The translations under genes were made by a program, and so were the position numbers. A DNA stretch of 64,000 bases, from UHGV virus genome UHGV-0033546. The stretch is one strand, 5' to 3'. The stretch is from a virus. Positions 1-64,000 of the stretch are shown here, in pieces. The notes under the pieces are model-generated. The model made no database searches, was not told the origin of the DNA, and worked only from the letters and a program-made list of their open reading frames with translations. Every line of letters starts with the position of its first letter. The stretch's first letter is position 1.

Positions 1-356
1 TAACCTCTATTCATAAAAGCATTAAAAATTTGGTCATCAATCGATGGAATAGCAACTTTTTCTGCATCATTTAGCAAATCATTAATTTCATCAGATAGCA
101 TAACACATGTACCTTTATTTCCTGTAATTGTTACTGCACAATTACGAACGTTTTCTTTATCAAATTTTAGGTTAATATTTTCGTAGTGAAAATCCTTTAA
201 TGCCGAATATATTTTTAAAATGAAATTGTCTTTTACTACAATAAACCCAACCTCGCTATTAAAACGTGGTTCATGGAAGCTGTAATAAATCTTTTCATCT
301 ATGAAATCGTATGAAATTTTTTCCAATTTTAAATATGAAAATTCAGAACTATACAT
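1..356 (-). CDS. hypothetical protein, N-terminal part only (frame continues past window start)
   Basis: ATG at 356-354 preceded by AGAGGT Shine-Dalgarno; frame open to position 1; position matches the 61.x small-gene block of T-even phages. Confidence 0.4.
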   Translation of the reverse strand, partial: MYSSEFSYLKLEKISYDFIDEKIYYSFHEPRFNSEVGFIVVKDNFILKIYSALKDFHYENINLKFDKENVRNCAVTITGNKGTCVMLSDEINDLLNDAEKVAIPSIDDQIFNAFMNRG

Positions 357-368
357 ACTAACCTCTAA

Positions 369-662
369 TTATTCACCTACCACTTCAGCGATGATATTTT
401 TATTATTAAAGTTTTTATCGCAATACAGAACATAATTATATTGCATTACACCACCAGATTTAAGCTGTTTTTGCACTTCAGCTTTCATTTCAGGACGATC
501 ACGCTCAACGATATTCATAATATCTGCTTCAATTTGAGTTTCAACTTCAGTCTGATCCGCAGTCATAGACCATTCGCACAAATCTTTATCATAACCTGCC
601 ATGGCAGGCTGAGCAGCACAAGAAGATAAAGCAAAAATTGCAGCAAAGATAAATTTTTTCAT
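369..662 (-). CDS. sp: Spackle-like periplasmic protein (superinfection exclusion / lysis inhibition), 97 aa with signal peptide
   Basis: 97-aa ORF, N-terminal signal peptide MKKFIFAAIFALSSCAAQPAMA, ATG at 662 with GGAG SD; length, sequence and position next to dmd/41 match T4 Sp as I recall it. Confidence 0.7.
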   Translation of the reverse strand: MKKFIFAAIFALSSCAAQPAMAGYDKDLCEWSMTADQTEVETQIEADIMNIVERDRPEMKAEVQKQLKSGGVMQYNYVLYCDKNFNNKNIIAEVVGE

Positions 663-688
663 GATAATCTCCTCAGTAGTTTATGTTT

Positions 689-717
689 ATAGTATCTCAA
701 TTTCCTGCAAAAGTAAA
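689..717 (-). promoter_or_regulatory. early-type promoter: -35 TTTACT (717-712), 17-nt spacer, -10 TACTAT (694-689)
   Basis: Read on minus strand; about 27 nt upstream of sp ATG; same geometry as 13 other sites in the window. Confidence 0.45.
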
Positions 718-720
718 CAG

Positions 721-978
721 TTATTTTAAAACTTCTGCATAATCACATGTTACAAACTGTTTCTCTAACTTGACGATTTTACGAAAGTATCTTTTGCATT
801 GGCGAATCTGTCGCTTCGTAGGGCGCACAGCAAACTTAATAAATTCCGCTCGACCAAATGGAGGGCTTTCTTCTGCCGGAATATCTAATACTAATTCCCA
901 CGTATCTGCAATAAGTGCTTTGAATTGTGTATTTTTCCTGACGTTATACGGAGTAGGTTTAAATAAAACAATATGCAT
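721..978 (-). CDS. hypothetical small protein (61.4-like position)
   Basis: ORF in track 721..1020; ATG at 978 abuts dmd stop (TAATATG); the longer start would overlap dmd by 41 nt. Confidence 0.45.
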   Translation of the reverse strand: MHIVLFKPTPYNVRKNTQFKALIADTWELVLDIPAEESPPFGRAEFIKFAVRPTKRQIRQCKRYFRKIVKLEKQFVTCDYAEVLK

Positions 979-979
979 A

Positions 980-1162
980 TTATCCTCGGCAATCCACTTC
1001 ACATACTTTCTTGCCATCAATGAAAGCTTTAACTAATGCTTTATTAACTTCAGCATATTGAGTAGTAGCCCATTGAACGTCATCTTTCATCATTGTGATT
1101 TCTTTAGTAAACATGCTTTCGTTCTTAAACCACCCCATAAAAACTACCTTTACCAATTCCAT
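980..1162 (-). CDS. dmd: Dmd-like antitoxin (discriminator of mRNA degradation), 60 aa
   Basis: 60-aa ORF directly downstream of gene 41 with ATG at 1162 and GGAG SD; size and position as T4 dmd; identity from memory only. Confidence 0.55.
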   Translation of the reverse strand: MELVKVVFMGWFKNESMFTKEITMMKDDVQWATTQYAEVNKALVKAFIDGKKVCEVDCRG

Positions 1163-1191
1163 AACAATCTCCTCATTTAACCAACAAGACT

Positions 1192-1220
1192 ACTATACCA
1201 TAATCTTGTCAGCTTGTAAA
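1192..1220 (-). promoter_or_regulatory. early-type promoter: -35 TTTACA (1220-1215), spacer 17, -10 TATAGT (1197-1192)
   Basis: Minus-strand reading; -35 abuts gene 41 stop; drives dmd and downstream 61.x genes. Confidence 0.45.
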
Positions 1221-2648
1221 CTAAAATTTTAATTCATTTGCCAAAGCATCTAACTGAGCTCGAGCGGATTCGTTTCTTTGATAGCGGTTCTGTTCAGCTT
1301 GAATCTGCTGTGAACCTGCTACTTCGTTCACTTCGGTTGGAGTAGAATCTTGTTCAATTTCTACCCATTTCTGATTTCCTTTTTGAACACCCATCAAAAA
1401 CTTATTCCATTTATTCTTATCACCATATCGTGATTTGATTTGCTTAATGAGTTGTTGTTCAGCAGCTGCTAACTCTTCAGTTTCAATGACCGCAAGCATA
1501 AAATCGGCTGTCGCTGGAAGACCAGCAGATTCTGCTATATCACTCATGTTAACATCAGAAGAGTCCCAAGCTTGTTTACCAACCTGCGCTGCAGTCCAAA
1601 GAACAGTTTCAGTTTCAACAGCCAGAGCACGTAATTCCTCTGCAATAGCTTTAACAGTTGTGTAACTATTTTCTGAATAAACTCGGATGCGGCACGATTT
1701 ACAAATACCTAGATAGTCGACAATAATGATTGTTGGAACAAAATTCTTCTTGAGCTTCAATTCATTCAAGAGAGACCTGAATGTGTTAGCATCTGCTCCA
1801 CCAGTAGGATACTGTTTAACAATTAAACGACCGAGAGTAGATTTCTCACGCCATTTTTCCATTTTTCCTTTATACTCAGCGTAAGAAATATGCCCATCAT
1901 CAATGTCATCAAGAGAAACATCAAGCATATTAGCATCAATGCGCTTAGCACAGACTTCTTCTGCCATTTCCATGGAAATGTAAAGAACATTATGTCCAAG
2001 CTGCAAATAATCTGCTGCTAATGAACACAATCCTAATGACTTACCAACGTTAACACCAGCCATTAAAACGTTCAGTGTTCCAGTCTCAGCTCCGCCTTTA
2101 GTAATTTTATTCAGAATTTTGAGTCTAAATGGAACCTTACGAGCTTTATTCATATAAGATAGCCAACGTGCTTCGTAGTCATCCATCCAATCATGGCCAA
2201 CGTAGCTATCAAATGAAATTGATAATGCTTGACGCATGATGTCAGGAATAGCACCTACATCTGGCATTTTCTTATTTCGTTTTTCCGGAGGAAGCTCAGC
2301 ATTGGTTTGAATTTCAATTATTTTAGACGTAGCATTAAACATCGCCCTTTGCTGAACATATTTTTCTGTTTCTTTTACTAACCAACTGTGGTCTTCCGGA
2401 GAATCAGCTAGTTTTGAAATAAGTGTTTTTACACCAGAATATTCTGTTTCAGTAAATGAACTATTTTCTAATGCAACATTTAACGCATTAATAGATGGAA
2501 CGCTATGGTACTCATTGACATGAGATTTAATTAATTTGAATGTATTTTTAGCTGGACCACTTTCAAAATATTCTGAATCCATATATGGCCAAACTTTTGA
2601 AAAATAAGCTTGATCAAATATGAGATGAGAAAGAATAATTTCTACCAC
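1221..2648 (-). CDS. 41: gp41 replicative DNA helicase (DnaB-like), 475 aa
   Basis: Walker A GVNVGKS, DnaB-family architecture, 475 aa; GTG start at 2648 with strong AAGGAG SD; matches T4 gp41 sequence as recalled. Confidence 0.93.
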   Translation of the reverse strand: MVEIILSHLIFDQAYFSKVWPYMDSEYFESGPAKNTFKLIKSHVNEYHSVPSINALNVALENSSFTETEYSGVKTLISKLADSPEDHSWLVKETEKYVQQRAMFNATSKIIEIQTNAELPPEKRNKKMPDVGAIPDIMRQALSISFDSYVGHDWMDDYEARWLSYMNKARKVPFRLKILNKITKGGAETGTLNVLMAGVNVGKSLGLCSLAADYLQLGHNVLYISMEMAEEVCAKRIDANMLDVSLDDIDDGHISYAEYKGKMEKWREKSTLGRLIVKQYPTGGADANTFRSLLNELKLKKNFVPTIIIVDYLGICKSCRIRVYSENSYTTVKAIAEELRALAVETETVLWTAAQVGKQAWDSSDVNMSDIAESAGLPATADFMLAVIETEELAAAEQQLIKQIKSRYGDKNKWNKFLMGVQKGNQKWVEIEQDSTPTEVNEVAGSQQIQAEQNRYQRNESARAQLDALANELKF

Positions 2649-2657
2649 ACTTACTCC

Positions 2658-3002
2658 TTAAAAGAATTTAAATTTTTTCTTTGACCTTTTATTAAATGCA
2701 TCTTGTAGTTGCATTGTAATACATTTTTCTACATGAGGAGCTAACTCAGCTTTTCTTTCTTGGTCAAGAACAGCAAAGTCCATTACAACCTTTCCATCAA
2801 CCCAATCTAATTTTGTCACATACACAATGTGTGTAGAACCATCTTCTAGTTTAATGACAATCTCCTGGATAACATTTTCCATGGCAGATTTAATTATCTT
2901 AAGAGATTCATTAAAAAGACGTTCTTTTCTTTCTTCTTCCCCCTCCGAAGAGGGGGATTCATCGATAATTTCTAGATCTAAATCTAAATCATCTTTATTC
3001 AT
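2658..3002 (-). CDS. 40: gp40-like head-assembly protein, 114 aa
   Basis: ORF between uvsX and 41; ATG at 3002 gives 114 aa and a short overlap with the uvsX stop. Confidence 0.6.
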   Translation of the reverse strand: MNKDDLDLDLEIIDESPSSEGEEERKERLFNESLKIIKSAMENVIQEIVIKLEDGSTHIVYVTKLDWVDGKVVMDFAVLDQERKAELAPHVEKCITMQLQDAFNKRSKKKFKFF

Positions 3003-4176
3003 TAAATTCTTCCATATCACTTAACTGATCTAGGTCAGTTTCTAAATCAGCTGCTGATTTACTTTTACTTTCTGGAGATTTAAATTTTTCAACCTTTGAG
3101 TTAATCAATTCATCAACTTCAGCTTCAACAATTTCATTACTATCAATAGCACCTAATTGATAAGCACGTTTAATAGCATCTCGGAATGGCTGATGCTTAA
3201 ATAAAGGACCCCAGAATGTAGTGCAGTTGGTATCTTTTGCACGCCAAGATTTTTCTTCGCGAATCATCTCGCCGGTTTCTTCGTCAAGAAATTCACGAGC
3301 ATACCAGCCATTTTTTGGTTTTACCACAAATCCTAATTCAAGAGCCATATCTAACAATCCAGAATAAGGATCGATACCACCGTCAAATTTAACATCAATA
3401 AAGAATTTACTTTTTTCTTTAACAGTACGAGATTTTTCTACATTTAGAACAAATTGATACCCCTGAAGATCAGAACCATCTTTAATCTGGCGCTTACCGA
3501 TAATGAATACAGTATCAGCCGAATACATTACGCCTGTACCACCTGTCATCACGGTTTTACTAAACATTTCAATTGTTTCAATTGTATGGTTAACCGCAAC
3601 ACATGGAATATTTTTAATGCTAAAATAAGGAGTAACAATACGGAATAATGACTTCAGCGATTTAGCACGAGTCATATCTGCCACAGATTTTTCATTCAAG
3701 GCATCTTCCGTTTCTTTCTTAGAAGCCATATTACCGATTGAGTCGATGAATACAATAACCTTTTCACCACGCTCAATAGCTTCAAGCTGATTCACCATAT
3801 CAATTTTCAGCTGTTCAACTGACTGGATTGGCGTATGAATTACTCGTTCCGGGTCAACACCCATGGATCGCAAATAAGCTGGAGTAATACCAAATTCGCT
3901 ATCATAAAATAGACAAACCGCGTCAGGATATTTGTTCAAATACGCCGCAACCATAGTCAAAGACATATTTGATTTAAAGTGTTTAGAAGGACCTGCAAAA
4001 ATGGTTAAACCAGACTGCATACCACCATCAATCGCACCAGAAATAGCGATATTAAGCATTGGGATTTTTGTGCGAATTACATCCTTTTCATTAAAGAATT
4101 TAGATGTAGTCAGTTCAGCAGTCATTTTAGAAGTGGAAGCTTTAATCAAACGGGATTTTAAATCTGCAATAGACAT
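2995..4176 (-). CDS. uvsX: UvsX RecA-like recombinase, 393 aa
   Basis: RecA fold with Walker A GPSKHFKS; near-identical to T4 UvsX N-terminus and C-terminal acidic tail as recalled. Confidence 0.95.
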   Translation of the reverse strand: MSIADLKSRLIKASTSKMTAELTTSKFFNEKDVIRTKIPMLNIAISGAIDGGMQSGLTIFAGPSKHFKSNMSLTMVAAYLNKYPDAVCLFYDSEFGITPAYLRSMGVDPERVIHTPIQSVEQLKIDMVNQLEAIERGEKVIVFIDSIGNMASKKETEDALNEKSVADMTRAKSLKSLFRIVTPYFSIKNIPCVAVNHTIETIEMFSKTVMTGGTGVMYSADTVFIIGKRQIKDGSDLQGYQFVLNVEKSRTVKEKSKFFIDVKFDGGIDPYSGLLDMALELGFVVKPKNGWYAREFLDEETGEMIREEKSWRAKDTNCTTFWGPLFKHQPFRDAIKRAYQLGAIDSNEIVEAEVDELINSKVEKFKSPESKSKSAADLETDLDQLSDMEEFNE

Positions 4177-4229
4177 TCATTTTTTCCATAGGCATCATTA
4201 TATTTTCCTCACTGGTTAAAGATAGAGTA

Positions 4230-4253
4230 ATTATAACACAATAAATTTAGGCA
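4230..4253 (-). promoter_or_regulatory. candidate MotA-dependent middle promoter for uvsX (MotA-box-like TGCCTAA at 4253-4247, -10 TATAAT at 4235-4230)
   Basis: Minus-strand reading of the uvsX upstream intergenic region; box is one mismatch from the TGCTT consensus; spacing about 12 nt. Confidence 0.3.
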
Positions 4254-5096
4254 TTAATCAACTGCTATTGGATGAATAGCATTAAACTTATGAAATGCTT
4301 CTGATTTTTCTTTACGCGAAACACACATACGAAGAACCTTTAATGGCTCGTCTTCTTCACCCAACGATTTTCGTTTTTCAATATTAGAAGTTTTCCAACG
4401 AGCTTGCTCTGGAAACTCTCTATTGATTTGCTCAAGAGCTCTATTATGTTTTGAATTACTACGAATTGAACTACACCCACCAGGAGCTTGTGCTTTTCCA
4501 GATACAACTAGATATTTGAACAAGGCCAAATGCGGATAACCTTGATTAATTAAATTGAGAAATGCATACATATCTTCGCATAAATCAATTTTTCCATACC
4601 CAATTTGTTCTGTGGTAAGTTTTCCTAAATCATACCATGTATTTGTGAATCCATATGAATTTTCACGATAATTACCCCAAGATGAAGTAATTTTAAAAAT
4701 TGGTAGACGAGCATGGCCATGATAATACCCGCAATCCATGGCATCTTCAACGTATTGAATCAATTCATAGAACTGTTCACGAGTTAATTGATTAATTTTA
4801 TCTACGCAGCGACGATCATCTTTCTTTCGCATTGAACTCATACGAATAGTAGTATCATCATCAATCATCCAAATTCGTTGACCTGCATACATATCAGTAA
4901 TTGCTTTACGAGTACCAGCAATTCCGTTAACATCATCAGGAATAGTTATAATTTTAGCTCTAGACCCGTAAGCGTCATAATAAGCTTTTTCTTCATGTTT
5001 ACGCACTACAATATGGGGTTCATAATCAGTCGGAAACATATCAAGGGCAGAAACTGCCCCGACACGCTGATAACTTGGAATTACGAATTGAATCAT
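4254..5096 (-). CDS. GT-A fold glycosyltransferase, 280 aa, at the locus occupied by beta-gt in T4 (possibly a beta-glucosyl-HMC-alpha-glucosyltransferase type enzyme)
   Basis: N-terminal FVIPSYQRVG strand and DDD (DxD) motif typical of GT-A enzymes; ATG at 5096 in ATGA overlap with gene 42 stop; 280 aa versus 351-aa T4 beta-gt and not alignable to it by eye. Confidence 0.55.
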   Translation of the reverse strand: MIQFVIPSYQRVGAVSALDMFPTDYEPHIVVRKHEEKAYYDAYGSRAKIITIPDDVNGIAGTRKAITDMYAGQRIWMIDDDTTIRMSSMRKKDDRRCVDKINQLTREQFYELIQYVEDAMDCGYYHGHARLPIFKITSSWGNYRENSYGFTNTWYDLGKLTTEQIGYGKIDLCEDMYAFLNLINQGYPHLALFKYLVVSGKAQAPGGCSSIRSNSKHNRALEQINREFPEQARWKTSNIEKRKSLGEEDEPLKVLRMCVSRKEKSEAFHKFNAIHPIAVD

Positions 5097-5833
5097 TTCC
5101 ACTCACCATTATAATCTTTTTTCGCAATATGAGTTTCGCCAGTATTCCACCAATGGTCAACCAAATAAAACTGATTTTCGTACACATGAAGACTTCCGAC
5201 ATTCCATATAATAGAACCTGCTTTATACTGTCGTGATGGGTCGCCTGCATTCAAATCAGATACTAATTTATCTAGTACGTATTTTTGCCACGCATAATCA
5301 TTACGATAGCCTGCCCAGCAGTCATTGCTTCTCATATTAACAACTGCATTGACTTTCTTATCACGAATCAGGTACTGTACTGTATTAGTACACATGAAAT
5401 CTGACATGCCGTCTTTGTTGTAGTCAAACTGCATAGATGGACGAGTATAAATCATGATACCACGCCGAGAATCAGGATTTTGACCAAGTTCAGCTAAACA
5501 CATATCATACTGGGCATAGTTATTTTCTGACCAGATAGCCCAACCATAATTCGAGTTAATTTCGCCTTTAGAAGATGCTACCTGCTGCCAAATCTTTGGT
5601 GTTTCACCTGGAATATCTTTAACAAACAAGCTCTTAGATTTATACCATTCAAGTTCACGCTGAATGTATTCATCATTAAGAGCGCCAAAAATAAACGGTT
5701 CATCTGCTACAAATGATGCGCCAATAATTTCAATAGTTTTAACACCAGTTTTATCAACTACGAAATCTTTTTCCTTTAATGCAAGCCCCAAATGAAGACG
5801 GATTTCTTCAACTGTCATAGAGTCACTAATCAT
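5093..5833 (-). CDS. 42: gp42 dCMP hydroxymethylase, 246 aa
   Basis: 246 aa; sequence from MISDSMTVEEIRLHLGLALKEKDF onward matches T4 gp42 as recalled. Confidence 0.92.
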   Translation of the reverse strand: MISDSMTVEEIRLHLGLALKEKDFVVDKTGVKTIEIIGASFVADEPFIFGALNDEYIQRELEWYKSKSLFVKDIPGETPKIWQQVASSKGEINSNYGWAIWSENNYAQYDMCLAELGQNPDSRRGIMIYTRPSMQFDYNKDGMSDFMCTNTVQYLIRDKKVNAVVNMRSNDCWAGYRNDYAWQKYVLDKLVSDLNAGDPSRQYKAGSIIWNVGSLHVYENQFYLVDHWWNTGETHIAKKDYNGEWK

Positions 5834-5986
5834 TTAAACCTCAATTGATACATTCATATTTAACTTGTAACAGTAATAAACTCCAACCTAAAATAATAGT
5901 TGGAATCATAAGAGGAACCGTTACACTATAGTATATACTTATTATAATCATCAAGATTAAAAGCAATGCTGCTATAATTTTGCTTT

Positions 5987-6238
5987 TCATTCCTTCTCTC
6001 TGATGATAATTACTTGATTTGGTTGTGCAGACTTTTTAGTTTCACCTGCAATTGACCAAATAAATGTAATAAACCAACCAATAATTGACCAATTAAACAG
6101 TAAAGATGTGAAAAAGATTCCTACTGTCGATTTTGACCCACGCATCAAGGCGATGAACCACGGAAGCATGTATATAATAATAGCCAACACGCCTGAAACT
6201 AAAACCATAAAAATTGAACCTGCTACTAAAGTTTCCAT
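5987..6238 (-). CDS. imm: Imm immunity (superinfection exclusion) membrane protein, 83 aa
   Basis: 83-aa protein with two hydrophobic segments immediately downstream of 43/imm.1, same size as T4 Imm. Confidence 0.75.
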   Translation of the reverse strand: METLVAGSIFMVLVSGVLAIIIYMLPWFIALMRGSKSTVGIFFTSLLFNWSIIGWFITFIWSIAGETKKSAQPNQVIIIREKE

Positions 6239-6245
6239 GTTTTCC

Positions 6246-6626
6246 TCACTTAGTCAAATTTTTTACACATGAATTATAAGAATTCACTACATACTCCATC
6301 GGAGCATTTTTACCAGTACGCCATTGGTAATTATTAGCCCAATTAGCCCAAAGTTCGGCACAGTAGTTTTCAATTTTTTCTTCGCGTGTAATTACATCTG
6401 AATTACGATATGCTTGAGCAGATTCATCTGGACGAATAGCCTCGTCAAAATTCGCCTGCATTTGTTCTACCGTCTGTTTTGGAGCTTCTTTATAACACTT
6501 GACGTTAGGATTATAAAACTTACTTGAACAGTTTACAATTTTTCCTACATCAGATTGATTTACTACCGGTCCTTGAGCTACACAACCAGTAAGACCCAAT
6601 GCAATAACTAAAATAGTGATTTTCAT
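6246..6626 (-). CDS. small lipoprotein (imm.1 position), about 126 aa
   Basis: ATG at 6626 with GGAG SD; lipobox LTGC in MKITILVIALGLTGC; the longer track ORF (to 6815) would run through the promoter and terminator. Confidence 0.5.
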   Translation of the reverse strand: MKITILVIALGLTGCVAQGPVVNQSDVGKIVNCSSKFYNPNVKCYKEAPKQTVEQMQANFDEAIRPDESAQAYRNSDVITREEKIENYCAELWANWANNYQWRTGKNAPMEYVVNSYNSCVKNLTK

Positions 6627-6660
6627 TTCATTCTCCAAATCTGTATTGGTTGATAGTTGT

Positions 6661-6689
6661 ATAGTACCATGGAAGAACAGGGATGTAAA
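6661..6689 (-). promoter_or_regulatory. early-type promoter: -35 TTTACA (6689-6684), spacer 17, -10 TACTAT (6666-6661), AT-rich UP element upstream
   Basis: Minus-strand reading; lies between gene 43 terminator hairpin and the imm.1 ATG. Confidence 0.45.
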
Positions 6690-6777
6690 TAGTTTTGTGA
6701 AAAAATTTTTAATGAATTTACAGGACCTAGAATCATCTATTTTTCCTAAGTATAGATTTATATTACTTGTATGAAAA

Positions 6778-6795
6778 AGGGACCCGGAGGTCCCT
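6778..6795 (-). terminator. intrinsic terminator after gene 43 (7-bp stem, tetraloop, U5 tract)
   Basis: On transcript: AGGGACC-UCCG-GGUCCCU followed by UUUUUC; starts 13 nt after the gene 43 stop. Confidence 0.55.
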
Positions 6796-6807
6796 AGATT
6801 TATTCTA

Positions 6808-9504
6808 TCAGCCAAACAGGAAGTCTAACGAAGCTTTTTCCTCATAGTCCATACCTGCAGATTCACACATACCCGCAAGCGGTTTAACAAACGATTTTTG
6901 GAACAAAGTTGAGTAGTCAATCCAAGACAGTACGTCAGAACGAATTTCTTTTGGAAGTTCCGTACCCGATGGCCAAGCAATGCACTTATCACCAAATGGA
7001 TTTCCTTCACGTAATGGAAGAACCATTACCTTATTTCCATCCAAAATTGGAGCTACACCTAAACCGTTAACAGCTCGACGATAAGTTAGTACACCACGAA
7101 TATGGAACGGACATTTAAATCCTGGCCAACCTTTATCATCATATTTCGCTATATCGTTCGCAGTTTTTACTTCAGCAATAACTTTATAGTCAAGTTGACG
7201 ATATTCTTTCTCGAAGTTCTTGTAATATTCTTGGACAGACTCTTCACCTTCCTGAAGAATACGACGAATACTTTCTTCGAGAGCTTCTTGGACCGCTTTA
7301 GGCGTTGAGCTCTGCTGAGTTTCCATACCCATGATTTTTAGATGCGGTTCGGCAAATCGCTTATCTTCCATATCATAAACGTTCAGAGCATAACGTTTTT
7401 TCGCTTTCCAAAATCCACCGACACCCTTTGAACCAAGCGGAGGGCAAGAAATAGCTTCACGGTCCATATGCATCAGATGCTCGCGGTTATTCATATAATC
7501 ACATAACTCGCGATATGCAACATCAATCATAGGTTCCATCTTTTTCTTACCGAACTGATTCATGAATTCAACTAAATCATTTTGTTCTTTAAAGCGATCA
7601 AGACCTACTTTTTCAATAACTTTATCTACACAAACATATACCGAATCAGTATCACCTGCTGCGATGAAATCTTCACCATTAGTTCCACATACTTTATTCA
7701 GATATTCATTAATTTTGCGAGCAATCCACTGAATACCGACTTGACCGAAAATTGTGATAGCAGTAGCATTTCGCAAATCATAGTAACGGAAATGAATATT
7801 ACCAAGAGCACCATAAAGACTGTTAATAAGAATTTTACGGTTCAGCTGATTTGTGTTAGCAAGTGTAGCAGCTTTTTCACATTCTTCAATCAGACTATTA
7901 AGAACAGATTCGGTGTAATTCGATAATTCGTTTAAGAAATCATCACTGAACTTAACATATCGTTCAACTTCTGGTTTAGTTGAGCAAGACCCTGCACCTT
8001 TCATAATAATCTTTTTAATAGCTTCGGCATTCATTTCTTCCGCGAACATTTTCTTTTTCCAATCTTTACGCTGGAAAAATACTTTAGCGATTTCCTTTGG
8101 AATGATACCTTCTTGGTGCTTATCATACATCCATCCATTCGGAGAGCAAGAATATTCATCACTTGGCTTAGGAGCTGTTCCTGCGATATATTCATGAATT
8201 GGATGAACTTTAAACTGCCCACGAATAGTCTCAGGACTAATGTTAACCTGACGAATAATGCTAGGATACAGAGACGTCAAGTCAAAACTCATAATGTATC
8301 GACGAGCAATCGGTTTAGGTTCAAACACAAATGCACCTGGAAAACTCTGTTTAACGTGCGAACCTTGTTGAGGAATAACCTTATGTTCACCTTTCAATGA
8401 GTTAAAAATAATAGCATCCCAAGTTTTAATAGGACTCATTACACCAGAAAAAGGCATTTTAGCATAATAAGACATACTTAAAACTAGATCGATAAACCCA
8501 CGAATTTTATCAATTGCTTGAACTGATTCTACGTCAATGATGTTATAACTAATGTATCGTTGATGATTAGTCTCACGAAGTTTATTAATAGGACCATCGT
8601 ACGGCAATTTACCTTTTTTGGTTTCATGTTGAGCAACTGATTCCAAAGAGAATGACGGCAAATTAGTAAAAGCGAATTTCTTGTACAAATCTAAATAATC
8701 AAGAATAGATACGCCATCAATAGAATAAATTTCTTTGCTACCATACATATTTTGAATTAGTTTAGATTTTACTCGACCGATTGGAGAGAAGCGTTTCATA
8801 CTGCGTTCGCCCAGAACCATTTTAACACGATTCATGATATACGGAACGTCAAATCCCTCAATATTCCAACCGGTAAAAATAGCAGGTCGTTTCTGTTCCC
8901 AGAGATTAATATATTCCATGAGCATATCACGCTCATTATCGAATGGCATATAAATTACTCGGTCAAGAATTTCTTGAGGAACTTCATCACCACCTTCACA
9001 GTCAAGCTTAGCAGCTAACTTTGCATCCCATTTTGATACTGAACCGTACATTGAATTCAAAAGGTCGAAAACATAAAAACGATCATCAATTGAATCATAA
9101 TGGGTGATAGCATCAATTTCATATTCTGCTTTCATTGGGTCAGGAAATTTATCACCAGTAACCTCAATGTCGCAGTTAGCTACACGAACAAATTTTCGGT
9201 CATAAACAATTTCTGAACCATATGTATCACTGATATAAGCGAGTTTAAAATCGTTCATACCAAGAGCTTCGAGACCGATGTCTTCCATTCGTTTCATCCA
9301 ATCTCGGGCATCTTTCATTGATGGAAATTTTTGAGGAGCACAGTTTTTACCGTAAATGTCTTTGTACTTTGACTCTTCCTTACAGTGCCTAAACATAGTC
9401 GGAAGATATTCTACTTCGCGAGTACGTTCCTTTCCGTTTTCATCAATATAACGCTCAACAATGTTATTTCCGACTGTTTCAATAGAGATATAAAATTCTT
9501 TCAT
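6808..9504 (-). CDS. 43: gp43 DNA polymerase (family B), 898 aa
   Basis: 898 aa; exonuclease and polymerase motifs (DTDS); N-terminus MKEFYISIETVGNNIVERYIDENGKER and C-terminal DFLFG match T4 gp43 as recalled. Confidence 0.97.
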   Translation of the reverse strand: MKEFYISIETVGNNIVERYIDENGKERTREVEYLPTMFRHCKEESKYKDIYGKNCAPQKFPSMKDARDWMKRMEDIGLEALGMNDFKLAYISDTYGSEIVYDRKFVRVANCDIEVTGDKFPDPMKAEYEIDAITHYDSIDDRFYVFDLLNSMYGSVSKWDAKLAAKLDCEGGDEVPQEILDRVIYMPFDNERDMLMEYINLWEQKRPAIFTGWNIEGFDVPYIMNRVKMVLGERSMKRFSPIGRVKSKLIQNMYGSKEIYSIDGVSILDYLDLYKKFAFTNLPSFSLESVAQHETKKGKLPYDGPINKLRETNHQRYISYNIIDVESVQAIDKIRGFIDLVLSMSYYAKMPFSGVMSPIKTWDAIIFNSLKGEHKVIPQQGSHVKQSFPGAFVFEPKPIARRYIMSFDLTSLYPSIIRQVNISPETIRGQFKVHPIHEYIAGTAPKPSDEYSCSPNGWMYDKHQEGIIPKEIAKVFFQRKDWKKKMFAEEMNAEAIKKIIMKGAGSCSTKPEVERYVKFSDDFLNELSNYTESVLNSLIEECEKAATLANTNQLNRKILINSLYGALGNIHFRYYDLRNATAITIFGQVGIQWIARKINEYLNKVCGTNGEDFIAAGDTDSVYVCVDKVIEKVGLDRFKEQNDLVEFMNQFGKKKMEPMIDVAYRELCDYMNNREHLMHMDREAISCPPLGSKGVGGFWKAKKRYALNVYDMEDKRFAEPHLKIMGMETQQSSTPKAVQEALEESIRRILQEGEESVQEYYKNFEKEYRQLDYKVIAEVKTANDIAKYDDKGWPGFKCPFHIRGVLTYRRAVNGLGVAPILDGNKVMVLPLREGNPFGDKCIAWPSGTELPKEIRSDVLSWIDYSTLFQKSFVKPLAGMCESAGMDYEEKASLDFLFG

Positions 9505-9545
9505 AGATATTCCTTAGTTTATAGCCCGAGTTATTAGGCTCTTGA
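9505..9545 (-). promoter_or_regulatory. gene 43 translational operator region (5'UTR hairpin plus SD)
   Basis: mRNA reads GAGCCUAAUAACUCGGGCUAUAAACUAAGGAAUAUCUAUG, which I recall as the gp43 autogenous-repression operator; assignment from memory. Confidence 0.4.
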
Positions 9546-9562
9546 TATATTATACTCCAAAT

Positions 9563-9580
9563 AAGGGGCCGAAGCCCCTT
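9563..9580 (-). terminator. GC-clamped hairpin with UUCG tetraloop downstream of regA
   Basis: + strand AAGGGGC-CGAA-GCCCCTT; on minus transcript C(UUCG)G loop; weak U tract, so possibly attenuator or RNA stabiliser. Confidence 0.4.
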
Positions 9581-9582
9581 GC

Positions 9583-9951
9583 TTAATTACCAATCGTATA
9601 TTTAGGAACGAGTTTCCATTCATGTTTTTGTTTAAAAGAAATAACTCGGAAGTTATTAGTTAGATCTTTCATAAAAGTTCTTTGACCTGGAGCGATTTCA
9701 ATCAGTCCCCAATCTTCTAACAGCCACGCAATCGAATCACGGCGAACTTCATCTTCTTCTGTCATTTCAACCTGACGGCCATCCATACGAAGCATTTCTT
9801 TAAAATGAACGATATAGTATAGTCCTTTTTTCTGAAGAATATGACAGGACTGATACAAAACTTTATCTTTATTATTAGCAATTCCCATACGAGTCAAAGT
9901 TTCTTTTACTTTCAGAAAATCTTCAGGTTTTTTAAGAGTAATTTCAATCAT
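9583..9951 (-). CDS. regA: RegA translational repressor, 122 aa
   Basis: 122 aa between 62 and 43; sequence matches T4 RegA as recalled. Confidence 0.85.
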   Translation of the reverse strand: MIEITLKKPEDFLKVKETLTRMGIANNKDKVLYQSCHILQKKGLYYIVHFKEMLRMDGRQVEMTEEDEVRRDSIAWLLEDWGLIEIAPGQRTFMKDLTNNFRVISFKQKHEWKLVPKYTIGN

Positions 9952-9952
9952 T

Positions 9953-10516
9953 TTACCATTCCAATGCTAGTTTTTTGAGTTGTTTCTGTTCTTTTACATT
10001 CTTAGTCACTTCTTTTAAAAAATCATCCGTGACTAAACCTTTTAGTTCTTTTAATACTAAAGGAAGTTTTCCATTTTTAGTAAGAATTGATTTATAGTTA
10101 ATTGCATCATTTGTATTAACTTGATACCGTTTAGCAAGTAACTTAATAATCAATACTTCGGTAGAATCTTCAACCAGTTTTGCCCATTTACCATATCTTT
10201 TACCACGAGGAACTGCAGCCATCAGATAATTAAAATGAGCTTCATCACTTAATCCGGAACCGATTAAATTCATTGCATATACAGCTGGCATGCACTCCGG
10301 AAATTGTGATAATGCATTTTCAACCATGAATTTTGAATAATCTTTTTGAGCAATAGAGCATTTAGTTTTATTATTAATAGCTCCAATTATTTCAAAAAAT
10401 TCATTTTCAGATTTTTCCTTAAAAGAATCAGCAGCAGATTGGACAGCTGTCCAATCTTTTGAATACCAAGCAACTTGATGCTTGTTTAATTGAATATCAT
10501 CTTCAAATAAGCTCAT
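9953..10516 (-). CDS. 62: gp62 clamp-loader small subunit, 187 aa
   Basis: ATG at 10516 in TGATATG overlap with gene 44 stop; 187 aa; matches T4 gp62. Confidence 0.85.
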
Positions 10517-10517
10517 A

Positions 10518-11477
10518 TCACTTCCACTGCATTTCACATGCTAATTGAATGAAAAGATATGCTAAATGTAATTCCGTATTAGCCGCAATTCCATGATACT
10601 GATTATTTTCACCAACAATTTCATACATACGAATAATACTTTGCGGAGTTACACGTGAATAAATTTCTTCGGCAAGTTTACCTACGAACCACGAATAATC
10701 AGCTGCATATTTTGGTGCTAAAGCTCTGAGTTGTTTAACATCTTTATTTTTGAGAGACTCAAGAACATCATCAATAGCACCACGATCGTTAGTAACCAAT
10801 GATAAAATACCAGCATCCAAAACACCTTTAGATGAATAACTATCGAGCTCACCAATAGTTTTACGAAAATCAGGAAAATTCTTTTTAACCAAAGCTGCTA
10901 CAACTTTCATATCAGCTATAGCAATTCCTTCATGCTTGCAGATTTCAGTCAATCGACGAATCATCTGCTTCATCATTTCAATTTTATCTTCATCAGTCGG
11001 TTGACCGAATGTAATAACTCGGCAGCGTGACTGAAGCGGTTTAATAATACCATCAATATTGTTAGCAGTAATAATAATACTACAGTTTGAACTATAAGCT
11101 TCCATAAAGGAACGAAGATGTCGCTGAGACTCTGCTAACCCTGAACGGTCAAATTCATCAATAACGATTACTTTTTGACGACCATCAAATGAAGCTGCAC
11201 TAGCAAAATTAGTCAAAGGACCACGAACGAAATCAATTTTACAATCTGACCCATTCACAAACATCATATCAGCATTTACATCATGACACAATGCTTTTGC
11301 TACAGTTGTTTTACCTGTTCCTGGAGAAGGAGAATGAAGAATAATATGTGGAATCTTACCTTTACTTGTAATAGATTTAAAGGTTTCTTTATCAAAGGCG
11401 GGAAGAATACATTCATCGATAGTAGATGGACGATATTTCTGTTCAAGAATGTGTTCTTTTTCATTTACAGTAATCAT
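10518..11477 (-). CDS. 44: gp44 clamp-loader ATPase (RFC-like), 319 aa
   Basis: Walker A GTGKTT, SRC motif; ATG at 11477 (MITVNEKEH) with GAGGAA SD; matches T4 gp44. Confidence 0.9.
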
Positions 11478-11507
11478 AATTTCCTCATTCAAGTTTTAGT
11501 GTAAATT

Positions 11508-11529
11508 ATAAAGGGCCGAAGCCCTTTAT
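11508..11529 (-). terminator. hairpin with UUCG tetraloop between 45 stop and 44 SD
   Basis: + strand ATAAAGGGC-CGAA-GCCCTTTAT; followed on transcript by UUUAUAAUUU. Confidence 0.45.
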
Positions 11530-12215
11530 TAAAAATCATGGGTAGAATCAGCTTCAAGAGCTACTACATAATTCGCGTGTTCACCTTCAAATTTAGCAGC
11601 ACCTTGTTTACCTTTTGCCCAGAGCAGAAGTTTATAATTTCCTGGTTGCATTTTCATATTTGCCATATTGATAATGAAATTAAATGTATTTTCACCATCA
11701 TAATCACCAAGATTCAAAGAATATTTAACACGGGTCAGAGCAGAATCTTCTACTTTATTAAAACCGTTAATTACGATTTTACCTTCTTTTACCGTGATAG
11801 CAATTGTATCAATTTGCAGACCACGAGATACACGCAACAGTTGTTGAAGGTCTTCAGCTTTAATTTCAGTAACAACAGATGCTACCGGGAATGGAATTGG
11901 TTTATTAGGAGCAACTACTGTACTCGGATCGGCTGCTGGCCAAAAAATTGTTGAACGAGCATCAGCAATTTTAATATTTCCATCTTCTGATTGGGAAATT
12001 TCTGCATCATCATTAACTAGGGACAGAATACCGAGAAAACCGTTCAAATCGTAAATTGCTACATCAAAATCAATAGTGTCAGAAATATTTGCTTCCGCAT
12101 AAGTTGTACCATTAACTGCGCGAGTCATAATAAATTGACCAGATTTAAGCATAATACCGGAGTTAATAGTAGCGAAATTTTTCAAAATATTCAGTGTGTC
12201 TTTAGATAATTTCAT
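11529..12215 (-). CDS. 45: gp45 sliding clamp, 228 aa
   Basis: 228 aa; sequence matches T4 gp45 as recalled; ATGA overlap with upstream endonuclease-like ORF. Confidence 0.9.
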   Translation of the reverse strand: MKLSKDTLNILKNFATINSGIMLKSGQFIMTRAVNGTTYAEANISDTIDFDVAIYDLNGFLGILSLVNDDAEISQSEDGNIKIADARSTIFWPAADPSTVVAPNKPIPFPVASVVTEIKAEDLQQLLRVSRGLQIDTIAITVKEGKIVINGFNKVEDSALTRVKYSLNLGDYDGENTFNFIINMANMKMQPGNYKLLLWAKGKQGAAKFEGEHANYVVALEADSTHDF

Positions 12216-13099
12216 TTCAATTTCCTATTTACATAATAGTTAGACCAGGACCGTACAGCACCCTGATAAGATTCGTCGTTAAACCCATTAGCTACTGCAA
12301 TTTTACGAAATTTATTATAACTCGGTTTTCCGTAAGCATGCCATAAAGATTTTAATTCATCTTCATGTTCAATCCAAGTTCCTCTAGCTTTAGATTTTCT
12401 AAATTTTGATTTGAATTCCGGTGAATTATTTCTAACAGTTGCTTGAATTGAAGCTCTCTGTCTTCTTTCAGCATTATTCCATAACTCTTTTTGAGATTTA
12501 GAAATTTTTGATTTTACACTTTCTGAATTCATTATATCACTAAACTTTTTAGCATAACTGCAATCAAGATATTTCAATTTCATCTTATTTGAAAGTTTAA
12601 GCTTTTTCTCATCGGTCCAGTGATTCTTCATTGAATTAGATATTTTGTATTTTACGTCAGAACTATGTTTGTAACCTTTACGAATACCAACATAATCGGG
12701 CGTAATTTCAGATTGCGAAAGCTTTACAATTTTTCCAGTTAAAACATTTTTATATGTTCCATATCCTTTAGCGCCAATTAAAGTATTTTCATCTGCGTAT
12801 GCTTTATTAAAATATTTTATATTACTTTTTGCTTTAACTTTTAATTGAAAAAATCTTTCCAATTTTCTTGGATCTAATATAGTTTCAGCTAAAATTTTGA
12901 CGGTATATTTAGTGGTTTTAATAAGCTCAAAATATTCATCGCTATAACTCGATGACACGCTTCCAGTATAAATCTTTCCAGCTGAATCAATTATATTTGT
13001 TCCATCGAAAATTGCGTCAATTTTCGAACCTATATAATAACATGGAAAAATATTTTTAGCTTCCCGCTCTGGAAAGCTAATAAGATATACTAAATTCAT
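12212..13099 (-). CDS. free-standing homing-endonuclease-like protein (degenerate GIY-YIG-like N-terminus plus C-terminal DNA-binding module), 295 aa
   Basis: N-terminal VYLIS...(12 aa)...YYIGS resembles the GIY-X10-12-YIG spacing but lacks an obvious catalytic Arg; C-terminal 110 aa homologous to the C-terminus of the HNH ORF at 15437-16291; ATGA overlaps with rpbA stop and 45 start. Confidence 0.5.
12212..13099 (-). mobile_element. putative homing-endonuclease gene insertion between rpbA and 45
   Basis: Endonuclease-like ORF wedged between two conserved replication/transcription genes with precise translational coupling. Confidence 0.4.
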
Positions 13100-13485
13100 T
13101 TATTAAAATCAGCCGCAATTGTTTCTGCAACAATTTGAGCAGCGACAATTAGACGTTCATCTGCATTACCACAATAATCATCTTCAAGGCGTTCACCACA
13201 TGAAGTCATAATAAATTTAGCACCGGCGTTTAAAGATTCTGTCGTATGTTTGCGCATTAGTTCAATCCATTTATTACTTACTTCACGATCGATAGCTTCA
13301 TAATACGCATAACGAGCAGGTGCAGATTTAATTTTATCCTGAATAATTTCCATTGCGTTTTCAGAAAGAGACAAAACCCATGCTCGACGAATTTTATTTT
13401 GGTTTTGTGGATTTGAATCAGAACGCACGTGTTTTGGCTGAATATCTTTTACATCAACAGTATAATTCACAGTAATTTTAGTCAT
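13096..13485 (-). CDS. rpbA: RpbA RNA polymerase-binding protein, 129 aa
   Basis: 129 aa, position upstream of 45, sequence consistent with T4 RpbA. Confidence 0.7.
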
Positions 13486-13494
13486 AATACACCT

Positions 13495-13683
13495 TTAGTC
13501 ATAATAATCAGTAACAGTCCAAGCTTCATTTCTGTTGGACATTATTTTCATATATTCTGCTTTAAATGCATTCTTAAGCATAGATTCAGTAACTATATGC
13601 TCTTCATTAGAAAAATTATTTCTCAGAATATATCGTTTTATTTCAGGAATAGTTAATAGATGCTGTCCAGTTGAATATTCCAT
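13495..13683 (-). CDS. hypothetical protein, 62 aa (45.2-like)
   Basis: 62-aa ORF with ATG at 13683 between 46 and rpbA. Confidence 0.5.
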   Translation of the reverse strand: MEYSTGQHLLTIPEIKRYILRNNFSNEEHIVTESMLKNAFKAEYMKIMSNRNEAWTVTDYYD

Positions 13684-13738
13684 GTTTTTCCTCCATAGAG
13701 ATTATACTCTAATAAATTAAAGCATAATCTCTTGTAAA

Positions 13739-15421
13739 TTAAACCATTACAGTAAATCGACCAACTTTCTTCATCTGAAGATGCTGACCATATTCTTGCG
13801 GGTCATGGTCTTTATGTGAAATTATAAAAACATTAGTGTTTTTCATTGAATTTATAATATTAGCTACACCTTTAATACCTTCAGCATCAAATGACCCGTC
13901 AAACACTTCATCGAGTATTAATGTACTAATACTAACACCAGATACAATAGAAGCAATATCACGCCAAGTAAATAAAAGAGCAATATCAATTCGCGCTTTT
14001 TCACCTTCACTAAATGAAGCATAACTAAAATCTTCACGACCACGGGATTTAATTGTTTCATTAAATTCTTCATCTAATGTAAACACATAATCCGCTTCCA
14101 TTATTTTAAGATAATGGTTAATCTGCTTATTAAATAATGGAATGTACTTTTTAATAATAGCACCTTTAATACCAGAATCTTTGAGCATATCAGTCAAAAT
14201 TCCTCTGTGGTATTTTTCCATTACTAAATTAGTTTTTGTTTTAACAATTTTATCAAGTTCTTCTTGAAGCAGTGCTATTTCATCAGCATGGTCAATAAAC
14301 TCGGATGATGCTTTTTCGATAGCCGCTTTAACTTTTTTAGCTTTATCTACTGTGGTGATTAAAGACTGCTTTTTATTGCGAATATCATTTGCCAACGTCT
14401 GTTGGGTTTTAATATTATCTCGGTATTCATCAACGAGAACTTTTAAATTATCACGATGTGTTGAAAGCTGTTCAAACGAATGTGTGCATTCAGAAACTTT
14501 ATCTTTAATTTTAGAAACAACTTTATCACCGGAACTTAATTGTGACAAACAGGTTGGACATAATCCACCTTCGTGATACATATTAATGACTTTATTATAC
14601 GAGTCAATTTTTGATTTAATTAAAAATGCTTCTTGACCGATTTTATTAAATGCATCAGTCGGGTCTTCATCCAAAACAATATTAACTAATCTTTCATTAG
14701 CTTCTTCTATTTCCGATTTTAGTGTTCTAGCTTCTTTTGCCAAATCATCATACATATTCTGTAGACGAGTAAGATTATCACCAGTTAATTTTTTCTGGCG
14801 TTCAACATTATCGTTATATATTTTAATTTGTTGGATAATACTGTCTTTTTTAACATCAAGCACTTGGTTCTGCGAATTTAATTCACGTATTAGTGCTTTA
14901 TTAAGCTTATCCATTTCAGCTAATGTTCCTACCTCAAGCAGGTCTTCCACAAGCTTTCTTCGCGCAGGGGTCGACAAACCCATGAAAGGGGTATACCCTG
15001 CTGTACCAAGGACAACAATCTGCTTGAAACTGGCATATGACATTCCGATAAGCTGTTCAAATTCTGCTTGGAAATCTTTACTGCTGGCAGATTCATTAAG
15101 ACGTGTACCGTTAACGGTGATTTCGAAAACGTTTGGTTTTTGTCCTCTTTTGATATAGTACTTTTTCTCATCATATTCCATCCACAATTCAACTAAAAGT
15201 TCTTTCTTATTTGTGCTGTTTATTAATTGGCCTTTCTTTACATCACGAAATGGCTTGCCAAAAAGCCCAAATGTGATGGCTTCTAACATAGTAGACTTAC
15301 CACCGCCATTTCGTCCAGTAATAAGAGTTTTTTGAACCTTATCTAATTGAATGTCAACTCCATTTTGACCAACTGACATTATATTTTTATATTTTACTCT
15401 ATTAAGTTTAAATGATTTCAT
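13739..15421 (-). CDS. 46: gp46 recombination endonuclease subunit (Rad50/SbcC-like ATPase), 560 aa
   Basis: Walker A GRNGGGKST, long coiled coil with CPTC zinc hook, C-terminal signature and Walker B; 560 aa as in T4. Confidence 0.9.
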   Translation of the reverse strand: MKSFKLNRVKYKNIMSVGQNGVDIQLDKVQKTLITGRNGGGKSTMLEAITFGLFGKPFRDVKKGQLINSTNKKELLVELWMEYDEKKYYIKRGQKPNVFEITVNGTRLNESASSKDFQAEFEQLIGMSYASFKQIVVLGTAGYTPFMGLSTPARRKLVEDLLEVGTLAEMDKLNKALIRELNSQNQVLDVKKDSIIQQIKIYNDNVERQKKLTGDNLTRLQNMYDDLAKEARTLKSEIEEANERLVNIVLDEDPTDAFNKIGQEAFLIKSKIDSYNKVINMYHEGGLCPTCLSQLSSGDKVVSKIKDKVSECTHSFEQLSTHRDNLKVLVDEYRDNIKTQQTLANDIRNKKQSLITTVDKAKKVKAAIEKASSEFIDHADEIALLQEELDKIVKTKTNLVMEKYHRGILTDMLKDSGIKGAIIKKYIPLFNKQINHYLKIMEADYVFTLDEEFNETIKSRGREDFSYASFSEGEKARIDIALLFTWRDIASIVSGVSISTLILDEVFDGSFDAEGIKGVANIINSMKNTNVFIISHKDHDPQEYGQHLQMKKVGRFTVMV

Positions 15422-15436
15422 TTTGTATCCAATTGT

Positions 15437-16291
15437 TCACAATGAAGAAAATTCTTTAACTAAAGCCTGTAATGAAGCCTCTATTGGATATCCATTCTTA
15501 ACTAACATTTTCCTAAACATCACATGTTTAGGACGATTATATGATATCCACAATTCATACAATTTATCTTTATTATCCCAATGATAGCCTTTTCGTCGAG
15601 ATGCTATATGAGCTTTTCTAATCTCCGGATTTTTCCAACTAGCAGCTACTGAATTTAATATAGCTATTTTATATTCAGGTTTTGATAAAGCAGCACGAAC
15701 AGCCTTTTGGTGTTTAATTTTATTTTCTTCGTTATTAAACCATTCCCTTGAAGCCATTGAAATTTTTTGTTTTGTTTTAAAATTATTTAATCTTTCTTTG
15801 TTATCTTTCCTATTTTTTGCTACTGAAAAATATTTTAATGCCCTTTCTCTAGCAACATTTCTATTTTGTGGATTTGAATAATACTGTTGAAGCCTTTTTG
15901 ATATTGTGTCACTTACATCCTGTCTTATAAAACTATATTCAGCAGCTATTAAATCAACTTCGGCTAAAGATAAATTTTTATATGTTTTTCCTGACATCAT
16001 TCTATTTAAAGCATTTAGCATTTTTCCATTTTTACCTTTTGCTAATAAGAAATGTGCTTTGAAATGATTAAAATGACTTAAATTAACTAAATTCCATGTA
16101 GATTTTAAATATTCAGGAAATATTGATTTAGGAAGCACGTGGTGTGCTTCCGTTTTACCTGGAGTTTTAACAGTTGAATTCATAGAAATAAAATTAATAT
16201 AAGACTTGGCGTCTTCTTCACTCAACGCTAATTTTTCAACTAATTCCTTTATTAAAAATTCATCATTAATATCAAGTTTAAAATTCTTCAC
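15437..16291 (-). CDS. HNH homing endonuclease (mob-like), 284 aa
   Basis: HNH signature AHHVLPKS...WNLVNLS...HFNHFKAH near N-terminus; basic repeat-rich C-terminus; GTG start at 16291 overlapping upstream stop. Confidence 0.65.
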   Translation of the reverse strand: MKNFKLDINDEFLIKELVEKLALSEEDAKSYINFISMNSTVKTPGKTEAHHVLPKSIFPEYLKSTWNLVNLSHFNHFKAHFLLAKGKNGKMLNALNRMMSGKTYKNLSLAEVDLIAAEYSFIRQDVSDTISKRLQQYYSNPQNRNVARERALKYFSVAKNRKDNKERLNNFKTKQKISMASREWFNNEENKIKHQKAVRAALSKPEYKIAILNSVAASWKNPEIRKAHIASRRKGYHWDNKDKLYELWISYNRPKHVMFRKMLVKNGYPIEASLQALVKEFSSL

Positions 16292-16551
16292 AAAAGATTC
16301 CTTTTAATGTATCTTTTAGACCATTCTATCATATCATCATAATCTAAAAAGTATTCATCAAATTCAGCCATGCAAACAACACCTTGTGCTGCTTTTGATG
16401 TGATATAAATTATTCCAACATATCTAGAATCTTCTTCGGTGTAATCAATATTTGCTATGAATTCATCATTAATGTCAAATGTCGAAAACTTCACAGTATG
16501 CATCCTTAATACAAGATATGGCTGTATCTTGTATTGATTTAGGTGTGTCAT
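16288..16551 (-). CDS. hypothetical protein, 87 aa (possibly shorter from ATG 16503)
   Basis: ATG at 16551; overlaps next upstream ORF by 77 nt in another frame; stop overlaps HNH start. Confidence 0.3.
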   Translation of the reverse strand: MTHLNQYKIQPYLVLRMHTVKFSTFDINDEFIANIDYTEEDSRYVGIIYITSKAAQGVVCMAEFDEYFLDYDDMIEWSKRYIKRNLL

Positions 16552-16738
16552 TATCTAAAATGTTGAAGTTAAAAGATACAGCCCAGTCAGTGCAGACCGT
16601 AACCTTTTTAATACAGTTATCTTCAACTTCTAGTGGTTCAAACCAGTATTCAATAATTTCTTTATGACCAATATCATCTTTTACTTCGCATTCAAAATGC
16701 TGACTCATCATAACATTTTTAAATTCATCAAAAGTCAT
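16475..16738 (-). CDS. hypothetical acidic protein, 87 aa
   Basis: ATG at 16738 in ATGA overlap with gene 47 stop. Confidence 0.4.
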   Translation of the reverse strand: MTFDEFKNVMMSQHFECEVKDDIGHKEIIEYWFEPLEVEDNCIKKVTVCTDWAVSFNFNILDNDTPKSIQDTAISCIKDAYCEVFDI

Positions 16739-17754
16739 TGTGTTGCCTCTACATATAACTGATTTGCATATTGAATAAGTGCTTCGCGATCAGAATCAGT
16801 GATGTCTGGAATTGCATTAATGTATTCTTCCATCAATGTCTGGAGAGATTGAACTTCAACTTCTTCACTATCATCTGACTCGACAGAGTTATCAATCTTT
16901 GACACAACTCGTAACGAATGCACAACTTTTTCTAGTTCGGATTCGAACTTCGTTAGATTTTTGTCTACTTCAGTTACTATAACACGTACTGATAGATTTG
17001 TAAAATCTTTATAGTCAATTTTCCCCTTAAATGGATATTGAATTCGACGATGCCAGGTGGTGTTGTTTGGAATAAATTCCATTCGTTCTGTTTCTGTATC
17101 AAACATCCAGAACCCGCGAGGGTCATTCTCGTCACCTGCAGTTAGTGTCCATGGTGTCCCAATATATCTGACGTTAGCAGCCTCAGAGATAGTATGGAAG
17201 TGACCAGACCACACCTCTTTATAAGTCTTAAGGAAATCAGGTTCAAGACCGTGAGATTTCATTCCTTTATAAAAATAAAATCCATTCAGTTCCCAGTGAC
17301 CGACACAAAAAGAAGCAGATGAAGTTTTGATATGCTCAAGAATTTCACCAGTATTTTCTTCGCACATCCAGGGAATTAAATCAATCAAACATCCGTCAAA
17401 ATCTACTGTGGTAGGCTTATCATATACTTTAACATTAGGATATTTAGCCAAAAGCTCAGTAGAAGCATTTGGATGCATTACATTTTTGTAGTGGAGATCG
17501 TGATTTCCTACAATAGTATGTAGGGTAATACCAGCATCATCAAGCATTTGAACTATTTCACGAGCGAACTCCATAGTTTTATGTGTGATTGCTTTTCGCA
17601 CATCAAAAATATCGCCATATTGAATCCATGTAGTAATTCCATTTTTCTTAGAATATTCTATCGCTTGTTTAATTCCATCAATTTGAATACCGCGAATCCA
17701 CTCATCATCAGCTTTAACACCTAAATGCCAATCACCTAAATTTAAAATTTTCAT
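16735..17754 (-). CDS. 47: gp47 recombination nuclease (Mre11/SbcD-like phosphoesterase), 339 aa
   Basis: Calcineurin-like phosphoesterase motifs (GDWH, GDIFD, GNHD, GHxH); 339 aa as in T4. Confidence 0.9.
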   Translation of the reverse strand: MKILNLGDWHLGVKADDEWIRGIQIDGIKQAIEYSKKNGITTWIQYGDIFDVRKAITHKTMEFAREIVQMLDDAGITLHTIVGNHDLHYKNVMHPNASTELLAKYPNVKVYDKPTTVDFDGCLIDLIPWMCEENTGEILEHIKTSSASFCVGHWELNGFYFYKGMKSHGLEPDFLKTYKEVWSGHFHTISEAANVRYIGTPWTLTAGDENDPRGFWMFDTETERMEFIPNNTTWHRRIQYPFKGKIDYKDFTNLSVRVIVTEVDKNLTKFESELEKVVHSLRVVSKIDNSVESDDSEEVEVQSLQTLMEEYINAIPDITDSDREALIQYANQLYVEATQ

Positions 17755-17914
17755 ATGTCAAGAACCGTCATTGAAATGCAAAATAAAATTATTGAAATAA
17801 ACCCATCTGGTGTGCTAAAGAACCCAATCCAACATGCTCTAGTGAATAAATAAAACGCGAGAAAAAGTATCACATATCCAAGAAATATCATTATATCAAA
17901 CTCCGTATAAAGCT

Positions 17915-17932
17915 AAAGGGCCGAAGCCCTTT
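17915..17932 (-). terminator. hairpin with UUCG tetraloop overlapping a-gt stop
   Basis: + strand AAAGGGC-CGAA-GCCCTTT; 7-bp stem. Confidence 0.45.
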
Positions 17933-19133
17933 ATTTTGTAATAATGTCAAACTGTTCTTTAAAGCAGAAGCTTGAATCTTGATGCTGATACAAAAATTCA
18001 TAAGCTTTTTCTCGCTCACGGTCATAAAGAGCTCGGTCAGATGACAGTTCTTTAATACGCTCGAATGTCGATTCCATGTCATTTTCGTCAAACCAAACGA
18101 TACCGCTATCATGAGAAATTAACGGAGTATTATCAACACGGAATTTTAAATTTTCGCCAGTAGATTTCCAAAATACCGGAATTGTTCCACACGCTCCAAG
18201 CTCGAGATGAGTATATTCTAAAGAACGTTGTAGATATTTTTTGTCCAACTTACTCAACTGATAACCAAAACCGGATTTACTCATGCGTTCAAGCATTTCG
18301 CTATTTACATAACGATCAAGAATTTGCGTTGGCAAATTAGGAGCAATTTTAATTTGGTCTACTTGATGAAGACGATAATACTCGTATGGAATTCCTTTTT
18401 CTTTAATAGGAATGAACGCTGGAGAACGTTCCAGACCTTCCATAATAGTACTTAGCCCAGCAGGTTTAAGATGTTTTTCGTGGAAATCAAACATCTGATA
18501 AAAACCTTTCCATGTAGTCGTACGACCAATCCAACGATTGACATTCATGTTAATTTTAGAAACATCTTTCCAGTAGGTTGATCGAACCTTCGCAATATCC
18601 ATAGGAGGCTGAAAGTTGTATACAGTCGGTGCTTCTTCAATATCATCAAACAGAGAAACCGTTTCTGGATACCATTCTTTCATCAAAACTTTATTAAAAT
18701 CGCCATTATCAGAATGACTAAAAATAACATCAGCTCGACGAACAGTTTCTTCTAATCCCAAATTTCGACGCAAAGAAAGAGAAGAATGGTCATGTTGATA
18801 AACTACAACACGAACCGAAGGTTTAATGTTATCAATAATTTTTTTATAGTTATTAATAGTGTCTTCTTCGACTGAAGTAGCAGGAACTGAATTGATAATT
18901 AGAATATCACAATCATTTACCAGCTTAAGCGTTTTATCATATTCTTTTGCCAATAAAACCGGAATTGAAAATGATTTATAATCATGTGCGCAATTACGAG
19001 TAAATGATTTATCTTTAGCATAAACCAAAGTTACTTCATGACCATTTTTAATAAACCAATCACGTTGCTCGAGAGAAAATTTAGTTACACCACAACCTTC
19101 AAGACCCCGAGCCATAAAAATACATACTTTCAT
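17931..19133 (-). CDS. a-gt: alpha-glucosyltransferase (DNA hmC alpha-glucosylation), 400 aa
   Basis: 400 aa; sequence close to T4 alpha-gt as recalled. Confidence 0.9.
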   Translation of the reverse strand: MKVCIFMARGLEGCGVTKFSLEQRDWFIKNGHEVTLVYAKDKSFTRNCAHDYKSFSIPVLLAKEYDKTLKLVNDCDILIINSVPATSVEEDTINNYKKIIDNIKPSVRVVVYQHDHSSLSLRRNLGLEETVRRADVIFSHSDNGDFNKVLMKEWYPETVSLFDDIEEAPTVYNFQPPMDIAKVRSTYWKDVSKINMNVNRWIGRTTTWKGFYQMFDFHEKHLKPAGLSTIMEGLERSPAFIPIKEKGIPYEYYRLHQVDQIKIAPNLPTQILDRYVNSEMLERMSKSGFGYQLSKLDKKYLQRSLEYTHLELGACGTIPVFWKSTGENLKFRVDNTPLISHDSGIVWFDENDMESTFERIKELSSDRALYDREREKAYEFLYQHQDSSFCFKEQFDIITK

Positions 19134-19183
19134 TTAATATCCTCATTGTTTTGGTTTATTTTACCAAAAATTTATAAAGCAAT

Positions 19184-19203
19184 ATAGGAGCCGAAGCTCC
19201 TAT
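19184..19203 (-). terminator. hairpin with UUCG tetraloop upstream of a-gt (8-bp stem, U-rich tail)
   Basis: + strand ATAGGAGC-CGAA-GCTCCTAT. Confidence 0.45.
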
Positions 19204-19376
19204 CCACATAATACACCATACAGAGGCTCATTAGAGCTTCTAAATTTTATACGCTTATATGTTATAGTTCCTTCTGCTTTAGCTTTATCATGAGACTCTT
19301 TAAAGCGTCTCATCATTTCTACTTTAGAGGAACGAATTTTATTATAATCTATTTCACAAGTCTGGGCGTTCATCTT

Positions 19377-19583
19377 TCACAGCTGCCACCATTTTTTGAC
19401 TTGATAAGAATCAACCCACACTTTCATATTAGGGTCTGCTCTTACAATAGGAGGATTAACTTCTTTAATTGAACTATCATGGTATTCTTTTTCAGAAATT
19501 TTCACACAAAGATGACCGTTCAAAGATTCAGTAAATCCTGCATTAATTTTAAGACGCTTGAATTTTACGTGTGTAAGCATCAA
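19377..19583 (-). CDS. hypothetical protein, 68 aa
   Basis: Track ORF in the a-gt to 55 interval. Confidence 0.35.
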   Translation of the reverse strand: MMLTHVKFKRLKINAGFTESLNGHLCVKISEKEYHDSSIKEVNPPIVRADPNMKVWVDSYQVKKWWQL

Positions 19584-19866
19584 TCATATCCTCAATCTGC
19601 GATCTAGTAGTCTTCCAAAGAATACTAATGAGTTCATCGTTATATGGCTGTTTTAGAATATCCCGACTTTTCTTGATAGCATATTCGTATTGAGCAAAAT
19701 TATTATTTTCAGCTGCGATCTGAGCGTGCTTATAAAGACGGTTCAGTTCGCGTTTGTTTTTAGACAATAACTTATTTGCTTTTCTTTCTGCTTCAAGACG
19801 GTTCTTTTCTTCAATAGAAGAAATAAGCTTTTCCACTTCATCATTAATTTCGGGTTTATCAGTCAT
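19549..19866 (-). CDS. hypothetical coiled-coil protein, 105 aa
   Basis: Track ORF, charged helical sequence. Confidence 0.45.
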   Translation of the reverse strand: MTDKPEINDEVEKLISSIEEKNRLEAERKANKLLSKNKRELNRLYKHAQIAAENNNFAQYEYAIKKSRDILKQPYNDELISILWKTTRSQIEDMIDAYTRKIQAS

Positions 19867-19867
19867 A

Positions 19868-20086
19868 TTATTTCTCTAATATAAAATAAAAATCATCATC
19901 TGTTAAATGATACCGATAGTTTAATTCTACACCATTAGATTTAAAAGCGGTATCATACGGATTTTCTGGGTCAATATCAATGTCAAGAGCTAAAACTTCC
20001 CTGAGATACATTTTAAGTAAATAGGGAATAGCTTCAACTTCAGGTATTTCTTCCAAGAATCCGGAGAGGTTAATCGTTAGCCTCAT
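19868..20086 (-). CDS. hypothetical protein, 72 aa
   Basis: Track ORF directly downstream of gene 55. Confidence 0.45.
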
Positions 20087-20627
20087 ATAAAAAATCCAAA
20101 CTAGGAGAATCGTCTACAACACTTTTCTTTTCAGCCCCCGGTGTTCTATAGGTTGATTCTTCGTAATGCGTCATTTTATCGTAGATGTCTTGAATAAAAG
20201 TTTCATCTACTAACGCAACCATATCGTCGTCACGACTGTCATAGACATTGTGAACGAAGTAACTATATTTCTTTGCAACTTCCTTACGTTCTTTTTTAAT
20301 ACGTTGGACGAATGCATTAAAACAAGCTTGAGTTATATATGCATGTGGGTTTTTATATTTCGTTTCATCAAAATTATGAAGTCCCTTAATAGAAGCTTCT
20401 ATACCATCTGCAATCATTTCTTGTTTCCAAGATTGGGTGTATCCTGAAAAGTTGAAACGTTTAGATAAGCCTTCTGCAATAAGCATAATGGCTAATCCAA
20501 TAGTATCATTCTGACGAACTACTTTATTTGGGTCTTTATTATTTGCTAATTCTGTTTTCCAATCAATAATAGCTTGTAAAAGCTCTTTATTGTTTACGTA
20601 ATTATATTTAGGCTTAGTTTCTGACAT
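20070..20627 (-). CDS. 55: gp55 late-transcription sigma factor, 185 aa
   Basis: ATG at 20627 ([17 protein letters not shown]) with GAGGTG SD; matches T4 gp55. Confidence 0.9.
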
Positions 20628-20705
20628 TTTCACCTCTTAGCTCAATTCATAGATCTATTATATCATAATATTTGAAGATCTATCTTAAAGCATAGAGGAT
20701 ATCAG

Positions 20706-20975
20706 TTATCTAAGTAAACAGTATGCTTGGAACACTTTCTCCATCATCTTTTTAAATTCATGAATATCTATGTAATGACTAGTTAAATCAGCATGATATA
20801 AAAAGTCTAAAAACTTTTCATGTGTGCTAACATATTCACTTTCATTTAATTCAGAAACATGACTTTCCCAATATCCAACACCAGTCTTATTTGGGAAAAA
20901 TGAAATTTTCATGTATTGATCAACATAGAAAATGCCATAATTTTCAATAGTAATAGAAATATTAATAAATTTCAT
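20706..20975 (-). CDS. hypothetical protein, 89 aa
   Basis: Track ORF in small-gene block between nrdH-like and 55. Confidence 0.4.
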   Translation of the reverse strand: MKFINISITIENYGIFYVDQYMKISFFPNKTGVGYWESHVSELNESEYVSTHEKFLDFLYHADLTSHYIDIHEFKKMMEKVFQAYCLLR

Positions 20976-21193
20976 GCATTCATCAACTTAGCCGCTTCAA
21001 GAGCTGCATCTAGTGAATCAAATTGGTCAACGTATTCAATCAATTCGCCATAATTAGCGTATAACCACCATTGACTAAATTCATACTCAAGGATGAATCC
21101 GTTTCCTTCAATTTGAGTTAAACCAATGCCATTTGTATTTACTTCATATCCGGCAAGACGCAAATCGTTAATAAGAGCTTCGTTCATATTCAT
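20972..21193 (-). CDS. hypothetical protein, 73 aa
   Basis: Track ORF, 4-nt overlaps with neighbours. Confidence 0.4.
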   Translation of the reverse strand: MNMNEALINDLRLAGYEVNTNGIGLTQIEGNGFILEYEFSQWWLYANYGELIEYVDQFDSLDAALEAAKLMNA

Positions 21194-21516
21194 ACCTTAG
21201 CAATTTTCAGGTCAGCAAATTTTTTCTTGCGTTGATTTTTCATACGACGAATAGTTTTATCGGAAATTTCATGCTTTTGATAAGCTTTAGATTCTACGCC
21301 AAAAGCTTTAACATCAAATTCTGACAAGATATATTGAACCAACAATTCACGGACAGTATTTCGTCCAATCTTCTGATCATTCTGTTTCATCGTCTGATGA
21401 AGCTCTTTTTCCCATTTATCCAAAATTTGAGGAGTTACAATATCGCCTTTTTCTAGCAAAGAAACTACTTTATCATATGCGTAAGAATTGATGGCGTTTT
21501 TAATTTGAATAGTCAT
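21190..21516 (-). CDS. hypothetical protein, 108 aa
   Basis: Track ORF. Confidence 0.45.
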   Translation of the reverse strand: MTIQIKNAINSYAYDKVVSLLEKGDIVTPQILDKWEKELHQTMKQNDQKIGRNTVRELLVQYILSEFDVKAFGVESKAYQKHEISDKTIRRMKNQRKKKFADLKIAKV

Positions 21517-21554
21517 ACATTATCCTCAATTACATTAAAATTTTATTATCCAAA

Positions 21555-21570
21555 AAGGGCCGAAGCCCTT
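21555..21570 (-). terminator. hairpin with UUCG tetraloop
   Basis: + strand AAGGGC-CGAA-GCCCTT between two small ORFs; U-rich tail. Confidence 0.4.
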
Positions 21571-21769
21571 AACTAAACTGTTTGGCACCCTTCCAGCCTT
21601 CATACATCATTGCGGCTGATATTAATATTGCTCCTGAGCAACTTGAATATTTGTGATTCCAAAACCAATTTAGAAAAACTTCGTCATCAATACCTTGGGC
21701 TATCATATTTTCAAAGAACTGACGACGAGCTTCAGCAATTCGTTGCGATAATTTAGATTCAGGATTCAT
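21569..21769 (-). CDS. hypothetical protein, 66 aa
   Basis: Track ORF. Confidence 0.4.
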   Translation of the reverse strand: MNPESKLSQRIAEARRQFFENMIAQGIDDEVFLNWFWNHKYSSCSGAILISAAMMYEGWKGAKQFS

Positions 21770-21985
21770 TTAAATTTTCCAGTTACCATTTTCATCAATA
21801 AATTTAATCCAGTCATTTACTGACCACTTGGTCGTATCGCTTTTTGGAGTAACATTTAAAGTATATAACCCTTGTTTAAAAAGCATTCGTTTGATATTCA
21901 TATTTTCCTCAGCTGTAACGATAACACTCATTTGATTTACGTTTAGCAACTCGTTGAGAAGTATTATAATCAAAATCATCGTCAA
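21770..21985 (-). CDS. hypothetical protein, 71 aa (start uncertain; an internal ATG at 21901 avoids overlap)
   Basis: Track ORF overlapping the next by 76 nt. Confidence 0.3.
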   Translation of the reverse strand: MTMILIIILLNELLNVNQMSVIVTAEENMNIKRMLFKQGLYTLNVTPKSDTTKWSVNDWIKFIDENGNWKI

Positions 21986-22241
21986 TGTAAACAGATTTTT
22001 TCAATTTTCTTACTTCACCACGTAATTGACGATTTAGCTCATCTTTAACTTCTGAATCGATGCCTTTCATTCTACGCCATTTATCTGAGCGAAAAATGTT
22101 TTCAACCATATCTTTATGACTTACACCATCAGGAGCTTTACGCTTTCCAAAATAGTCATAATCACGAACTTTTAAGTCTTTACGACGATACGTTTTACCC
22201 ATGGAGTTTAATTTCCTTAGCAACTGAACTAAATACAGCAC
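21909..22241 (-). CDS. hypothetical basic protein, 110 aa (start uncertain)
   Basis: Track ORF. Confidence 0.35.
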   Translation of the reverse strand: MLYLVQLLRKLNSMGKTYRRKDLKVRDYDYFGKRKAPDGVSHKDMVENIFRSDKWRRMKGIDSEVKDELNRQLRGEVRKLKKSVYIDDDFDYNTSQRVAKRKSNECYRYS

Positions 22242-22401
22242 GATCGCAAATCAAGCGTTTATTCCATTTAAGTAAAGTATAGTGAACATCTAGATCATCT
22301 ACTGCTGTAACAATAACAATATGTCCATTAACACGATAATACTGATCTCTTTTAATCTCTTTATCAACCATATCAAATCCTCAAAGGCAATTCATATGTT
22401 A

Positions 22402-22430
22402 ATAATACCATAGTTTGAACTTGTTGTAAA
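22402..22430 (-). promoter_or_regulatory. early-type promoter: -35 TTTACA (22430-22425), spacer 17, -10 TATTAT (22407-22402)
   Basis: Minus-strand reading; AT-rich UP element; upstream of an unlisted 49-aa ORF (ATG 22372). Confidence 0.45.
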
Positions 22431-22512
22431 CAACTTTGTGAAAATTATTTTAGGTAATGATAAGAAAGGAACGATAGCTTAGAATGGTAATATACAGAAT
22501 GTGAGAAAGAAA

Positions 22513-22525
22513 GGCCCAGAGGGCC
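22513..22525 (-). terminator. short GC hairpin immediately after nrdH-like stop
   Basis: + strand GGCCC-AGA-GGGCC. Confidence 0.3.
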
Positions 22526-22529
22526 CGTC

Positions 22530-22853
22530 TTAATCTTCTATGATATCTCTATCATATCCAAGTGAAATGAGAGTTTCTTTGAAGTGTTTAATGTTCTTTT
22601 GTCTAGAATCATTAATGAAAATGACTGGATACCGAATGTTAAGAGATGTAAATCCAGCACGTTTAGCAAGAGATACAATCAGTGGACGATCATACTCAAT
22701 CTTACCATTATTTGTAAGAACTTTATAGAAAGTAAAAGGAGCATTGAGCTCCTTTAGAAGTTTTGTAACTGATTGACATCCAGGACAACGACCTACTTCA
22801 TCTGGAATTCCATAGACTTCAATCTTATTCTTTAAGTTCGAGTTTTGTTCCAC
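22530..22853 (-). CDS. NrdH-like glutaredoxin/thioredoxin-fold redoxin (CPGC active site)
   Basis: CxxC motif GRCPGC in a redoxin-length domain; no in-frame ATG, proposed GTG start at 22853 with AAGGA SD; track ORF extends to 22982. Confidence 0.5.
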   Translation of the reverse strand: MEQNSNLKNKIEVYGIPDEVGRCPGCQSVTKLLKELNAPFTFYKVLTNNGKIEYDRPLIVSLAKRAGFTSLNIRYPVIFINDSRQKNIKHFKETLISLGYDRDIIED

Positions 22854-23136
22854 GAGAAATAATTCCTTGATAAGCCCAATAAGGAGGATTAACAGAATCC
22901 TCACCAGAGTTTTCTTCAGGAAAATAAACTTGGATAACAAATCCAGATGCGTCAAAGGTAAAATAAACTGTAGGCAGTTCACCTAACAATTCGGCACGAG
23001 CATTAATTTCTTCAAGATCGGATTCACGCCCAGCCCAAAAACTAGGATTTAGACTACATTCGTAGAAATAATAGTCATTACCGAACATATCAAAACCATT
23101 CCAGCTTTCCACCACATAACGTTCAAAACTAATCAT
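22825..23136 (-). CDS. hypothetical protein, 103 aa
   Basis: Track ORF. Confidence 0.45.
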   Translation of the reverse strand: MISFERYVVESWNGFDMFGNDYYFYECSLNPSFWAGRESDLEEINARAELLGELPTVYFTFDASGFVIQVYFPEENSGEDSVNPPYWAYQGIISRGTKLELKE

Positions 23137-23138
23137 AA

Positions 23139-23354
23139 TTAATCCTTTTTATCAAGAACAGCATTCAGCTTGTTAGTAATTTTATCCAGACGCTCATTGA
23201 ACTCGCTAGAAGACAGTCCTTTTTCTGGAGAAATCAAACTAATTACGAAAAATATAACAATAAAAGGAATAAGGAAAATAGCTCCAACTGCCATAAACAA
23301 AAAGAATGTTACAGTTGTAAGAAAATCAGCTAAACCTTTACGAAATTTATACAT
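23139..23354 (-). CDS. small membrane protein, 71 aa
   Basis: Single long hydrophobic helix FLTTVTFFLFMAVGAIFLIPFIVIFFVISLI. Confidence 0.45.
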   Translation of the reverse strand: MYKFRKGLADFLTTVTFFLFMAVGAIFLIPFIVIFFVISLISPEKGLSSSEFNERLDKITNKLNAVLDKKD

Positions 23355-23469
23355 ATTTTACCCTTAATTGATTAACCAAGCATTGATAAGCACTAAACTA
23401 TACTGCGAATAAAATTCTGGACCAAAATGAAAAATCATATCATTTATAGTATCCATAATGTAATTCAAT

Positions 23470-23940
23470 TTAATCATGTTTCCACACCCCATTGGTATTT
23501 GACCAAAGCCGCTGATTATCTGATCCTCGCCACAGCTTTTTGGTCGGAAGATTTTTCTCATACTTCCCATCAATAATAACATCAACATATTTAAGCATTT
23601 CTAGTTGTTTAATATCTTCAAACTTATATCCTGTCCACAACCAAATGCTTTTATTTGGATAAAGATTTTTGATAGTTTGAACCACAGAGTGAATTACATC
23701 TCTATTATCAGGATAAAGAGGGTCACCTCCGGTTATAGTTAATCCTTCTATATAATCGTTATTCAAGCATTCAATTAATTGTTCCAGTGTTTCACCAGTG
23801 AATGGAATACCATTTCTAGCATTCCATGTTGATTTATTATAACACCCTTCGCATTTATGCAAACAACCTGTAACGAAAAGAACGGTCCTGCACCCAGGAC
23901 CATTAATAAAATCGCAAGGATAAATTCTATCGTAATTCAT
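23470..23940 (-). CDS. nrdG: NrdG anaerobic ribonucleotide reductase activase (radical SAM), 156 aa
   Basis: Cys cluster CLHKCEGC, 156 aa, ATGA-coupled to nrdD. Confidence 0.9.
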   Translation of the reverse strand: MNYDRIYPCDFINGPGCRTVLFVTGCLHKCEGCYNKSTWNARNGIPFTGETLEQLIECLNNDYIEGLTITGGDPLYPDNRDVIHSVVQTIKNLYPNKSIWLWTGYKFEDIKQLEMLKYVDVIIDGKYEKNLPTKKLWRGSDNQRLWSNTNGVWKHD

Positions 23941-25754
23941 TGATGCTTAACCCTATGCATGATTTCTTTATTTTTACCGAGATTAAATCCGCGTTCGTTC
24001 GGGTTTCCCAAATATCCGCATGTTCTTCTTATGGTATTCATCTTTTTAGGATCAGTTTCTCCACAAATAGAACAAACAAATCCGGTTTCAGTAGGAGTCA
24101 TTTCATGGGTACTTCCACATGTAAAACATTTATCTACTGGCATGTTAACACCAAAATAATCTAAATGTTGTGCAGCATAATCCCATACAGCCTCAAGACC
24201 TTTTAAGTTATTTTTCATATCAGGAAGTTCAACATAAGAAATGTGACCACCTGTTGCAATGAAATGATATGGTGCTTCACGAGAAATCTTTTCAAACGGG
24301 GTGATATTTTCTTCTACTGAAACGTGGAAACTGTTAGTGTACCAGCCTTTATCAGTAACATCCTTTACACTTCCATATTTTTCGGTATCAAGTTTACAGA
24401 AGCGATAACAAAGGTTTTCAGCGGGTGTAGAATACAAGCTAAAAGCAAAACCGGTTCTTTCAGTCCACTGCTTAAGATGAGCATTCATTTTAGTTAAAAT
24501 TTCCTGTCCAATATCACGACCAACAAGAATATTCAATTCATGAATACCAATGTATCCTAGAGACACTGAACTTCTGCCGTTTTTAAATAACTCAATTATA
24601 TCGTCATCAGGTTTAAGACGAACCCCGAATGCACCTTCTTGATAAAGAATAGGAGCAACAGTCGCTTTAACTCCTTTTAAGGAACTAATTCTACACATCA
24701 AAGCTTCAAAACACAAATCCATTCGCTCATTGAATAATTCAACAAATTTCTGTTCATTGAACTGTGTTCCAATATAAGAATCTAACGCAATGCGAGGAAG
24801 ATTCAGTGTTACAACACCAAGATTATTACGTCCATCAAGAATTTCATTACCAGTCGAATCTTTCCATACGCTCAAGAAACTACGGCAACCCATTGGAGAA
24901 ACAGGAACAGATGAACCAGTGATAGCTTTATTGTTCTTAGCTGAAATAATATCAGGATACATCCTTTTGCTTGCACACTCTAGAGCAAGCAGTTTAATAT
25001 CATAGTTCGGGTCGTCTTTATAAAGATTAACACCTTCTTCAACGAACATAACAAGCTTAGGGAAAATAGGAGTTATCCCATCACGACCAAGACCTTTAAT
25101 GCGATTTTTCAGAATTGCTTTCTGAATCATTCGTTCAGTCCAGTCAGTTCCCGTACCAAATGTAATTGTTACAAAAGGCGTTTGTCCGTTTGAACTAAAG
25201 AGAGTATTTACTTCATATTCATAAGCTTGGAATGCATCGTATACGTCTTTTTCTGTTTTAGATTGAGCATAATTTAACGCATCAGCGATTTGCCATTTTT
25301 CTGCATCCTCAATATGTTTTGCATAGGTGCGTTTAACATAAGGAGAAAGTACTTTATCTACATTCGCAAAAGTCGTTCCGCCATATTGGTGAGAAGCAAC
25401 CTGTGCAGTAATTTGTGCCATAATTGCAGTAGCAACGCCAATTGATTTAGGAGTTTCAATCTGTGCATTACCAAGCTTAAATCCGTTCTCAAGCATTCCT
25501 TTTAAATCTACTAAACAGCAATTAGTAAATGGAAGAGCAGGGGAATAATCAATATCGTGGAAATGAATAATTCCGCTTTCATGCGCTTTCATAATAAAAG
25601 ACGGGACCATATTTTTGGCAATGTGTTTAGACACAATACCAGCCATAAGGTCCCGTTGAGTTGGAAAAACACGAGAATCTTTATTAGCATTCTCGTTTAA
25701 AAGGTCTTTATTAGTTTTATGAATTAATCCTTCAATTTCTTTTTCAATTGTCAT
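23937..25754 (-). CDS. nrdD: NrdD anaerobic ribonucleoside-triphosphate reductase, 605 aa, uninterrupted
   Basis: Glycyl-radical C-terminus RRTCGYLG and Zn-ribbon CFTCG...CSICG; continuous 605-aa frame. Confidence 0.95.
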   Translation of the reverse strand: MTIEKEIEGLIHKTNKDLLNENANKDSRVFPTQRDLMAGIVSKHIAKNMVPSFIMKAHESGIIHFHDIDYSPALPFTNCCLVDLKGMLENGFKLGNAQIETPKSIGVATAIMAQITAQVASHQYGGTTFANVDKVLSPYVKRTYAKHIEDAEKWQIADALNYAQSKTEKDVYDAFQAYEYEVNTLFSSNGQTPFVTITFGTGTDWTERMIQKAILKNRIKGLGRDGITPIFPKLVMFVEEGVNLYKDDPNYDIKLLALECASKRMYPDIISAKNNKAITGSSVPVSPMGCRSFLSVWKDSTGNEILDGRNNLGVVTLNLPRIALDSYIGTQFNEQKFVELFNERMDLCFEALMCRISSLKGVKATVAPILYQEGAFGVRLKPDDDIIELFKNGRSSVSLGYIGIHELNILVGRDIGQEILTKMNAHLKQWTERTGFAFSLYSTPAENLCYRFCKLDTEKYGSVKDVTDKGWYTNSFHVSVEENITPFEKISREAPYHFIATGGHISYVELPDMKNNLKGLEAVWDYAAQHLDYFGVNMPVDKCFTCGSTHEMTPTETGFVCSICGETDPKKMNTIRRTCGYLGNPNERGFNLGKNKEIMHRVKHQ

Positions 25755-26224
25755 TTTAAACTCTTTCTAAGCTGCTTCTTAAATGAAGCTATTAATTGTG
25801 TTTTGGTGTCAGATTCATTATATTCAAATCCTCTTTGAAGCATCTCAGCCATCATTTCCTCTTTTCCTAAACGAGAAAATTCCTTTGATTTATCTCCAAC
25901 GAAGTTAGGGTGAATATTATTTTGGGTGTAATCGGATTTTAAATAAGTAAGTAAATTTTCTAACCATTCAAGATAATCAACGCCTTGTCCCTTTAAGCCA
26001 GAACGATTAAATTTGTGTTTCATTTGACCTTCCGCAGCATTACATAAATTACAAAGCAATCCACGTACCTTTCCCGCTTTTGGTCCATTTAATTCATGGT
26101 CATGGTCGAGGTGATTAGCTTGAACATCAGGATTTAGTTCTCGTTGGCAAATTAAGCATTTACCGTTTTGTGCATCATAAAATTTCTGTTTTTCTTCTTT
26201 GTATAATTTGCCAGTCAATAACAT
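25751..26224 (-). CDS. 49: gp49 endonuclease VII (Holliday junction resolvase), 157 aa
   Basis: 157 aa, Zn-binding CLIC...CNLC with HLDHDH motif; matches T4 endo VII. Confidence 0.85.
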   Translation of the reverse strand: MLLTGKLYKEEKQKFYDAQNGKCLICQRELNPDVQANHLDHDHELNGPKAGKVRGLLCNLCNAAEGQMKHKFNRSGLKGQGVDYLEWLENLLTYLKSDYTQNNIHPNFVGDKSKEFSRLGKEEMMAEMLQRGFEYNESDTKTQLIASFKKQLRKSLK

Positions 26225-26272
26225 AATAAACCCTTACCTTAAATAGATAAGGGTATTTATTATTTTCAAGTA

Positions 26273-26737
26273 TTAAAATGCTCGGTCAGAAAAAGAAATT
26301 TGAGTTTCAAGCCATTCAATATATTCTGCCGCGGCTTGCATTAAATTTCCTTCATAATCATCAATATCTTTTTTCAACGCCGATTTAGATAATGCGTATG
26401 AAATGCGTTCACCCTGAAATCCAGCTTTAGGCTTCTGAACAACTTGATTAGTTCGCTCTACAACTTCTTCAATTTCGCCATTTTCTGCTGATTCAGTATT
26501 CCACAAGCACCAATACGTAATTGGCTTATCGTAGATATTAATAATCTTTCCATCAGAAAGTTCAATTTCAATAATTCCAGTATCAGGTTCTATATCATCT
26601 TCGCATTCTTTTGCAAGTTCACGAACTTTAAAGACAGTACCTGCACTAAGTTCCGGCCAGTAATTACACAGCCCTTTATCAGCACGATTAATTCTAAACC
26701 ACTTATCTACTGCAATCATATCCCATCTCCATATCAA
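26273..26737 (-). CDS. hypothetical protein, 154 aa (pin-locus position)
   Basis: Track ORF downstream of 49; function not supported by sequence alone. Confidence 0.45.
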   Translation of the reverse strand: MIWRWDMIAVDKWFRINRADKGLCNYWPELSAGTVFKVRELAKECEDDIEPDTGIIEIELSDGKIINIYDKPITYWCLWNTESAENGEIEEVVERTNQVVQKPKAGFQGERISYALSKSALKKDIDDYEGNLMQAAAEYIEWLETQISFSDRAF

Positions 26738-26842
26738 TTAAGTCGTTTATCGTTGGTTCATTATATACTGTTTCTTCATCAGTGTAAACCGGTTCTTCCG
26801 GCTCTGGCTCTACTGTTTCCCATCTAGCCGCCCACCAAGGTT

Positions 26843-27190
26843 TTATAGCGTAATCCATTCTCGTATTGTCTGAGTTACTACACGTTCACGGGGCTCGACT
26901 AGTTCAACAGTCGGAACTGCATAATACCAGTCAGAATGGTAAGAACCTGAGCGAGTTTCATTTACGGAAACATGTACATTGTGTTTTGGACTAAAATAAA
27001 CACACTGACGATATTGGCATTTACCATCTTGCACCCAGTCTTCTATTTCGATAGGTTTAAGATAATCCGAAAAATCAAAATCATAGTTTTCTGAAAATGC
27101 ATCATGGTCTTCAATGATTTCATTCAGAACTGCATCAACATCGTAAATCATATTTACCCCAGTTTGACTATACAATCGCCATATTTCCAT
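26843..27190 (-). CDS. hypothetical protein, 115 aa
   Basis: Track ORF. Confidence 0.4.
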   Translation of the reverse strand: MEIWRLYSQTGVNMIYDVDAVLNEIIEDHDAFSENYDFDFSDYLKPIEIEDWVQDGKCQYRQCVYFSPKHNVHVSVNETRSGSYHSDWYYAVPTVELVEPRERVVTQTIREWITL

Positions 27191-27369
27191 TTAGAAATAG
27201 ACTTTTCACCATTAGAATAATAAACTTCAAGTTTAGCACGGTTATTTTTAATTTGAATAACCTTGGCTGTCATCAAAGTTCCATACCCATAATAAACTGC
27301 AACCTCATCACCTACATATACCGCGCTTCCGCGGTAGTCATGGATATAATCAGTTTCTTCGAGCATCAT
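27154..27369 (-). CDS. hypothetical protein, 71 aa
   Basis: Track ORF. Confidence 0.4.
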   Translation of the reverse strand: MMLEETDYIHDYRGSAVYVGDEVAVYYGYGTLMTAKVIQIKNNRAKLEVYYSNGEKSISKWKYGDCIVKLG

Positions 27370-27629
27370 TTAAAGTATTCCCGCAATTGGTCAAATCCAC
27401 CGATATGACTTCCATCAGGAGCAAATACCTGAGGCATCGTCAAACCGATTTGAGTATCACGACCTAGTTTGGTCAGAAGCTCAGCGATTTTCTCATCATC
27501 AAAAACACCTTTTTCTGGCATAATATTGATAAATTCAAACGGCTGTTTCTTCACGGTCAGAAGACGCTTTGCATTATCGCAATACACGCATTTATGGATG
27601 TTGCTATCATAACCATATACTTTAAACAT
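27366..27629 (-). CDS. nrdC: NrdC thioredoxin/glutaredoxin, 87 aa
   Basis: CVYC active site, 87 aa, matches T4 NrdC as recalled. Confidence 0.85.
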   Translation of the reverse strand: MFKVYGYDSNIHKCVYCDNAKRLLTVKKQPFEFINIMPEKGVFDDEKIAELLTKLGRDTQIGLTMPQVFAPDGSHIGGFDQLREYFK

Positions 27630-27630
27630 A

Positions 27631-27873
27631 TTATTCCTTAATTCCTAGTACTTGTTTAAAAGTCTCATCGTAATCAAGACTTTGGCCTGTTTGTTCTTTA
27701 TGTTTGTATATAATATCACTTACTTCTGATAGCATATTTTTATATGAACGAGTTAAAGCAGATTTAAGAACGCTGTATCTATCAGGAAATTTACCATGTT
27801 CATTATAATAAGCTATTGCTAATTCACGGACTGCCTTTTCAGCAGTCTCCATATATTCTTTACGCTTTGTCAT
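27631..27873 (-). CDS. hypothetical protein, 80 aa
   Basis: Track ORF. Confidence 0.45.
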
Positions 27874-28177
27874 TTTCTTCTCGGTTAAATCGGTGTTTGC
27901 AATGACGGCATTTATAACGAAGAATACTAGTCTGCCAATGAATTAATTGAACCTGTTCAGTACCGCATTCAGGACAATTAGGAACGTTTTTAGAAGCCCT
28001 TTCACGACGTTCAACCATAACCATAATAGCATCCCAGGCTGGAGGTTTAAAATCTAAATCATCACAACCATGAATCTTTCCACGCATTTCCAGATCGTCT
28101 TCTTCACCCGCTATAATAATTTTAATTAGACTGGAATTACTTGAAGCTGCAATATCTTCTAATAGACGCTTTTTCAT
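27860..28177 (-). CDS. zinc-ribbon protein, 105 aa
   Basis: CPECG...CRHCKH four-Cys ribbon. Confidence 0.45.
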
Positions 28178-29100
28178 TTCAATACCTCAATAGCATTACG
28201 TAAACCATTTGCTTTGGTGGTTAAAGCCTTAAGAACTTTGGTATGCTCTTCAATTTGTTTTTCAACTTCAATCAAACGAGCATTGAGATATTCGCGTTCT
28301 TCTTTCATAGTATCATTCCCATGATTGAATTTTGGCGTAGGTTTAAATTCGCTGGGGTCCTTTAACTTAATAACAAATTTAGTTTCAAACAGTGAAAGAC
28401 CATAATTCGTATTATCATCAAAGGATTCAACTACATCCATATTAGATAATAACTCACGCAAATTATAAGCCAAAGAACTAATAGTTTCATTGTGTTTATT
28501 AGCTTCGCGCGGTTTCATATACGGAAGATTTTTATATATCTCGTGCGGAGCACAAACAATAATTGACAATTCAAATTGTCCATTCTGGGATGATGGAGTG
28601 AATTTAGCAGTAACCCAGTCTTTTACATTCACATTAATAGTACGGTTATCACCATGACAAAACAGTCTACGAGAATGCTTAAAAAGCATATTAACGTTCT
28701 CATTAAATTCACTTGAAAACTCACTAGCGAATTTTTCTTTACTATTTTTAGAAAACCATTCTTCTAAATAAGTTCTTTTCACGTCATTAATAATATTAAA
28801 TGTAACAACACTAGCATTTGATATATTAGTCTCAATGTAGCTCGGATACATAAATTTTTTAACATTATTAACAGCTATCACAGAAGATAGTAATCGGGAA
28901 CGTTTGAACCACTCGAGCAAAGAACCAAGAGAATGTGAATACGCATTTTGTGTATCTTTACAAATATGGTTTTCCCATCCAATATAGTCTAAAAAATCAC
29001 GAAGAATATTATTGATTACTGCTCTGTGTCCTATCTGATAATTACGATGTTTAGTAATAAGACTGTCAAAATAATCAATATAATGTTTACGAGTTTTCAT
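28174..29100 (-). CDS. hypothetical protein with C-terminal coiled coil, 308 aa (paralog array member 1)
   Basis: ATG at 29100; C-terminal heptad-like helix; N-terminus MKTR... resembles array member 3. Confidence 0.5.
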   Translation of the reverse strand: MKTRKHYIDYFDSLITKHRNYQIGHRAVINNILRDFLDYIGWENHICKDTQNAYSHSLGSLLEWFKRSRLLSSVIAVNNVKKFMYPSYIETNISNASVVTFNIINDVKRTYLEEWFSKNSKEKFASEFSSEFNENVNMLFKHSRRLFCHGDNRTINVNVKDWVTAKFTPSSQNGQFELSIIVCAPHEIYKNLPYMKPREANKHNETISSLAYNLRELLSNMDVVESFDDNTNYGLSLFETKFVIKLKDPSEFKPTPKFNHGNDTMKEEREYLNARLIEVEKQIEEHTKVLKALTTKANGLRNAIEVLK

Positions 29101-29152
29101 ATTCTTCTCACTTGGTTAATGATTTATGCTCCAAGCCATCCTTGGCTTTAAA

Positions 29153-30154
29153 TTACTTAATTAACTGTAAAGCTTGTTCAAGACGATCCAGGCGATTAAC
29201 AGATTCTTCCCAAATCCTTTTAGCCTGTTCATATTCTTTTTGCGCTTTATTAGAAATTTCTAGAACTTCTTTATAAGCTTTTTCTAGTGCAATAACTTCT
29301 GGACGAATTTCTACTGGTTCAGGCGAATCGTCAAGATTATCCATTAGTTCCTCAAGGGTAGTTTCTTCTTTAGGAGTATTCACAATTTCATCACATTTTT
29401 GTTGGTAAATTTCTTTATCAGTCGGTGAATACGCACACTTTACTTCACGAAGACTAACTACAATTTTATATCCTTCCCAACCGCACATATTCTTAAAAGG
29501 ATAAGTATGAATATTTTCTACTGTTTCCATACATCCAAAAGCTGTCTCTAATTGATGAGTTATAGTGCTAGCAATTGAGAAAAATTTATTAATATTCTTT
29601 TGGTTAGCTTCTGGTGTAAAAAATTCATAATTCACAAAAATAGCTACTTTATTTTTATCAAGCTCGTATTCTTTTACGATAATCATATCAGAAGCTAAAG
29701 GATGAATTTGACGATAATCGCCATAGCATAATTTAGAAGCGGATTTTATAATTTGCTTCTTGAAAAGTCTGAAATTACTAACCCAACGACGAGTAAAAAT
29801 ATTCTCAGGGTCTTCTTTATTATTAAGATGATAAGAATTAACATCACCGAACCAATTATATCCTACTACATTTTTAGTTCGTTTAATTTCTTTCCCAAAT
29901 TTACCAAAAATATCCCGATTAACCAAATATGAAAGAAGACGAGACCCTTTAAAGGTTTCCTTAATATCATCTTTATCTGTATGACTAGAAATTTTACGAA
30001 CTTCATGAATAAATTTACTTGAAGAAACAATACTTACATCAGTATTATTGAGCCACTGATTGATAATAGAAAGAACACTATTCTGACTAGACATAGGTTT
30101 AACTTTATCATCAATAACGCTATTGAATGATTTGATATATTCGTTACGAGTCAT
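29153..30154 (-). CDS. hypothetical protein with C-terminal coiled coil, 333 aa (array member 2)
   Basis: ATG at 30154 with GGAG SD (track ORF starts 30205). Confidence 0.5.
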   Translation of the reverse strand: MTRNEYIKSFNSVIDDKVKPMSSQNSVLSIINQWLNNTDVSIVSSSKFIHEVRKISSHTDKDDIKETFKGSRLLSYLVNRDIFGKFGKEIKRTKNVVGYNWFGDVNSYHLNNKEDPENIFTRRWVSNFRLFKKQIIKSASKLCYGDYRQIHPLASDMIIVKEYELDKNKVAIFVNYEFFTPEANQKNINKFFSIASTITHQLETAFGCMETVENIHTYPFKNMCGWEGYKIVVSLREVKCAYSPTDKEIYQQKCDEIVNTPKEETTLEELMDNLDDSPEPVEIRPEVIALEKAYKEVLEISNKAQKEYEQAKRIWEESVNRLDRLEQALQLIK

Positions 30155-30211
30155 ATTAATCTCCTCAGTAGAAAGTAAGAACATTATACCACATCCTTGT
30201 GGCAAAGTAAA

Positions 30212-31216
30212 CTAGTTTAGTGCATTTAGTGCATTGTTCAGTTTAGAACGTTGTTTTGTCAGATTTTGAACCCTTGACTGTGCTTGTTCTAACACCTTTT
30301 CAGCTTCTAACATTTCATTAGTTGCTTTAACTAATTCATCATCTACTGCTTTAAGAGACTTCTCAATCGCATCGGCGTGCCATTTTTCTACAGGTTTAAA
30401 ATTTGAATTTTCAGTAGGAAGAAAACTCACTTTATTAAGTTTACATGCATCTATGTTACTTGAACTATACATCCAGCATTTAGGATCGTTTGATGAACAG
30501 TTAGTTTGGGGTTCAGGTTTTTTCTCTTGCGGGACTTCGTCCTTTCTCAAAAAATCGTATTTAAATGAAACGATCATATCAAGTTCATATGTTGTTGTGT
30601 CTAATTTAAATCGCTCAAAACGAGGTAAAATCTTAGACTGAACAGCGGCAACAACATCCATATACTTAAATGCTTCTGTCAACTGTGATTTAAGGCATTC
30701 ACAAATTGAAAGAGAATTTTTTGTATTAGGTTTAAAGCTAATTCGTGCAGTTCTATTATTTTCTTTTAATGGTCTTACTTCCATCTGAAGAGTATAACCA
30801 TCAAATTTCAGATTCTTTAAGTTAATATCAGAACCTTTTAATCGACTAGCTGTGGACAAAATTTGTTTTAGTTGTGTACGGAATAGAGCAATAAATCTCC
30901 ATTCAATACGATAATGATTTGGATTGAAAAATCCAGATGATAAATCAACCTTACTCTGACCAACACCTTGAACAAATAGAGGATTTTTATAATCAATAGT
31001 TTTACAGAAATCGGTGAGCTGCTCACGAGCAGTCATTTGTGTAATATACCCCGCTTTACTAAAATGACGTAACCATTCACTGCTATTCATATATTTAAAG
31101 TGAATATCATGATTAACTTTATCAGGGTCTAAATTATTTTGACACAAAAATGTCATAACATCACGAGTATAGCTGGCATTACGAACCATATCTTCAATTT
31201 GAGAACGAGTTTTCAT
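30212..31216 (-). CDS. hypothetical protein with C-terminal coiled coil, 334 aa (array member 3)
   Basis: ATG at 31216; similar length and C-terminal coiled coil. Confidence 0.5.
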   Translation of the reverse strand: MKTRSQIEDMVRNASYTRDVMTFLCQNNLDPDKVNHDIHFKYMNSSEWLRHFSKAGYITQMTAREQLTDFCKTIDYKNPLFVQGVGQSKVDLSSGFFNPNHYRIEWRFIALFRTQLKQILSTASRLKGSDINLKNLKFDGYTLQMEVRPLKENNRTARISFKPNTKNSLSICECLKSQLTEAFKYMDVVAAVQSKILPRFERFKLDTTTYELDMIVSFKYDFLRKDEVPQEKKPEPQTNCSSNDPKCWMYSSSNIDACKLNKVSFLPTENSNFKPVEKWHADAIEKSLKAVDDELVKATNEMLEAEKVLEQAQSRVQNLTKQRSKLNNALNALN

Positions 31217-31224
31217 GGTGTTCC

Positions 31225-31761
31225 TTAAGATTTAAGTAAATCAACAATTTTAATTAACTTTTCACGCTCAGATTTAGCTTTACTACTCAATCCAGATAGT
31301 CTGAAAATTTCATCATCATATTGTTGAATAGAAATATTCAGTTCTTCAATCTGTTTATTAAAATAATCAATTTGTTCAGAGTGTTTTTCGTTACTACGAA
31401 CTGGTACGGGTTTCGTAGGCAATTTAGTTGAACTAGATTCATCCGGGCGATAAATTAAAATACAACTTGAACCAATTGGGCATTTTGCACCAGATGAATA
31501 TTCCAATGTTCCAGATTCTTTTAAAACTTCAAAAGCTAAACAGAGATGATGCCCCATATTAACATAATCTGTAGAGCGAGCTCTGATGTAATAATCATCG
31601 CCACGAATACTAAATTTAAAGCATTTAAGGTCTTCTGTATTATTGGTCTTAAAAATCATTTGCTTATCTAGACCTTTAGCTAATCGAGCGCCTAATGCTA
31701 ATAATCGTCGCTGATTTTCCCACAAATCCGCAATCATTTGATCGAATGACAATTTCGGCAT
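31225..31761 (-). CDS. hypothetical protein with C-terminal coiled coil, 178 aa (array member 4)
   Basis: ATG at 31761 in TGATG overlap with upstream stop (track ORF starts 31830). Confidence 0.45.
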   Translation of the reverse strand: MPKLSFDQMIADLWENQRRLLALGARLAKGLDKQMIFKTNNTEDLKCFKFSIRGDDYYIRARSTDYVNMGHHLCLAFEVLKESGTLEYSSGAKCPIGSSCILIYRPDESSSTKLPTKPVPVRSNEKHSEQIDYFNKQIEELNISIQQYDDEIFRLSGLSSKAKSEREKLIKIVDLLKS

Positions 31762-32111
31762 CAGTCGACCATAAAGATCATAGCCTTTATTATAATTACG
31801 AAGGATTTCACTCGCGTTAATACGAGACAATGCTCCAATTTATTAAGGGCTTTCATAATGCGATTAGATAAACCCATTCCAGACCCATTTGTTCGCTGCA
31901 AATGTTTTTCTAATCCAAATCCAATATCAACTTTAAACTTATCTAAAATTTCTGCATGAACATCTCTGTCAATAACATTCAAATCCAAAGTTGGGTTAAA
32001 TCTATGAAAAAATTTATCTGGCTCTCCACGACGAAGTACAGTCCATTCATTCAATTTTTTATTAACTAAAGATTTAATTACTGCATTGACATTATTAATC
32101 ACTACTGGCAT
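31761..32111 (-). CDS. hypothetical protein, about 116 aa
   Basis: Track ORF 31761..32147; internal ATG at 32111 avoids overlap. Confidence 0.4.
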   Translation of the reverse strand: MPVVINNVNAVIKSLVNKKLNEWTVLRRGEPDKFFHRFNPTLDLNVIDRDVHAEILDKFKVDIGFGLEKHLQRTNGSGMGLSNRIMKALNKLEHCLVLTRVKSFVIIIKAMIFMVD

Positions 32112-32118
32112 ATTTTCC

Positions 32119-32526
32119 TCACTCAATTTCAATTTTACTAAATACATAGAATATGATTGAACAGACTACATAAGCGCCACACACAGATTGAACTAATACC
32201 ATTCCAAAGAACCAAACAATATTATCAAACAGTGTCTGTTTTACGTCGAAAGGACGTAAACTTACAGTAATATTATCGCCTTTTTCTATTGATGAATACA
32301 TCTCTGGTGAAATATATTCGCTAAATCTATAACCGTCTTTTAGTTCATATATGGCAATAAACGATAAACTAGACCCCTTTCCTTGTGTTCCTGTAATGGT
32401 ATTAACTACAGTAACATCATAATCTTTATAATGCATATAATCATTAATAGCATAATAACCATATGCAATCGCTATACATAAACAACATATCAATAAATTC
32501 AATCTTTTAATTATCAACTGTTTCAT
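32119..32526 (-). CDS. membrane protein, 135 aa
   Basis: N-terminal and C-terminal transmembrane helices. Confidence 0.45.
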   Translation of the reverse strand: MKQLIIKRLNLLICCLCIAIAYGYYAINDYMHYKDYDVTVVNTITGTQGKGSSLSFIAIYELKDGYRFSEYISPEMYSSIEKGDNITVSLRPFDVKQTLFDNIVWFFGMVLVQSVCGAYVVCSIIFYVFSKIEIE

Positions 32527-32581
32527 AATAATCTCAATTAAAAGGGCTTAGAACCATTATACCATCCTTGGTATAAAGCGG

Positions 32582-33109
32582 TTATGCGAGTACCGTCTTT
32601 AACCGTTCTTCAAACTTCCGAAGAGTATTTTGGCGTTCAGCTCTTTGCTTTTTGTAAGTTTCAATACGCTCTGAAATGAGAGTGTATCGTTCATTTACTG
32701 ATTCTTTCATAAAATCAGGAATTTCACGAGAAGCTTTAATCTCGTCAAATTTATCAATAACAGCTTGCTCTTCAGCAATTAAATTATCATACATTAAAAT
32801 ATCTTTCTTGATGAACTCAATATCTTCTTGAGTTACACGAGATAATTTAGATGCTTTATCCTTTTTGTACTGTTCGTTAGTATCACGAGACCAGTGTAAT
32901 GTACGATTTTTATTCGTATTTTTGTAAATTTCTACAATACCAATCTCATCAATAATAACGATCCAATTCCAACGTGATTTGTAAATTTGTCCTCCATCAA
33001 CAGTGATTTCACCTCCGATTGAGATGTCATTAAAGAACTTGCTTTGTGCTTCAGATTTAAATTTACCATCATTGTAATTTACCAAGTTGAAAATATCTTT
33101 AGCGTTCAT
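32582..33109 (-). CDS. hypothetical protein, 175 aa
   Basis: Track ORF with early promoter upstream. Confidence 0.5.
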   Translation of the reverse strand: MNAKDIFNLVNYNDGKFKSEAQSKFFNDISIGGEITVDGGQIYKSRWNWIVIIDEIGIVEIYKNTNKNRTLHWSRDTNEQYKKDKASKLSRVTQEDIEFIKKDILMYDNLIAEEQAVIDKFDEIKASREIPDFMKESVNERYTLISERIETYKKQRAERQNTLRKFEERLKTVLA

Positions 33110-33137
33110 TTTCTGTTCCTCCGTAGTTGATAGTTGT

Positions 33138-33166
33138 ATAGTACCACAGAGGAACAGTCTTGTAAA
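33138..33166 (-). promoter_or_regulatory. early-type promoter: -35 TTTACA (33166-33161), spacer 17, -10 TACTAT (33143-33138)
   Basis: Minus-strand reading; about 29 nt upstream of ATG 33109. Confidence 0.45.
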
Positions 33167-33169
33167 CCA

Positions 33170-33484
33170 CTAAAAGAAACTTCTTTCACAATTTTTTCCA
33201 CTGAACCAGGCGCTCACTGCTTTCTTAGTCTCAGGAGCAGTGTTATCCATAAACCATTCAAAGGCAGCCTTTTTATGATTCTGGAGGGCTTCTCGGGCTT
33301 TAATCTGCTCACGGTCTATTAACACTAACACATGAGCCTTTCTTGTCACCATGGGCTTCTTATGATTTTTTGAATACTCCCAGTCATTTGTCCATCGCAT
33401 TGTCGTTGCGAACTGAAATACTGCTTCTTTAATTTTAGTTTCGTAAATTTCACGAGCCTTTGAGTATAACATCACTACCTCCAT
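33170..33484 (-). CDS. hypothetical protein, 104 aa
   Basis: Track ORF. Confidence 0.45.
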   Translation of the reverse strand: MEVVMLYSKAREIYETKIKEAVFQFATTMRWTNDWEYSKNHKKPMVTRKAHVLVLIDREQIKAREALQNHKKAAFEWFMDNTAPETKKAVSAWFSGKNCERSFF

Positions 33485-33573
33485 TCACCAGTTTAATTCT
33501 AGTCATCTTTTTAATGGCAGTCCATATAATCTATTTCTGAACTGCCTTTTTGTCATAGAAGTCCTCTTATGAA

Positions 33574-34542
33574 TTATTTCAGAAGAGTAACCTCAGCGAT
33601 TTCTTCCCAACCGTTTTTGTCGGTCATAATAAAGTCAGCAAGATAAAGAGCAGTACGCAGTGAAACATTGCGTAAACGATTAACATTAACTTTCATCCAT
33701 GATAATGCTTTATAAGTTTCTTCATCAGAAAGACCGCGCTTTTGCATCATGTCAGTTGAAAGAATAACATCTTCAACCCTGACCATAATTTCTTCATTAG
33801 TGTGAACACCCAAATCTAAATAAACCGAGCGGGACACTAATGCTTGTAAATGTGGAGCAAGTTTAGTACCACGGTCTAATTCGCGGTCAATGTCAACGTT
33901 TGTGATAAAAACAATCGTTCCTTTAAATTCAAACTCACGCTCAATGCCTTTTTCTTCTAAGTAAGAAGACGCAGTGCTCCAGCAGACTTTACGGGTCTCT
34001 CCAGTGTCCAGAGCAGCTTTTAGAAGATTAAGAATGTCCATATCAGAGAAAACATCCACATCATCAATCAAAAGGACAGAATTCTCTTCACGATTATTCC
34101 AAAGCTGCTCATAAAGACCAATACCAGAGATTTTACCATTAATGCTTTTATATTCAATGTATCCAATATCATTTGCTTTATTTAAAGCTTTATCTAAAGA
34201 ATACGTTTTACCAATACCTGCCGCTCCTGAGATAATTAATGAACGAATATTTCCGTTAATAATACCATTCGTCATCATTCCCATAACATTAAATCTTTTA
34301 TTAATGCGGGTTTTCATATCTTCATATGATTCTTTAACTTCTTCAACTTTTACACCATCATATGAAATATCTGATTTGTAAACCCAAACACCGCGACGCT
34401 TACCGTCAATTTCAACAAAAACTTTACCATCTCCTTGTGCATCTACCGGAGCATTATCTGGGAACCATTCGCCTAAGAGCTCAAAAGTTCCAGAGATTTC
34501 TTTACCGAAGTAGATACCCTTATTGATAGTTACAGTTTTCAT
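33574..34542 (-). CDS. P-loop AAA-type ATPase, 322 aa
   Basis: Walker A GAAGIGKT and Walker B LLIDDVD; ATG at 34542 with GGAGAA SD (track start 34560 is GTG). Confidence 0.55.
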   Translation of the reverse strand: MKTVTINKGIYFGKEISGTFELLGEWFPDNAPVDAQGDGKVFVEIDGKRRGVWVYKSDISYDGVKVEEVKESYEDMKTRINKRFNVMGMMTNGIINGNIRSLIISGAAGIGKTYSLDKALNKANDIGYIEYKSINGKISGIGLYEQLWNNREENSVLLIDDVDVFSDMDILNLLKAALDTGETRKVCWSTASSYLEEKGIEREFEFKGTIVFITNVDIDRELDRGTKLAPHLQALVSRSVYLDLGVHTNEEIMVRVEDVILSTDMMQKRGLSDEETYKALSWMKVNVNRLRNVSLRTALYLADFIMTDKNGWEEIAEVTLLK

Positions 34543-34578
34543 TTTATTCTCCAATTTCACATTTGTTTTGATAGGGTA

Positions 34579-34607
34579 ATAGTATCACACTACTACCCTA
34601 CTGTAAA
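34579..34607 (-). promoter_or_regulatory. early-type promoter: -35 TTTACA (34607-34602), spacer 17, -10 TACTAT (34584-34579)
   Basis: Minus-strand reading; upstream of the AAA ATPase gene. Confidence 0.45.
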
Positions 34608-34611
34608 CAAT

Positions 34612-34875
34612 TTATTTTAATGTTTGCCAAATTTTTACTGCTTCGCGACGAGATACTTCTACAGCTCCAAGTTCTACGGCTTTTTGGCGTCGCCGAGCAT
34701 GTAAGTCATAATGTTTAATGCGTTTATCTTGAAACCAAGAACGTTTCATTCCTATTGCTTCTGCCATTTTATGAAGCTCTTCAATATCTCCATCAGTGAA
34801 CATATGACAATTTTTAGTTGGATGACCGCGAAGTTTCCATCCATGATTCATTAAAACATCTACGTAAACTGTCAT
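34612..34875 (-). CDS. hypothetical protein, 87 aa
   Basis: Track ORF; ATGA overlap with an upstream 48-aa ORF. Confidence 0.45.
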   Translation of the reverse strand: MTVYVDVLMNHGWKLRGHPTKNCHMFTDGDIEELHKMAEAIGMKRSWFQDKRIKHYDLHARRRQKAVELGAVEVSRREAVKIWQTLK

Positions 34876-35021
34876 TGATTCTGCTCCAAATATGTTTCTA
34901 TAATTTTCTGAGCGAGATAAACTGCGTTATCTTCAGTTGCATCTTCTAAGAAACTTTCAAAACACTCTGAAATTTCTTCTGTGTCAATCAACTTTTTTAC
35001 TTCAATTGGTGTAATTTTCAT
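34874..35021 (-). CDS. hypothetical acidic peptide, 48 aa (below track cutoff)
   Basis: ATG at 35021 about 30 nt downstream of an early promoter; stop overlaps next ATG. Confidence 0.3.
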
Positions 35022-35057
35022 TTTGTTTTCCGTTTATGTGTTTGTTTTGATAGTTGT

Positions 35058-35086
35058 ATAGTACTACAAAGCTCTATGCTTGTAAA
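35058..35086 (-). promoter_or_regulatory. early-type promoter: -35 TTTACA (35086-35081), spacer 17, -10 TACTAT (35063-35058)
   Basis: Minus-strand reading; AT-rich UP element. Confidence 0.45.
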
Positions 35087-35116
35087 CAGTTTTGTGAAAA
35101 ATTTTTGAAATAAAAA

Positions 35117-35136
35117 AGGGAGCCCGAAGGCTCCCT
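35117..35136 (-). terminator. hairpin with UUCG tetraloop immediately after the nucleotidyltransferase-like gene (8-bp stem)
   Basis: + strand AGGGAGCC-CGAA-GGCTCCCT. Confidence 0.45.
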
Positions 35137-35137
35137 A

Positions 35138-36151
35138 TCATTTATAATAACTTCGATGGTTTTCAAGATAGACCTTCTCAAGGAAGTCATCCCAGAAACT
35201 CATGTCTACTTTTTGCTGCATACCGTTCTTAGAAGCTTCAGTAGATGCTGCTTCTACTTGATCGACCACATCTTCCAAAAACTCTTGGACTGTTTTAAAT
35301 GGATGTTTACCCAACTTCACGTCGAGAATAAATGGAGCGTCTTGAAGTGGATAGACTAAGTCACCAGTTTTGTAAATTTCCAATAGTTGAAGTCCACCAC
35401 GACAAGCATGACTCAGAGCTTTCCAATCAATGCCCTCATTCGCTTCAGCCTTACGAGCACGTTCACCGTATTCAGCATCTAGTTTGTTCAAAGATTGCTT
35501 AAGCTCAATAAGAGAAAGTGTTGTCTGATATTTGCGACCCAACACAGTGTAGAACGTTTGTGGACCTGTTTTCTCATGATTATGGAATACCCATTCACAA
35601 AATTCGTTCTCTGGAAGACGATGCTTAATATCTTCAATTTTAACGCGACGTTGTCCTTGTGTTCCATCTTCTCGGTAGACATTCCGTTGATCAGGAATTT
35701 GATTAATTACTTTCAACACATCACGTAATGCAGCCAAACGAGAACCTTTAACACCATATTTAGAAGCTTGCTTACGAACATATCCTAAATAGGACTTCAT
35801 GTTGGTTGTATAAAAACGAGAACGGTTGTCTTGAATAAACTTCCACACATCAGGCAAATCAGATTTAACCACTAGTTCAGGTGGAGTGTGAAGCATATCT
35901 AATGCGACAGTTTCGCCATCTGCTGCTAATTTAAAGAAATACTTAAGACTGTATAGTTCATGGTCAATATCATCTTTAGTGTTTTTAGATGATGTATTGT
36001 TAGTGTTTTTACTCATGTGCTCTTTGACATTTCCGATAAGAATATCACGAGCAGGAGGAACAAAAATTTCTTTAAAATCTACATCAGATTCTGGGGTAGA
36101 AGTTCCATAAAGATGACTACCAAAATAGCTTTTCATTACTGTTTTCATCAT
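35138..36151 (-). CDS. nucleotidyltransferase-fold protein, 337 aa
   Basis: N-terminal hG[GS]x10DxD motif (FGSHLYGTSTPESDVDF) typical of minimal nucleotidyltransferases; C-terminal domain unassigned. Confidence 0.5.
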   Translation of the reverse strand: MMKTVMKSYFGSHLYGTSTPESDVDFKEIFVPPARDILIGNVKEHMSKNTNNTSSKNTKDDIDHELYSLKYFFKLAADGETVALDMLHTPPELVVKSDLPDVWKFIQDNRSRFYTTNMKSYLGYVRKQASKYGVKGSRLAALRDVLKVINQIPDQRNVYREDGTQGQRRVKIEDIKHRLPENEFCEWVFHNHEKTGPQTFYTVLGRKYQTTLSLIELKQSLNKLDAEYGERARKAEANEGIDWKALSHACRGGLQLLEIYKTGDLVYPLQDAPFILDVKLGKHPFKTVQEFLEDVVDQVEAASTEASKNGMQQKVDMSFWDDFLEKVYLENHRSYYK

Positions 36152-36609
36152 TCAGCCTTATATTCAATAACAGGACATACTTTAGCTTTACGAGCTTTTA
36201 AAAATTCGACGATAATCGATTTCTTGGGTTGAATAGGAGGTAAACCTTTAGCCTTCCTATCAATATTTTCTACATGTAAAGCATAATCCTTTTTCCATTT
36301 ATAATCTTTATATTTTTCATGTAGTTGCGCAGGAATAACAAATGAACCTATAATAAGTAAAACAATCAAAAGAGCAAATATAAATGCTGATGGAAGAAGA
36401 GTCCATAAACTACCAAAAATAAGCCAACGCTGTAGGCTTTCTGCACAAATAATTGTTAACCCTACGAGTATAGCACATCCAAAAATAGAAACGAAAAATG
36501 TAGGGATAACAATAGACCAAAAGTATGCACATAGTGTCTTAGGTCGTTTCCATTCGTCGTTAAACAGTTTGAATAATTTATAATGCCAAGAGTTTTCATT
36601 AATAATCAT
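36148..36609 (-). CDS. membrane protein, 153 aa
   Basis: Two to three TM helices; ATGA-coupled upstream of the nucleotidyltransferase-like gene. Confidence 0.5.
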   Translation of the reverse strand: MIINENSWHYKLFKLFNDEWKRPKTLCAYFWSIVIPTFFVSIFGCAILVGLTIICAESLQRWLIFGSLWTLLPSAFIFALLIVLLIIGSFVIPAQLHEKYKDYKWKKDYALHVENIDRKAKGLPPIQPKKSIIVEFLKARKAKVCPVIEYKAE

Positions 36610-36611
36610 AA

Positions 36612-37133
36612 TTATCCTTTCATTGAAGGTGTAACAGTTGTTAAATACTTAATCATAGCTTCAGCTTCTGATTTTGATAATGAAATTTCTCCATTGTTTT
36701 GACGAATAGAAATAAAATCCGGATGACGGTCACCACCAGCTTTTAAAACACACATATAAGTATCAACTTCATCTTCAATATCTGAAATGATTGAAGCAGT
36801 TCCACACGAATGTGGTTTTTGATAAATCAATACAGCTTTTCTTCCACCGTTTGACTGTTCATAAACTTTTAACACATCAAACAAATCACTTCTTTTATCA
36901 ATAGCTAAGATGTTGTTTTCATCTTCAATGTTAAATCCTTCGGATACTTCATAAAGTGTCACCCATAAATCGCCAATATCAATAACAGCGTTCACTTTTC
37001 CATGACTTTCAAGAGCATGACAAATTTTCTTGATTTCGTCATAACTCATTTTAATAATATCATCTCCTTGAATAAGAAAGATGTCATTTTTAAATTCAAC
37101 ACGAATTAAACCACTTCCACTTGAAATAAACAT
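36612..37133 (-). CDS. hypothetical protein, 173 aa (tandem paralog A)
   Basis: Shares N- and C-terminal motifs with the adjacent 183-aa ORF. Confidence 0.5.
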   Translation of the reverse strand: MFISSGSGLIRVEFKNDIFLIQGDDIIKMSYDEIKKICHALESHGKVNAVIDIGDLWVTLYEVSEGFNIEDENNILAIDKRSDLFDVLKVYEQSNGGRKAVLIYQKPHSCGTASIISDIEDEVDTYMCVLKAGGDRHPDFISIRQNNGEISLSKSEAEAMIKYLTTVTPSMKG

Positions 37134-37139
37134 ATTTCC

Positions 37140-37691
37140 TCACTTTGAAATCATAGTTGGAATGACAGAATCAAGATAAGTCTTTAGCGCAATAGCTTCG
37201 TCTTTGGTAAATGTGACAATATGCACTCGAGAATCATCAATTTGACGAACAAGTACAACATCACCATCTTCATAAGAAGTCTTGACATCCAAAGTCGTAG
37301 TATAGTTTGCAGCTACTGGATTAATAATGCTAGCACTGCGGTCTTTAGCCCATTGAAGTTTAGCCTTTTCGGGTGTTTCGACTGTTTCAGATTCCAAGAA
37401 TTCTTTCACCTTGGCAACGAATGTTTCCCAATTGTTGATAGAAATACATGCAAGTTCAGTTTCAATATTACCACCGTGAGAGCCACGATAAAAACGAACT
37501 TGGAGGTCGCCTGTAATAGTTATACTGGTAACTCCTGAGGGAGCATAAGATAAAATCGCAGCCAGTTCCATAGGAAGAATAATAATATTATCGTTTCCCT
37601 GCGTCAGAACGTATACATTACCACGTTTTTCGATAACCAGGTCACCGAATAAATTAGTTGTTTCAATTACAGCTTTCATATTATTCACCAA
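37140..37691 (-). CDS. hypothetical protein, 183 aa (tandem paralog B)
   Basis: Paralog of 36612-37133 (C-terminus TKDEAIALKTYLDSVIPTM versus SKSEAEAMIKYLTTVTPSM). Confidence 0.5.
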   Translation of the reverse strand: MVNNMKAVIETTNLFGDLVIEKRGNVYVLTQGNDNIIILPMELAAILSYAPSGVTSITITGDLQVRFYRGSHGGNIETELACISINNWETFVAKVKEFLESETVETPEKAKLQWAKDRSASIINPVAANYTTTLDVKTSYEDGDVVLVRQIDDSRVHIVTFTKDEAIALKTYLDSVIPTMISK

Positions 37692-37872
37692 TTAAAGTCT
37701 CAATTAATTCTCTTAATTTAAAAGCTTGCTCATTTGTCATTACATACTCCTCTGAATCATATCAATAATGTTGTTCACCAAATTATAAGTAAACATTGGG
37801 TAATTATATTGAATCATCACATACACAACAAGCAAAACTTTCATTCTCTTCTCCTTGGCAGTTGACAAGATT

Positions 37873-37901
37873 ACTATACCATAACCTTGCCAACTTGTAA
37901 A
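37873..37901 (-). promoter_or_regulatory. early-type promoter: -35 TTTACA (37901-37896), spacer 17, -10 TATAGT (37878-37873)
   Basis: Minus-strand reading; upstream of an unlisted 36-aa hydrophobic ORF (ATG 37844, AGGAG SD). Confidence 0.4.
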
Positions 37902-38067
37902 CCATTAAATGACGTTTTCGATAAAATTCTGAAGCTTTGTGTGAGCATCAACCATGATTTTCATTTCTTCCTTTGCGAAAGCTGTACCTCTTTCCCGAGC
38001 AGAATACTCATAGTCAGAAACTGCATTAGCATATTCTTCAATTAGCTTCATTAAAAACATCTGCTTT

Positions 38068-38262
38068 TCAGTTTTCATTATTCCACCTAATCATTTCAAG
38101 ATATTGAACTAACTTAGCTTTGGATTTATCCAAATCCTTTTTAGCAGCTTCTATACCGTCGTATGAATATCCTTCACAATGCTCAACTGCTAATTGGTAT
38201 GAATCTATTTCAATATCACGTGCTAATTTAATGATTTTTTCAAACTGTTCACGTGTCAGCAT
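38068..38262 (-). CDS. hypothetical protein, 64 aa
   Basis: Track ORF. Confidence 0.4.
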   Translation of the reverse strand: MLTREQFEKIIKLARDIEIDSYQLAVEHCEGYSYDGIEAAKKDLDKSKAKLVQYLEMIRWNNEN

Positions 38263-38264
38263 AC

Positions 38265-38504
38265 TTAAACTCTCGTATTATGATCGATAATTTCATCAAG
38301 AAACATATCTAAAGCTTCTACAGCATTATCAACTTTATCTTCAAGTTCATCAATACCTTTATTTGCAATACCTGACGAAAACCAAGCAAAGTCGCTAAGT
38401 TCCTCATCTGCTTTACGAATTAAAGCTACCAATTCTTTAATCTTATCCGCTTGTTCAATGCTAATCATTATTCCACCACGTATGAAAGAGAGAATATTGC
38501 ACAC
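38265..38504 (-). CDS. hypothetical protein, 79 aa
   Basis: Track ORF. Confidence 0.4.
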
Positions 38505-38656
38505 GCCATATGTGTTGCAGCTTCATCACACATATCATAACGTTTCTTAAGAAGTTCTACAAGCTCTTCACTAGTAACTTCATCCATGTCGACGAAAAAA
38601 TCACCATTAATGATGACGTAGATATTTCCTTCTTGATTGAGTGCTTCAATTTTCAT
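38468..38656 (-). CDS. hypothetical acidic protein, about 62 aa
   Basis: ATG at 38656 with GGAG SD (track start 38701 is TTG and would cover the promoter). Confidence 0.4.
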
Positions 38657-38684
38657 GATGTTCTCCTCTTTATCTGATAGTTGT

Positions 38685-38713
38685 ATAGTATCACAGCTCA
38701 AATGGAAAGTAAA
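38685..38713 (-). promoter_or_regulatory. early-type promoter: -35 TTTACT (38713-38708), spacer 17, -10 TACTAT (38690-38685)
   Basis: Minus-strand reading. Confidence 0.45.
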
Positions 38714-38729
38714 CCGGTAAAATGAAAAA

Positions 38730-38747
38730 AGTCTCCCGAAGGAGACT
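38730..38747 (-). terminator. hairpin with UUCG tetraloop just after the 128-aa ORF
   Basis: + strand AGTCTCC-CGAA-GGAGACT. Confidence 0.45.
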
Positions 38748-38751
38748 AATG

Positions 38752-39138
38752 TTATTCGAGGGAAAGAAGATATTTGCTCTGGTAAAACATCCCAGTAATA
38801 TCATCTATCGTGCTTTGAATGGCTGGAGGCATTTCTTTATAAATGCTGTTAGATTGGTCTAGTATGTGATCAATCATTTTAATTGTGTCGGTAGGAAGTT
38901 TACTGGCATCTGGAATAGAAGGCGTGTATTTTCTACCAGAATACCCCAAATATTGCTCACCAAATTTGTCAATCAAATCTGGCAACTCAGAAAAAATAAA
39001 ATCGTATGCTTTGTGTCTAGCATAACTTTTAGTTTCAAAATGTGCAGAATGAAAATAAGCTTGTGCAGCCATTAATAAACCTGAGTATTCATCTGCCTTC
39101 GAAGGTTTTCCACTCTGTGAAAAGTCGCTGAATTTCAT
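38752..39138 (-). CDS. hypothetical protein, 128 aa (rI.-1 position)
   Basis: Track ORF immediately downstream of rI. Confidence 0.5.
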
Positions 39139-39428
39139 TCAGTCTCCAATTTAATGTTCATAATTCTAGCGTATGATTGTGCCATCTCCGCGCCTCGTTC
39201 TATACATTCAAAATCGGAAGAGCACGGGTCATTTTTATAAGTCGTTCTCATAAAACTATAGAACTGTTCAGATGATTCTACGCTTTTATTTTCAAAAAGC
39301 ATATAAACATGTCTAATACCAGATTCCATAAATTTATCAAAATGAGGATCGACATTCGCTTCAATTGGTGGAGATAAAGCAAACGCTAATCCTAGCATGG
39401 CAAATAGTGCCGTTGCTTTTAAGGCCAT
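39135..39428 (-). CDS. rI: RI lysis-inhibition regulator (antiholin), 97 aa with signal-anchor
   Basis: 97 aa, N-terminal MALKATALFAMLGLAFALSPPIEA; sequence matches T4 RI as recalled. Confidence 0.8.
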   Translation of the reverse strand: MALKATALFAMLGLAFALSPPIEANVDPHFDKFMESGIRHVYMLFENKSVESSEQFYSFMRTTYKNDPCSSDFECIERGAEMAQSYARIMNIKLETE

Positions 39429-39440
39429 AAAGGCCTCCTA

Positions 39441-39653
39441 TCATTTTTGTCCTGTATTTACTTTATGCCGATGTACGGCCTTAACTTTATCAAGGTATTT
39501 TTCAAAATTTCGCAATCTGGTATAGTCTGCCGGAGATTGGTTGAGTGATACTTCTCGACGCAAAGCTGAAATAACATTTCCAACTTCCCTACGAATTTCA
39601 TCTAATTGAAGCACAGTAAGATTGCGAAGTTGCTTTTCAGTTAATTGTAGCAT
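39441..39653 (-). CDS. hypothetical protein, 70 aa
   Basis: Track ORF between tk and rI. Confidence 0.45.
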
Positions 39654-39695
39654 ATATACCCCTTTAGTTAGATAAACCTATTTATAACTTTTGCA

Positions 39696-40277
39696 CTAAC
39701 CGAGCTTTTTAGTTAATTCATTCCAATGTTTTCTACATAAAGAAACATAAATTTCATCACCAATACAGATTTGATTACCTTCTTTAACAGGTGTTCCATC
39801 TTCCATTAATCGAGCTGTCATAATCGCTTTTTTACCACAATGACAAACTGCCTTTAGTTCAATAAGTTTATCTGCAATCGCTAAAAGTTCTTTAGAACCT
39901 TCGAATAATTTTCCAGCGAAATCAGTTCTTAATCCATAAGCCATAACAGGAACATTATATGTATCAACAATTCGGCTTAATTGGTGCACCTGTTCAGTTT
40001 TTAAAAACTGAGCTTCATCTACAAATACGCAATGAATATCTTTTTGTGCTTCAGCCCATTTATAGAACTCGAAAATATCCATATCATCCGTAATAATATT
40101 CGCTTCCTGTTTAATTCCAATGCGAGAAACGACTTCACAAACAGAATCGCGAGTATCAATAGCAGGCTTAAGAACTAATACACCCATTCCGCGTTCTTTA
40201 TAATTATGCGCAGCAGTCAAAAGAGAAGCAGATTTTCCAGCATTCATTGCTGCATAAGTAAAAATTAAACTCGCCAT
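39696..40277 (-). CDS. tk: thymidine kinase, 193 aa
   Basis: P-loop MNAGKS, C-terminal Zn motif CHCGKK...C; 193 aa as T4 tk. Confidence 0.9.
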   Translation of the reverse strand: MASLIFTYAAMNAGKSASLLTAAHNYKERGMGVLVLKPAIDTRDSVCEVVSRIGIKQEANIITDDMDIFEFYKWAEAQKDIHCVFVDEAQFLKTEQVHQLSRIVDTYNVPVMAYGLRTDFAGKLFEGSKELLAIADKLIELKAVCHCGKKAIMTARLMEDGTPVKEGNQICIGDEIYVSLCRKHWNELTKKLG

Positions 40278-40286
40278 ATCACCTTC

Positions 40287-40472
40287 TTAAAGCGTATTCA
40301 CATAAGCTATTAATTCGTTTTCTTTCTTATCAAACCGACCAGCAAATTCTTCCTGCTGTTCGGGAGATATCGGGCCATATTCATCATAAAAGGCGTTTGC
40401 TTCTGTATGCTCATCTAGAAGTTCATGGATAAGCTCAAACAATTTATCTTTTTGTTCTTTACTTAGGCTCAT
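40287..40472 (-). CDS. hypothetical acidic protein, 61 aa
   Basis: Track ORF. Confidence 0.4.
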   Translation of the reverse strand: MSLSKEQKDKLFELIHELLDEHTEANAFYDEYGPISPEQQEEFAGRFDKKENELIAYVNTL

Positions 40473-40638
40473 ATATTAATTTCCAGAAGTTTTAAAATAA
40501 TTCGCTTTTGCTTAAATATTTCCATAGTTAAATGATCAGTATCTTTTTGACCAATTCCAATGGCAAAACCTTTATTAGCAGCGAGTTCAATTAAATTATC
40601 AAGTTCATGTAACACTTCGTATTGTAACTCAGAGCTAT

Positions 40639-40845
40639 TCATTTCGGTTTACCTTCTTTAACGAAATCAGGATAAGGATAAAATCCTGAATAAAATCCTT
40701 CGCCTTTATGATTGATGCATCCTTTATTAGAACAATAGCACCAATAATCAAAATCACAAGCCATTTCATCATTACATAAAGCAAATACAACTGGCCATTC
40801 GCACTTTTCGCAGTGGGCATTTTTAAGAATACTAGTTTGGCTCAT
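40639..40845 (-). CDS. Cys-rich small protein, about 68 aa
   Basis: ATG at 40845 in ATGA overlap with upstream stop; multiple Cys (CEKCEW, CYCSNKGC). Confidence 0.4.
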   Translation of the reverse strand: MSQTSILKNAHCEKCEWPVVFALCNDEMACDFDYWCYCSNKGCINHKGEGFYSGFYPYPDFVKEGKPK

Positions 40846-41054
40846 AACCATGTAACCTTTAAGCAATATTCTTCTACGTGTTGTTTACGACCTTTCTTAT
40901 CAATAAAGGTATATTCAACGAATGTTCCAATGTAGTCTTTATCTACATCATGTGGACTATTAATTGGGCATTTAGTACGGCAAATGCGTTCCCATTGACG
41001 AATAATTACTGCTTTGTTTTTAGGATCAAACGGATGCGGGTAATGTGCTTTCAT
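40842..41054 (-). CDS. hypothetical protein, 70 aa
   Basis: Track ORF. Confidence 0.4.
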   Translation of the reverse strand: MKAHYPHPFDPKNKAVIIRQWERICRTKCPINSPHDVDKDYIGTFVEYTFIDKKGRKQHVEEYCLKVTWL

Positions 41055-41505
41055 AATCCACCACTATTAAATCAATATCAGGAGTAAACATGTCGATTAA
41101 TTTAGAAACCTTATCCCAATCACCGCCAGCAATACCACAACCTATACGTGGAATGTAAATTACTGGTTTAAACAAAAGGGTTTCTGCCTGTAGATTTAAT
41201 TCTATCATACAGTTTACTAAAGCACCATAATCAAGATTAGAACCCGGTTCGTATTGCGTATACAAATTATAGCACATACTAAATCCTGTAGGATTATGTT
41301 TAAAAACAATAGACATGTCGCCTAATTTATCACGAGAACCGTACTCGGTAGTGGTTTTATCTATTTCTAAAATTTTGGGATAGGCTCTTGCTAATTGACC
41401 CGCTACGCCAGAGCCCATTGTATGGAAGCAATTGCACCCGTGCGCAATAATATTACCTCCAAGAAAGAGGGCGACAATATCGCCCTTGATATATTTTACA
41501 ATCAT
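41026..41505 (-). CDS. macrodomain (ADP-ribose binding/processing) protein, 159 aa
   Basis: Macro-fold motifs: KGDIV...NIIAHGCN, glycine-rich GSGVAGQLARA, and IPRIGCGIAGG. Confidence 0.55.
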   Translation of the reverse strand: MIVKYIKGDIVALFLGGNIIAHGCNCFHTMGSGVAGQLARAYPKILEIDKTTTEYGSRDKLGDMSIVFKHNPTGFSMCYNLYTQYEPGSNLDYGALVNCMIELNLQAETLLFKPVIYIPRIGCGIAGGDWDKVSKLIDMFTPDIDLIVVDYESTLPASV

Positions 41506-41849
41506 CTAGTACTCAATCCTCGATTATAAGAATCTACTAAACGGTCAACCATTGAACGACAAGCGGCTTTGTCTTTTTCCTCCGCGACTGAGCATTCTAA
41601 GGTATTCCATTTTTTAGCATATCGTTTTAATAATGTATCGTTTTTGTATCTGCTTGATTTATCTCTTTCTCCGTCTTTATATGCATATATTAATTTCTGC
41701 GCAAATTCAGCTTGACATGCTTTATTTTTCCCACAATAATCTGCCGCAGTGCGGTTTACATACTCTCTAATTTCAGTATATGATGTATCTGCTGACGCAG
41801 AAGCAGAAATTGAAATTAATCCTATACATAAAACCAAAATTTTAGTCAT
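41502..41849 (-). CDS. secreted Cys-containing protein, 115 aa
   Basis: Signal peptide MTKILVLCIGLISISASASA. Confidence 0.5.
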   Translation of the reverse strand: MTKILVLCIGLISISASASADTSYTEIREYVNRTAADYCGKNKACQAEFAQKLIYAYKDGERDKSSRYKNDTLLKRYAKKWNTLECSVAEEKDKAACRSMVDRLVDSYNRGLSTR

Positions 41850-42387
41850 TTACTATTTCCAAAAGTTTATTATTTTTAAGGTAATTAGCCTTTTCTAGGA
41901 CTTCAGAAGCATATTTAGAACCTGCTTTAACATTCCATCCCGAATTATAAGAGGATATTGCTTTTCTTATATCGCCCTTATGTATATTTAACCAATAAGA
42001 AAGTTCAATGTACGCCCAGGAAGCTGAATTGGACCGTTTATTCAACATTCTTTTTATTTCAGCATCGGTCATATTATAACCAAGTTCCTTAACTCTTGCT
42101 CGCATAGTTGGCAAATAATTTTGGAACATTCCATAGGCATGATGCTTTGGTTTAGATTTTAAATTAACTCCGCCAGAGCTTTCTTGCCATAAAATGGCTG
42201 CCATTATATGACCTAATCCACTCTTATGAACATTTTGGTGTGTTTTATATTTTCCATCCTTAGAAAACTGTTCCCCGAATTGATACGCGTAACGCATGTT
42301 ATCGAGTTGGACATTACTGAAAGTATGCTCGGAGCTATGTGCCATCATAGAAATGGCCAATAGACCAGCGAGTAGTGCTTTTCTCAT
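41842..42387 (-). CDS. secreted lytic-transglycosylase-like protein, 181 aa
   Basis: Signal peptide MRKALLAGLLAISMMAHS; SLT-type motifs WQESSGG, GMFQ, YNSG. Confidence 0.5.
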   Translation of the reverse strand: MRKALLAGLLAISMMAHSSEHTFSNVQLDNMRYAYQFGEQFSKDGKYKTHQNVHKSGLGHIMAAILWQESSGGVNLKSKPKHHAYGMFQNYLPTMRARVKELGYNMTDAEIKRMLNKRSNSASWAYIELSYWLNIHKGDIRKAISSYNSGWNVKAGSKYASEVLEKANYLKNNKLLEIVND

Positions 42388-42394
42388 GTTTACC

Positions 42395-42856
42395 TCATTG
42401 AGTTTTAATTACTGCTTTAGAAGCCTTTCCTGGTAAACGACGACTGTTGATAATTGCCATCCTACATTGAAGTGACGGGTCTTTGAACTTCGCATTAGGT
42501 TTACAAACCGTAAATCCAAGCCAAAGATTTCCATCTGTGATTTCTAAACGTCCAGGACGATATTCAACTCCATCAATAAAATCCTCGTCAATATCAGGAC
42601 GCGGAGGCATACTCAGGAATTCATTAACTTCTAAAACATGGTCTTTTATTTTATGGAATAATTCAAAAACATATGTCTCATCAATCTCCCGTTGAATTGC
42701 ACGATCAAGAAGATGTTGAGAATATTTTAGATGAAACGATGAGACTCCTGCTGCTTTTGATGCCTCACGAATCTCATTGTTAATTTGACGAAACTCCGAC
42801 TCAAAGTGACGACGAAGCTTATTTCGACGGATAAAAACTTCTGTGTTGATAGTCAT
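42395..42856 (-). CDS. regB: RegB sequence-specific endoribonuclease, 153 aa
   Basis: 153 aa; N-terminus MTINTEVFIRRNKLRRHFESEF matches T4 RegB as recalled. Confidence 0.8.
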   Translation of the reverse strand: MTINTEVFIRRNKLRRHFESEFRQINNEIREASKAAGVSSFHLKYSQHLLDRAIQREIDETYVFELFHKIKDHVLEVNEFLSMPPRPDIDEDFIDGVEYRPGRLEITDGNLWLGFTVCKPNAKFKDPSLQCRMAIINSRRLPGKASKAVIKTQ

Positions 42857-42883
42857 GTTATTCTCCTCTTAACTGATAGGAAA

Positions 42884-42912
42884 ATTATACCACAGTCAAG
42901 AGGAAAAGTAAA
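42884..42912 (-). promoter_or_regulatory. early-type promoter: -35 TTTACT (42912-42907), spacer 17, -10 TATAAT (42889-42884)
   Basis: Minus-strand reading; 28 nt upstream of regB ATG. Confidence 0.5.
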
Positions 42913-42915
42913 CAG

Positions 42916-43194
42916 TTATTCTTTAAATCTAATCAATTTATTCATAGACTTTGTAACTTCTGCACGGACCTCATGCAGGTTTTTAAGCTGTTCAAGACGT
43001 TGCTCATAGTAAGCAATTTCATCTTCTTCGAGACAGTCGTCAGAATCTTCTTTAAGATAACGCGCATAGTCCTGGAAAGCTTTACGAACTACTTCTTGGA
43101 AGTCATCAAGACTTTGAATTTTCTTAGGAGCAACAGATACACGACGAGGGGCGGTATAATACTCGTAACCAAACCCTGCGCTTAATTGAGCCAT
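42916..43194 (-). CDS. hypothetical protein, about 92 aa
   Basis: ATG at 43194 with GAGGAAA SD; track ORF extends to 43266 and overlaps the upstream ORF. Confidence 0.4.
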
Positions 43195-43459
43195 TAATAT
43201 TTTTCCTCTGGTTGGAACACTGCACGACAAGCCCACATACTGGCTTCTTTGAGTTTCGTTTAGCAATAGTTAACTGATCGAGGCTTTCGGCGTAATTCTT
43301 CGCGAATTCATAGTCTTCACAATTATCTAGTGCTTCCCAGAATTCGTCATATAAAGCGGAAAAGATAAGTCCTAAACGAACTTCAGCGTCTTTGATAGCA
43401 TTCACTTTACCGATTTTCTCTTCAGTATGTGGTTTATAACCTTTAATATCTTCAATCAT
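43124..43459 (-). CDS. hypothetical protein, about 111 aa (C-terminal 40 aa low-complexity; possible frameshift with next ORF)
   Basis: ATG at 43459; overlaps 42916-43194 by 71 nt in another frame. Confidence 0.35.
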
Positions 43460-43673
43460 ATTTGACTTCCTCGCCAGTACCCAAATCATATTCAACTAAA
43501 CGAATAGGTTCATGAATGCCATATCCTTGAACAGAAATTTCTGTCGTAGGATAAATTCCATCAATATCACCCATATTCCATGCCTCATTAAATTGTTGTT
43601 CGCCTGAATTACTAAACCATTCAGCGAAAGCATTTAGTACATCTTCAGAACCTTCAATAATTATCTTTGCCAT
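43452..43673 (-). CDS. hypothetical acidic protein, 73 aa
   Basis: Track ORF. Confidence 0.45.
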   Translation of the reverse strand: MAKIIIEGSEDVLNAFAEWFSNSGEQQFNEAWNMGDIDGIYPTTEISVQGYGIHEPIRLVEYDLGTGEEVKYD

Positions 43674-44035
43674 TATAAGCTCTCAGTAAAGGTACGAGCG
43701 ATAACGTCGCGCTGCTGTTCCGGAGTCAGAGAGTTAAAGCGAACTGCATAACCGGATACACGGATGGTCAGCTGCGGATATTTTTCCGGATGCTTAACTG
43801 CATCTTCCAGAGTTTCACGACGCAGAACGTTAACGTTCAGGTGTTGACCACCTTCAATTTTAACTGTAGGCTGTGACTCAATTTCAATTTCACGGGCATG
43901 CAAACCATAGAAAATTTCTGGGTCTACAAAAGAGTCCTCTTTAAAAGTTTTAGAGACAATAATTCGTGCTTGAATACCATCTTCAAAATAAATAGTACCT
44001 TTATGTGTGCCTTCAAGAATTTGATATGCTTTCAT
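43673..44035 (-). CDS. autonomous glycyl-radical cofactor (GrcA/YfiD-like), 120 aa
   Basis: Glycyl-radical signature RVSGYAVRF near C-terminus in a PFL-C-terminal-like 120-aa protein. Confidence 0.6.
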
Positions 44036-44041
44036 ATAACC

Positions 44042-44371
44042 TCAATTAGAAAATAAATTTATCCAAGATTGTTCTTTAATTAAAAATGGCTCAGAATCAT
44101 ATGCCATTAAACTTTGGGTAATTAATCCTTTAAATGGTCCATCAATAAATTCCATTGTAAAATATGGAATTTTATTCATTAACCGTGCATTAGGAGCAGT
44201 GCACAAAACTCTGCATCCTTTGAATACACCTTTCTGTAATTTATATTGCTTGGGATAAAATTCGCTCAAGACGTTGTTATTTGCTAAAATTTCAAAATGA
44301 TTCACCAACTTATTTTTAATAGTTTTTGGCGAAAAATAAAGATATTCAAAAAGCTGCGCATCTGTCATCAT
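44042..44371 (-). CDS. hypothetical protein, about 109 aa
   Basis: ATG at 44371 in ATGA overlap with upstream stop (track start 44422). Confidence 0.4.
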   Translation of the reverse strand: MMTDAQLFEYLYFSPKTIKNKLVNHFEILANNNVLSEFYPKQYKLQKGVFKGCRVLCTAPNARLMNKIPYFTMEFIDGPFKGLITQSLMAYDSEPFLIKEQSWINLFSN

Positions 44372-44907
44372 TGCATTCCAATTACGAAAAACTGTGGACG
44401 AGTAATACCACCAATGCAACATTTACTATTGCAGCAGTAGTGTACAGTGTCCATATGGGCGCTATAAATCTTATCCATATCAGGAGATTTAACAGGCTCA
44501 TCAATTATATACAAAATTCGCGAAAGCGATAAACCTATAAACTTGCTTCCTTTATTACCAATAAAACTACGGACAGAATCGGTAAATAAACGAAAACGTA
44601 TATCGTCATTAGAATAACGCGAAAATTCCTTTTTGATGTTATCTGCAGAAATTTTAGCGTAAGCTGAAGTATTAGAAAGAACAATAACTGTTCCGCCATC
44701 ATACAGCCAATTAGCAGCAAAGTTAGTCACAGCAGTTGATTTACCGGATTGACGTCCACCATCTAGTCGAAGAGTGCAATACTGTTTAAGCAAGTCTTCA
44801 AATGGCAAGATATAATCGTTTTTACAAATTTCTTCTACTCTAGCATCAGAATGGTGTGTAAAAGCATTCATCAGGGATAGATAAGGACCAGTCAAAAATG
44901 TTCTCAT
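44368..44907 (-). CDS. P-loop NTPase-like protein, about 179 aa
   Basis: Walker A GGRQSGKST; ATG at 44907 has the best SD (AGAGAGAA); track start 44955. Confidence 0.45.
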   Translation of the reverse strand: MRTFLTGPYLSLMNAFTHHSDARVEEICKNDYILPFEDLLKQYCTLRLDGGRQSGKSTAVTNFAANWLYDGGTVIVLSNTSAYAKISADNIKKEFSRYSNDDIRFRLFTDSVRSFIGNKGSKFIGLSLSRILYIIDEPVKSPDMDKIYSAHMDTVHYCCNSKCCIGGITRPQFFVIGMQ

Positions 44908-45060
44908 TTTGTTCTCTCTAGATTTGGGCCATTCCATGGCACATGAATTGTCCATTCCTGTATTTACCCATTACCGCGCCCGGGCTCGACCTTATTACAG
45001 GTTGGCGGGAATCCCTCACAGAATCATGAGGTCCAGGTTGTTCCCATGTTATTTACTGTA

Positions 45061-45534
45061 TTATTTAAATGATTTGACGTACTGAACAGAACCTTTGCTA
45101 TTCACGAAAGCGATTTTACCATTTTTGTTATACATGGTAGCAGTACGCTGATAGCCATAAGTTTGCTTACCAGATTGATAACCAACTAATGCAAAATTAT
45201 CTTCGCCCATTTTATTCTGTTTAGCACGAATACGCTCATGACCGTGAGCCATAAGAACCTTAGCATCGCCAGTTGCAATGGATCTACGAGTTTTTTCATC
45301 TTCAACTGTATTAACAAAGTCGTCAAATGAATCAAATTTAGCATGAGATTTATTATACAGTTTTCCATCTACTGCATAATTATATCCCTGTACATCCATC
45401 TCAACTTCTGTACCATCATCCAATACAGCAGTGATTTTTTGACCTTTTTTAAATTTCAAAAGATCAGTAAAAGATTCAGCAATAATTTGAGAATTAATAG
45501 CTGCTTCAGTGATAAATTCTTGATATGTTTTCAT
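45061..45534 (-). CDS. internal-protein-like head protein with capsid-targeting leader, 157 aa
   Basis: N-terminus MKTYQEFITEA matches the T4 IP capsid-targeting sequence (cleavage expected after ...E-A); body unlike T4 IPII/IPIII by length. Confidence 0.6.
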   Translation of the reverse strand: MKTYQEFITEAAINSQIIAESFTDLLKFKKGQKITAVLDDGTEVEMDVQGYNYAVDGKLYNKSHAKFDSFDDFVNTVEDEKTRRSIATGDAKVLMAHGHERIRAKQNKMGEDNFALVGYQSGKQTYGYQRTATMYNKNGKIAFVNSKGSVQYVKSFK

Positions 45535-45543
45535 GTGTTTCCT

Positions 45544-45960
45544 TTAAATGTAAATATTTTTACCGTAATACTTATACCAGTGTGGTTTCATTAAAATTTT
45601 TTCATCGAGTCGTTGTTGACTCAACTTAATAGCTGATTTGCATGGGTTATAATCATTTTTCCATTCTACTGGAATATCGCTGATGTCAGGAACTTCAGTA
45701 TCTTTTATACTGAACCCGCGTTTTAAGCATTCCGTTATAATGTCTGATTGACGCTTTCGCAAAAATTCTAACTTATCGTAAAAGAACGTAACATGACCAG
45801 AACCTAAAATAAACTCGGAAGATATTTTAAAATCTTTAACTCTCTTACCATTTGCCACATGTTTACGAACTATACCAAAAACGCGTGGCAATTCACGGTA
45901 TTCTGCAATTAAATGCTGATCAGCAAGTTCAGATACTAAAGTCAAATTAATACGAGTCAT
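45544..45960 (-). CDS. denV: DenV endonuclease V (pyrimidine-dimer DNA glycosylase), 138 aa
   Basis: 138 aa; [17 protein letters not shown]...[10 protein letters not shown] conserved with T4 DenV, diverged in C-terminal half. Confidence 0.85.
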
Positions 45961-45985
45961 TTTATCCCTCCAAGTAACTGTGAAT

Positions 45986-46014
45986 ATACTATCACAATTC
46001 TAGGAGAAAGTAAA
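45986..46014 (-). promoter_or_regulatory. early-type promoter: -35 TTTACT (46014-46009), spacer 17, -10 TAGTAT (45991-45986)
   Basis: Minus-strand reading; 26 nt upstream of denV ATG. Confidence 0.4.
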
Positions 46015-46019
46015 CAACT

Positions 46020-46550
<531 letters not shown>

Positions 46551-46991
46551 TTAAAAGAGGTTGTTCATTATTCGGTAAAGTGAAGGACCCATCACATATT
46601 GCCATTGAGTACGAGGAATAAGAGCAAAAGCGTCCATCTCTGGAATCATAACTCCATCTTTATTTTCAAAATAAGACTCGCAATGGCAATTTCTGAACAT
46701 CTCATGCTCTACTGGAATCGTATAATAAAATAACTGCAGGTCTTTATTACTAGAATATTTAAATACACCTAGGTCTTCTAGAAGGTCTGGATTATAATTG
46801 CTAAAACCAGTCTCTTCTAAGCATTCTCTTTTTGCAGCTTCCAGCGCATTCAAATCAGAACTTTCTACACGCCCCTTTGGAATATCCCAACGATGCGCCA
46901 TCATTCCAGGCTTACGAGAACCGGTGACCCGCCCCATAAATAAATCTTTATCTTCTGTCATAAAGATAATACCAGCTGATAGTGTTTTCAT
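46551..46991 (-). CDS. nudE: Nudix hydrolase NudE, 146 aa
   Basis: Nudix box GRVESSDLNALEAAKRECLEETGF. Confidence 0.85.
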   Translation of the reverse strand: MKTLSAGIIFMTEDKDLFMGRVTGSRKPGMMAHRWDIPKGRVESSDLNALEAAKRECLEETGFSNYNPDLLEDLGVFKYSSNKDLQLFYYTIPVEHEMFRNCHCESYFENKDGVMIPEMDAFALIPRTQWQYVMGPSLYRIMNNLF

Positions 46992-47476
46992 TTTAATTTC
47001 CTACATTCAGTGATAAAGTTATTTAAATTTTGAGTATATTTCTTTTCATCAAAAATCTTTTGTTGTCTACGTAAACGCCATGGCATTTCAATGAACACAC
47101 ACCATATTCCTGATATTACTGCTGTTATAAAAACATTAACAAGCAGAGTAAAAAGAGCCCAATCTCCTATTCTATCCATTGGATTTTTTCCAAAGAAATA
47201 AAATACGAATGATGACATAGGAAAACTAATGATATACCACAGAAGCATATTCTTGCCTGTAAACCAATCAGCGTTCGTTAACTTAGCGCGACCGTTTTGA
47301 ATACACACGAATTTATCGTCTGTTAAAGTAGATGGCTTAACTGCTTGATATCCCATTCTAAACTCCCTAATTAACAAATTTTTCATATCTTCGGAACAAC
47401 CATTCCAGTCAACTCTATCAACTGAAATGCCATCATCCCCATCATCTAAATCATACCAGCGAGTTTTAAAAATCAT
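46988..47476 (-). CDS. membrane protein, 162 aa
   Basis: Two to three TM helices in C-terminal half. Confidence 0.5.
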   Translation of the reverse strand: MIFKTRWYDLDDGDDGISVDRVDWNGCSEDMKNLLIREFRMGYQAVKPSTLTDDKFVCIQNGRAKLTNADWFTGKNMLLWYIISFPMSSFVFYFFGKNPMDRIGDWALFTLLVNVFITAVISGIWCVFIEMPWRLRRQQKIFDEKKYTQNLNNFITECRKLK

Positions 47477-47835
47477 TTAATTTTCCTACAATCACTCACA
47501 AACTCTTTCATTGATTCGTTTTCAATATAAGACATGTAGCTATTATATTCCTTTAATTGTATTTTGTAATCCTTTTTTCTTTGCCAATTTATTTTAAAAT
47601 TATCATAATGAAAATATAACATGGTACCAAAGAATGAAAATAATGAAATCGCTATAGTATAACGAAGTTCACTCCAAACCTCTGTTATAATTACTGTGCC
47701 GTCAATGTTTAAAATAAAACAGTCAATTAACAATCCAATAAGACTACCAGCAAGAGCTGTAAATACTGATACGGCAAGAATTAATAGTGCCTCAGGAAAC
47801 GAATATTTGACTTTATTTAATTTTGGCTTTTGCAT
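47473..47835 (-). CDS. membrane protein, 120 aa
   Basis: Two TM helices. Confidence 0.5.
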   Translation of the reverse strand: MQKPKLNKVKYSFPEALLILAVSVFTALAGSLIGLLIDCFILNIDGTVIITEVWSELRYTIAISLFSFFGTMLYFHYDNFKINWQRKKDYKIQLKEYNSYMSYIENESMKEFVSDCRKIK

Positions 47836-47904
47836 CGTGATTCCTTAACAAATTTCATAATTTCATCAAATTCATACGCAGCAAGTTTAAGTTGGTGTTC
47901 CTTT

Positions 47905-48204
47905 TTAATCTTTCCAATCGCGTACGCGTTTACGGTAATGTCTTCCTTGATACCAGTATCCTATCCAATTTACGGGTACTAATAAAAGTGGAATTATCAT
48001 TGGAAGAATTAGTGTTGACACAAATATTACACCAAATTTATTGGCAGTCATAACGTCTATAACCATTCCAACTACAAATGATACAACTACCACAGGACCC
48101 ATTAATACATCAGTAGAAATTATCTGACGCTTTAATTCATACTTCAACGGTTTACTTGGAAGGTATAGTGATGGTTTTGACATATTCTCTACATTCCTTA
48201 ACAA
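47905..48204 (-). CDS. membrane protein, 99 aa
   Basis: Two TM helices. Confidence 0.45.
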   Translation of the reverse strand: MLRNVENMSKPSLYLPSKPLKYELKRQIISTDVLMGPVVVVSFVVGMVIDVMTANKFGVIFVSTLILPMIIPLLLVPVNWIGYWYQGRHYRKRVRDWKD

Positions 48205-48766
48205 ATTTTTCTAATAATAAATCGCTTTCAAAATTGGGATTTTCTACGAATTTATCAAAAAGATCATCAACAATAGTTAAGATATTCTTTTTACTAAGAA
48301 TACGTTTATTTTCATGCTTCGTTTCAGAATCAACTATAAGAGTAAAGAAATATTTCTTGCCATGAAATTTTACAGTAGTATCAATATAGAACAAATTTGA
48401 CTTTTGTAAATTACGTTTAAACCATGCGTCACTTAAACTATAAACGCCAAGATAATCATAATCGTCATTTAAATAACAAACTGTCCATTCAGGAGAAATG
48501 AAATCAGTAAATTCAACATCAAAATCACATGTCAATGAATGAATTGATTCAATGCTGTTAATAAGTATTCCAGGACGTATTAAAGACTTTTTACCTCTGG
48601 AAAATCTTCCAGAAAGGCTTTCATCAGTTTCATATGAAGAACCCCAATAATAATTACGTCCTTCTGCCATACGTTTAAGAGCATTTAGTAATTGGTCTGG
48701 AACATCAACCTGTCTTTGGAACTCTTCAAACATTGAATTGAAATCACTTTGCATTTTCATTTTCAT
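48152..48766 (-). CDS. hypothetical protein, 204 aa
   Basis: Track ORF. Confidence 0.5.
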   Translation of the reverse strand: MKMKMQSDFNSMFEEFQRQVDVPDQLLNALKRMAEGRNYYWGSSYETDESLSGRFSRGKKSLIRPGILINSIESIHSLTCDFDVEFTDFISPEWTVCYLNDDYDYLGVYSLSDAWFKRNLQKSNLFYIDTTVKFHGKKYFFTLIVDSETKHENKRILSKKNILTIVDDLFDKFVENPNFESDLLLEKFVKECREYVKTITIPSK

Positions 48767-48786
48767 TCCTATTTACTCCAAGTAAT

Positions 48787-48802
48787 AGGGGCCGAAGCCC
48801 CT
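48787..48802 (-). terminator. hairpin with UUCG tetraloop
   Basis: + strand TAGGGGC-CGAA-GCCCCTTA between 48808 stop and 48766 start. Confidence 0.4.
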
Positions 48803-48807
48803 TATCA

Positions 48808-49401
48808 TTATTTCAGAGAATTAATGTATTCCTGAACATCGGCAGAGGTAGTTTCAACCCCAGAAATATTACCGTTAAAGGTTTCAACTCGAGCAAGGGT
48901 ATCTTCAATATCAACCTTAGTCAGTGCTGCAATTTCAACTACATCATCGGCAGTACTAATTCCAAGGGCATTTGCTGCACGAGTTTCACGGATATATTCC
49001 AATTTAACCGCAAGTTCTTGACGAGCATCATCTAACTCAACTACTTTCTTGGCGATTTCAATTCGCATTTCAGCATAACCGTCAGCCTTAGTAGTCAACT
49101 GCTCAGCTGTTCGACGATATAGTAAACCGAGTTTAGCATGCATTGTTACATCTTGACCTTCGGAAAGAAGTTTACGAATTTCACGCTCTTTTGATTCGGC
49201 CTGTCGATTCTTTTCGATAACAAGTTCACGAATACGTTTTTCTTCGTTAATAGATTTAATAGAAGCAGTTTTTAGATCTTTAATTTTATCAAGTAGTTTT
49301 GCTGCTGCAGCAGTATACTGTTCTTCGACAGATAGATTTTTAGCCATAGCAGAACCAAGTTTAGTGCGAATAAACTCAACAATTTTCTTCAGTGTGTTCA
49401 T
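48808..49401 (-). CDS. coiled-coil protein, 197 aa (PspA/IM30-like architecture, unconfirmed)
   Basis: Continuous charged heptad-type helices over about 170 aa; resemblance to PspA judged by eye only. Confidence 0.45.
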
Positions 49402-49505
49402 AGTATTTCCTTAGGTTGATTAAGATTTAAAATCCGTAAAAGTAGTATTATACTCTATCATCAAGTCACAGGCTCATAATATCTCAATCATGAGCCTATG
49501 TAAAC

Positions 49506-49781
49506 TTATTTCATATTATTGAAATATTCTTCTGCGATTTCGTCGTTATCATGGTAAACTTTAGAAGACAGTTTAACATAACCTTCAGCAGTGAACATGT
49601 TAATCACAACCTTTACAGTATACCACTGACCGTCTTCATTACCCATTACTGCGTAAGTTTCAAACATCGGATGATCAGGACCGATAACTTTAATATCATT
49701 CACTGTACGACCAAAATCTTCTGAAACGCATTTCATAAAGAAGTTAAACAGTTCGCCGTAATTATCCATTTCATTCTCCAA
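49506..49781 (-). CDS. hypothetical acidic protein, 91 aa
   Basis: Track ORF with early promoter upstream. Confidence 0.5.
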   Translation of the reverse strand: MENEMDNYGELFNFFMKCVSEDFGRTVNDIKVIGPDHPMFETYAVMGNEDGQWYTVKVVINMFTAEGYVKLSSKVYHDNDEIAEEYFNNMK

Positions 49782-49812
49782 GTTGTTTTCTGTATCAGTA
49801 GTTGATAGTTGT

Positions 49813-49841
49813 ATAGTACCATGGAAGAACAGTCTTGTAAA
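49813..49841 (-). promoter_or_regulatory. early-type promoter: -35 TTTACA (49841-49836), spacer 17, -10 TACTAT (49818-49813)
   Basis: Minus-strand reading; strong AT-rich UP element. Confidence 0.45.
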
Positions 49842-49980
49842 CAGTTTTGTGAAAAAATTTTTAAAAATTTTTAGGGAATTCTAGGGCAGGGAGGGGAAAT
49901 TAAAAGGTAGGATAATATATTATAAAGGGTATAAACTAAATGATGCCTAGAAAGGCCCGGAAAGGCCTAGATACCAAAAA

Positions 49981-50002
49981 GCCCCAACCTTTCGGCTGGG
50001 GC
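49981..50002 (-). terminator. intrinsic terminator, 9-bp stem with GAAA tetraloop and U5 tract, immediately after the IP-like gene
   Basis: Transcript GCCCCAGCC-GAAA-GGUUGGGGC followed by UUUUU; near-identical twin at 50540-50561. Confidence 0.6.
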
Positions 50003-50010
50003 TAAGAATG

Positions 50011-50484
50011 TTATTTGATTTGTTTAGCAGACCAAATGCGGTCTTTAATAATTTTTTGGATGTCTTCAACATACTCTAGGTCATGAGCATGTGGATTATC
50101 TTTAAAACTATGAGCTCGCGCAAGTTTCTGGCCTTCGGTCTTAATTACCAAAAGTTCTTTAAGGATAGCTTCATATTTAGAGATAATTCCTTTAACAATA
50201 TTTTTCTCTTGTGCGGCTTTAGGATCTGCTTTAGGAGCAGGTTTACCCGAAGCCTTTGCAAAAGCAGCTCCAGTAGCAACTAGACTTTTCCAGGCCATAC
50301 TAACCGCATTTCCCGTAAATCCTTCTGCTTTCATGTCGCGAGCAAATTGGAATCGTGATTCGTCAGAAGCATCTTTATAAGAATATTTACCCGCTGCAAT
50401 GGCTGCTTTTGCAACAGCTTGAATTTCGGTGCTAGATGCTTCATTTAACACCGCTTCATTTAAAAATTGAGTATATGATTTCAT
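50011..50484 (-). CDS. internal-protein-like protein with capsid-targeting-like leader, 157 aa
   Basis: N-terminus MKSYTQFLNEA follows the IP leader pattern; Ala/Lys-rich body; own late promoter and flanking terminators. Confidence 0.5.
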   Translation of the reverse strand: MKSYTQFLNEAVLNEASSTEIQAVAKAAIAAGKYSYKDASDESRFQFARDMKAEGFTGNAVSMAWKSLVATGAAFAKASGKPAPKADPKAAQEKNIVKGIISKYEAILKELLVIKTEGQKLARAHSFKDNPHAHDLEYVEDIQKIIKDRIWSAKQIK

Positions 50485-50524
50485 CTTATTTCCTGTTTTA
50501 ATTCGTGGATTTAATATACTACTA

Positions 50525-50532
50525 TATTTATA
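50525..50532 (-). promoter_or_regulatory. late promoter box TATAAATA
   Basis: Exact consensus on minus strand 41 nt upstream of ATG 50484; AGGAAA SD in the UTR. Confidence 0.55.
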
Positions 50533-50539
50533 CTAAAAA

Positions 50540-50561
50540 GCCCCAACCTTTCGGTCGGGGC
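50540..50561 (-). terminator. intrinsic terminator, 9-bp stem with GAAA loop and U5 tract (twin of 49981-50002)
   Basis: Transcript GCCCCGACC-GAAA-GGUUGGGGC followed by UUUUUAG; closes the tRNA/small-RNA transcription unit. Confidence 0.6.
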
Positions 50562-50868
50562 TAAGCCTTGCGGCAACCTTGTCGGGGTTCCACCTGCTAA
50601 GGCAAGTGTTTGTACGAAACGCCGGGATTCGAACCCGGTTATTAAGTAGTTGACGCTACTCAATATTTTTAAAAGGCCATATCTCGACCATATCCGAACG
50701 TTCCGTCAAAAACGCTACTCGGCTTACGGTAAAGATATTTCCTCGAATCGATAATTCGGTGCGCCGTTTCAGCTGTGATAGTAAAGAACCAGAACACAGT
50801 AAAACTGTGGGAGGAACTATACTCCAGGGAACATCAGTCCGACGACTTACCGGTAGCGACCCGGTTTC
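50562..50868 (-). ncRNA. candidate stable small RNA(s) downstream of the tRNA array (T4 species 1/2-like region), boundaries uncertain
   Basis: No minus-strand ORF; contains a perfect tRNA T-arm-like element (CCGGG-UUCGAAU-CCCGG at 50620-50636) and several GC-rich stems. Confidence 0.35.
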
Positions 50869-51219
50869 TTAATATTCTTTTAAAGTATCAATCTGTTCAC
50901 GACGTTTACGCCATAAATCAATTGCTTCATACGCAGATTCAGCATTTCGAATTAGTCGGCATTTGTGTAAAGACTTATGATTTTGATATTGTGTAGATAA
51001 CGGAATTTTATCTAAAAGGTCTTTACGTTCAAAGTATTCGTAACCATCTAAGCCAAATGAACGATTTTTAAGAAATTGCCAATGACCATATTCGTTTTCG
51101 ACATAAACATAATCCGCGTGTTGATAAAGCAAATTAATTACACGTTCAGAAATAACAGTGTCATTGTGATTAAAATAAAATGTTAAATCATGAACTACTA
51201 AATAAACATTACCTTTCAT
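50869..51219 (-). CDS. hypothetical protein, 116 aa
   Basis: Track ORF with ATG at 51219, directly downstream of tRNA-Arg. Confidence 0.5.
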   Translation of the reverse strand: MKGNVYLVVHDLTFYFNHNDTVISERVINLLYQHADYVYVENEYGHWQFLKNRSFGLDGYEYFERKDLLDKIPLSTQYQNHKSLHKCRLIRNAESAYEAIDLWRKRREQIDTLKEY

Positions 51220-51235
51220 ATTTTCCTCACTTAAT

Positions 51236-51311
51236 TGGTCGAGGCAGTAGGGATCGAACCTACGACCTAGGACTTAGAAGGTCCTTGCTCTTCCTTCTGA
51301 GCTATGCCCCG
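51236..51311 (-). tRNA. tRNA-Arg (anticodon UCU), CCA encoded
   Basis: Manual cloverleaf: acceptor CGGGGCA/TGCCTCG, T-arm GTAGG-TTCGATC-CCTAC, anticodon loop CUUCUAA. Confidence 0.85.
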
Positions 51312-51315
51312 TAAT

Positions 51316-51391
51316 TGGGGTGACCGATGGGAGTCGAACCCATGACTACGAGAATCACAATCTCGAGTTCTACCAACTGAACTACGGCCAC
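51316..51391 (-). tRNA. tRNA-His (anticodon GUG), CCA encoded
   Basis: Manual cloverleaf: acceptor GTGGCCG/CGGTCAC, D-arm GTTC-AGTTGGTA-GAAC, anticodon loop UUGUGAU, T-loop TTCGACT. Confidence 0.8.
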
Positions 51392-51505
51392 ATTAATACC
51401 TACTCCAACAATCAAGATGTCTTCACACGAAATTAAGAGAAGAATGATCAGTTCAACCCTTATAATCGCGTCAAGTAGATATTAATGTGACAGTTGTCAC
51501 AAATT

Positions 51506-51580
51506 TGGCGGACATGCATGGATTCGAACCATGGACCAATTGATTAACAGTCAACTGCTCTACCACTGAGCTACACATCC
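51506..51580 (-). tRNA. tRNA-Asn (anticodon GUU), CCA encoded
   Basis: Manual cloverleaf: acceptor GGATGTG/CATGTCC, anticodon loop CUGUUAA, T-arm CATGG-TTCGAAT-CCATG. Confidence 0.8.
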
Positions 51581-51584
51581 AAAT

Positions 51585-51671
51585 TGGTGGGGAGTGATGG
51601 AGTCGAACCACCCGAGTCGCAATGACAATGGATTTACAGTCCACACCGCTACCTCTACGGGATAACTCCCC
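51585..51671 (-). tRNA. tRNA-Tyr (anticodon GUA), type II with long variable arm, CCA encoded
   Basis: Acceptor GGGGAGT/ACTCCCC, anticodon loop CUGUAAA, 15-nt variable arm, T-loop TTCGACT. Confidence 0.75.
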
Positions 51672-51684
51672 CTAATTCATAATT

Positions 51685-51759
51685 TGGTGGCCCTGGGTGG
51701 AATTGAACCACCATCTGGCGATTATGAGTCGCTTGCTTGAACCTTCCAGCTACAGGGCC
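51685..51759 (-). tRNA. tRNA with anticodon CAU (Met, or Ile if lysidine-modified as in the T4 tRNA-Ile)
   Basis: Acceptor GGCCCTG/CAGGGCC perfect 7 bp, anticodon loop CUCAUAA, T-arm GGTGG-TTCAATT-CCACC. Confidence 0.8.
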
Positions 51760-51760
51760 T

Positions 51761-51836
51761 TGGTGCTGATTGACGGAATCGAACCGCCGACATCCTCATT
51801 ACAAGTGAGGTGCTCTACCTACTGAGCTAAATCAGC
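51761..51836 (-). tRNA. tRNA-Thr (anticodon UGU), CCA encoded
   Basis: Acceptor GCTGATT/AATCAGC, anticodon loop CUUGUAA, T-loop TTCGATT. Confidence 0.85.
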
Positions 51837-51841
51837 AAAAC

Positions 51842-51931
51842 TGGCGGAGGCGATAGGATTTGAACCTATGAGTCGCCGGAGCGACTGCCGGTTTTCAAGA
51901 CCGGTGCATTAAACCACTCTGCCACGCCTCC
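51842..51931 (-). tRNA. tRNA-Ser (anticodon UGA), type II, CCA encoded
   Basis: Acceptor GGAGGCG/CGCCTCC, anticodon loop CUUGAAA, long variable arm. Confidence 0.85.
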
Positions 51932-51933
51932 AG

Positions 51934-52007
51934 TCTCCATACAAGGATTTGAACCTTGGACCTCCTGATCCCAAATCAGGCGCTCTACCAAACTGAGCTA
52001 CACGGAG
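51934..52007 (-). tRNA. tRNA-Pro (anticodon UGG), CCA not encoded
   Basis: Acceptor CTCCGTG/TATGGAG, anticodon loop UUUGGGA; 3' end is 2 nt from the tRNA-Ser 5' end. Confidence 0.85.
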
Positions 52008-52017
52008 TAAATTAAAT

Positions 52018-52091
<74 letters not shown>

Positions 52092-52096
52092 AAATT

Positions 52097-52183
52097 TGGT
52101 GCGAGAAGTGGGACTCGAACCCACAAGGAAATCATTCCGCAGCATTTTAAGTGCTGTGCCTTTACCAATTTGACCATTCTCGC
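52097..52183 (-). tRNA. tRNA-Leu (anticodon UAA), type II, CCA encoded
   Basis: Acceptor GCGAGAA/TTCTCGC, anticodon loop CUUAAAA, long variable arm. Confidence 0.85.
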
Positions 52184-52184
52184 G

Positions 52185-52257
52185 CTGGGAATAAAGGACT
52201 CGAACCTTTGCATCCTGGAATCAAAATCCAGTGCCTTACCAACTTGGCTAATTCCCA
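52185..52257 (-). tRNA. tRNA-Gln (anticodon UUG), CCA not encoded
   Basis: Acceptor TGGGAAT/ATTCCCA, anticodon loop UUUUGAU; 3' end is 1 nt from the tRNA-Leu 5' end. Confidence 0.85.
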
Positions 52258-52354
52258 ATTATTAACAAAGGCTCTTAAGCAAGAACCCTTGATGATAGAG
52301 GGTATTAATCAGTGCGATATGAGTTAATAATAACAAATAATTCTTAAAGCATAT

Positions 52355-52648
52355 TTACCATTTATGATAATACATATTTACGATGCATTCAAGACCCAAA
52401 GGATTCTTGAAAATATCATATTCAAGAGGACCTTTTTCTGTTTCAATAAAGAAATCAAAATTTACTGTATTAAATTTACGATCTTCCTTCACTAATTTAA
52501 CTTGAGAAGATGAACGGTCAATGTAAACCTTTTCAACTTCAAAATATGTTAAAATGCCATAATCATCAATCAAGGCTTTAGCTGCTTCTTGATCATATTT
52601 ATATCCATTTTCAATGGATGATACTTTCGCATAAAGAATCATTATCAA
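52355..52648 (-). CDS. hypothetical protein, 97 aa
   Basis: Track ORF. Confidence 0.45.
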   Translation of the reverse strand: MIMILYAKVSSIENGYKYDQEAAKALIDDYGILTYFEVEKVYIDRSSSQVKLVKEDRKFNTVNFDFFIETEKGPLEYDIFKNPLGLECIVNMYYHKW

Positions 52649-53046
52649 CCTTCATCAACAATAGTGTGCGTATTGGCATTTACAATTTGCCACCAATCAA
52701 AGCGATTAGAACCACACATCGCTTTGTTTTCATTTTCTTTGATAATGTCACGAAGTTCATCTTCAGTGGAGGCTTTCGCGATTAAATCAGTATACCCACC
52801 ACGTGGATAATAATTATCACCTGCAAACAAAAGGAAATTTACCTTCCCGGAAGGAACATATGCTTCCTTAGGATACTTGTTTCCTGCGTGGTCAACCACT
52901 TCAATATAACGGTAAGGAATATCGGTTCTTTCAACCCATTGCCATGCCGCTGCAGGGGAATCGAAAGCATCTACACCTAAACGATTATCTTCATCTTTAG
53001 ATGGATTATTTTCGTAATCCGCATATACATAGTATTCAACGTTCAT
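52645..53046 (-). CDS. hypothetical protein, 133 aa
   Basis: Track ORF. Confidence 0.5.
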   Translation of the reverse strand: MNVEYYVYADYENNPSKDEDNRLGVDAFDSPAAAWQWVERTDIPYRYIEVVDHAGNKYPKEAYVPSGKVNFLLFAGDNYYPRGGYTDLIAKASTEDELRDIIKENENKAMCGSNRFDWWQIVNANTHTIVDEG

Positions 53047-53231
53047 TATTCACCTTTAGAAATTTTATCCATAACGATAGCGATTAAACCAATTAAAAAT
53101 GCTACTACAAGTGAAAACACATTTTCTGCTGTAGTTAATAATCCACATATAAATCCAACAAACATTGAAAAACTAAAAGCGGAAGCAGAAATTGCAATAG
53201 CAACATTTCGAATTAATTCACAACGTTTCAT
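53046..53231 (-). CDS. small membrane protein, 61 aa
   Basis: Two hydrophobic helices; early promoter upstream. Confidence 0.45.
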   Translation of the reverse strand: MKRCELIRNVAIAISASAFSFSMFVGFICGLLTTAENVFSLVVAFLIGLIAIVMDKISKGE

Positions 53232-53259
53232 TTTATTCTCCTCAGTAGTTGATAGGGTA

Positions 53260-53288
53260 ATAGTATCACTACTAAAACCCTATGTAAA
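53260..53288 (-). promoter_or_regulatory. early-type promoter: -35 TTTACA (53288-53283), spacer 17, -10 TACTAT (53265-53260)
   Basis: Minus-strand reading. Confidence 0.45.
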
Positions 53289-53308
53289 CAACTTTGTGAA
53301 ATTGTTTA

Positions 53309-53596
53309 TTACAAAAGATTTTTAGCAATAATCTTGAGATGTGCTGCAGAAATGTGTTTAGCTTTAAACAACGCAGTTTCTTCAGCAGGAGAGATAACGA
53401 TTGTAGCACCATCCTTTTTAGCAGACCACCCATCACCTAGGTAAACAGTACCTTTGATTTCTTCGCCATCAACCAGACTAATCATTGGTTTACCTTCTCG
53501 TCCTTTATTTGCTTTAATAACTTCAGAAGTAAGAGTAGCCTCGGTAATGGTAGAAACCGGGGTAGTTGTAGAAGTAAATTCTTTGAAAGTTTTCAT
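53309..53596 (-). CDS. ipI: internal protein I (IPI), 95 aa precursor with capsid-targeting leader
   Basis: 95 aa; leader MKTFKEF...; body ...ATLTSEVIKANKGREGKPMISLVDGEEIKGTVYLGDGW matches T4 IPI as recalled; position next to 57B. Confidence 0.7.
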   Translation of the reverse strand: MKTFKEFTSTTTPVSTITEATLTSEVIKANKGREGKPMISLVDGEEIKGTVYLGDGWSAKKDGATIVISPAEETALFKAKHISAAHLKIIAKNLL

Positions 53597-53626
53597 TTTA
53601 TTTTCCTAATTAATTTTGATGAGATA

Positions 53627-53655
53627 ATAGTATCACTACCTCATCAGCGTGTAAA
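53627..53655 (-). promoter_or_regulatory. early-type promoter: -35 TTTACA (53655-53650), spacer 17, -10 TACTAT (53632-53627)
   Basis: Minus-strand reading; 31 nt upstream of ipI ATG. Confidence 0.45.
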
Positions 53656-53668
53656 CAACTTTGTGAAA

Positions 53669-54365
<697 letters not shown>

Positions 54366-54366
<1 letters not shown>

Positions 54367-55091
54367 TATAGTACCTTTAGTGTATTTTTAATTTTAGAAA
54401 AAAGTTCTTCAAGAGAACCATCGTTTGTAATTACTAAATCACCATCACGAATTGGCAATCCAGCTTCTGTAATATGTGTATCATTGGATTTTTGACCAGG
54501 ACGAACTACATGAATTACTGTAGCACCCATCGCCCTAGCCGCATCCATTTCATGATCTTGACGAGTATCAGGAACGATATAATAATCATAACCTGAATTA
54601 AATTTATCAAGATAATCTAAAGCAAATAATTTTACCCAATACATGCGGTCGAAGTTATTAACAATCAAATCCGTACCTAGGGCTTGCATCAGACGACGGA
54701 CTGACCATTGATCTTCAATATTATTTATAACGTCAATAATCTTGTTAAATGCTACGGAATTAACTGATTCTTGTCCTTCGTCATCAAAAACAAACACACC
54801 CTTAATTGGGCTTTTACCGTTAAGATAGCAAAATGCTTGTTCCATAATCGTGATTACTTCTAATTTAGTCAGATTTAAATTAGTCTCACGATCATAGTCA
54901 ATTCCTTCAAACTCTTTACGAGTCAAGCAAGGATAGTCAGTGTTTGCTGCAAATACAGCCCATGCATAAGCCAATGCATCCTTAATCGGACCAGCAAGTT
55001 GGTATTTAACTGCAGAATAACTGTTCATAATAAAATCAGCAGTAGTATCTTTTCCACTACGCTTTACACCGCTTAAAAAGATTAATTTCAT
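54366..55091 (-). CDS. 1: gp1 deoxynucleoside monophosphate kinase, 241 aa
   Basis: ATG at 55091 (MKLIFLSGVKRSGKDTT), P-loop GVKRSGKDT; matches T4 gp1. Confidence 0.9.
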
Positions 55092-55140
55092 GTGTTTCTC
55101 CTCAAATTTAATTAAGATTATAACACACAAAACTGAAGCA

Positions 55141-55671
55141 TTAAACTTCTGCTATAATTTTGCCATCTTTTTCTACTTGAAAATAGGTGTAAGGAATCGT
55201 TGCAGTACATACTAAAGCCGGGTCTGAATCTTCCGTGTAGCTAAATTCTACTTCAGATAGGTCAGAAACCCAAGGCTTATAAAAATTTATTGACATCACG
55301 ATTTCAGTTTTGCTATTATCTAAGATGTAAAGCGTAATGTACTCAGGACCTGTTTTTTGGGCAGTATTTTCACCTGTAAGATAGTTGCTAGTTCCTAGCA
55401 TCCATTCATACATTCCTATCCACGACTTAAGCTCTTCATCAACTATAAATCTCACGATGAGTGGATCGTACTCAAATGTAACTCCTGGACGTTGTGCTCG
55501 GCCCAGTCCAAACGGCCCAGTCACGGTATCAGTAACAGGTATTCTAATTCCCGGAATAGGAACTGACTGAGCATTTAAAGTAAAAGCAGATGTAGTATTA
55601 CTATGTGGTATTGATACTACAAAGTTAGTTGTATTTGCTTGGTTAAAAATTTGTTGTAATGCTTGCGACAT
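55141..55671 (-). CDS. 3: gp3 tail completion/sheath stabiliser, 176 aa
   Basis: ATG at 55671 with AGGA SD gives 176 aa as T4 gp3; track ORF starts 55752. Confidence 0.75.
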   Translation of the reverse strand: MSQALQQIFNQANTTNFVVSIPHSNTTSAFTLNAQSVPIPGIRIPVTDTVTGPFGLGRAQRPGVTFEYDPLIVRFIVDEELKSWIGMYEWMLGTSNYLTGENTAQKTGPEYITLYILDNSKTEIVMSINFYKPWVSDLSEVEFSYTEDSDPALVCTATIPYTYFQVEKDGKIIAEV

Positions 55672-55777
55672 ATATTCCTCATAATGCTTTATAAATGTTG
55701 GTGGTATAATGGGTCTAAGTCCCTTCCATTCAATTCCATTTAGAACAAACAACAGAAAAGAATGGAAGATAATAGAA

Positions 55778-56602
55778 TTAAATATTTGACCAGACTTTGT
55801 TTGCAGAGAAACGTTTTCCTTTGGAGTAGAAGCTTTGGAGTGGCATTAACACAACGTTCGCCCAGTCTTTCGGGGCGATTTCAACAAGGCTACCCATAAT
55901 ATTACCAGGTATATATGCCTTAATCATTTGGTCTGCACCTCTAAATCCTTTCACTTGACTCCAATCAATTTTTAATTTCGTTTTATTAGTAATAGTAGGT
56001 GTATTTGAATATTGCTTTAAAAGCTCTTCTAGAAATTGCTGACGAGCTTTAGGTGGAATATAGTGCAAGTTCAATCCATACATTAAATTATGCTTACCTA
56101 AACCAAGGTAAATTATCAAAGGAAATTTATCCCAATAAGGAAGAGTTTCCTTGTGTTTAGCATCATAAGCAAAAGCATATATTCGTCCCGGCTGCGGGCG
56201 AACAACTTTATGTCCTTTTACTTGCTTAATAGTTTCAGCAAACCACTTTCTGGTTTTATTATTAATTGCTGCACCTTCATTACGAATTTTATCACGTAAT
56301 GTTTGTCTGAATGAATTTATCATAAGCAACTGTCTTTCTTGCTTATTGAGTTTATTCATTGGTTTTGATTCAAGCTTTTGAATCTTTTCAGCCGTTTTAA
56401 TTCCTGAAGCATATTTTGACATTGCTGAAGTAAATGTAGAGTATTTGATTCCTCTTTCTTCAGCAAATTGCTTTCCTGTCATTCCTTTTGCTTTGGCCTT
56501 TTTATATTCAAGACCTATCTGAATCCATTTCTTTTCGTTTAATGATTGCTTAACCTTTGGAACTTGGGGAGTGCTTTCATTAATTATTTGAAAAATAGCC
56601 AT
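55778..56602 (-). CDS. 2: gp2 DNA end-protector protein, 274 aa
   Basis: 274 aa, basic; position and length as T4 gp2. Confidence 0.8.
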
Positions 56603-57054
56603 TATGCCCCCTTAAAGCCAAGAGCTCGTAATCCATCTTCCGTTAGAATTCTAAATTTTATTCCACGCTTTTCAGCTAAAGATTGCGCTGCTTTCCATTT
56701 GTCAGTATTAACGGAATATGTATAAATTTCATTCATGAATCTTTTCTTCGCTGCAGTTGTTAGATGTGCTGGTTTAACTGGTGGTTGAGTTTCTTTTTTA
56801 GGTTTTATTTCAATAAAAAATTCTTGTCCAGAAGAATCTTTCATCCAAATATCCATGAAGTATCTACGTTTTTTCCCTTCTGCATTACAAAAATAAGGAA
56901 TTACTGCTGTTTCACTACCCCATGCAATAATTTCTGGATTTTTATCTAACCATTCAAAAAAGAATTTTTCCCAATTTGATCTATACGTAATTTTTTTAGG
57001 GTCACCTCTATATTTTGATACATTTTTAGGAACCCATTTTCCAGAATATGCCAT
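56602..57054 (-). CDS. 4: gp4 head completion protein, 150 aa
   Basis: 150 aa; ATG at 57054 with AAGGAG SD; late promoter upstream. Confidence 0.8.
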
Positions 57055-57065
57055 TGGATTCTCCT

Positions 57066-57073
57066 TATAAATA
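57066..57073 (+). promoter_or_regulatory. late promoter box TATAAATA for gene 53 (plus strand)
   Basis: Exact consensus 28 nt upstream of gene 53 ATG (57102), followed by CAGGAGGG SD. Confidence 0.6.
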
Positions 57074-57080
57074 GATAATA

Positions 57081-57088
57081 TATTTATA
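57081..57088 (-). promoter_or_regulatory. late promoter box TATAAATA for gene 4 (minus strand)
   Basis: Exact consensus 27 nt upstream of gene 4 ATG. Confidence 0.6.
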
Positions 57089-57101
57089 AACAGGAGGGCC
57101 C

Positions 57102-57692
57102 ATGCTCTTTACATTTTTTGATCCGATTGAATATGCGGCCAAAACGGTGAATAAAAACGCGCCGACTATTCCTATGACAGATATTTTTAGAAACTATAAA
57201 GACTATTTTAAACGCGCTCTTGCGGGATACCGCTTACGTACTTATTATATCAAAGGTTCACCACGCCCGGAAGAATTAGCAAATACTATATATGGAAATC
57301 CACAGTTGTATTGGGTTTTATTGATGTGTAATGATAATTATGACCCGTATTATGGATGGATTACTTCACAAGAAGCAGCTTATCAAGCATCTATACAAAA
57401 ATACAAAAATGTAGGTGGAGACCAAATAGTATATCATGTAAATGAGAACGGTGAAAAATTTTATAATTTAATATCATACGATGATAATCCATATGTTTGG
57501 TATGATAAAGGCGATAAAGCTAGAAAATATCCTCAATATGAAGGAGCACTTGCTGCGGTCGATACGTATGAAGCTGCTGTTCTTGAAAATGAAAAACTTC
57601 GTCAAATAAAAATAATAGCAAAATCAGACATCAATTCATTTATGAACGACCTTATACGTATAATGGAGAAATCTTATGGAAATGATAAGTAA
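57102..57692 (+). CDS. 53: gp53 baseplate wedge protein, 196 aa
   Basis: 196 aa, first plus-strand gene after the divergent late promoters; length and position as T4 gp53. Confidence 0.8.
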   Translation: MLFTFFDPIEYAAKTVNKNAPTIPMTDIFRNYKDYFKRALAGYRLRTYYIKGSPRPEELANTIYGNPQLYWVLLMCNDNYDPYYGWITSQEAAYQASIQKYKNVGGDQIVYHVNENGEKFYNLISYDDNPYVWYDKGDKARKYPQYEGALAAVDTYEAAVLENEKLRQIKIIAKSDINSFMNDLIRIMEKSYGNDK

Positions 57693-59403
57693 TAACCTCA
57701 ATTGGTTTGTTGGTGTTGTTGAAGATAGAATGGACCCATTGAAATTAGGTCGTGTTCGTGTTCGTGTGGTGGGTTTGCACCCACCTCAAAGAGCACAAGG
57801 CGATGTAATGGGTATTCCAACTGATAAATTACCATGGATGTCAGTTATTCAGCCTATAACTTCGGCAGCTATGTCTGGAATTGGAGGTTCCGTTACTGGA
57901 CCGGTAGAAGGAACCAGAGTTTATGGTCATTTTTTAGACAAATGGAAAACTAACGGAATTGTCCTTGGTACGTATGGTGGAATAGTTCGCGAAAAACCTA
58001 ATAGACTTGAAGGATTTTCTGATCCAACTGGACAGTATCCTAGACGTTTAGGAAATGATACGAACGTATTAAACCAAGGCGGAGAAGTAGGATATGATTC
58101 GTCTTCTAATATTATCCAAGATAGCAATCTAGACACTGCGATAAATCCTGATGATAGACCGCTATCAGAGATTCCAACTGATGATAATCCAAATATGTCA
58201 ATGGCTGAAATGCTTCGCCGTGATGAAGGATTAAGACTAAAAGTTTATTGGGATACTGAAGGATATCCGACAATTGGTATTGGTCATCTTATCATGAAGC
58301 AGCCAGTTCGTGATATGACCCAAATTAATAAAGTTTTATCAAAACAAGTTGGTCGTGAAATTACCGGAAATCCAGGTTCTATTACAATGGAAGAAGCGGT
58401 AATTTTATTTGAACGCGATTTGGCTGATATGCAACGGGACATTAAATCACATTCTAAAGTAGGACCAGTCTGGCAAGCTGTCAACCGTTCTCGTCAAATG
58501 GCATTAGAAAATATGGCATTTCAGATGGGTGTTGGTGGTGTAGCTAAATTTAACACAATGTTAACTGCTATGTTAGCAGGAGATTGGGAAAAAGCATATA
58601 AAGCTGGTCGTGATTCATTGTGGTATCAACAAACAAAAGGCCGTGCATCCCGTGTTACCATGATTATTCTTACGGGGAATTTGGAATCATATGGTGTTGA
58701 AGTGAAAACTCCAGCTAGGTCTTTATCGGCAATGGCTGCGACTGTAGCTAAATCTTCTGACCCTGCTGACCCTCCTATTCCAAATGACTCGAGAATTTTA
58801 TTCAAAGAACCAGTTTCTTCATATAAAGGCGAATATCCTTATGTGCATACAATGGAAACTGAAAGTGGACATATTCAGGAATTTGATGATACCCCTGGGC
58901 AAGAACGATACAGATTAGTTCATCCAACTGGAACTTATGAAGAAGTATCACCATCAGGAAGAAGAACAAGAAAAACTGTTGATAATTTGTATGATATAAC
59001 CAACGCTGATGGTAATTTTTTGGTAGCCGGCGATAAAAAGACTAACGTCGGTGGATCAGAAATTTATTACAACATGGATAATCGTCTTCACCAGATAGAT
59101 GGAAGTAATACAATATTTGTACGTGGCGATGAAACTAAGACAGTTGAAGGTAATGGAACTATCTTAGTTAAAGGTAATGTTACTATTGTAGTTGAAGGTA
59201 ATGCTGACATTACAGTTAAAGGAGATGCTACCACTTTAGTTGAAGGAAATCAAACTAACACAGTAAATGGAAATCTTTCTTGGAAAGTTGCTGGGACAGT
59301 TGATTGGGACGTTGGTGGTGATTGGACAGAAAAAATGGCATCTATGAGTTCTATTTCATCTGGTCAATACACAATTGATGGATCGAGGATTGACATTGGC
59401 TAA
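57676..59403 (+). CDS. 5: gp5 baseplate hub / cell-puncturing lysozyme, 575 aa
   Basis: 575 aa; OB-fold N-terminus, central lysozyme domain MAEMLRRDEGLRLKVYWDTEGYPTIGIGHL (paralogous to e), C-terminal VxGxxxxx beta-helix repeats. Confidence 0.95.
   Translation: MEMISNNLNWFVGVVEDRMDPLKLGRVRVRVVGLHPPQRAQGDVMGIPTDKLPWMSVIQPITSAAMSGIGGSVTGPVEGTRVYGHFLDKWKTNGIVLGTYGGIVREKPNRLEGFSDPTGQYPRRLGNDTNVLNQGGEVGYDSSSNIIQDSNLDTAINPDDRPLSEIPTDDNPNMSMAEMLRRDEGLRLKVYWDTEGYPTIGIGHLIMKQPVRDMTQINKVLSKQVGREITGNPGSITMEEAVILFERDLADMQRDIKSHSKVGPVWQAVNRSRQMALENMAFQMGVGGVAKFNTMLTAMLAGDWEKAYKAGRDSLWYQQTKGRASRVTMIILTGNLESYGVEVKTPARSLSAMAATVAKSSDPADPPIPNDSRILFKEPVSSYKGEYPYVHTMETESGHIQEFDDTPGQERYRLVHPTGTYEEVSPSGRRTRKTVDNLYDITNADGNFLVAGDKKTNVGGSEIYYNMDNRLHQIDGSNTIFVRGDETKTVEGNGTILVKGNVTIVVEGNADITVKGDATTLVEGNQTNTVNGNLSWKVAGTVDWDVGGDWTEKMASMSSISSGQYTIDGSRIDIG
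59140..59283 (+). repeat. six imperfect 24-bp tandem repeats inside gene 5 (encode the gp5 C-terminal beta-helix octapeptide repeats)
   Basis: Units such as ACAGTTGAAGGTAATGGAACTATC / TTAGTTAAAGGTAATGTTACTATT / GTAGTTGAAGGTAATGCTGACATT in register. Confidence 0.75.
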
Positions 59404-59437
59404 TATAATTCCAATGAGCACTGATTTAGGAGAATCC

Positions 59438-59932
59438 ATGGAAGGTTCTTCTATCGACGTCACCTTTACTGCTCAATTAGAAACAGGTGAAACGTTAGTA
59501 TCTATAAATATAACTAGTTACGAAGAAACTCCTGGGGTTTTAGTAGAAGAAAATCGTTTATATGGAACGTATGAATCTGTATTTGGATTTGGAAATGATG
59601 CGTTGAAATATCGTTTAGATAATGAATTTAAAACTGCTGCTTCATGGGAAGACCTTCCAACTGATTCTAATACTCAGTTATATTTATGGAAAGCTCCTCA
59701 AAACCTCCAGAAGACATTCACTTACGAAGTAACATTAATATATGACTACCAAGAACAAGGTGAATCTGGAGGTTCTGGCAGTAATTCTAGGTCATCTTCT
59801 GATACTACTGAACCAACTGATCCTCCAGCTCCAATAAGAAAAACTCTTGTTAAAAATTATACAAAAACTATAGTTGGAAATTGGAGTCGTTGGGCTAATA
59901 AATTGAGAAGCTACGTGTATGAGAGGCCATAA
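59438..59932 (+). CDS. 5.1: gp5.1-like protein, about 164 aa
   Basis: ATG at 59438 with AGGAG SD; track ORF begins 59375 overlapping gene 5. Confidence 0.55.
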
Positions 59933-60226
59933 ATGTCAGGATTAAGTTATGATAAGTGTGTTACTGCCGGCCATGAAGCGTGGCCTCCAACAGTTGTGAA
60001 TGCTACACAAAGTAAAGTATTCACTGGAGGAATTGCTGTTCTCGTAGCAGGTGATCCAATTACAGAACATACAGAAATTAAAAAGCCATATGAAACACAT
60101 GGCGGAGTGACACAACCTAGAACTTCTAAGGTATATGTCACTGGAAAGAAAGCTGTTCAAATGGCTGATCCAATATCATGCGGTGATACTGTGGCTCAGG
60201 CATCATCTAAAGTATTCATTAAATAG
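59933..60226 (+). CDS. 5.4: gp5.4 PAAR-repeat spike-tip protein, 97 aa
   Basis: 97 aa, PAAR-like motifs (ITEHTE, ISCGD), follows gene 5 as in T4. Confidence 0.8.
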
Positions 60227-60234
60227 GATTTAAA

Positions 60235-62217
60235 ATGGCAAATACCCCTGTAAATTATCAATTAACAAGAACAGCAAATGCTATTCCCGAGATATTCGTC
60301 GGGGGTACATTTGCTGAAATAAAACAAAACCTCATTGAATGGCTTAATGGTCAAAATGAATTTTTGGATTATGATTTTGAAGGCTCAAGATTAAACGTTC
60401 TGTGTGACCTTTTAGCTTATAATACATTATACATTCAGCAGTTTGGTAATGCTGCCGTATATGAAAGCTTTATGCGTACTGCTAACTTACGAAGCTCAGT
60501 TGTTCAAGCTGCACAAGATAACGGATATTTACCTACTTCAAAATCCGCTGCGCAAACCGAAATTATGTTAACATGCACCGACGCATTGAATAGGAATTAC
60601 ATTACAATTCCTCGCGGAACTCGCTTTTTAGCATATGCAAAAGATACTTCTGTTAATCCATATAACTTCGTTTCTACCGAAGACGTTATTGCTATTCGTG
60701 ATAAAAATAACCAATATTTTCCGCGTTTAAAATTGGCCCAGGGACGTATAGTAAGAACTGAAATCATTTATGATAAATTAACGCCTATTATCATTTATGA
60801 TAAAAATATTGATAGAAACCAGGTTAAATTATATGTTGATGGAGCAGAATGGATTAACTGGACGAGAAAGTCAATGGTTCATGCTGGTTCAACATCAACG
60901 ATTTACTACATGCGTGAAACTATTGATGGAAACACTGAATTCTATTTTGGCGAAGGTGAAATTTCTGTTAATGCAGCAGAAGGAGCTCTAACTGCTAACT
61001 ATATTGGAGGTCTTAAACCTACTCAGAACTCTACGATTGTTATTGAGTACATCAGTACTAACGGTGCAGATGCTAATGGTGCAGTTGGTTTTTCATACGC
61101 AGATACATTGACAAATATAACTGTTATTAACATTAATGAAAACCCAAATGATGACCCAGATTTTGTTGGTGCGGATGGTGGTGGTGATCCAGAAGATATT
61201 GAACGTATTCGTGAATTAGGTACTATTAAGCGTGAAACTCAGCAACGATGTGTAACTGCGACTGACTACGATACATTTGTTTCGGAAAGATTTGGTTCTA
61301 TTATTCAAGCTGTTCAAACTTTCACTGATTCTACTAAACCTGGGTATGCATTTATTGCTGCTAAACCTAAATCAGGATTGTATTTAACTACTGTACAACG
61401 CGAAGATATTAAAAATTATCTCAAAGATTATAATTTAGCGCCTATTACACCATCAATTATTTCTCCTAATTATCTTTTTATTAAGACTAATTTAAAAGTC
61501 ACATATGCTTTAAATAAACTGCAAGAATCCGAACAGTGGCTTGAAGGCCAAATAATTGATAAAATTGATCGCTATTATACCGAAGATGTAGAAATTTTTA
61601 ACTCATCTTTTGCCAAGTCTAAGATGTTAACTTACGTAGATGATGCAGATCATTCTATCATTGGTTCATCAGCGACTATTCAAATTGTTCGTGAAGTACA
61701 AAACTTCTATAAAACACCTGAAGCGGGTATTAAATACAATAATCAAATAAAAGACCGTTCTATGGAATCTAATACGTTTTCATTTAATTCCGGACGAAAG
61801 GTTGTAAATCCTGATACTGGTTTAGAAGAAGATGTATTATACGATGTTCGTATAGTATCAACTGATAGAGATTCTAAAGGAATTGGTAAAGTTATTATCG
61901 GTCCATTTGCTTCTGGCGATGTTACAGAAAATGAAAATATTCAGCCATACGCAGGAAATGATTTTAACAAATTAACAAACTCCACCGGACGTGACAAATA
62001 CTATATTATTGGTGAAATAAACTATCCAGCTGACACAATTTATTGGAATATCGCTAAAATTAATTTAACATCTGAAAAATTTGAAGTTCAGACTATTGAA
62101 TTATATTCTGATCCAACAGATGATGTTATCTTTACTCGCGATGGTTCACTGATTGTATTTGAAAATGACTTACGTCCACAATACTTAACTATCGATTTGG
62201 AGCCTATATCACAATGA
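60235..62217 (+). CDS. 6: gp6 baseplate wedge protein, 660 aa
   Basis: 660 aa as T4 gp6; ATGA overlap with gene 7. Confidence 0.9.
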   Translation: MANTPVNYQLTRTANAIPEIFVGGTFAEIKQNLIEWLNGQNEFLDYDFEGSRLNVLCDLLAYNTLYIQQFGNAAVYESFMRTANLRSSVVQAAQDNGYLPTSKSAAQTEIMLTCTDALNRNYITIPRGTRFLAYAKDTSVNPYNFVSTEDVIAIRDKNNQYFPRLKLAQGRIVRTEIIYDKLTPIIIYDKNIDRNQVKLYVDGAEWINWTRKSMVHAGSTSTIYYMRETIDGNTEFYFGEGEISVNAAEGALTANYIGGLKPTQNSTIVIEYISTNGADANGAVGFSYADTLTNITVININENPNDDPDFVGADGGGDPEDIERIRELGTIKRETQQRCVTATDYDTFVSERFGSIIQAVQTFTDSTKPGYAFIAAKPKSGLYLTTVQREDIKNYLKDYNLAPITPSIISPNYLFIKTNLKVTYALNKLQESEQWLEGQIIDKIDRYYTEDVEIFNSSFAKSKMLTYVDDADHSIIGSSATIQIVREVQNFYKTPEAGIKYNNQIKDRSMESNTFSFNSGRKVVNPDTGLEEDVLYDVRIVSTDRDSKGIGKVIIGPFASGDVTENENIQPYAGNDFNKLTNSTGRDKYYIIGEINYPADTIYWNIAKINLTSEKFEVQTIELYSDPTDDVIFTRDGSLIVFENDLRPQYLTIDLEPISQ

Positions 62218-64000
62218 CAGTAAAAGCACCTTCAGTCACTAGTCTCAGAATTTCCAAGTTATCCGCAAATCAGGTGCAAGTACGCTGGGATGACGTTGGT
62301 GCTAATTTCTACTATTTTGTAGAAATCGCTGAGACAAAAACAAACTCGGGGGAAAATCTCCCGAGTAATCAATATAGATGGATTAACTTAGGATATACTG
62401 CAAATAACAGCTTCTTTTTTGATGATGCTGATCCATTGACATCATATGTTATTAGAGTAGCCACGGCTGCGCAAGATTTTGATCAGTCTGATTGGATTTA
62501 TACTGAAGAGTTTGAAACTTTTGCTACAAATGCTTATACATTTCAAAACATGATTGAAATGCAATTAGCTAATAAATTCATTCAGGAAAAATTTACTCTT
62601 AATAATTCTAATTATGTCAATTTCAATAATGACACAATAATGGCTGCGTTGATGAATGAATCATTTCAGTTCAGCCCATCGTATGCTGATGTCTCATCAA
62701 TCAGTAATTTTATTATTGGTGAAAACGAGTATCATGAAATACAAGGTTCTATTCAGCAAGTATGTAAGGATATTAACCGAGTTTATTTGATGGAATCAGA
62801 AGGGGTTCTATATCTTTTTGAGCGCTATCAACCTGTAGTTAAAGTATCTAATGATAAAGGACAAACCTGGAAAGCTGTAAAGCTCTTCAATGACCGTGTA
62901 GGATATCCTTTATCTAAGACAGTATATTACCAATCTGCAAACACAACATACGTTCTAGGATACGATAAAATTTTCTATGGCCGTAAATCGACTGACGTTA
63001 GATGGTCAGCAGATGATGTCAGATTTAGTTCGCAAGATATAACATTTGCTAAATTAGGAGACCAACTTCATTTAGGATTCGATGTTGAAATCTTCGCTAC
63101 TTATGCGACTTTACCAGCGAATGTATATCGTATAGCTGAAGCCATTACTTGTACGGACGATTATATCTATGTTGTTGCCAGAGATAAAGTTAGATATATA
63201 AAAACGAGTAATGCACCTATAGATTCTGACCCGTTATCGCCAACATACTCGGAAAGACTTTTTGAACCTGATACAATGACTATAACTGGAAATCCTAAAG
63301 CAGTATGCTATAAAATGGATTCTATTGGTGATAAAGTTTTTGCTCTTATTATTGGCGAAGTTGAAACATTGAATGCTAATCCTAGAACATCAAAAATAAT
63401 TGATTCCGCTGATAAAGGAATATATGTTTTAAATCATGACGAAAAAACATGGAAAAGAGTTTTTGGTAATACTGAAGAAGAAAGAAGACGTATTCAACCT
63501 GGATATGCGAATATGTCAACTGACGGTAAATTAGTTTCTCTGTCTTCGAGTAATTTTAAATTTTTAAGTGATAATGTTGTTAATGACCCTGAAACTGCAG
63601 CAAAATATCAGTTAATTGGTGCTGTCAAATATGAATTTCCTCGTGAATGGTTAGCTGATAAGCATTATCATATGATGGCGTTTATAGCGGATGAAAAATC
63701 TGATTGGGAGACTTTTACTCCTCAACCAATGAAATACTACGCAGAACCATTCTTTAACTGGTCTAAAAAATCTAACACACGCTGTTGGATAAACAACTCT
63801 GATAGAGCTGTAGTAGTTTATGCTGATTTAAAATACACTAAAGTTATAGAAAATATTCCGGAAACATCACCAGATAGATTAGTCCATGAATACTGGGATG
63901 ATGGTGATTGTACTATAGTAATGCCAAATGTTAAATTCACTGGATTTAAAAAATATGCATCTGGGATGCTTTTCTATAAAGCCTCCGGTGAAATAATTTC
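62214..64000 (+). CDS. 7: gp7 baseplate wedge protein, N-terminal 595 aa (truncated by window end)
   Basis: ATG at 62214; open frame to window end; MTVKAPSVTSLRISKLSANQVQVRWDD matches T4 gp7. Confidence 0.9.
   Translation, partial: MTVKAPSVTSLRISKLSANQVQVRWDDVGANFYYFVEIAETKTNSGENLPSNQYRWINLGYTANNSFFFDDADPLTSYVIRVATAAQDFDQSDWIYTEEFETFATNAYTFQNMIEMQLANKFIQEKFTLNNSNYVNFNNDTIMAALMNESFQFSPSYADVSSISNFIIGENEYHEIQGSIQQVCKDINRVYLMESEGVLYLFERYQPVVKVSNDKGQTWKAVKLFNDRVGYPLSKTVYYQSANTTYVLGYDKIFYGRKSTDVRWSADDVRFSSQDITFAKLGDQLHLGFDVEIFATYATLPANVYRIAEAITCTDDYIYVVARDKVRYIKTSNAPIDSDPLSPTYSERLFEPDTMTITGNPKAVCYKMDSIGDKVFALIIGEVETLNANPRTSKIIDSADKGIYVLNHDEKTWKRVFGNTEEERRRIQPGYANMSTDGKLVSLSSSNFKFLSDNVVNDPETAAKYQLIGAVKYEFPREWLADKHYHMMAFIADEKSDWETFTPQPMKYYAEPFFNWSKKSNTRCWINNSDRAVVVYADLKYTKVIENIPETSPDRLVHEYWDDGDCTIVMPNVKFTGFKKYASGMLFYKASGEII

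What the first reader, a model, noticed from the sequence alone, without database searches (positions are those of the whole stretch)
50562..50868. About 300 nt of structured non-coding sequence with a tRNA-like T-arm downstream of tRNA-Arg
No plausible minus-strand ORF, yet the region has a perfect T-arm-like element (CCGGG-UUCGAAU-CCCGG) and GC-rich stems, and is closed by a strong terminator. This fits one or two stable small RNAs like the T4 species 1/2 RNAs, whose function is still unknown.
Basis: partly seen in the sequence, partly recalled or inferred. Interest (0 to 1): 0.5.

Follow-up and report, generated by a model that had tools for sequence, protein, structure and literature searches.

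The report
Phage T4 stable RNAs C and D
This stretch is the counterpart, in a T4-like phage, of the two small stable RNAs (species 1 and 2, rnaC and rnaD) known in phage T4 since the 1970s; their function is still unknown, but comparison across phage genera shows that rnaC folds as a tRNA-like cloverleaf whose two extra arms touch through complementary loops.

Summary
The window comes from a Tequatrovirus (T4-like phage). Bases 50872..50534 on the minus strand align almost base for base with T4 rnaD (species 2 RNA), rnaC (species 1 RNA), their shared trailer and the terminator. rnaC differs from T4 at 2 of 139 positions. The element is therefore already known, and the literature I could read still lists its function as unknown.

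Comparison of 29 homologues from about a dozen Tevenvirinae genera adds structure:
- rnaC is a four-helix cloverleaf. A 7-position acceptor-like stem (P0) abuts the "T-arm" (P3), followed by U plus ACA (UCCA in some genera).
- A long arm (P1) and a short arm (P2) replace the D and anticodon arms.
- The six-base loops of P1 and P2 are perfectly complementary and change together: UUGACG/CGUCAA, UUGGCG/CGCCAA, UUGCAG/CUGCAA.
- rnaC is not a real tRNA. GenBank's "tRNA-Lys" and "tRNA-Phe" calls over it use an acceptor pairing that conservation does not support.
- In most other genera rnaC sits directly between tRNA genes.
- rnaD is less conserved and appears only in the T4-like genus group.

The proposed function, a tRNA mimic processed like a tRNA and perhaps a decoy, is inference only.

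The parts
50758..50872 (-). rnaD homologue (T4 species 2 RNA). The ends are placed by homology only; the 5' end overlaps the stop codon of the upstream 116-aa ORF.
   Evidence: Alignment to T4 L001 2672..2554. The 5' ~44 nt and 3' ~27 nt are near-identical to T4, and the central ~45 nt are diverged. Consensus fold of 14 variants.
50849..50865 (-). rnaD 5' hairpin ACCGG-GUCGCUA-CCGGU (5 bp, 7-nt loop).
   Evidence: The closing pair is A-U in 9, G-C in 4 and G-U in 1 of 14 sequences.
50752..50757 (-). Spacer GAAUUA between rnaD and rnaC. This is the inferred processing site that creates the rnaC 5' end.
   Evidence: T4 annotation ends rnaD at ...GCGCACC and starts rnaC at UCGAUUCG. The equivalent A/U-rich spacer follows the CCA of the upstream tRNA in other genera.
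50613..50751 (-). rnaC homologue (T4 species 1 RNA, 139 nt): a tRNA-like cloverleaf P0-P1-P2-P3.
   Evidence: 2 differences from T4 in 139 nt. Covariance model R1 scores 178.6 bits, and this is the only copy in the window (the window was in the training set). Covariation.
50744..50750 (-). P0 5' strand CGAUUCG (acceptor-like stem).
   Evidence: Pairs with 50621..50615 in the MFE fold. Pair 3 is A-U in T4-like phages and G-C elsewhere. Klebsiella phage JD18 has CGGUAUG/CAUACCG and Pectobacterium phage PM2 has AGGUUCG/CGAAUCU, both perfect 7-bp helices.
50674..50743 (-). P1, a long irregular hairpin that replaces the D arm.
   Evidence: The stem sequence is completely different in Enterobacter phage KMB17, Edwardsiella phage PEi20 and the Marfavirus phages, yet still pairs.
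50704..50709 (-). P1 apical loop UUGACG.
   Evidence: Identical in all genera except Marfavirus (UUGGCG), JD18 (UUGCAG) and PM2 (GAGACG).
50640..50665 (-). P2, a 10-bp hairpin that replaces the anticodon arm.
   Evidence: All 10 pairs show changes on both sides (9 of 10 in the MAFFT alignment).
50650..50655 (-). P2 loop CGUCAA, perfectly complementary to the P1 loop.
   Evidence: CGCCAA in Marfavirus, CUGCAA in JD18 and CGUCA in PM2. The loop-loop helix is paired in 99.4% of cells, and two of its pairs change on both sides.
50622..50638 (-).
   Evidence: 100% paired, with the third pair covarying. The loop fits the T-loop pattern UUCRANN in most genera but is UGCAUUC or UGCAUGC in Winklervirus and an unnamed clade.
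50615..50621 (-). P0 3' strand CGUUUCG, directly following P3 as in a tRNA.
50610..50614 (-). 3' tail U-ACA-A at the position of discriminator plus CCA. By the T4 annotation, the mature RNA ends after UA (50613).
   Evidence: The tail is UCCA in Marfavirus, JD18 and PM2.
50563..50612 (-). Conserved trailer between rnaC and the terminator. It contains the hairpin CACUUGC-CUUA-GCAGGUG.
   Evidence: Near-identical to T4 and to other T4-like loci. No covariation was seen. Absent in genera where a tRNA follows rnaC.
50534..50562 (-). Intrinsic terminator AGCCCCGACC-GAAA-GGUUGGGGCU followed by UUUUU.
   Evidence: The same terminator is present in T4.

Best explanation
**What it is (shown).** This is the 3' end of the phage's tRNA operon. 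It carries the orthologues of T4 rnaD (species 2 RNA) and rnaC (species 1 RNA), a conserved trailer and the operon's intrinsic terminator.

**How it is made (inferred from architecture and the T4 literature).** The segment is transcribed together with the upstream tRNAs and, in this phage, the inserted 116-aa ORF. The transcript is then cut into two stable RNAs. The ends of rnaC pair with each other to form a 7-position acceptor-like stem (P0). P0 is directly followed by the 5-bp T-arm, giving the same acceptor/T-arm geometry as the top half of a tRNA. The most likely maturation is therefore tRNA-like: RNase P or a nearby endonuclease cut on the 5' side, and exonuclease trimming on the 3' side. 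In most other genera rnaC lies between two tRNA genes, a few bases from each.

**How rnaC folds (shown by covariation).** It is a cloverleaf of P0, P1, P2 and P3. The D and anticodon arms are replaced by a ~70-nt arm (P1) and a 10-bp arm (P2). Their six-base loops pair with each other as a kissing interaction. I cannot tell whether this happens within one molecule or between two.

**What it does (guess, about 0.25).** It may be a stable tRNA mimic that occupies a host or phage factor recognising the tRNA acceptor/T-arm half, such as a processing or modifying enzyme or a tRNA-directed defence toxin. The kissing arms would give it a fixed, nuclease-resistant shape.

**rnaD.** It is a less constrained companion RNA, found only in the T4-like genus group, with a lineage-specific central arm.

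The confidence figure covers identity, biogenesis outline and fold, not the function.
For: **Identity**
- The T4 record annotates rnaD and rnaC after tRNA-Arg.
- The window aligns colinearly with them through to the terminator.
- 811 phage records hold a match, 680 of them over at least 80% of the query. Most are Escherichia, Shigella or Yersinia T4-like phages.

**Structure**
- Three-hairpin model on a MAFFT alignment of 21 sequences: 97.8% of cells paired, and 21 pairs changed on both sides against 7.5 +/- 1.7 in shuffles and 3-6 in slid controls.
- P0 and the loop-loop helix were not part of the covariance model, so the CM-fitted alignment does not favour them.
- P0 pair types: pair 10/157 is C-G in 28 and A-U in 1; pair 12/155 is G-C in 21, A-U in 7 and G-U in 1; pair 15/152 is C-G in 28 and U-A in 1. 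The tandem U.U becomes Watson-Crick pairs in JD18 and PM2.
- Loop-loop helix: 99.4% paired. Pair 55/119 is A-U in 25, G-C in 3 and C-G in 1. Pair 56/118 is C-G in 28 and A-U in 1.
- Both loops keep their sequence while the stems beneath them are entirely replaced in KMB17, PEi20 and Enterobacter phage UFV01.

**Context**
- rnaC is flanked directly by tRNAs in Karamvirus, Winklervirus, Gelderlandvirus and Moonvirus.
- The tail reads UCCA in three lineages.

**Literature**
- RNAC and RNAD are real T4 RNAs of unknown function (PMC3014915).
- They were classed as late RNAs, with RNAC validated by Northern blot (PMC9697503).
- A convergent SNP in the rnaD homologue arose when a T4-like phage was evolved on a semi-permissive host (PMC12685909).
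Against: - No transcript data exist for this phage.
- Nothing here tests function.
- rnaC is dispensable in at least one natural isolate. In Escherichia phage pEC-M719-6WT.2 it is replaced by an ORF while rnaD, trailer and terminator stay.
- The T-loop sequence is lost in two clades (UGCAUUC, UGCAUGC). A role that depends on a canonical T-loop therefore cannot be universal.
- In most sequences P0 has two U.U mismatches, and the window's tail is ACA rather than CCA, so recognition by tRNA enzymes is not assured.
- The loop covariation rests on three lineages, meaning few independent events.
- rnaD on its own folds no better than shuffled sequence.
Confidence: 0.85

Rival explanations
1. The 3' part of the region is a genuine, unusual tRNA gene, as annotated in GenBank for related phages: tRNA-Lys(ttt), 94 nt, or tRNA-Phe(gaa), 96 nt, with a long variable arm.
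For: - ARAGORN calls tRNA-Lys(ttt) on Escherichia phage G29, which differs by a few bases.
- Enterobacter phage KKP_3262 is annotated tRNA-Phe(gaa) over the same element.
- Rfam tRNA-Sec gives a weak match: 17 bits against a 47-bit threshold, E = 1.5.
Against: - ARAGORN and Rfam tRNA find nothing here in the window.
- The acceptor pairing these calls rely on (ACGGAACG/CGUUUCGU) shows no compensatory change. Its fourth pair is broken in 10 of 21 sequences, and more pairs break in KMB17 and PEi20.
- The same 5' bases are firmly paired inside P1, which covaries.
- The supposed anticodon differs between annotations and falls in the P1-P2 linker.
Confidence: 0.02
2. rnaC and rnaD have no function of their own. 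They are decayed tRNA genes or spacers kept only as processing punctuation, providing RNase P, RNase E and exonuclease landmarks so that neighbouring tRNAs and the operon's 3' end mature correctly.
For: - rnaC sits between tRNAs in many genera, with short spacers.
- It has tRNA-like ends.
- A degenerate tRNA-like element occupies the rnaD position in Kosakonia phage Kc304.
- rnaC is replaceable in one isolate.
Against: - Punctuation would need only P0 and P3. P1 keeps its length and its loop, and P2 its loop, across about a dozen genera while the stems turn over, and the two loops covary.
- rnaC differs from T4 at only 2 of 139 positions, while the adjacent rnaD core is unalignable.
- The RNAs accumulate as stable species in T4 (PMC9697503).
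Confidence: 0.2
3. rnaC is a self-associating RNA.
For: - Two perfectly complementary six-base loops that covary.
- P1 (~26 bp) and P2 (10 bp) are very unequal in length. A closed antiparallel dimer (P1 of one molecule stacked through the kiss on P2 of the other) fits simple geometry. This is my own reasoning, not computed.
Against: - P1 carries conserved bulges (GUA or AUGA, plus internal loops) that could bend it back onto P2 within one molecule.
- No experiment or computation here separates the cis and trans cases.
- PM2 keeps only four of the six loop pairs.
Confidence: 0.25
4. rnaC and/or rnaD are trans-acting antisense regulators that base-pair with host or phage mRNAs.
For: - Small, abundant phage RNAs ending at a strong terminator.
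- Conserved single-stranded stretches: the 5' UCGRUUCG before folding, the linker UUUWAAAAAU, and the 3' tail.
- The SNP in the rnaD homologue selected during host adaptation (PMC12685909).
Against: - The invariant exposed elements are only six bases long and are complementary to each other.
- Most of rnaC is locked in covarying helices.
- The mature species are cut away from the terminator's U-tail, so they lack the usual Hfq-type 3' end.
- No target search was done beyond this reasoning.
Confidence: 0.1
5. The region encodes small proteins, as the 'hypothetical protein' CDS features over it in many GenBank records imply.
For: - ORFs of 42 and 50 aa (minus strand) and 34-73 aa (plus strand) exist.
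- Several records annotate CDSs over the region.
Against: - Single-base indels between close relatives and wholesale segment replacement.
- The substitution pattern is compensatory base pairing, not codon-wise.
- The T4 reference annotates RNAs here.
Confidence: 0.01

Closest known systems
Bacteriophage T4 rnaC (species 1 RNA) and rnaD (species 2 RNA)
   Same: Direct orthologues. Order, strand and terminator are the same. rnaC differs at 2 of 139 positions, and the rnaD ends are near-identical.
   Different: - The central arm of rnaD is a different sequence, a variant shared with G29 and others.
- A 116-aa ORF separates tRNA-Arg from rnaD here, whereas in T4 rnaD starts two bases after tRNA-Arg.
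- A 157-aa ORF with a second copy of the terminator follows.
tRNA, and tRNA-like domains such as the tmRNA tRNA-like domain or the tRNA-like module of bacterial Y RNAs (from general knowledge)
   Same: A 7-position terminal helix directly followed by a 5-bp arm with a 7-nt UUCRANN loop, then one base plus (A/C)CA. The element lives in a tRNA operon a few bases from the neighbouring tRNAs.
   Different: - No D arm or anticodon arm.
- Tandem U.U mismatches in the terminal helix in most sequences.
- No CCA in the window.
- No tag ORF.
- Not detected by ARAGORN or by any Rfam model.
phi29 packaging RNA, and large phage-associated RNAs that multimerise (ROOL, GOLLD), both recalled from memory and not tested
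   Same: A phage-encoded structured RNA with two mutually complementary loops. ROOL and GOLLD are also often found near tRNA genes.
   Different: No sequence or Rfam similarity. Multimerisation of rnaC is untested. As far as I know, T4 DNA packaging needs no RNA.
Self-cleaving ribozymes next to phage tRNAs (hammerhead, HDV-like theta), recalled from memory
   Same: Small structured RNAs embedded in phage tRNA clusters and involved in processing.
   Different: No Rfam ribozyme match even at E<=10. The CUGAUG...GAAAC motifs in rnaD lack the essential A9 and are paired to each other in the consensus fold.

Membership tests
T4 rnaC (species 1 RNA) | Full-length sequence homology to T4 rnaC. | tested here: met
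   137 of 139 positions identical in a colinear alignment.
T4 rnaC (species 1 RNA) | Position at the 3' end of the tRNA operon, on the same strand, after rnaD and before the shared terminator. | tested here: met
T4 rnaC (species 1 RNA) | Accumulates as a discrete, stable ~139-nt RNA in infected cells. | not testable with these tools
   Shown for T4 only (Northern blot in PMC9697503).
T4 rnaD (species 2 RNA) | Sequence homology to T4 rnaD. | tested here: met
   The 5' ~44 nt and 3' ~27 nt are near-identical. The central ~45 nt is a different, lineage-specific arm.
T4 rnaD (species 2 RNA) | Accumulates as a discrete, stable ~119-nt RNA. | not testable with these tools
   The 5' end in this phage lies inside or next to the stop codon of an inserted ORF, so its maturation may differ from T4.
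tRNA | Recognised by tRNA detectors (ARAGORN, Rfam RF00005). | tested here: not met
   No call in 50534..50872. The best clan match is tRNA-Sec at 17 bits against a 47-bit threshold.
tRNA | 7-bp acceptor stem directly followed by a 5-bp T arm with a 7-nt T-loop. | tested here: met
   P0 (50750..50744 with 50621..50615) abuts P3 (50638..50622). P0 covaries, although most sequences have two U.U mismatches.
tRNA | D arm, and an anticodon arm with a 7-nt loop carrying an anticodon. | tested here: not met
   These are replaced by the ~70-nt P1 and the 10-bp P2, whose 6-nt loop CGUCAA pairs with the P1 loop.
tRNA | 3' discriminator base followed by CCA (encoded or added). | tested here: not met
   The window has U-ACA. 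Marfavirus, JD18 and PM2 homologues have U-CCA.
tmRNA | tRNA-like domain plus a tag reading frame, detectable by ARAGORN or Rfam. | tested here: not met
   (permuted tmRNA at 10 bits only).
Known Rfam families (Y RNA, ribozymes, sRNAs) | Score at or above the family gathering threshold. | tested here: not met
   No non-tRNA hit in the window. All matches at E<=10 are far below threshold.
Intrinsic (Rho-independent) terminator | G+C-rich hairpin followed by a U-run. | tested here: met
   10-bp stem with 7 G-C pairs, GAAA loop, then UUUUU, at 50562..50534.

The most novel reading that the evidence does not exclude
rnaC is a tRNA-derived mimic. It keeps the acceptor/T-arm half of a tRNA, with an encoded CCA end in some genera, but has replaced the decoding half by two arms locked together through a covarying six-base kissing interaction. 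It acts late in infection in one of two ways: as a decoy for a host factor that recognises tRNA ends (for example a tRNA-directed defence toxin or a processing enzyme), or as a self-assembling RNA particle. If the cloverleaf-plus-kissing-loop architecture has not been described before, it is the first concrete handle on a 50-year-old orphan RNA.
Probability: 0.2. Interest if true: 0.7.

Novelty: already known. Interest (0 to 1): 0.4.

Why it matters
- **A long-standing orphan.** The RNAs have been catalogued since the 1970s, yet reviews still list them as function unknown (PMC3014915, PMC9697503).
- **Conservation.** rnaC is conserved across about a dozen genera of T4-like phages of enterobacteria.
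- **Testable predictions.** The comparative structure gives precise mutants to make: loop and compensatory loop mutants, P0 mutants, and CCA versus ACA tails.
- **Annotation clean-up.** The element is repeatedly mis-annotated in GenBank as tRNA-Lys, tRNA-Phe or a hypothetical protein.
- **For this window.** The finding needs no new explanation. It is the expected rnaD-rnaC module.

Tried and rejected
1. **tRNA reading of the rnaC 3' part.** Rejected: the acceptor pairing it needs is broken in half the sequences and shows no compensation.
2. **P1 loop pairing with the 3' tail (CGUACAA).** This looked promising when Marfavirus changed the tail to CGUCCAA together with the loops. JD18 has the same tail with a P1 loop (UUGCAG) that cannot pair with it, so I dropped it. 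The tail is better read as discriminator plus (A/C)CA.
3. **Hammerhead-like reading of CUGAUG...GAAAC in rnaD.** Rejected: the core A9 is missing, the two motifs pair with each other, and there is no Rfam hit.
4. **Rfam at gathering and permissive thresholds.** Nothing but the 11 tRNAs.
5. **Pattern scans for more distant rnaC.** IMG/VR gave 11 and 17 loci and metagenomes gave 10, all close relatives. One-genome-per-species bacterial contigs gave 0 hits.
6. **Literature searches.** Searches for 'species 1 RNA', 'p2Sp1' and tRNA-like T4 RNAs returned nothing useful. The T4 genome review (PMC150520) is not held. The 1970s sequence papers were not found by the searches, so I could not check whether a cloverleaf was drawn for species 1 RNA at that time.
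7. **Trailer 50612..50563.** Conserved, but without covariation. No role assigned.

Full report
**What is there.** The window carries a cluster of 11 tRNA genes on the minus strand at 51236..52257. Downstream on the same strand lie four things in order:
- a 116-aa ORF at 51219..50869;
- about 310 nt without a credible ORF;
- a strong intrinsic terminator at 50562..50539 plus a U-run;
- a 157-aa ORF followed by a second, nearly identical terminator at 50003..49980.

The 337-nt stretch folds far better than shuffled sequence (z = -5.98).

**Identity.** A BLAST of 50540..50880 against GenBank phages finds 811 records, almost all T4-like phages of Escherichia, Shigella, Yersinia and relatives. The best matches are 99% identical. 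In the T4 reference record, the segment after tRNA-Arg is annotated as rnaD ("small, stable RNA; species 2 RNA", 119 nt) followed by rnaC ("species 1 RNA", 139 nt).

The window aligns colinearly with this T4 segment through to the same terminator:
- rnaC differs at 2 positions;
- the trailer is almost identical;
- the two ends of rnaD are near-identical;
- the central ~45 nt of rnaD is a different sequence.

By homology the parts are rnaD at about 50872..50758, rnaC at 50751..50613, the trailer at 50612..50563 and the terminator at 50562..50534. Reviews and recent omics papers still call the function of RNAC and RNAD unknown (PMC3014915). PMC9697503 classed both as late RNAs and validated RNAC by Northern blot. 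One evolution experiment found the same SNP in the rnaD homologue of a T4-like phage in all lines adapted to a semi-permissive E. coli strain (PMC12685909).

**Not a tRNA, not in Rfam.** ARAGORN and Rfam find nothing in the region. At permissive thresholds, only noise-level matches appear. GenBank records of relatives label the 3' part of rnaC as tRNA-Lys(ttt) (G29; reproduced by ARAGORN) or tRNA-Phe(gaa) (KKP_3262). Many other records put "hypothetical protein" CDSs over it.

**Homologues in other genera.** I collected rnaC homologues by BLAST with divergent queries, by pattern scans of IMG/VR and metagenomes, and with a covariance model. They occur in these genera:
- Tequatrovirus, Mosigvirus, Gaprivervirus and Dhakavirus;
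- Karamvirus, Winklervirus, Kanagawavirus and Moonvirus;
- Gelderlandvirus, Marfavirus, Jiaodavirus and Mosugukvirus;
- unclassified relatives.

In most genera outside the T4-like group, rnaC lies directly between tRNA genes. Examples are tRNA-Trp, rnaC, tRNA-Gly in Karamvirus and Gelderlandvirus, and tRNA-Met, rnaC, tRNA-Gly in Moonvirus. A 7-9-nt A/U-rich spacer follows the upstream CCA, and the next tRNA starts 2-8 nt after the rnaC tail. Among the loci fetched, rnaD was found only in the Tequatrovirus, Mosigvirus, Gaprivervirus and Dhakavirus group. A scan of one genome per bacterial species found no copy.

**Structure of rnaC.** On a MAFFT alignment of 21 distinct sequences, a three-hairpin model (P1, P2, P3) has 97.8% of cells paired. 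It has 21 pairs with changes on both sides, against 7.5 +/- 1.7 in column shuffles and 3-6 when the partners are slid.

In KMB17, PEi20, UFV01 and the Marfavirus phages the stems of P1 or P2 are entirely different sequences that still pair. The acceptor helix needed for the tRNA-Lys or tRNA-Phe reading has no compensatory change and is broken in about half of the sequences. That reading is rejected.

The minimum-energy fold of the mature 139-nt RNA (z = -4.48) also pairs the 5' end CGAUUCG with the 3' end CGUUUCG. This helix, P0, is supported by comparison:
- its third pair is A-U in the T4-like group and G-C elsewhere, and is never broken;
- in JD18 it is CGGUAUG/CAUACCG, a perfect 7-bp helix;
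- in PM2 it is AGGUUCG/CGAAUCU, also a perfect 7-bp helix, so the tandem U.U mismatch of the other sequences is replaced by Watson-Crick pairs.

P0 is directly followed by P3, exactly as the acceptor stem follows the T arm in a tRNA. After P0 comes U plus ACA in the T4-like and most other genera, and U plus CCA in Marfavirus, JD18 and PM2. rnaC is thus a cloverleaf with a tRNA-like top half. The T4-annotated mature ends (5' U one base before P0, 3' UA just after it) sit flush with P0.

The P3 loop fits the T-loop pattern UUCRANN in most genera. It is UGCAUUC or UGCAUGC in Winklervirus and one unnamed clade.

**The kissing loops.** The apical loop of P1 (UUGACG, 50709..50704) and the loop of P2 (CGUCAA, 50655..50650) are perfectly complementary. 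Both keep their sequence in all genera where the stems below them have turned over. In three lineages they differ, and they differ together:

| Lineage | P1 loop | P2 loop | Complementary pairs |
|---|---|---|---|
| Most genera, including the window | UUGACG | CGUCAA | 6 of 6 |
| Marfavirus | UUGGCG | CGCCAA | 6 of 6 |
| Jiaodavirus JD18 | UUGCAG | CUGCAA | 6 of 6 |
| Mosugukvirus PM2 | GAGACG | CGUCA | 4 kept |

On the 29-sequence alignment the loop-loop helix is paired in 99.4% of cells. Pair 55/119 is A-U in 25, G-C in 3 and C-G in 1. Pair 56/118 is C-G in 28 and A-U in 1.

That alignment was fitted to a model containing P1-P3, so counts for those helices lean towards the model. P0 and the loop-loop helix were not in the model. 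The loop covariation rests on only a few independent events, but it is hard to explain otherwise.

Whether the kiss forms within one molecule or between two cannot be decided here. Within one molecule, P1 would have to bend at its conserved bulges. Between two, an antiparallel dimer fits simple geometry.

**rnaD and the trailer.** Fourteen rnaD variants share three features:
- a 5' hairpin of 5 bp with a 7-nt loop, whose closing pair covaries;
- a long-range closing helix, GUCGUCG with CGGCG-AC;
- a central arm whose sequence is lineage-specific.

The window's rnaD alone does not fold better than shuffles (z = -0.84). The trailer is highly conserved within the T4-like group but shows no covariation. 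I assign it no role beyond carrying the terminator.

**How it probably works.**
- *Shown:* identity with T4 rnaD and rnaC; the position at the end of a tRNA operon closed by a terminator; the cloverleaf and the loop-loop pairing of rnaC.
- *Inferred:* the RNAs are cut from the operon transcript. Because P0 plus P3 reproduce the tRNA acceptor/T-arm helix, and tRNAs flank rnaC in other genera, rnaC is most likely matured by the tRNA machinery: RNase P or a nearby endonuclease on the 5' side, and exonucleases on the 3' side.
- *Guess (about 0.25):* mature rnaC is a stable tRNA mimic that engages a factor recognising tRNA ends. The kissing arms would provide a rigid body.

The rivals are a pure processing-punctuation role, self-assembly through the loops, and antisense regulation.

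Against any essential role, one natural phage (pEC-M719-6WT.2) has replaced rnaC by an ORF while keeping rnaD, the trailer and the terminator. The T4 tRNA region is also known to be dispensable on laboratory hosts, but that is my own knowledge and was not checked here.

**Verdict.** The element is already known, so novelty is low. Interest is moderate because the function of these RNAs is a long-standing gap, and the comparative structure found here (tRNA-like P0/P3 half, covarying kissing loops, CCA-type tails in some genera) makes it directly testable. I could not find the 1970s primary papers through the searches available, so I cannot say how much of this fold was already drawn.

Noticed in passing
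window 50869..51219 (-): A 116-aa ORF (phrog_3355, unknown function) sits between tRNA-Arg and rnaD. T4 has no gene there: its rnaD starts two bases after tRNA-Arg. The ORF's stop codon overlaps the homology-defined 5' end of rnaD. The same ORF is present in G29 and Escherichia phage ACG-C40.
   Followed up: partly
window 49980..50562 (-): A 157-aa ORF (50011..50484, phrog_2280, unknown function) is bracketed by two nearly identical copies of the rnaC terminator (50562..50539 and 50003..49980). In T4 a single terminator is followed directly by the sequence that here follows the second copy. This looks like an insertion that duplicated the terminator.
   Followed up: partly
L031 (Escherichia phage pEC-M719-6WT.2) 714..1218: rnaC is absent (no covariance-model hit). 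It is replaced by ~500 nt carrying a TATAAATA late-promoter-like motif and a 127-aa ORF. rnaD (the same variant as the window), the trailer and the terminator remain. BLAST rows H37 and H38 suggest similar replacements in other phages.
   Followed up: partly
L018 ~1283..1412; L017 ~1351..1480; also L006, L014, L041: Directly downstream of rnaC in Enterobacter phage MY742, PEi20 and related contigs lies a conserved ~130-nt element. It has a perfect 7-bp acceptor-like stem (GAUUUGU/ACAAAUC), D-arm-like and T-arm-like parts (GUAGG-UUCGAGC-CCUAU), and about 60 nt inserted in the anticodon/variable region. ARAGORN and Rfam do not call it. It may be an intron-containing tRNA or another tRNA-like RNA.
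   Followed up: partly
L003 (Kosakonia phage Kc304) ~1420..1497: At the position that rnaD occupies in T4-like phages, Kc304 has a degenerate tRNA-like element. It has acceptor GGGAGUU/AGCUCCC, T arm GUUGG-AUCGUUA-CCAAC and the end ACCA. ARAGORN does not call it.
   Followed up: no
GenBank records MK327940 (G29), OK210076 (KKP_3262) and many others: The rnaC/rnaD region is repeatedly mis-annotated as tRNA-Lys(ttt), tRNA-Phe(gaa) or one to three 'hypothetical protein' CDSs. Few records carry the rnaC label.
   Followed up: yes
window 51392..51505 (-): A 114-nt gap inside the tRNA cluster, between tRNA-Asn and tRNA-His. It contains an inverted repeat (GUGACAACUGUCAC) and a TTGACG...TATAAG stretch that could be an internal promoter. 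The promoter scan did not report it.
   Followed up: no
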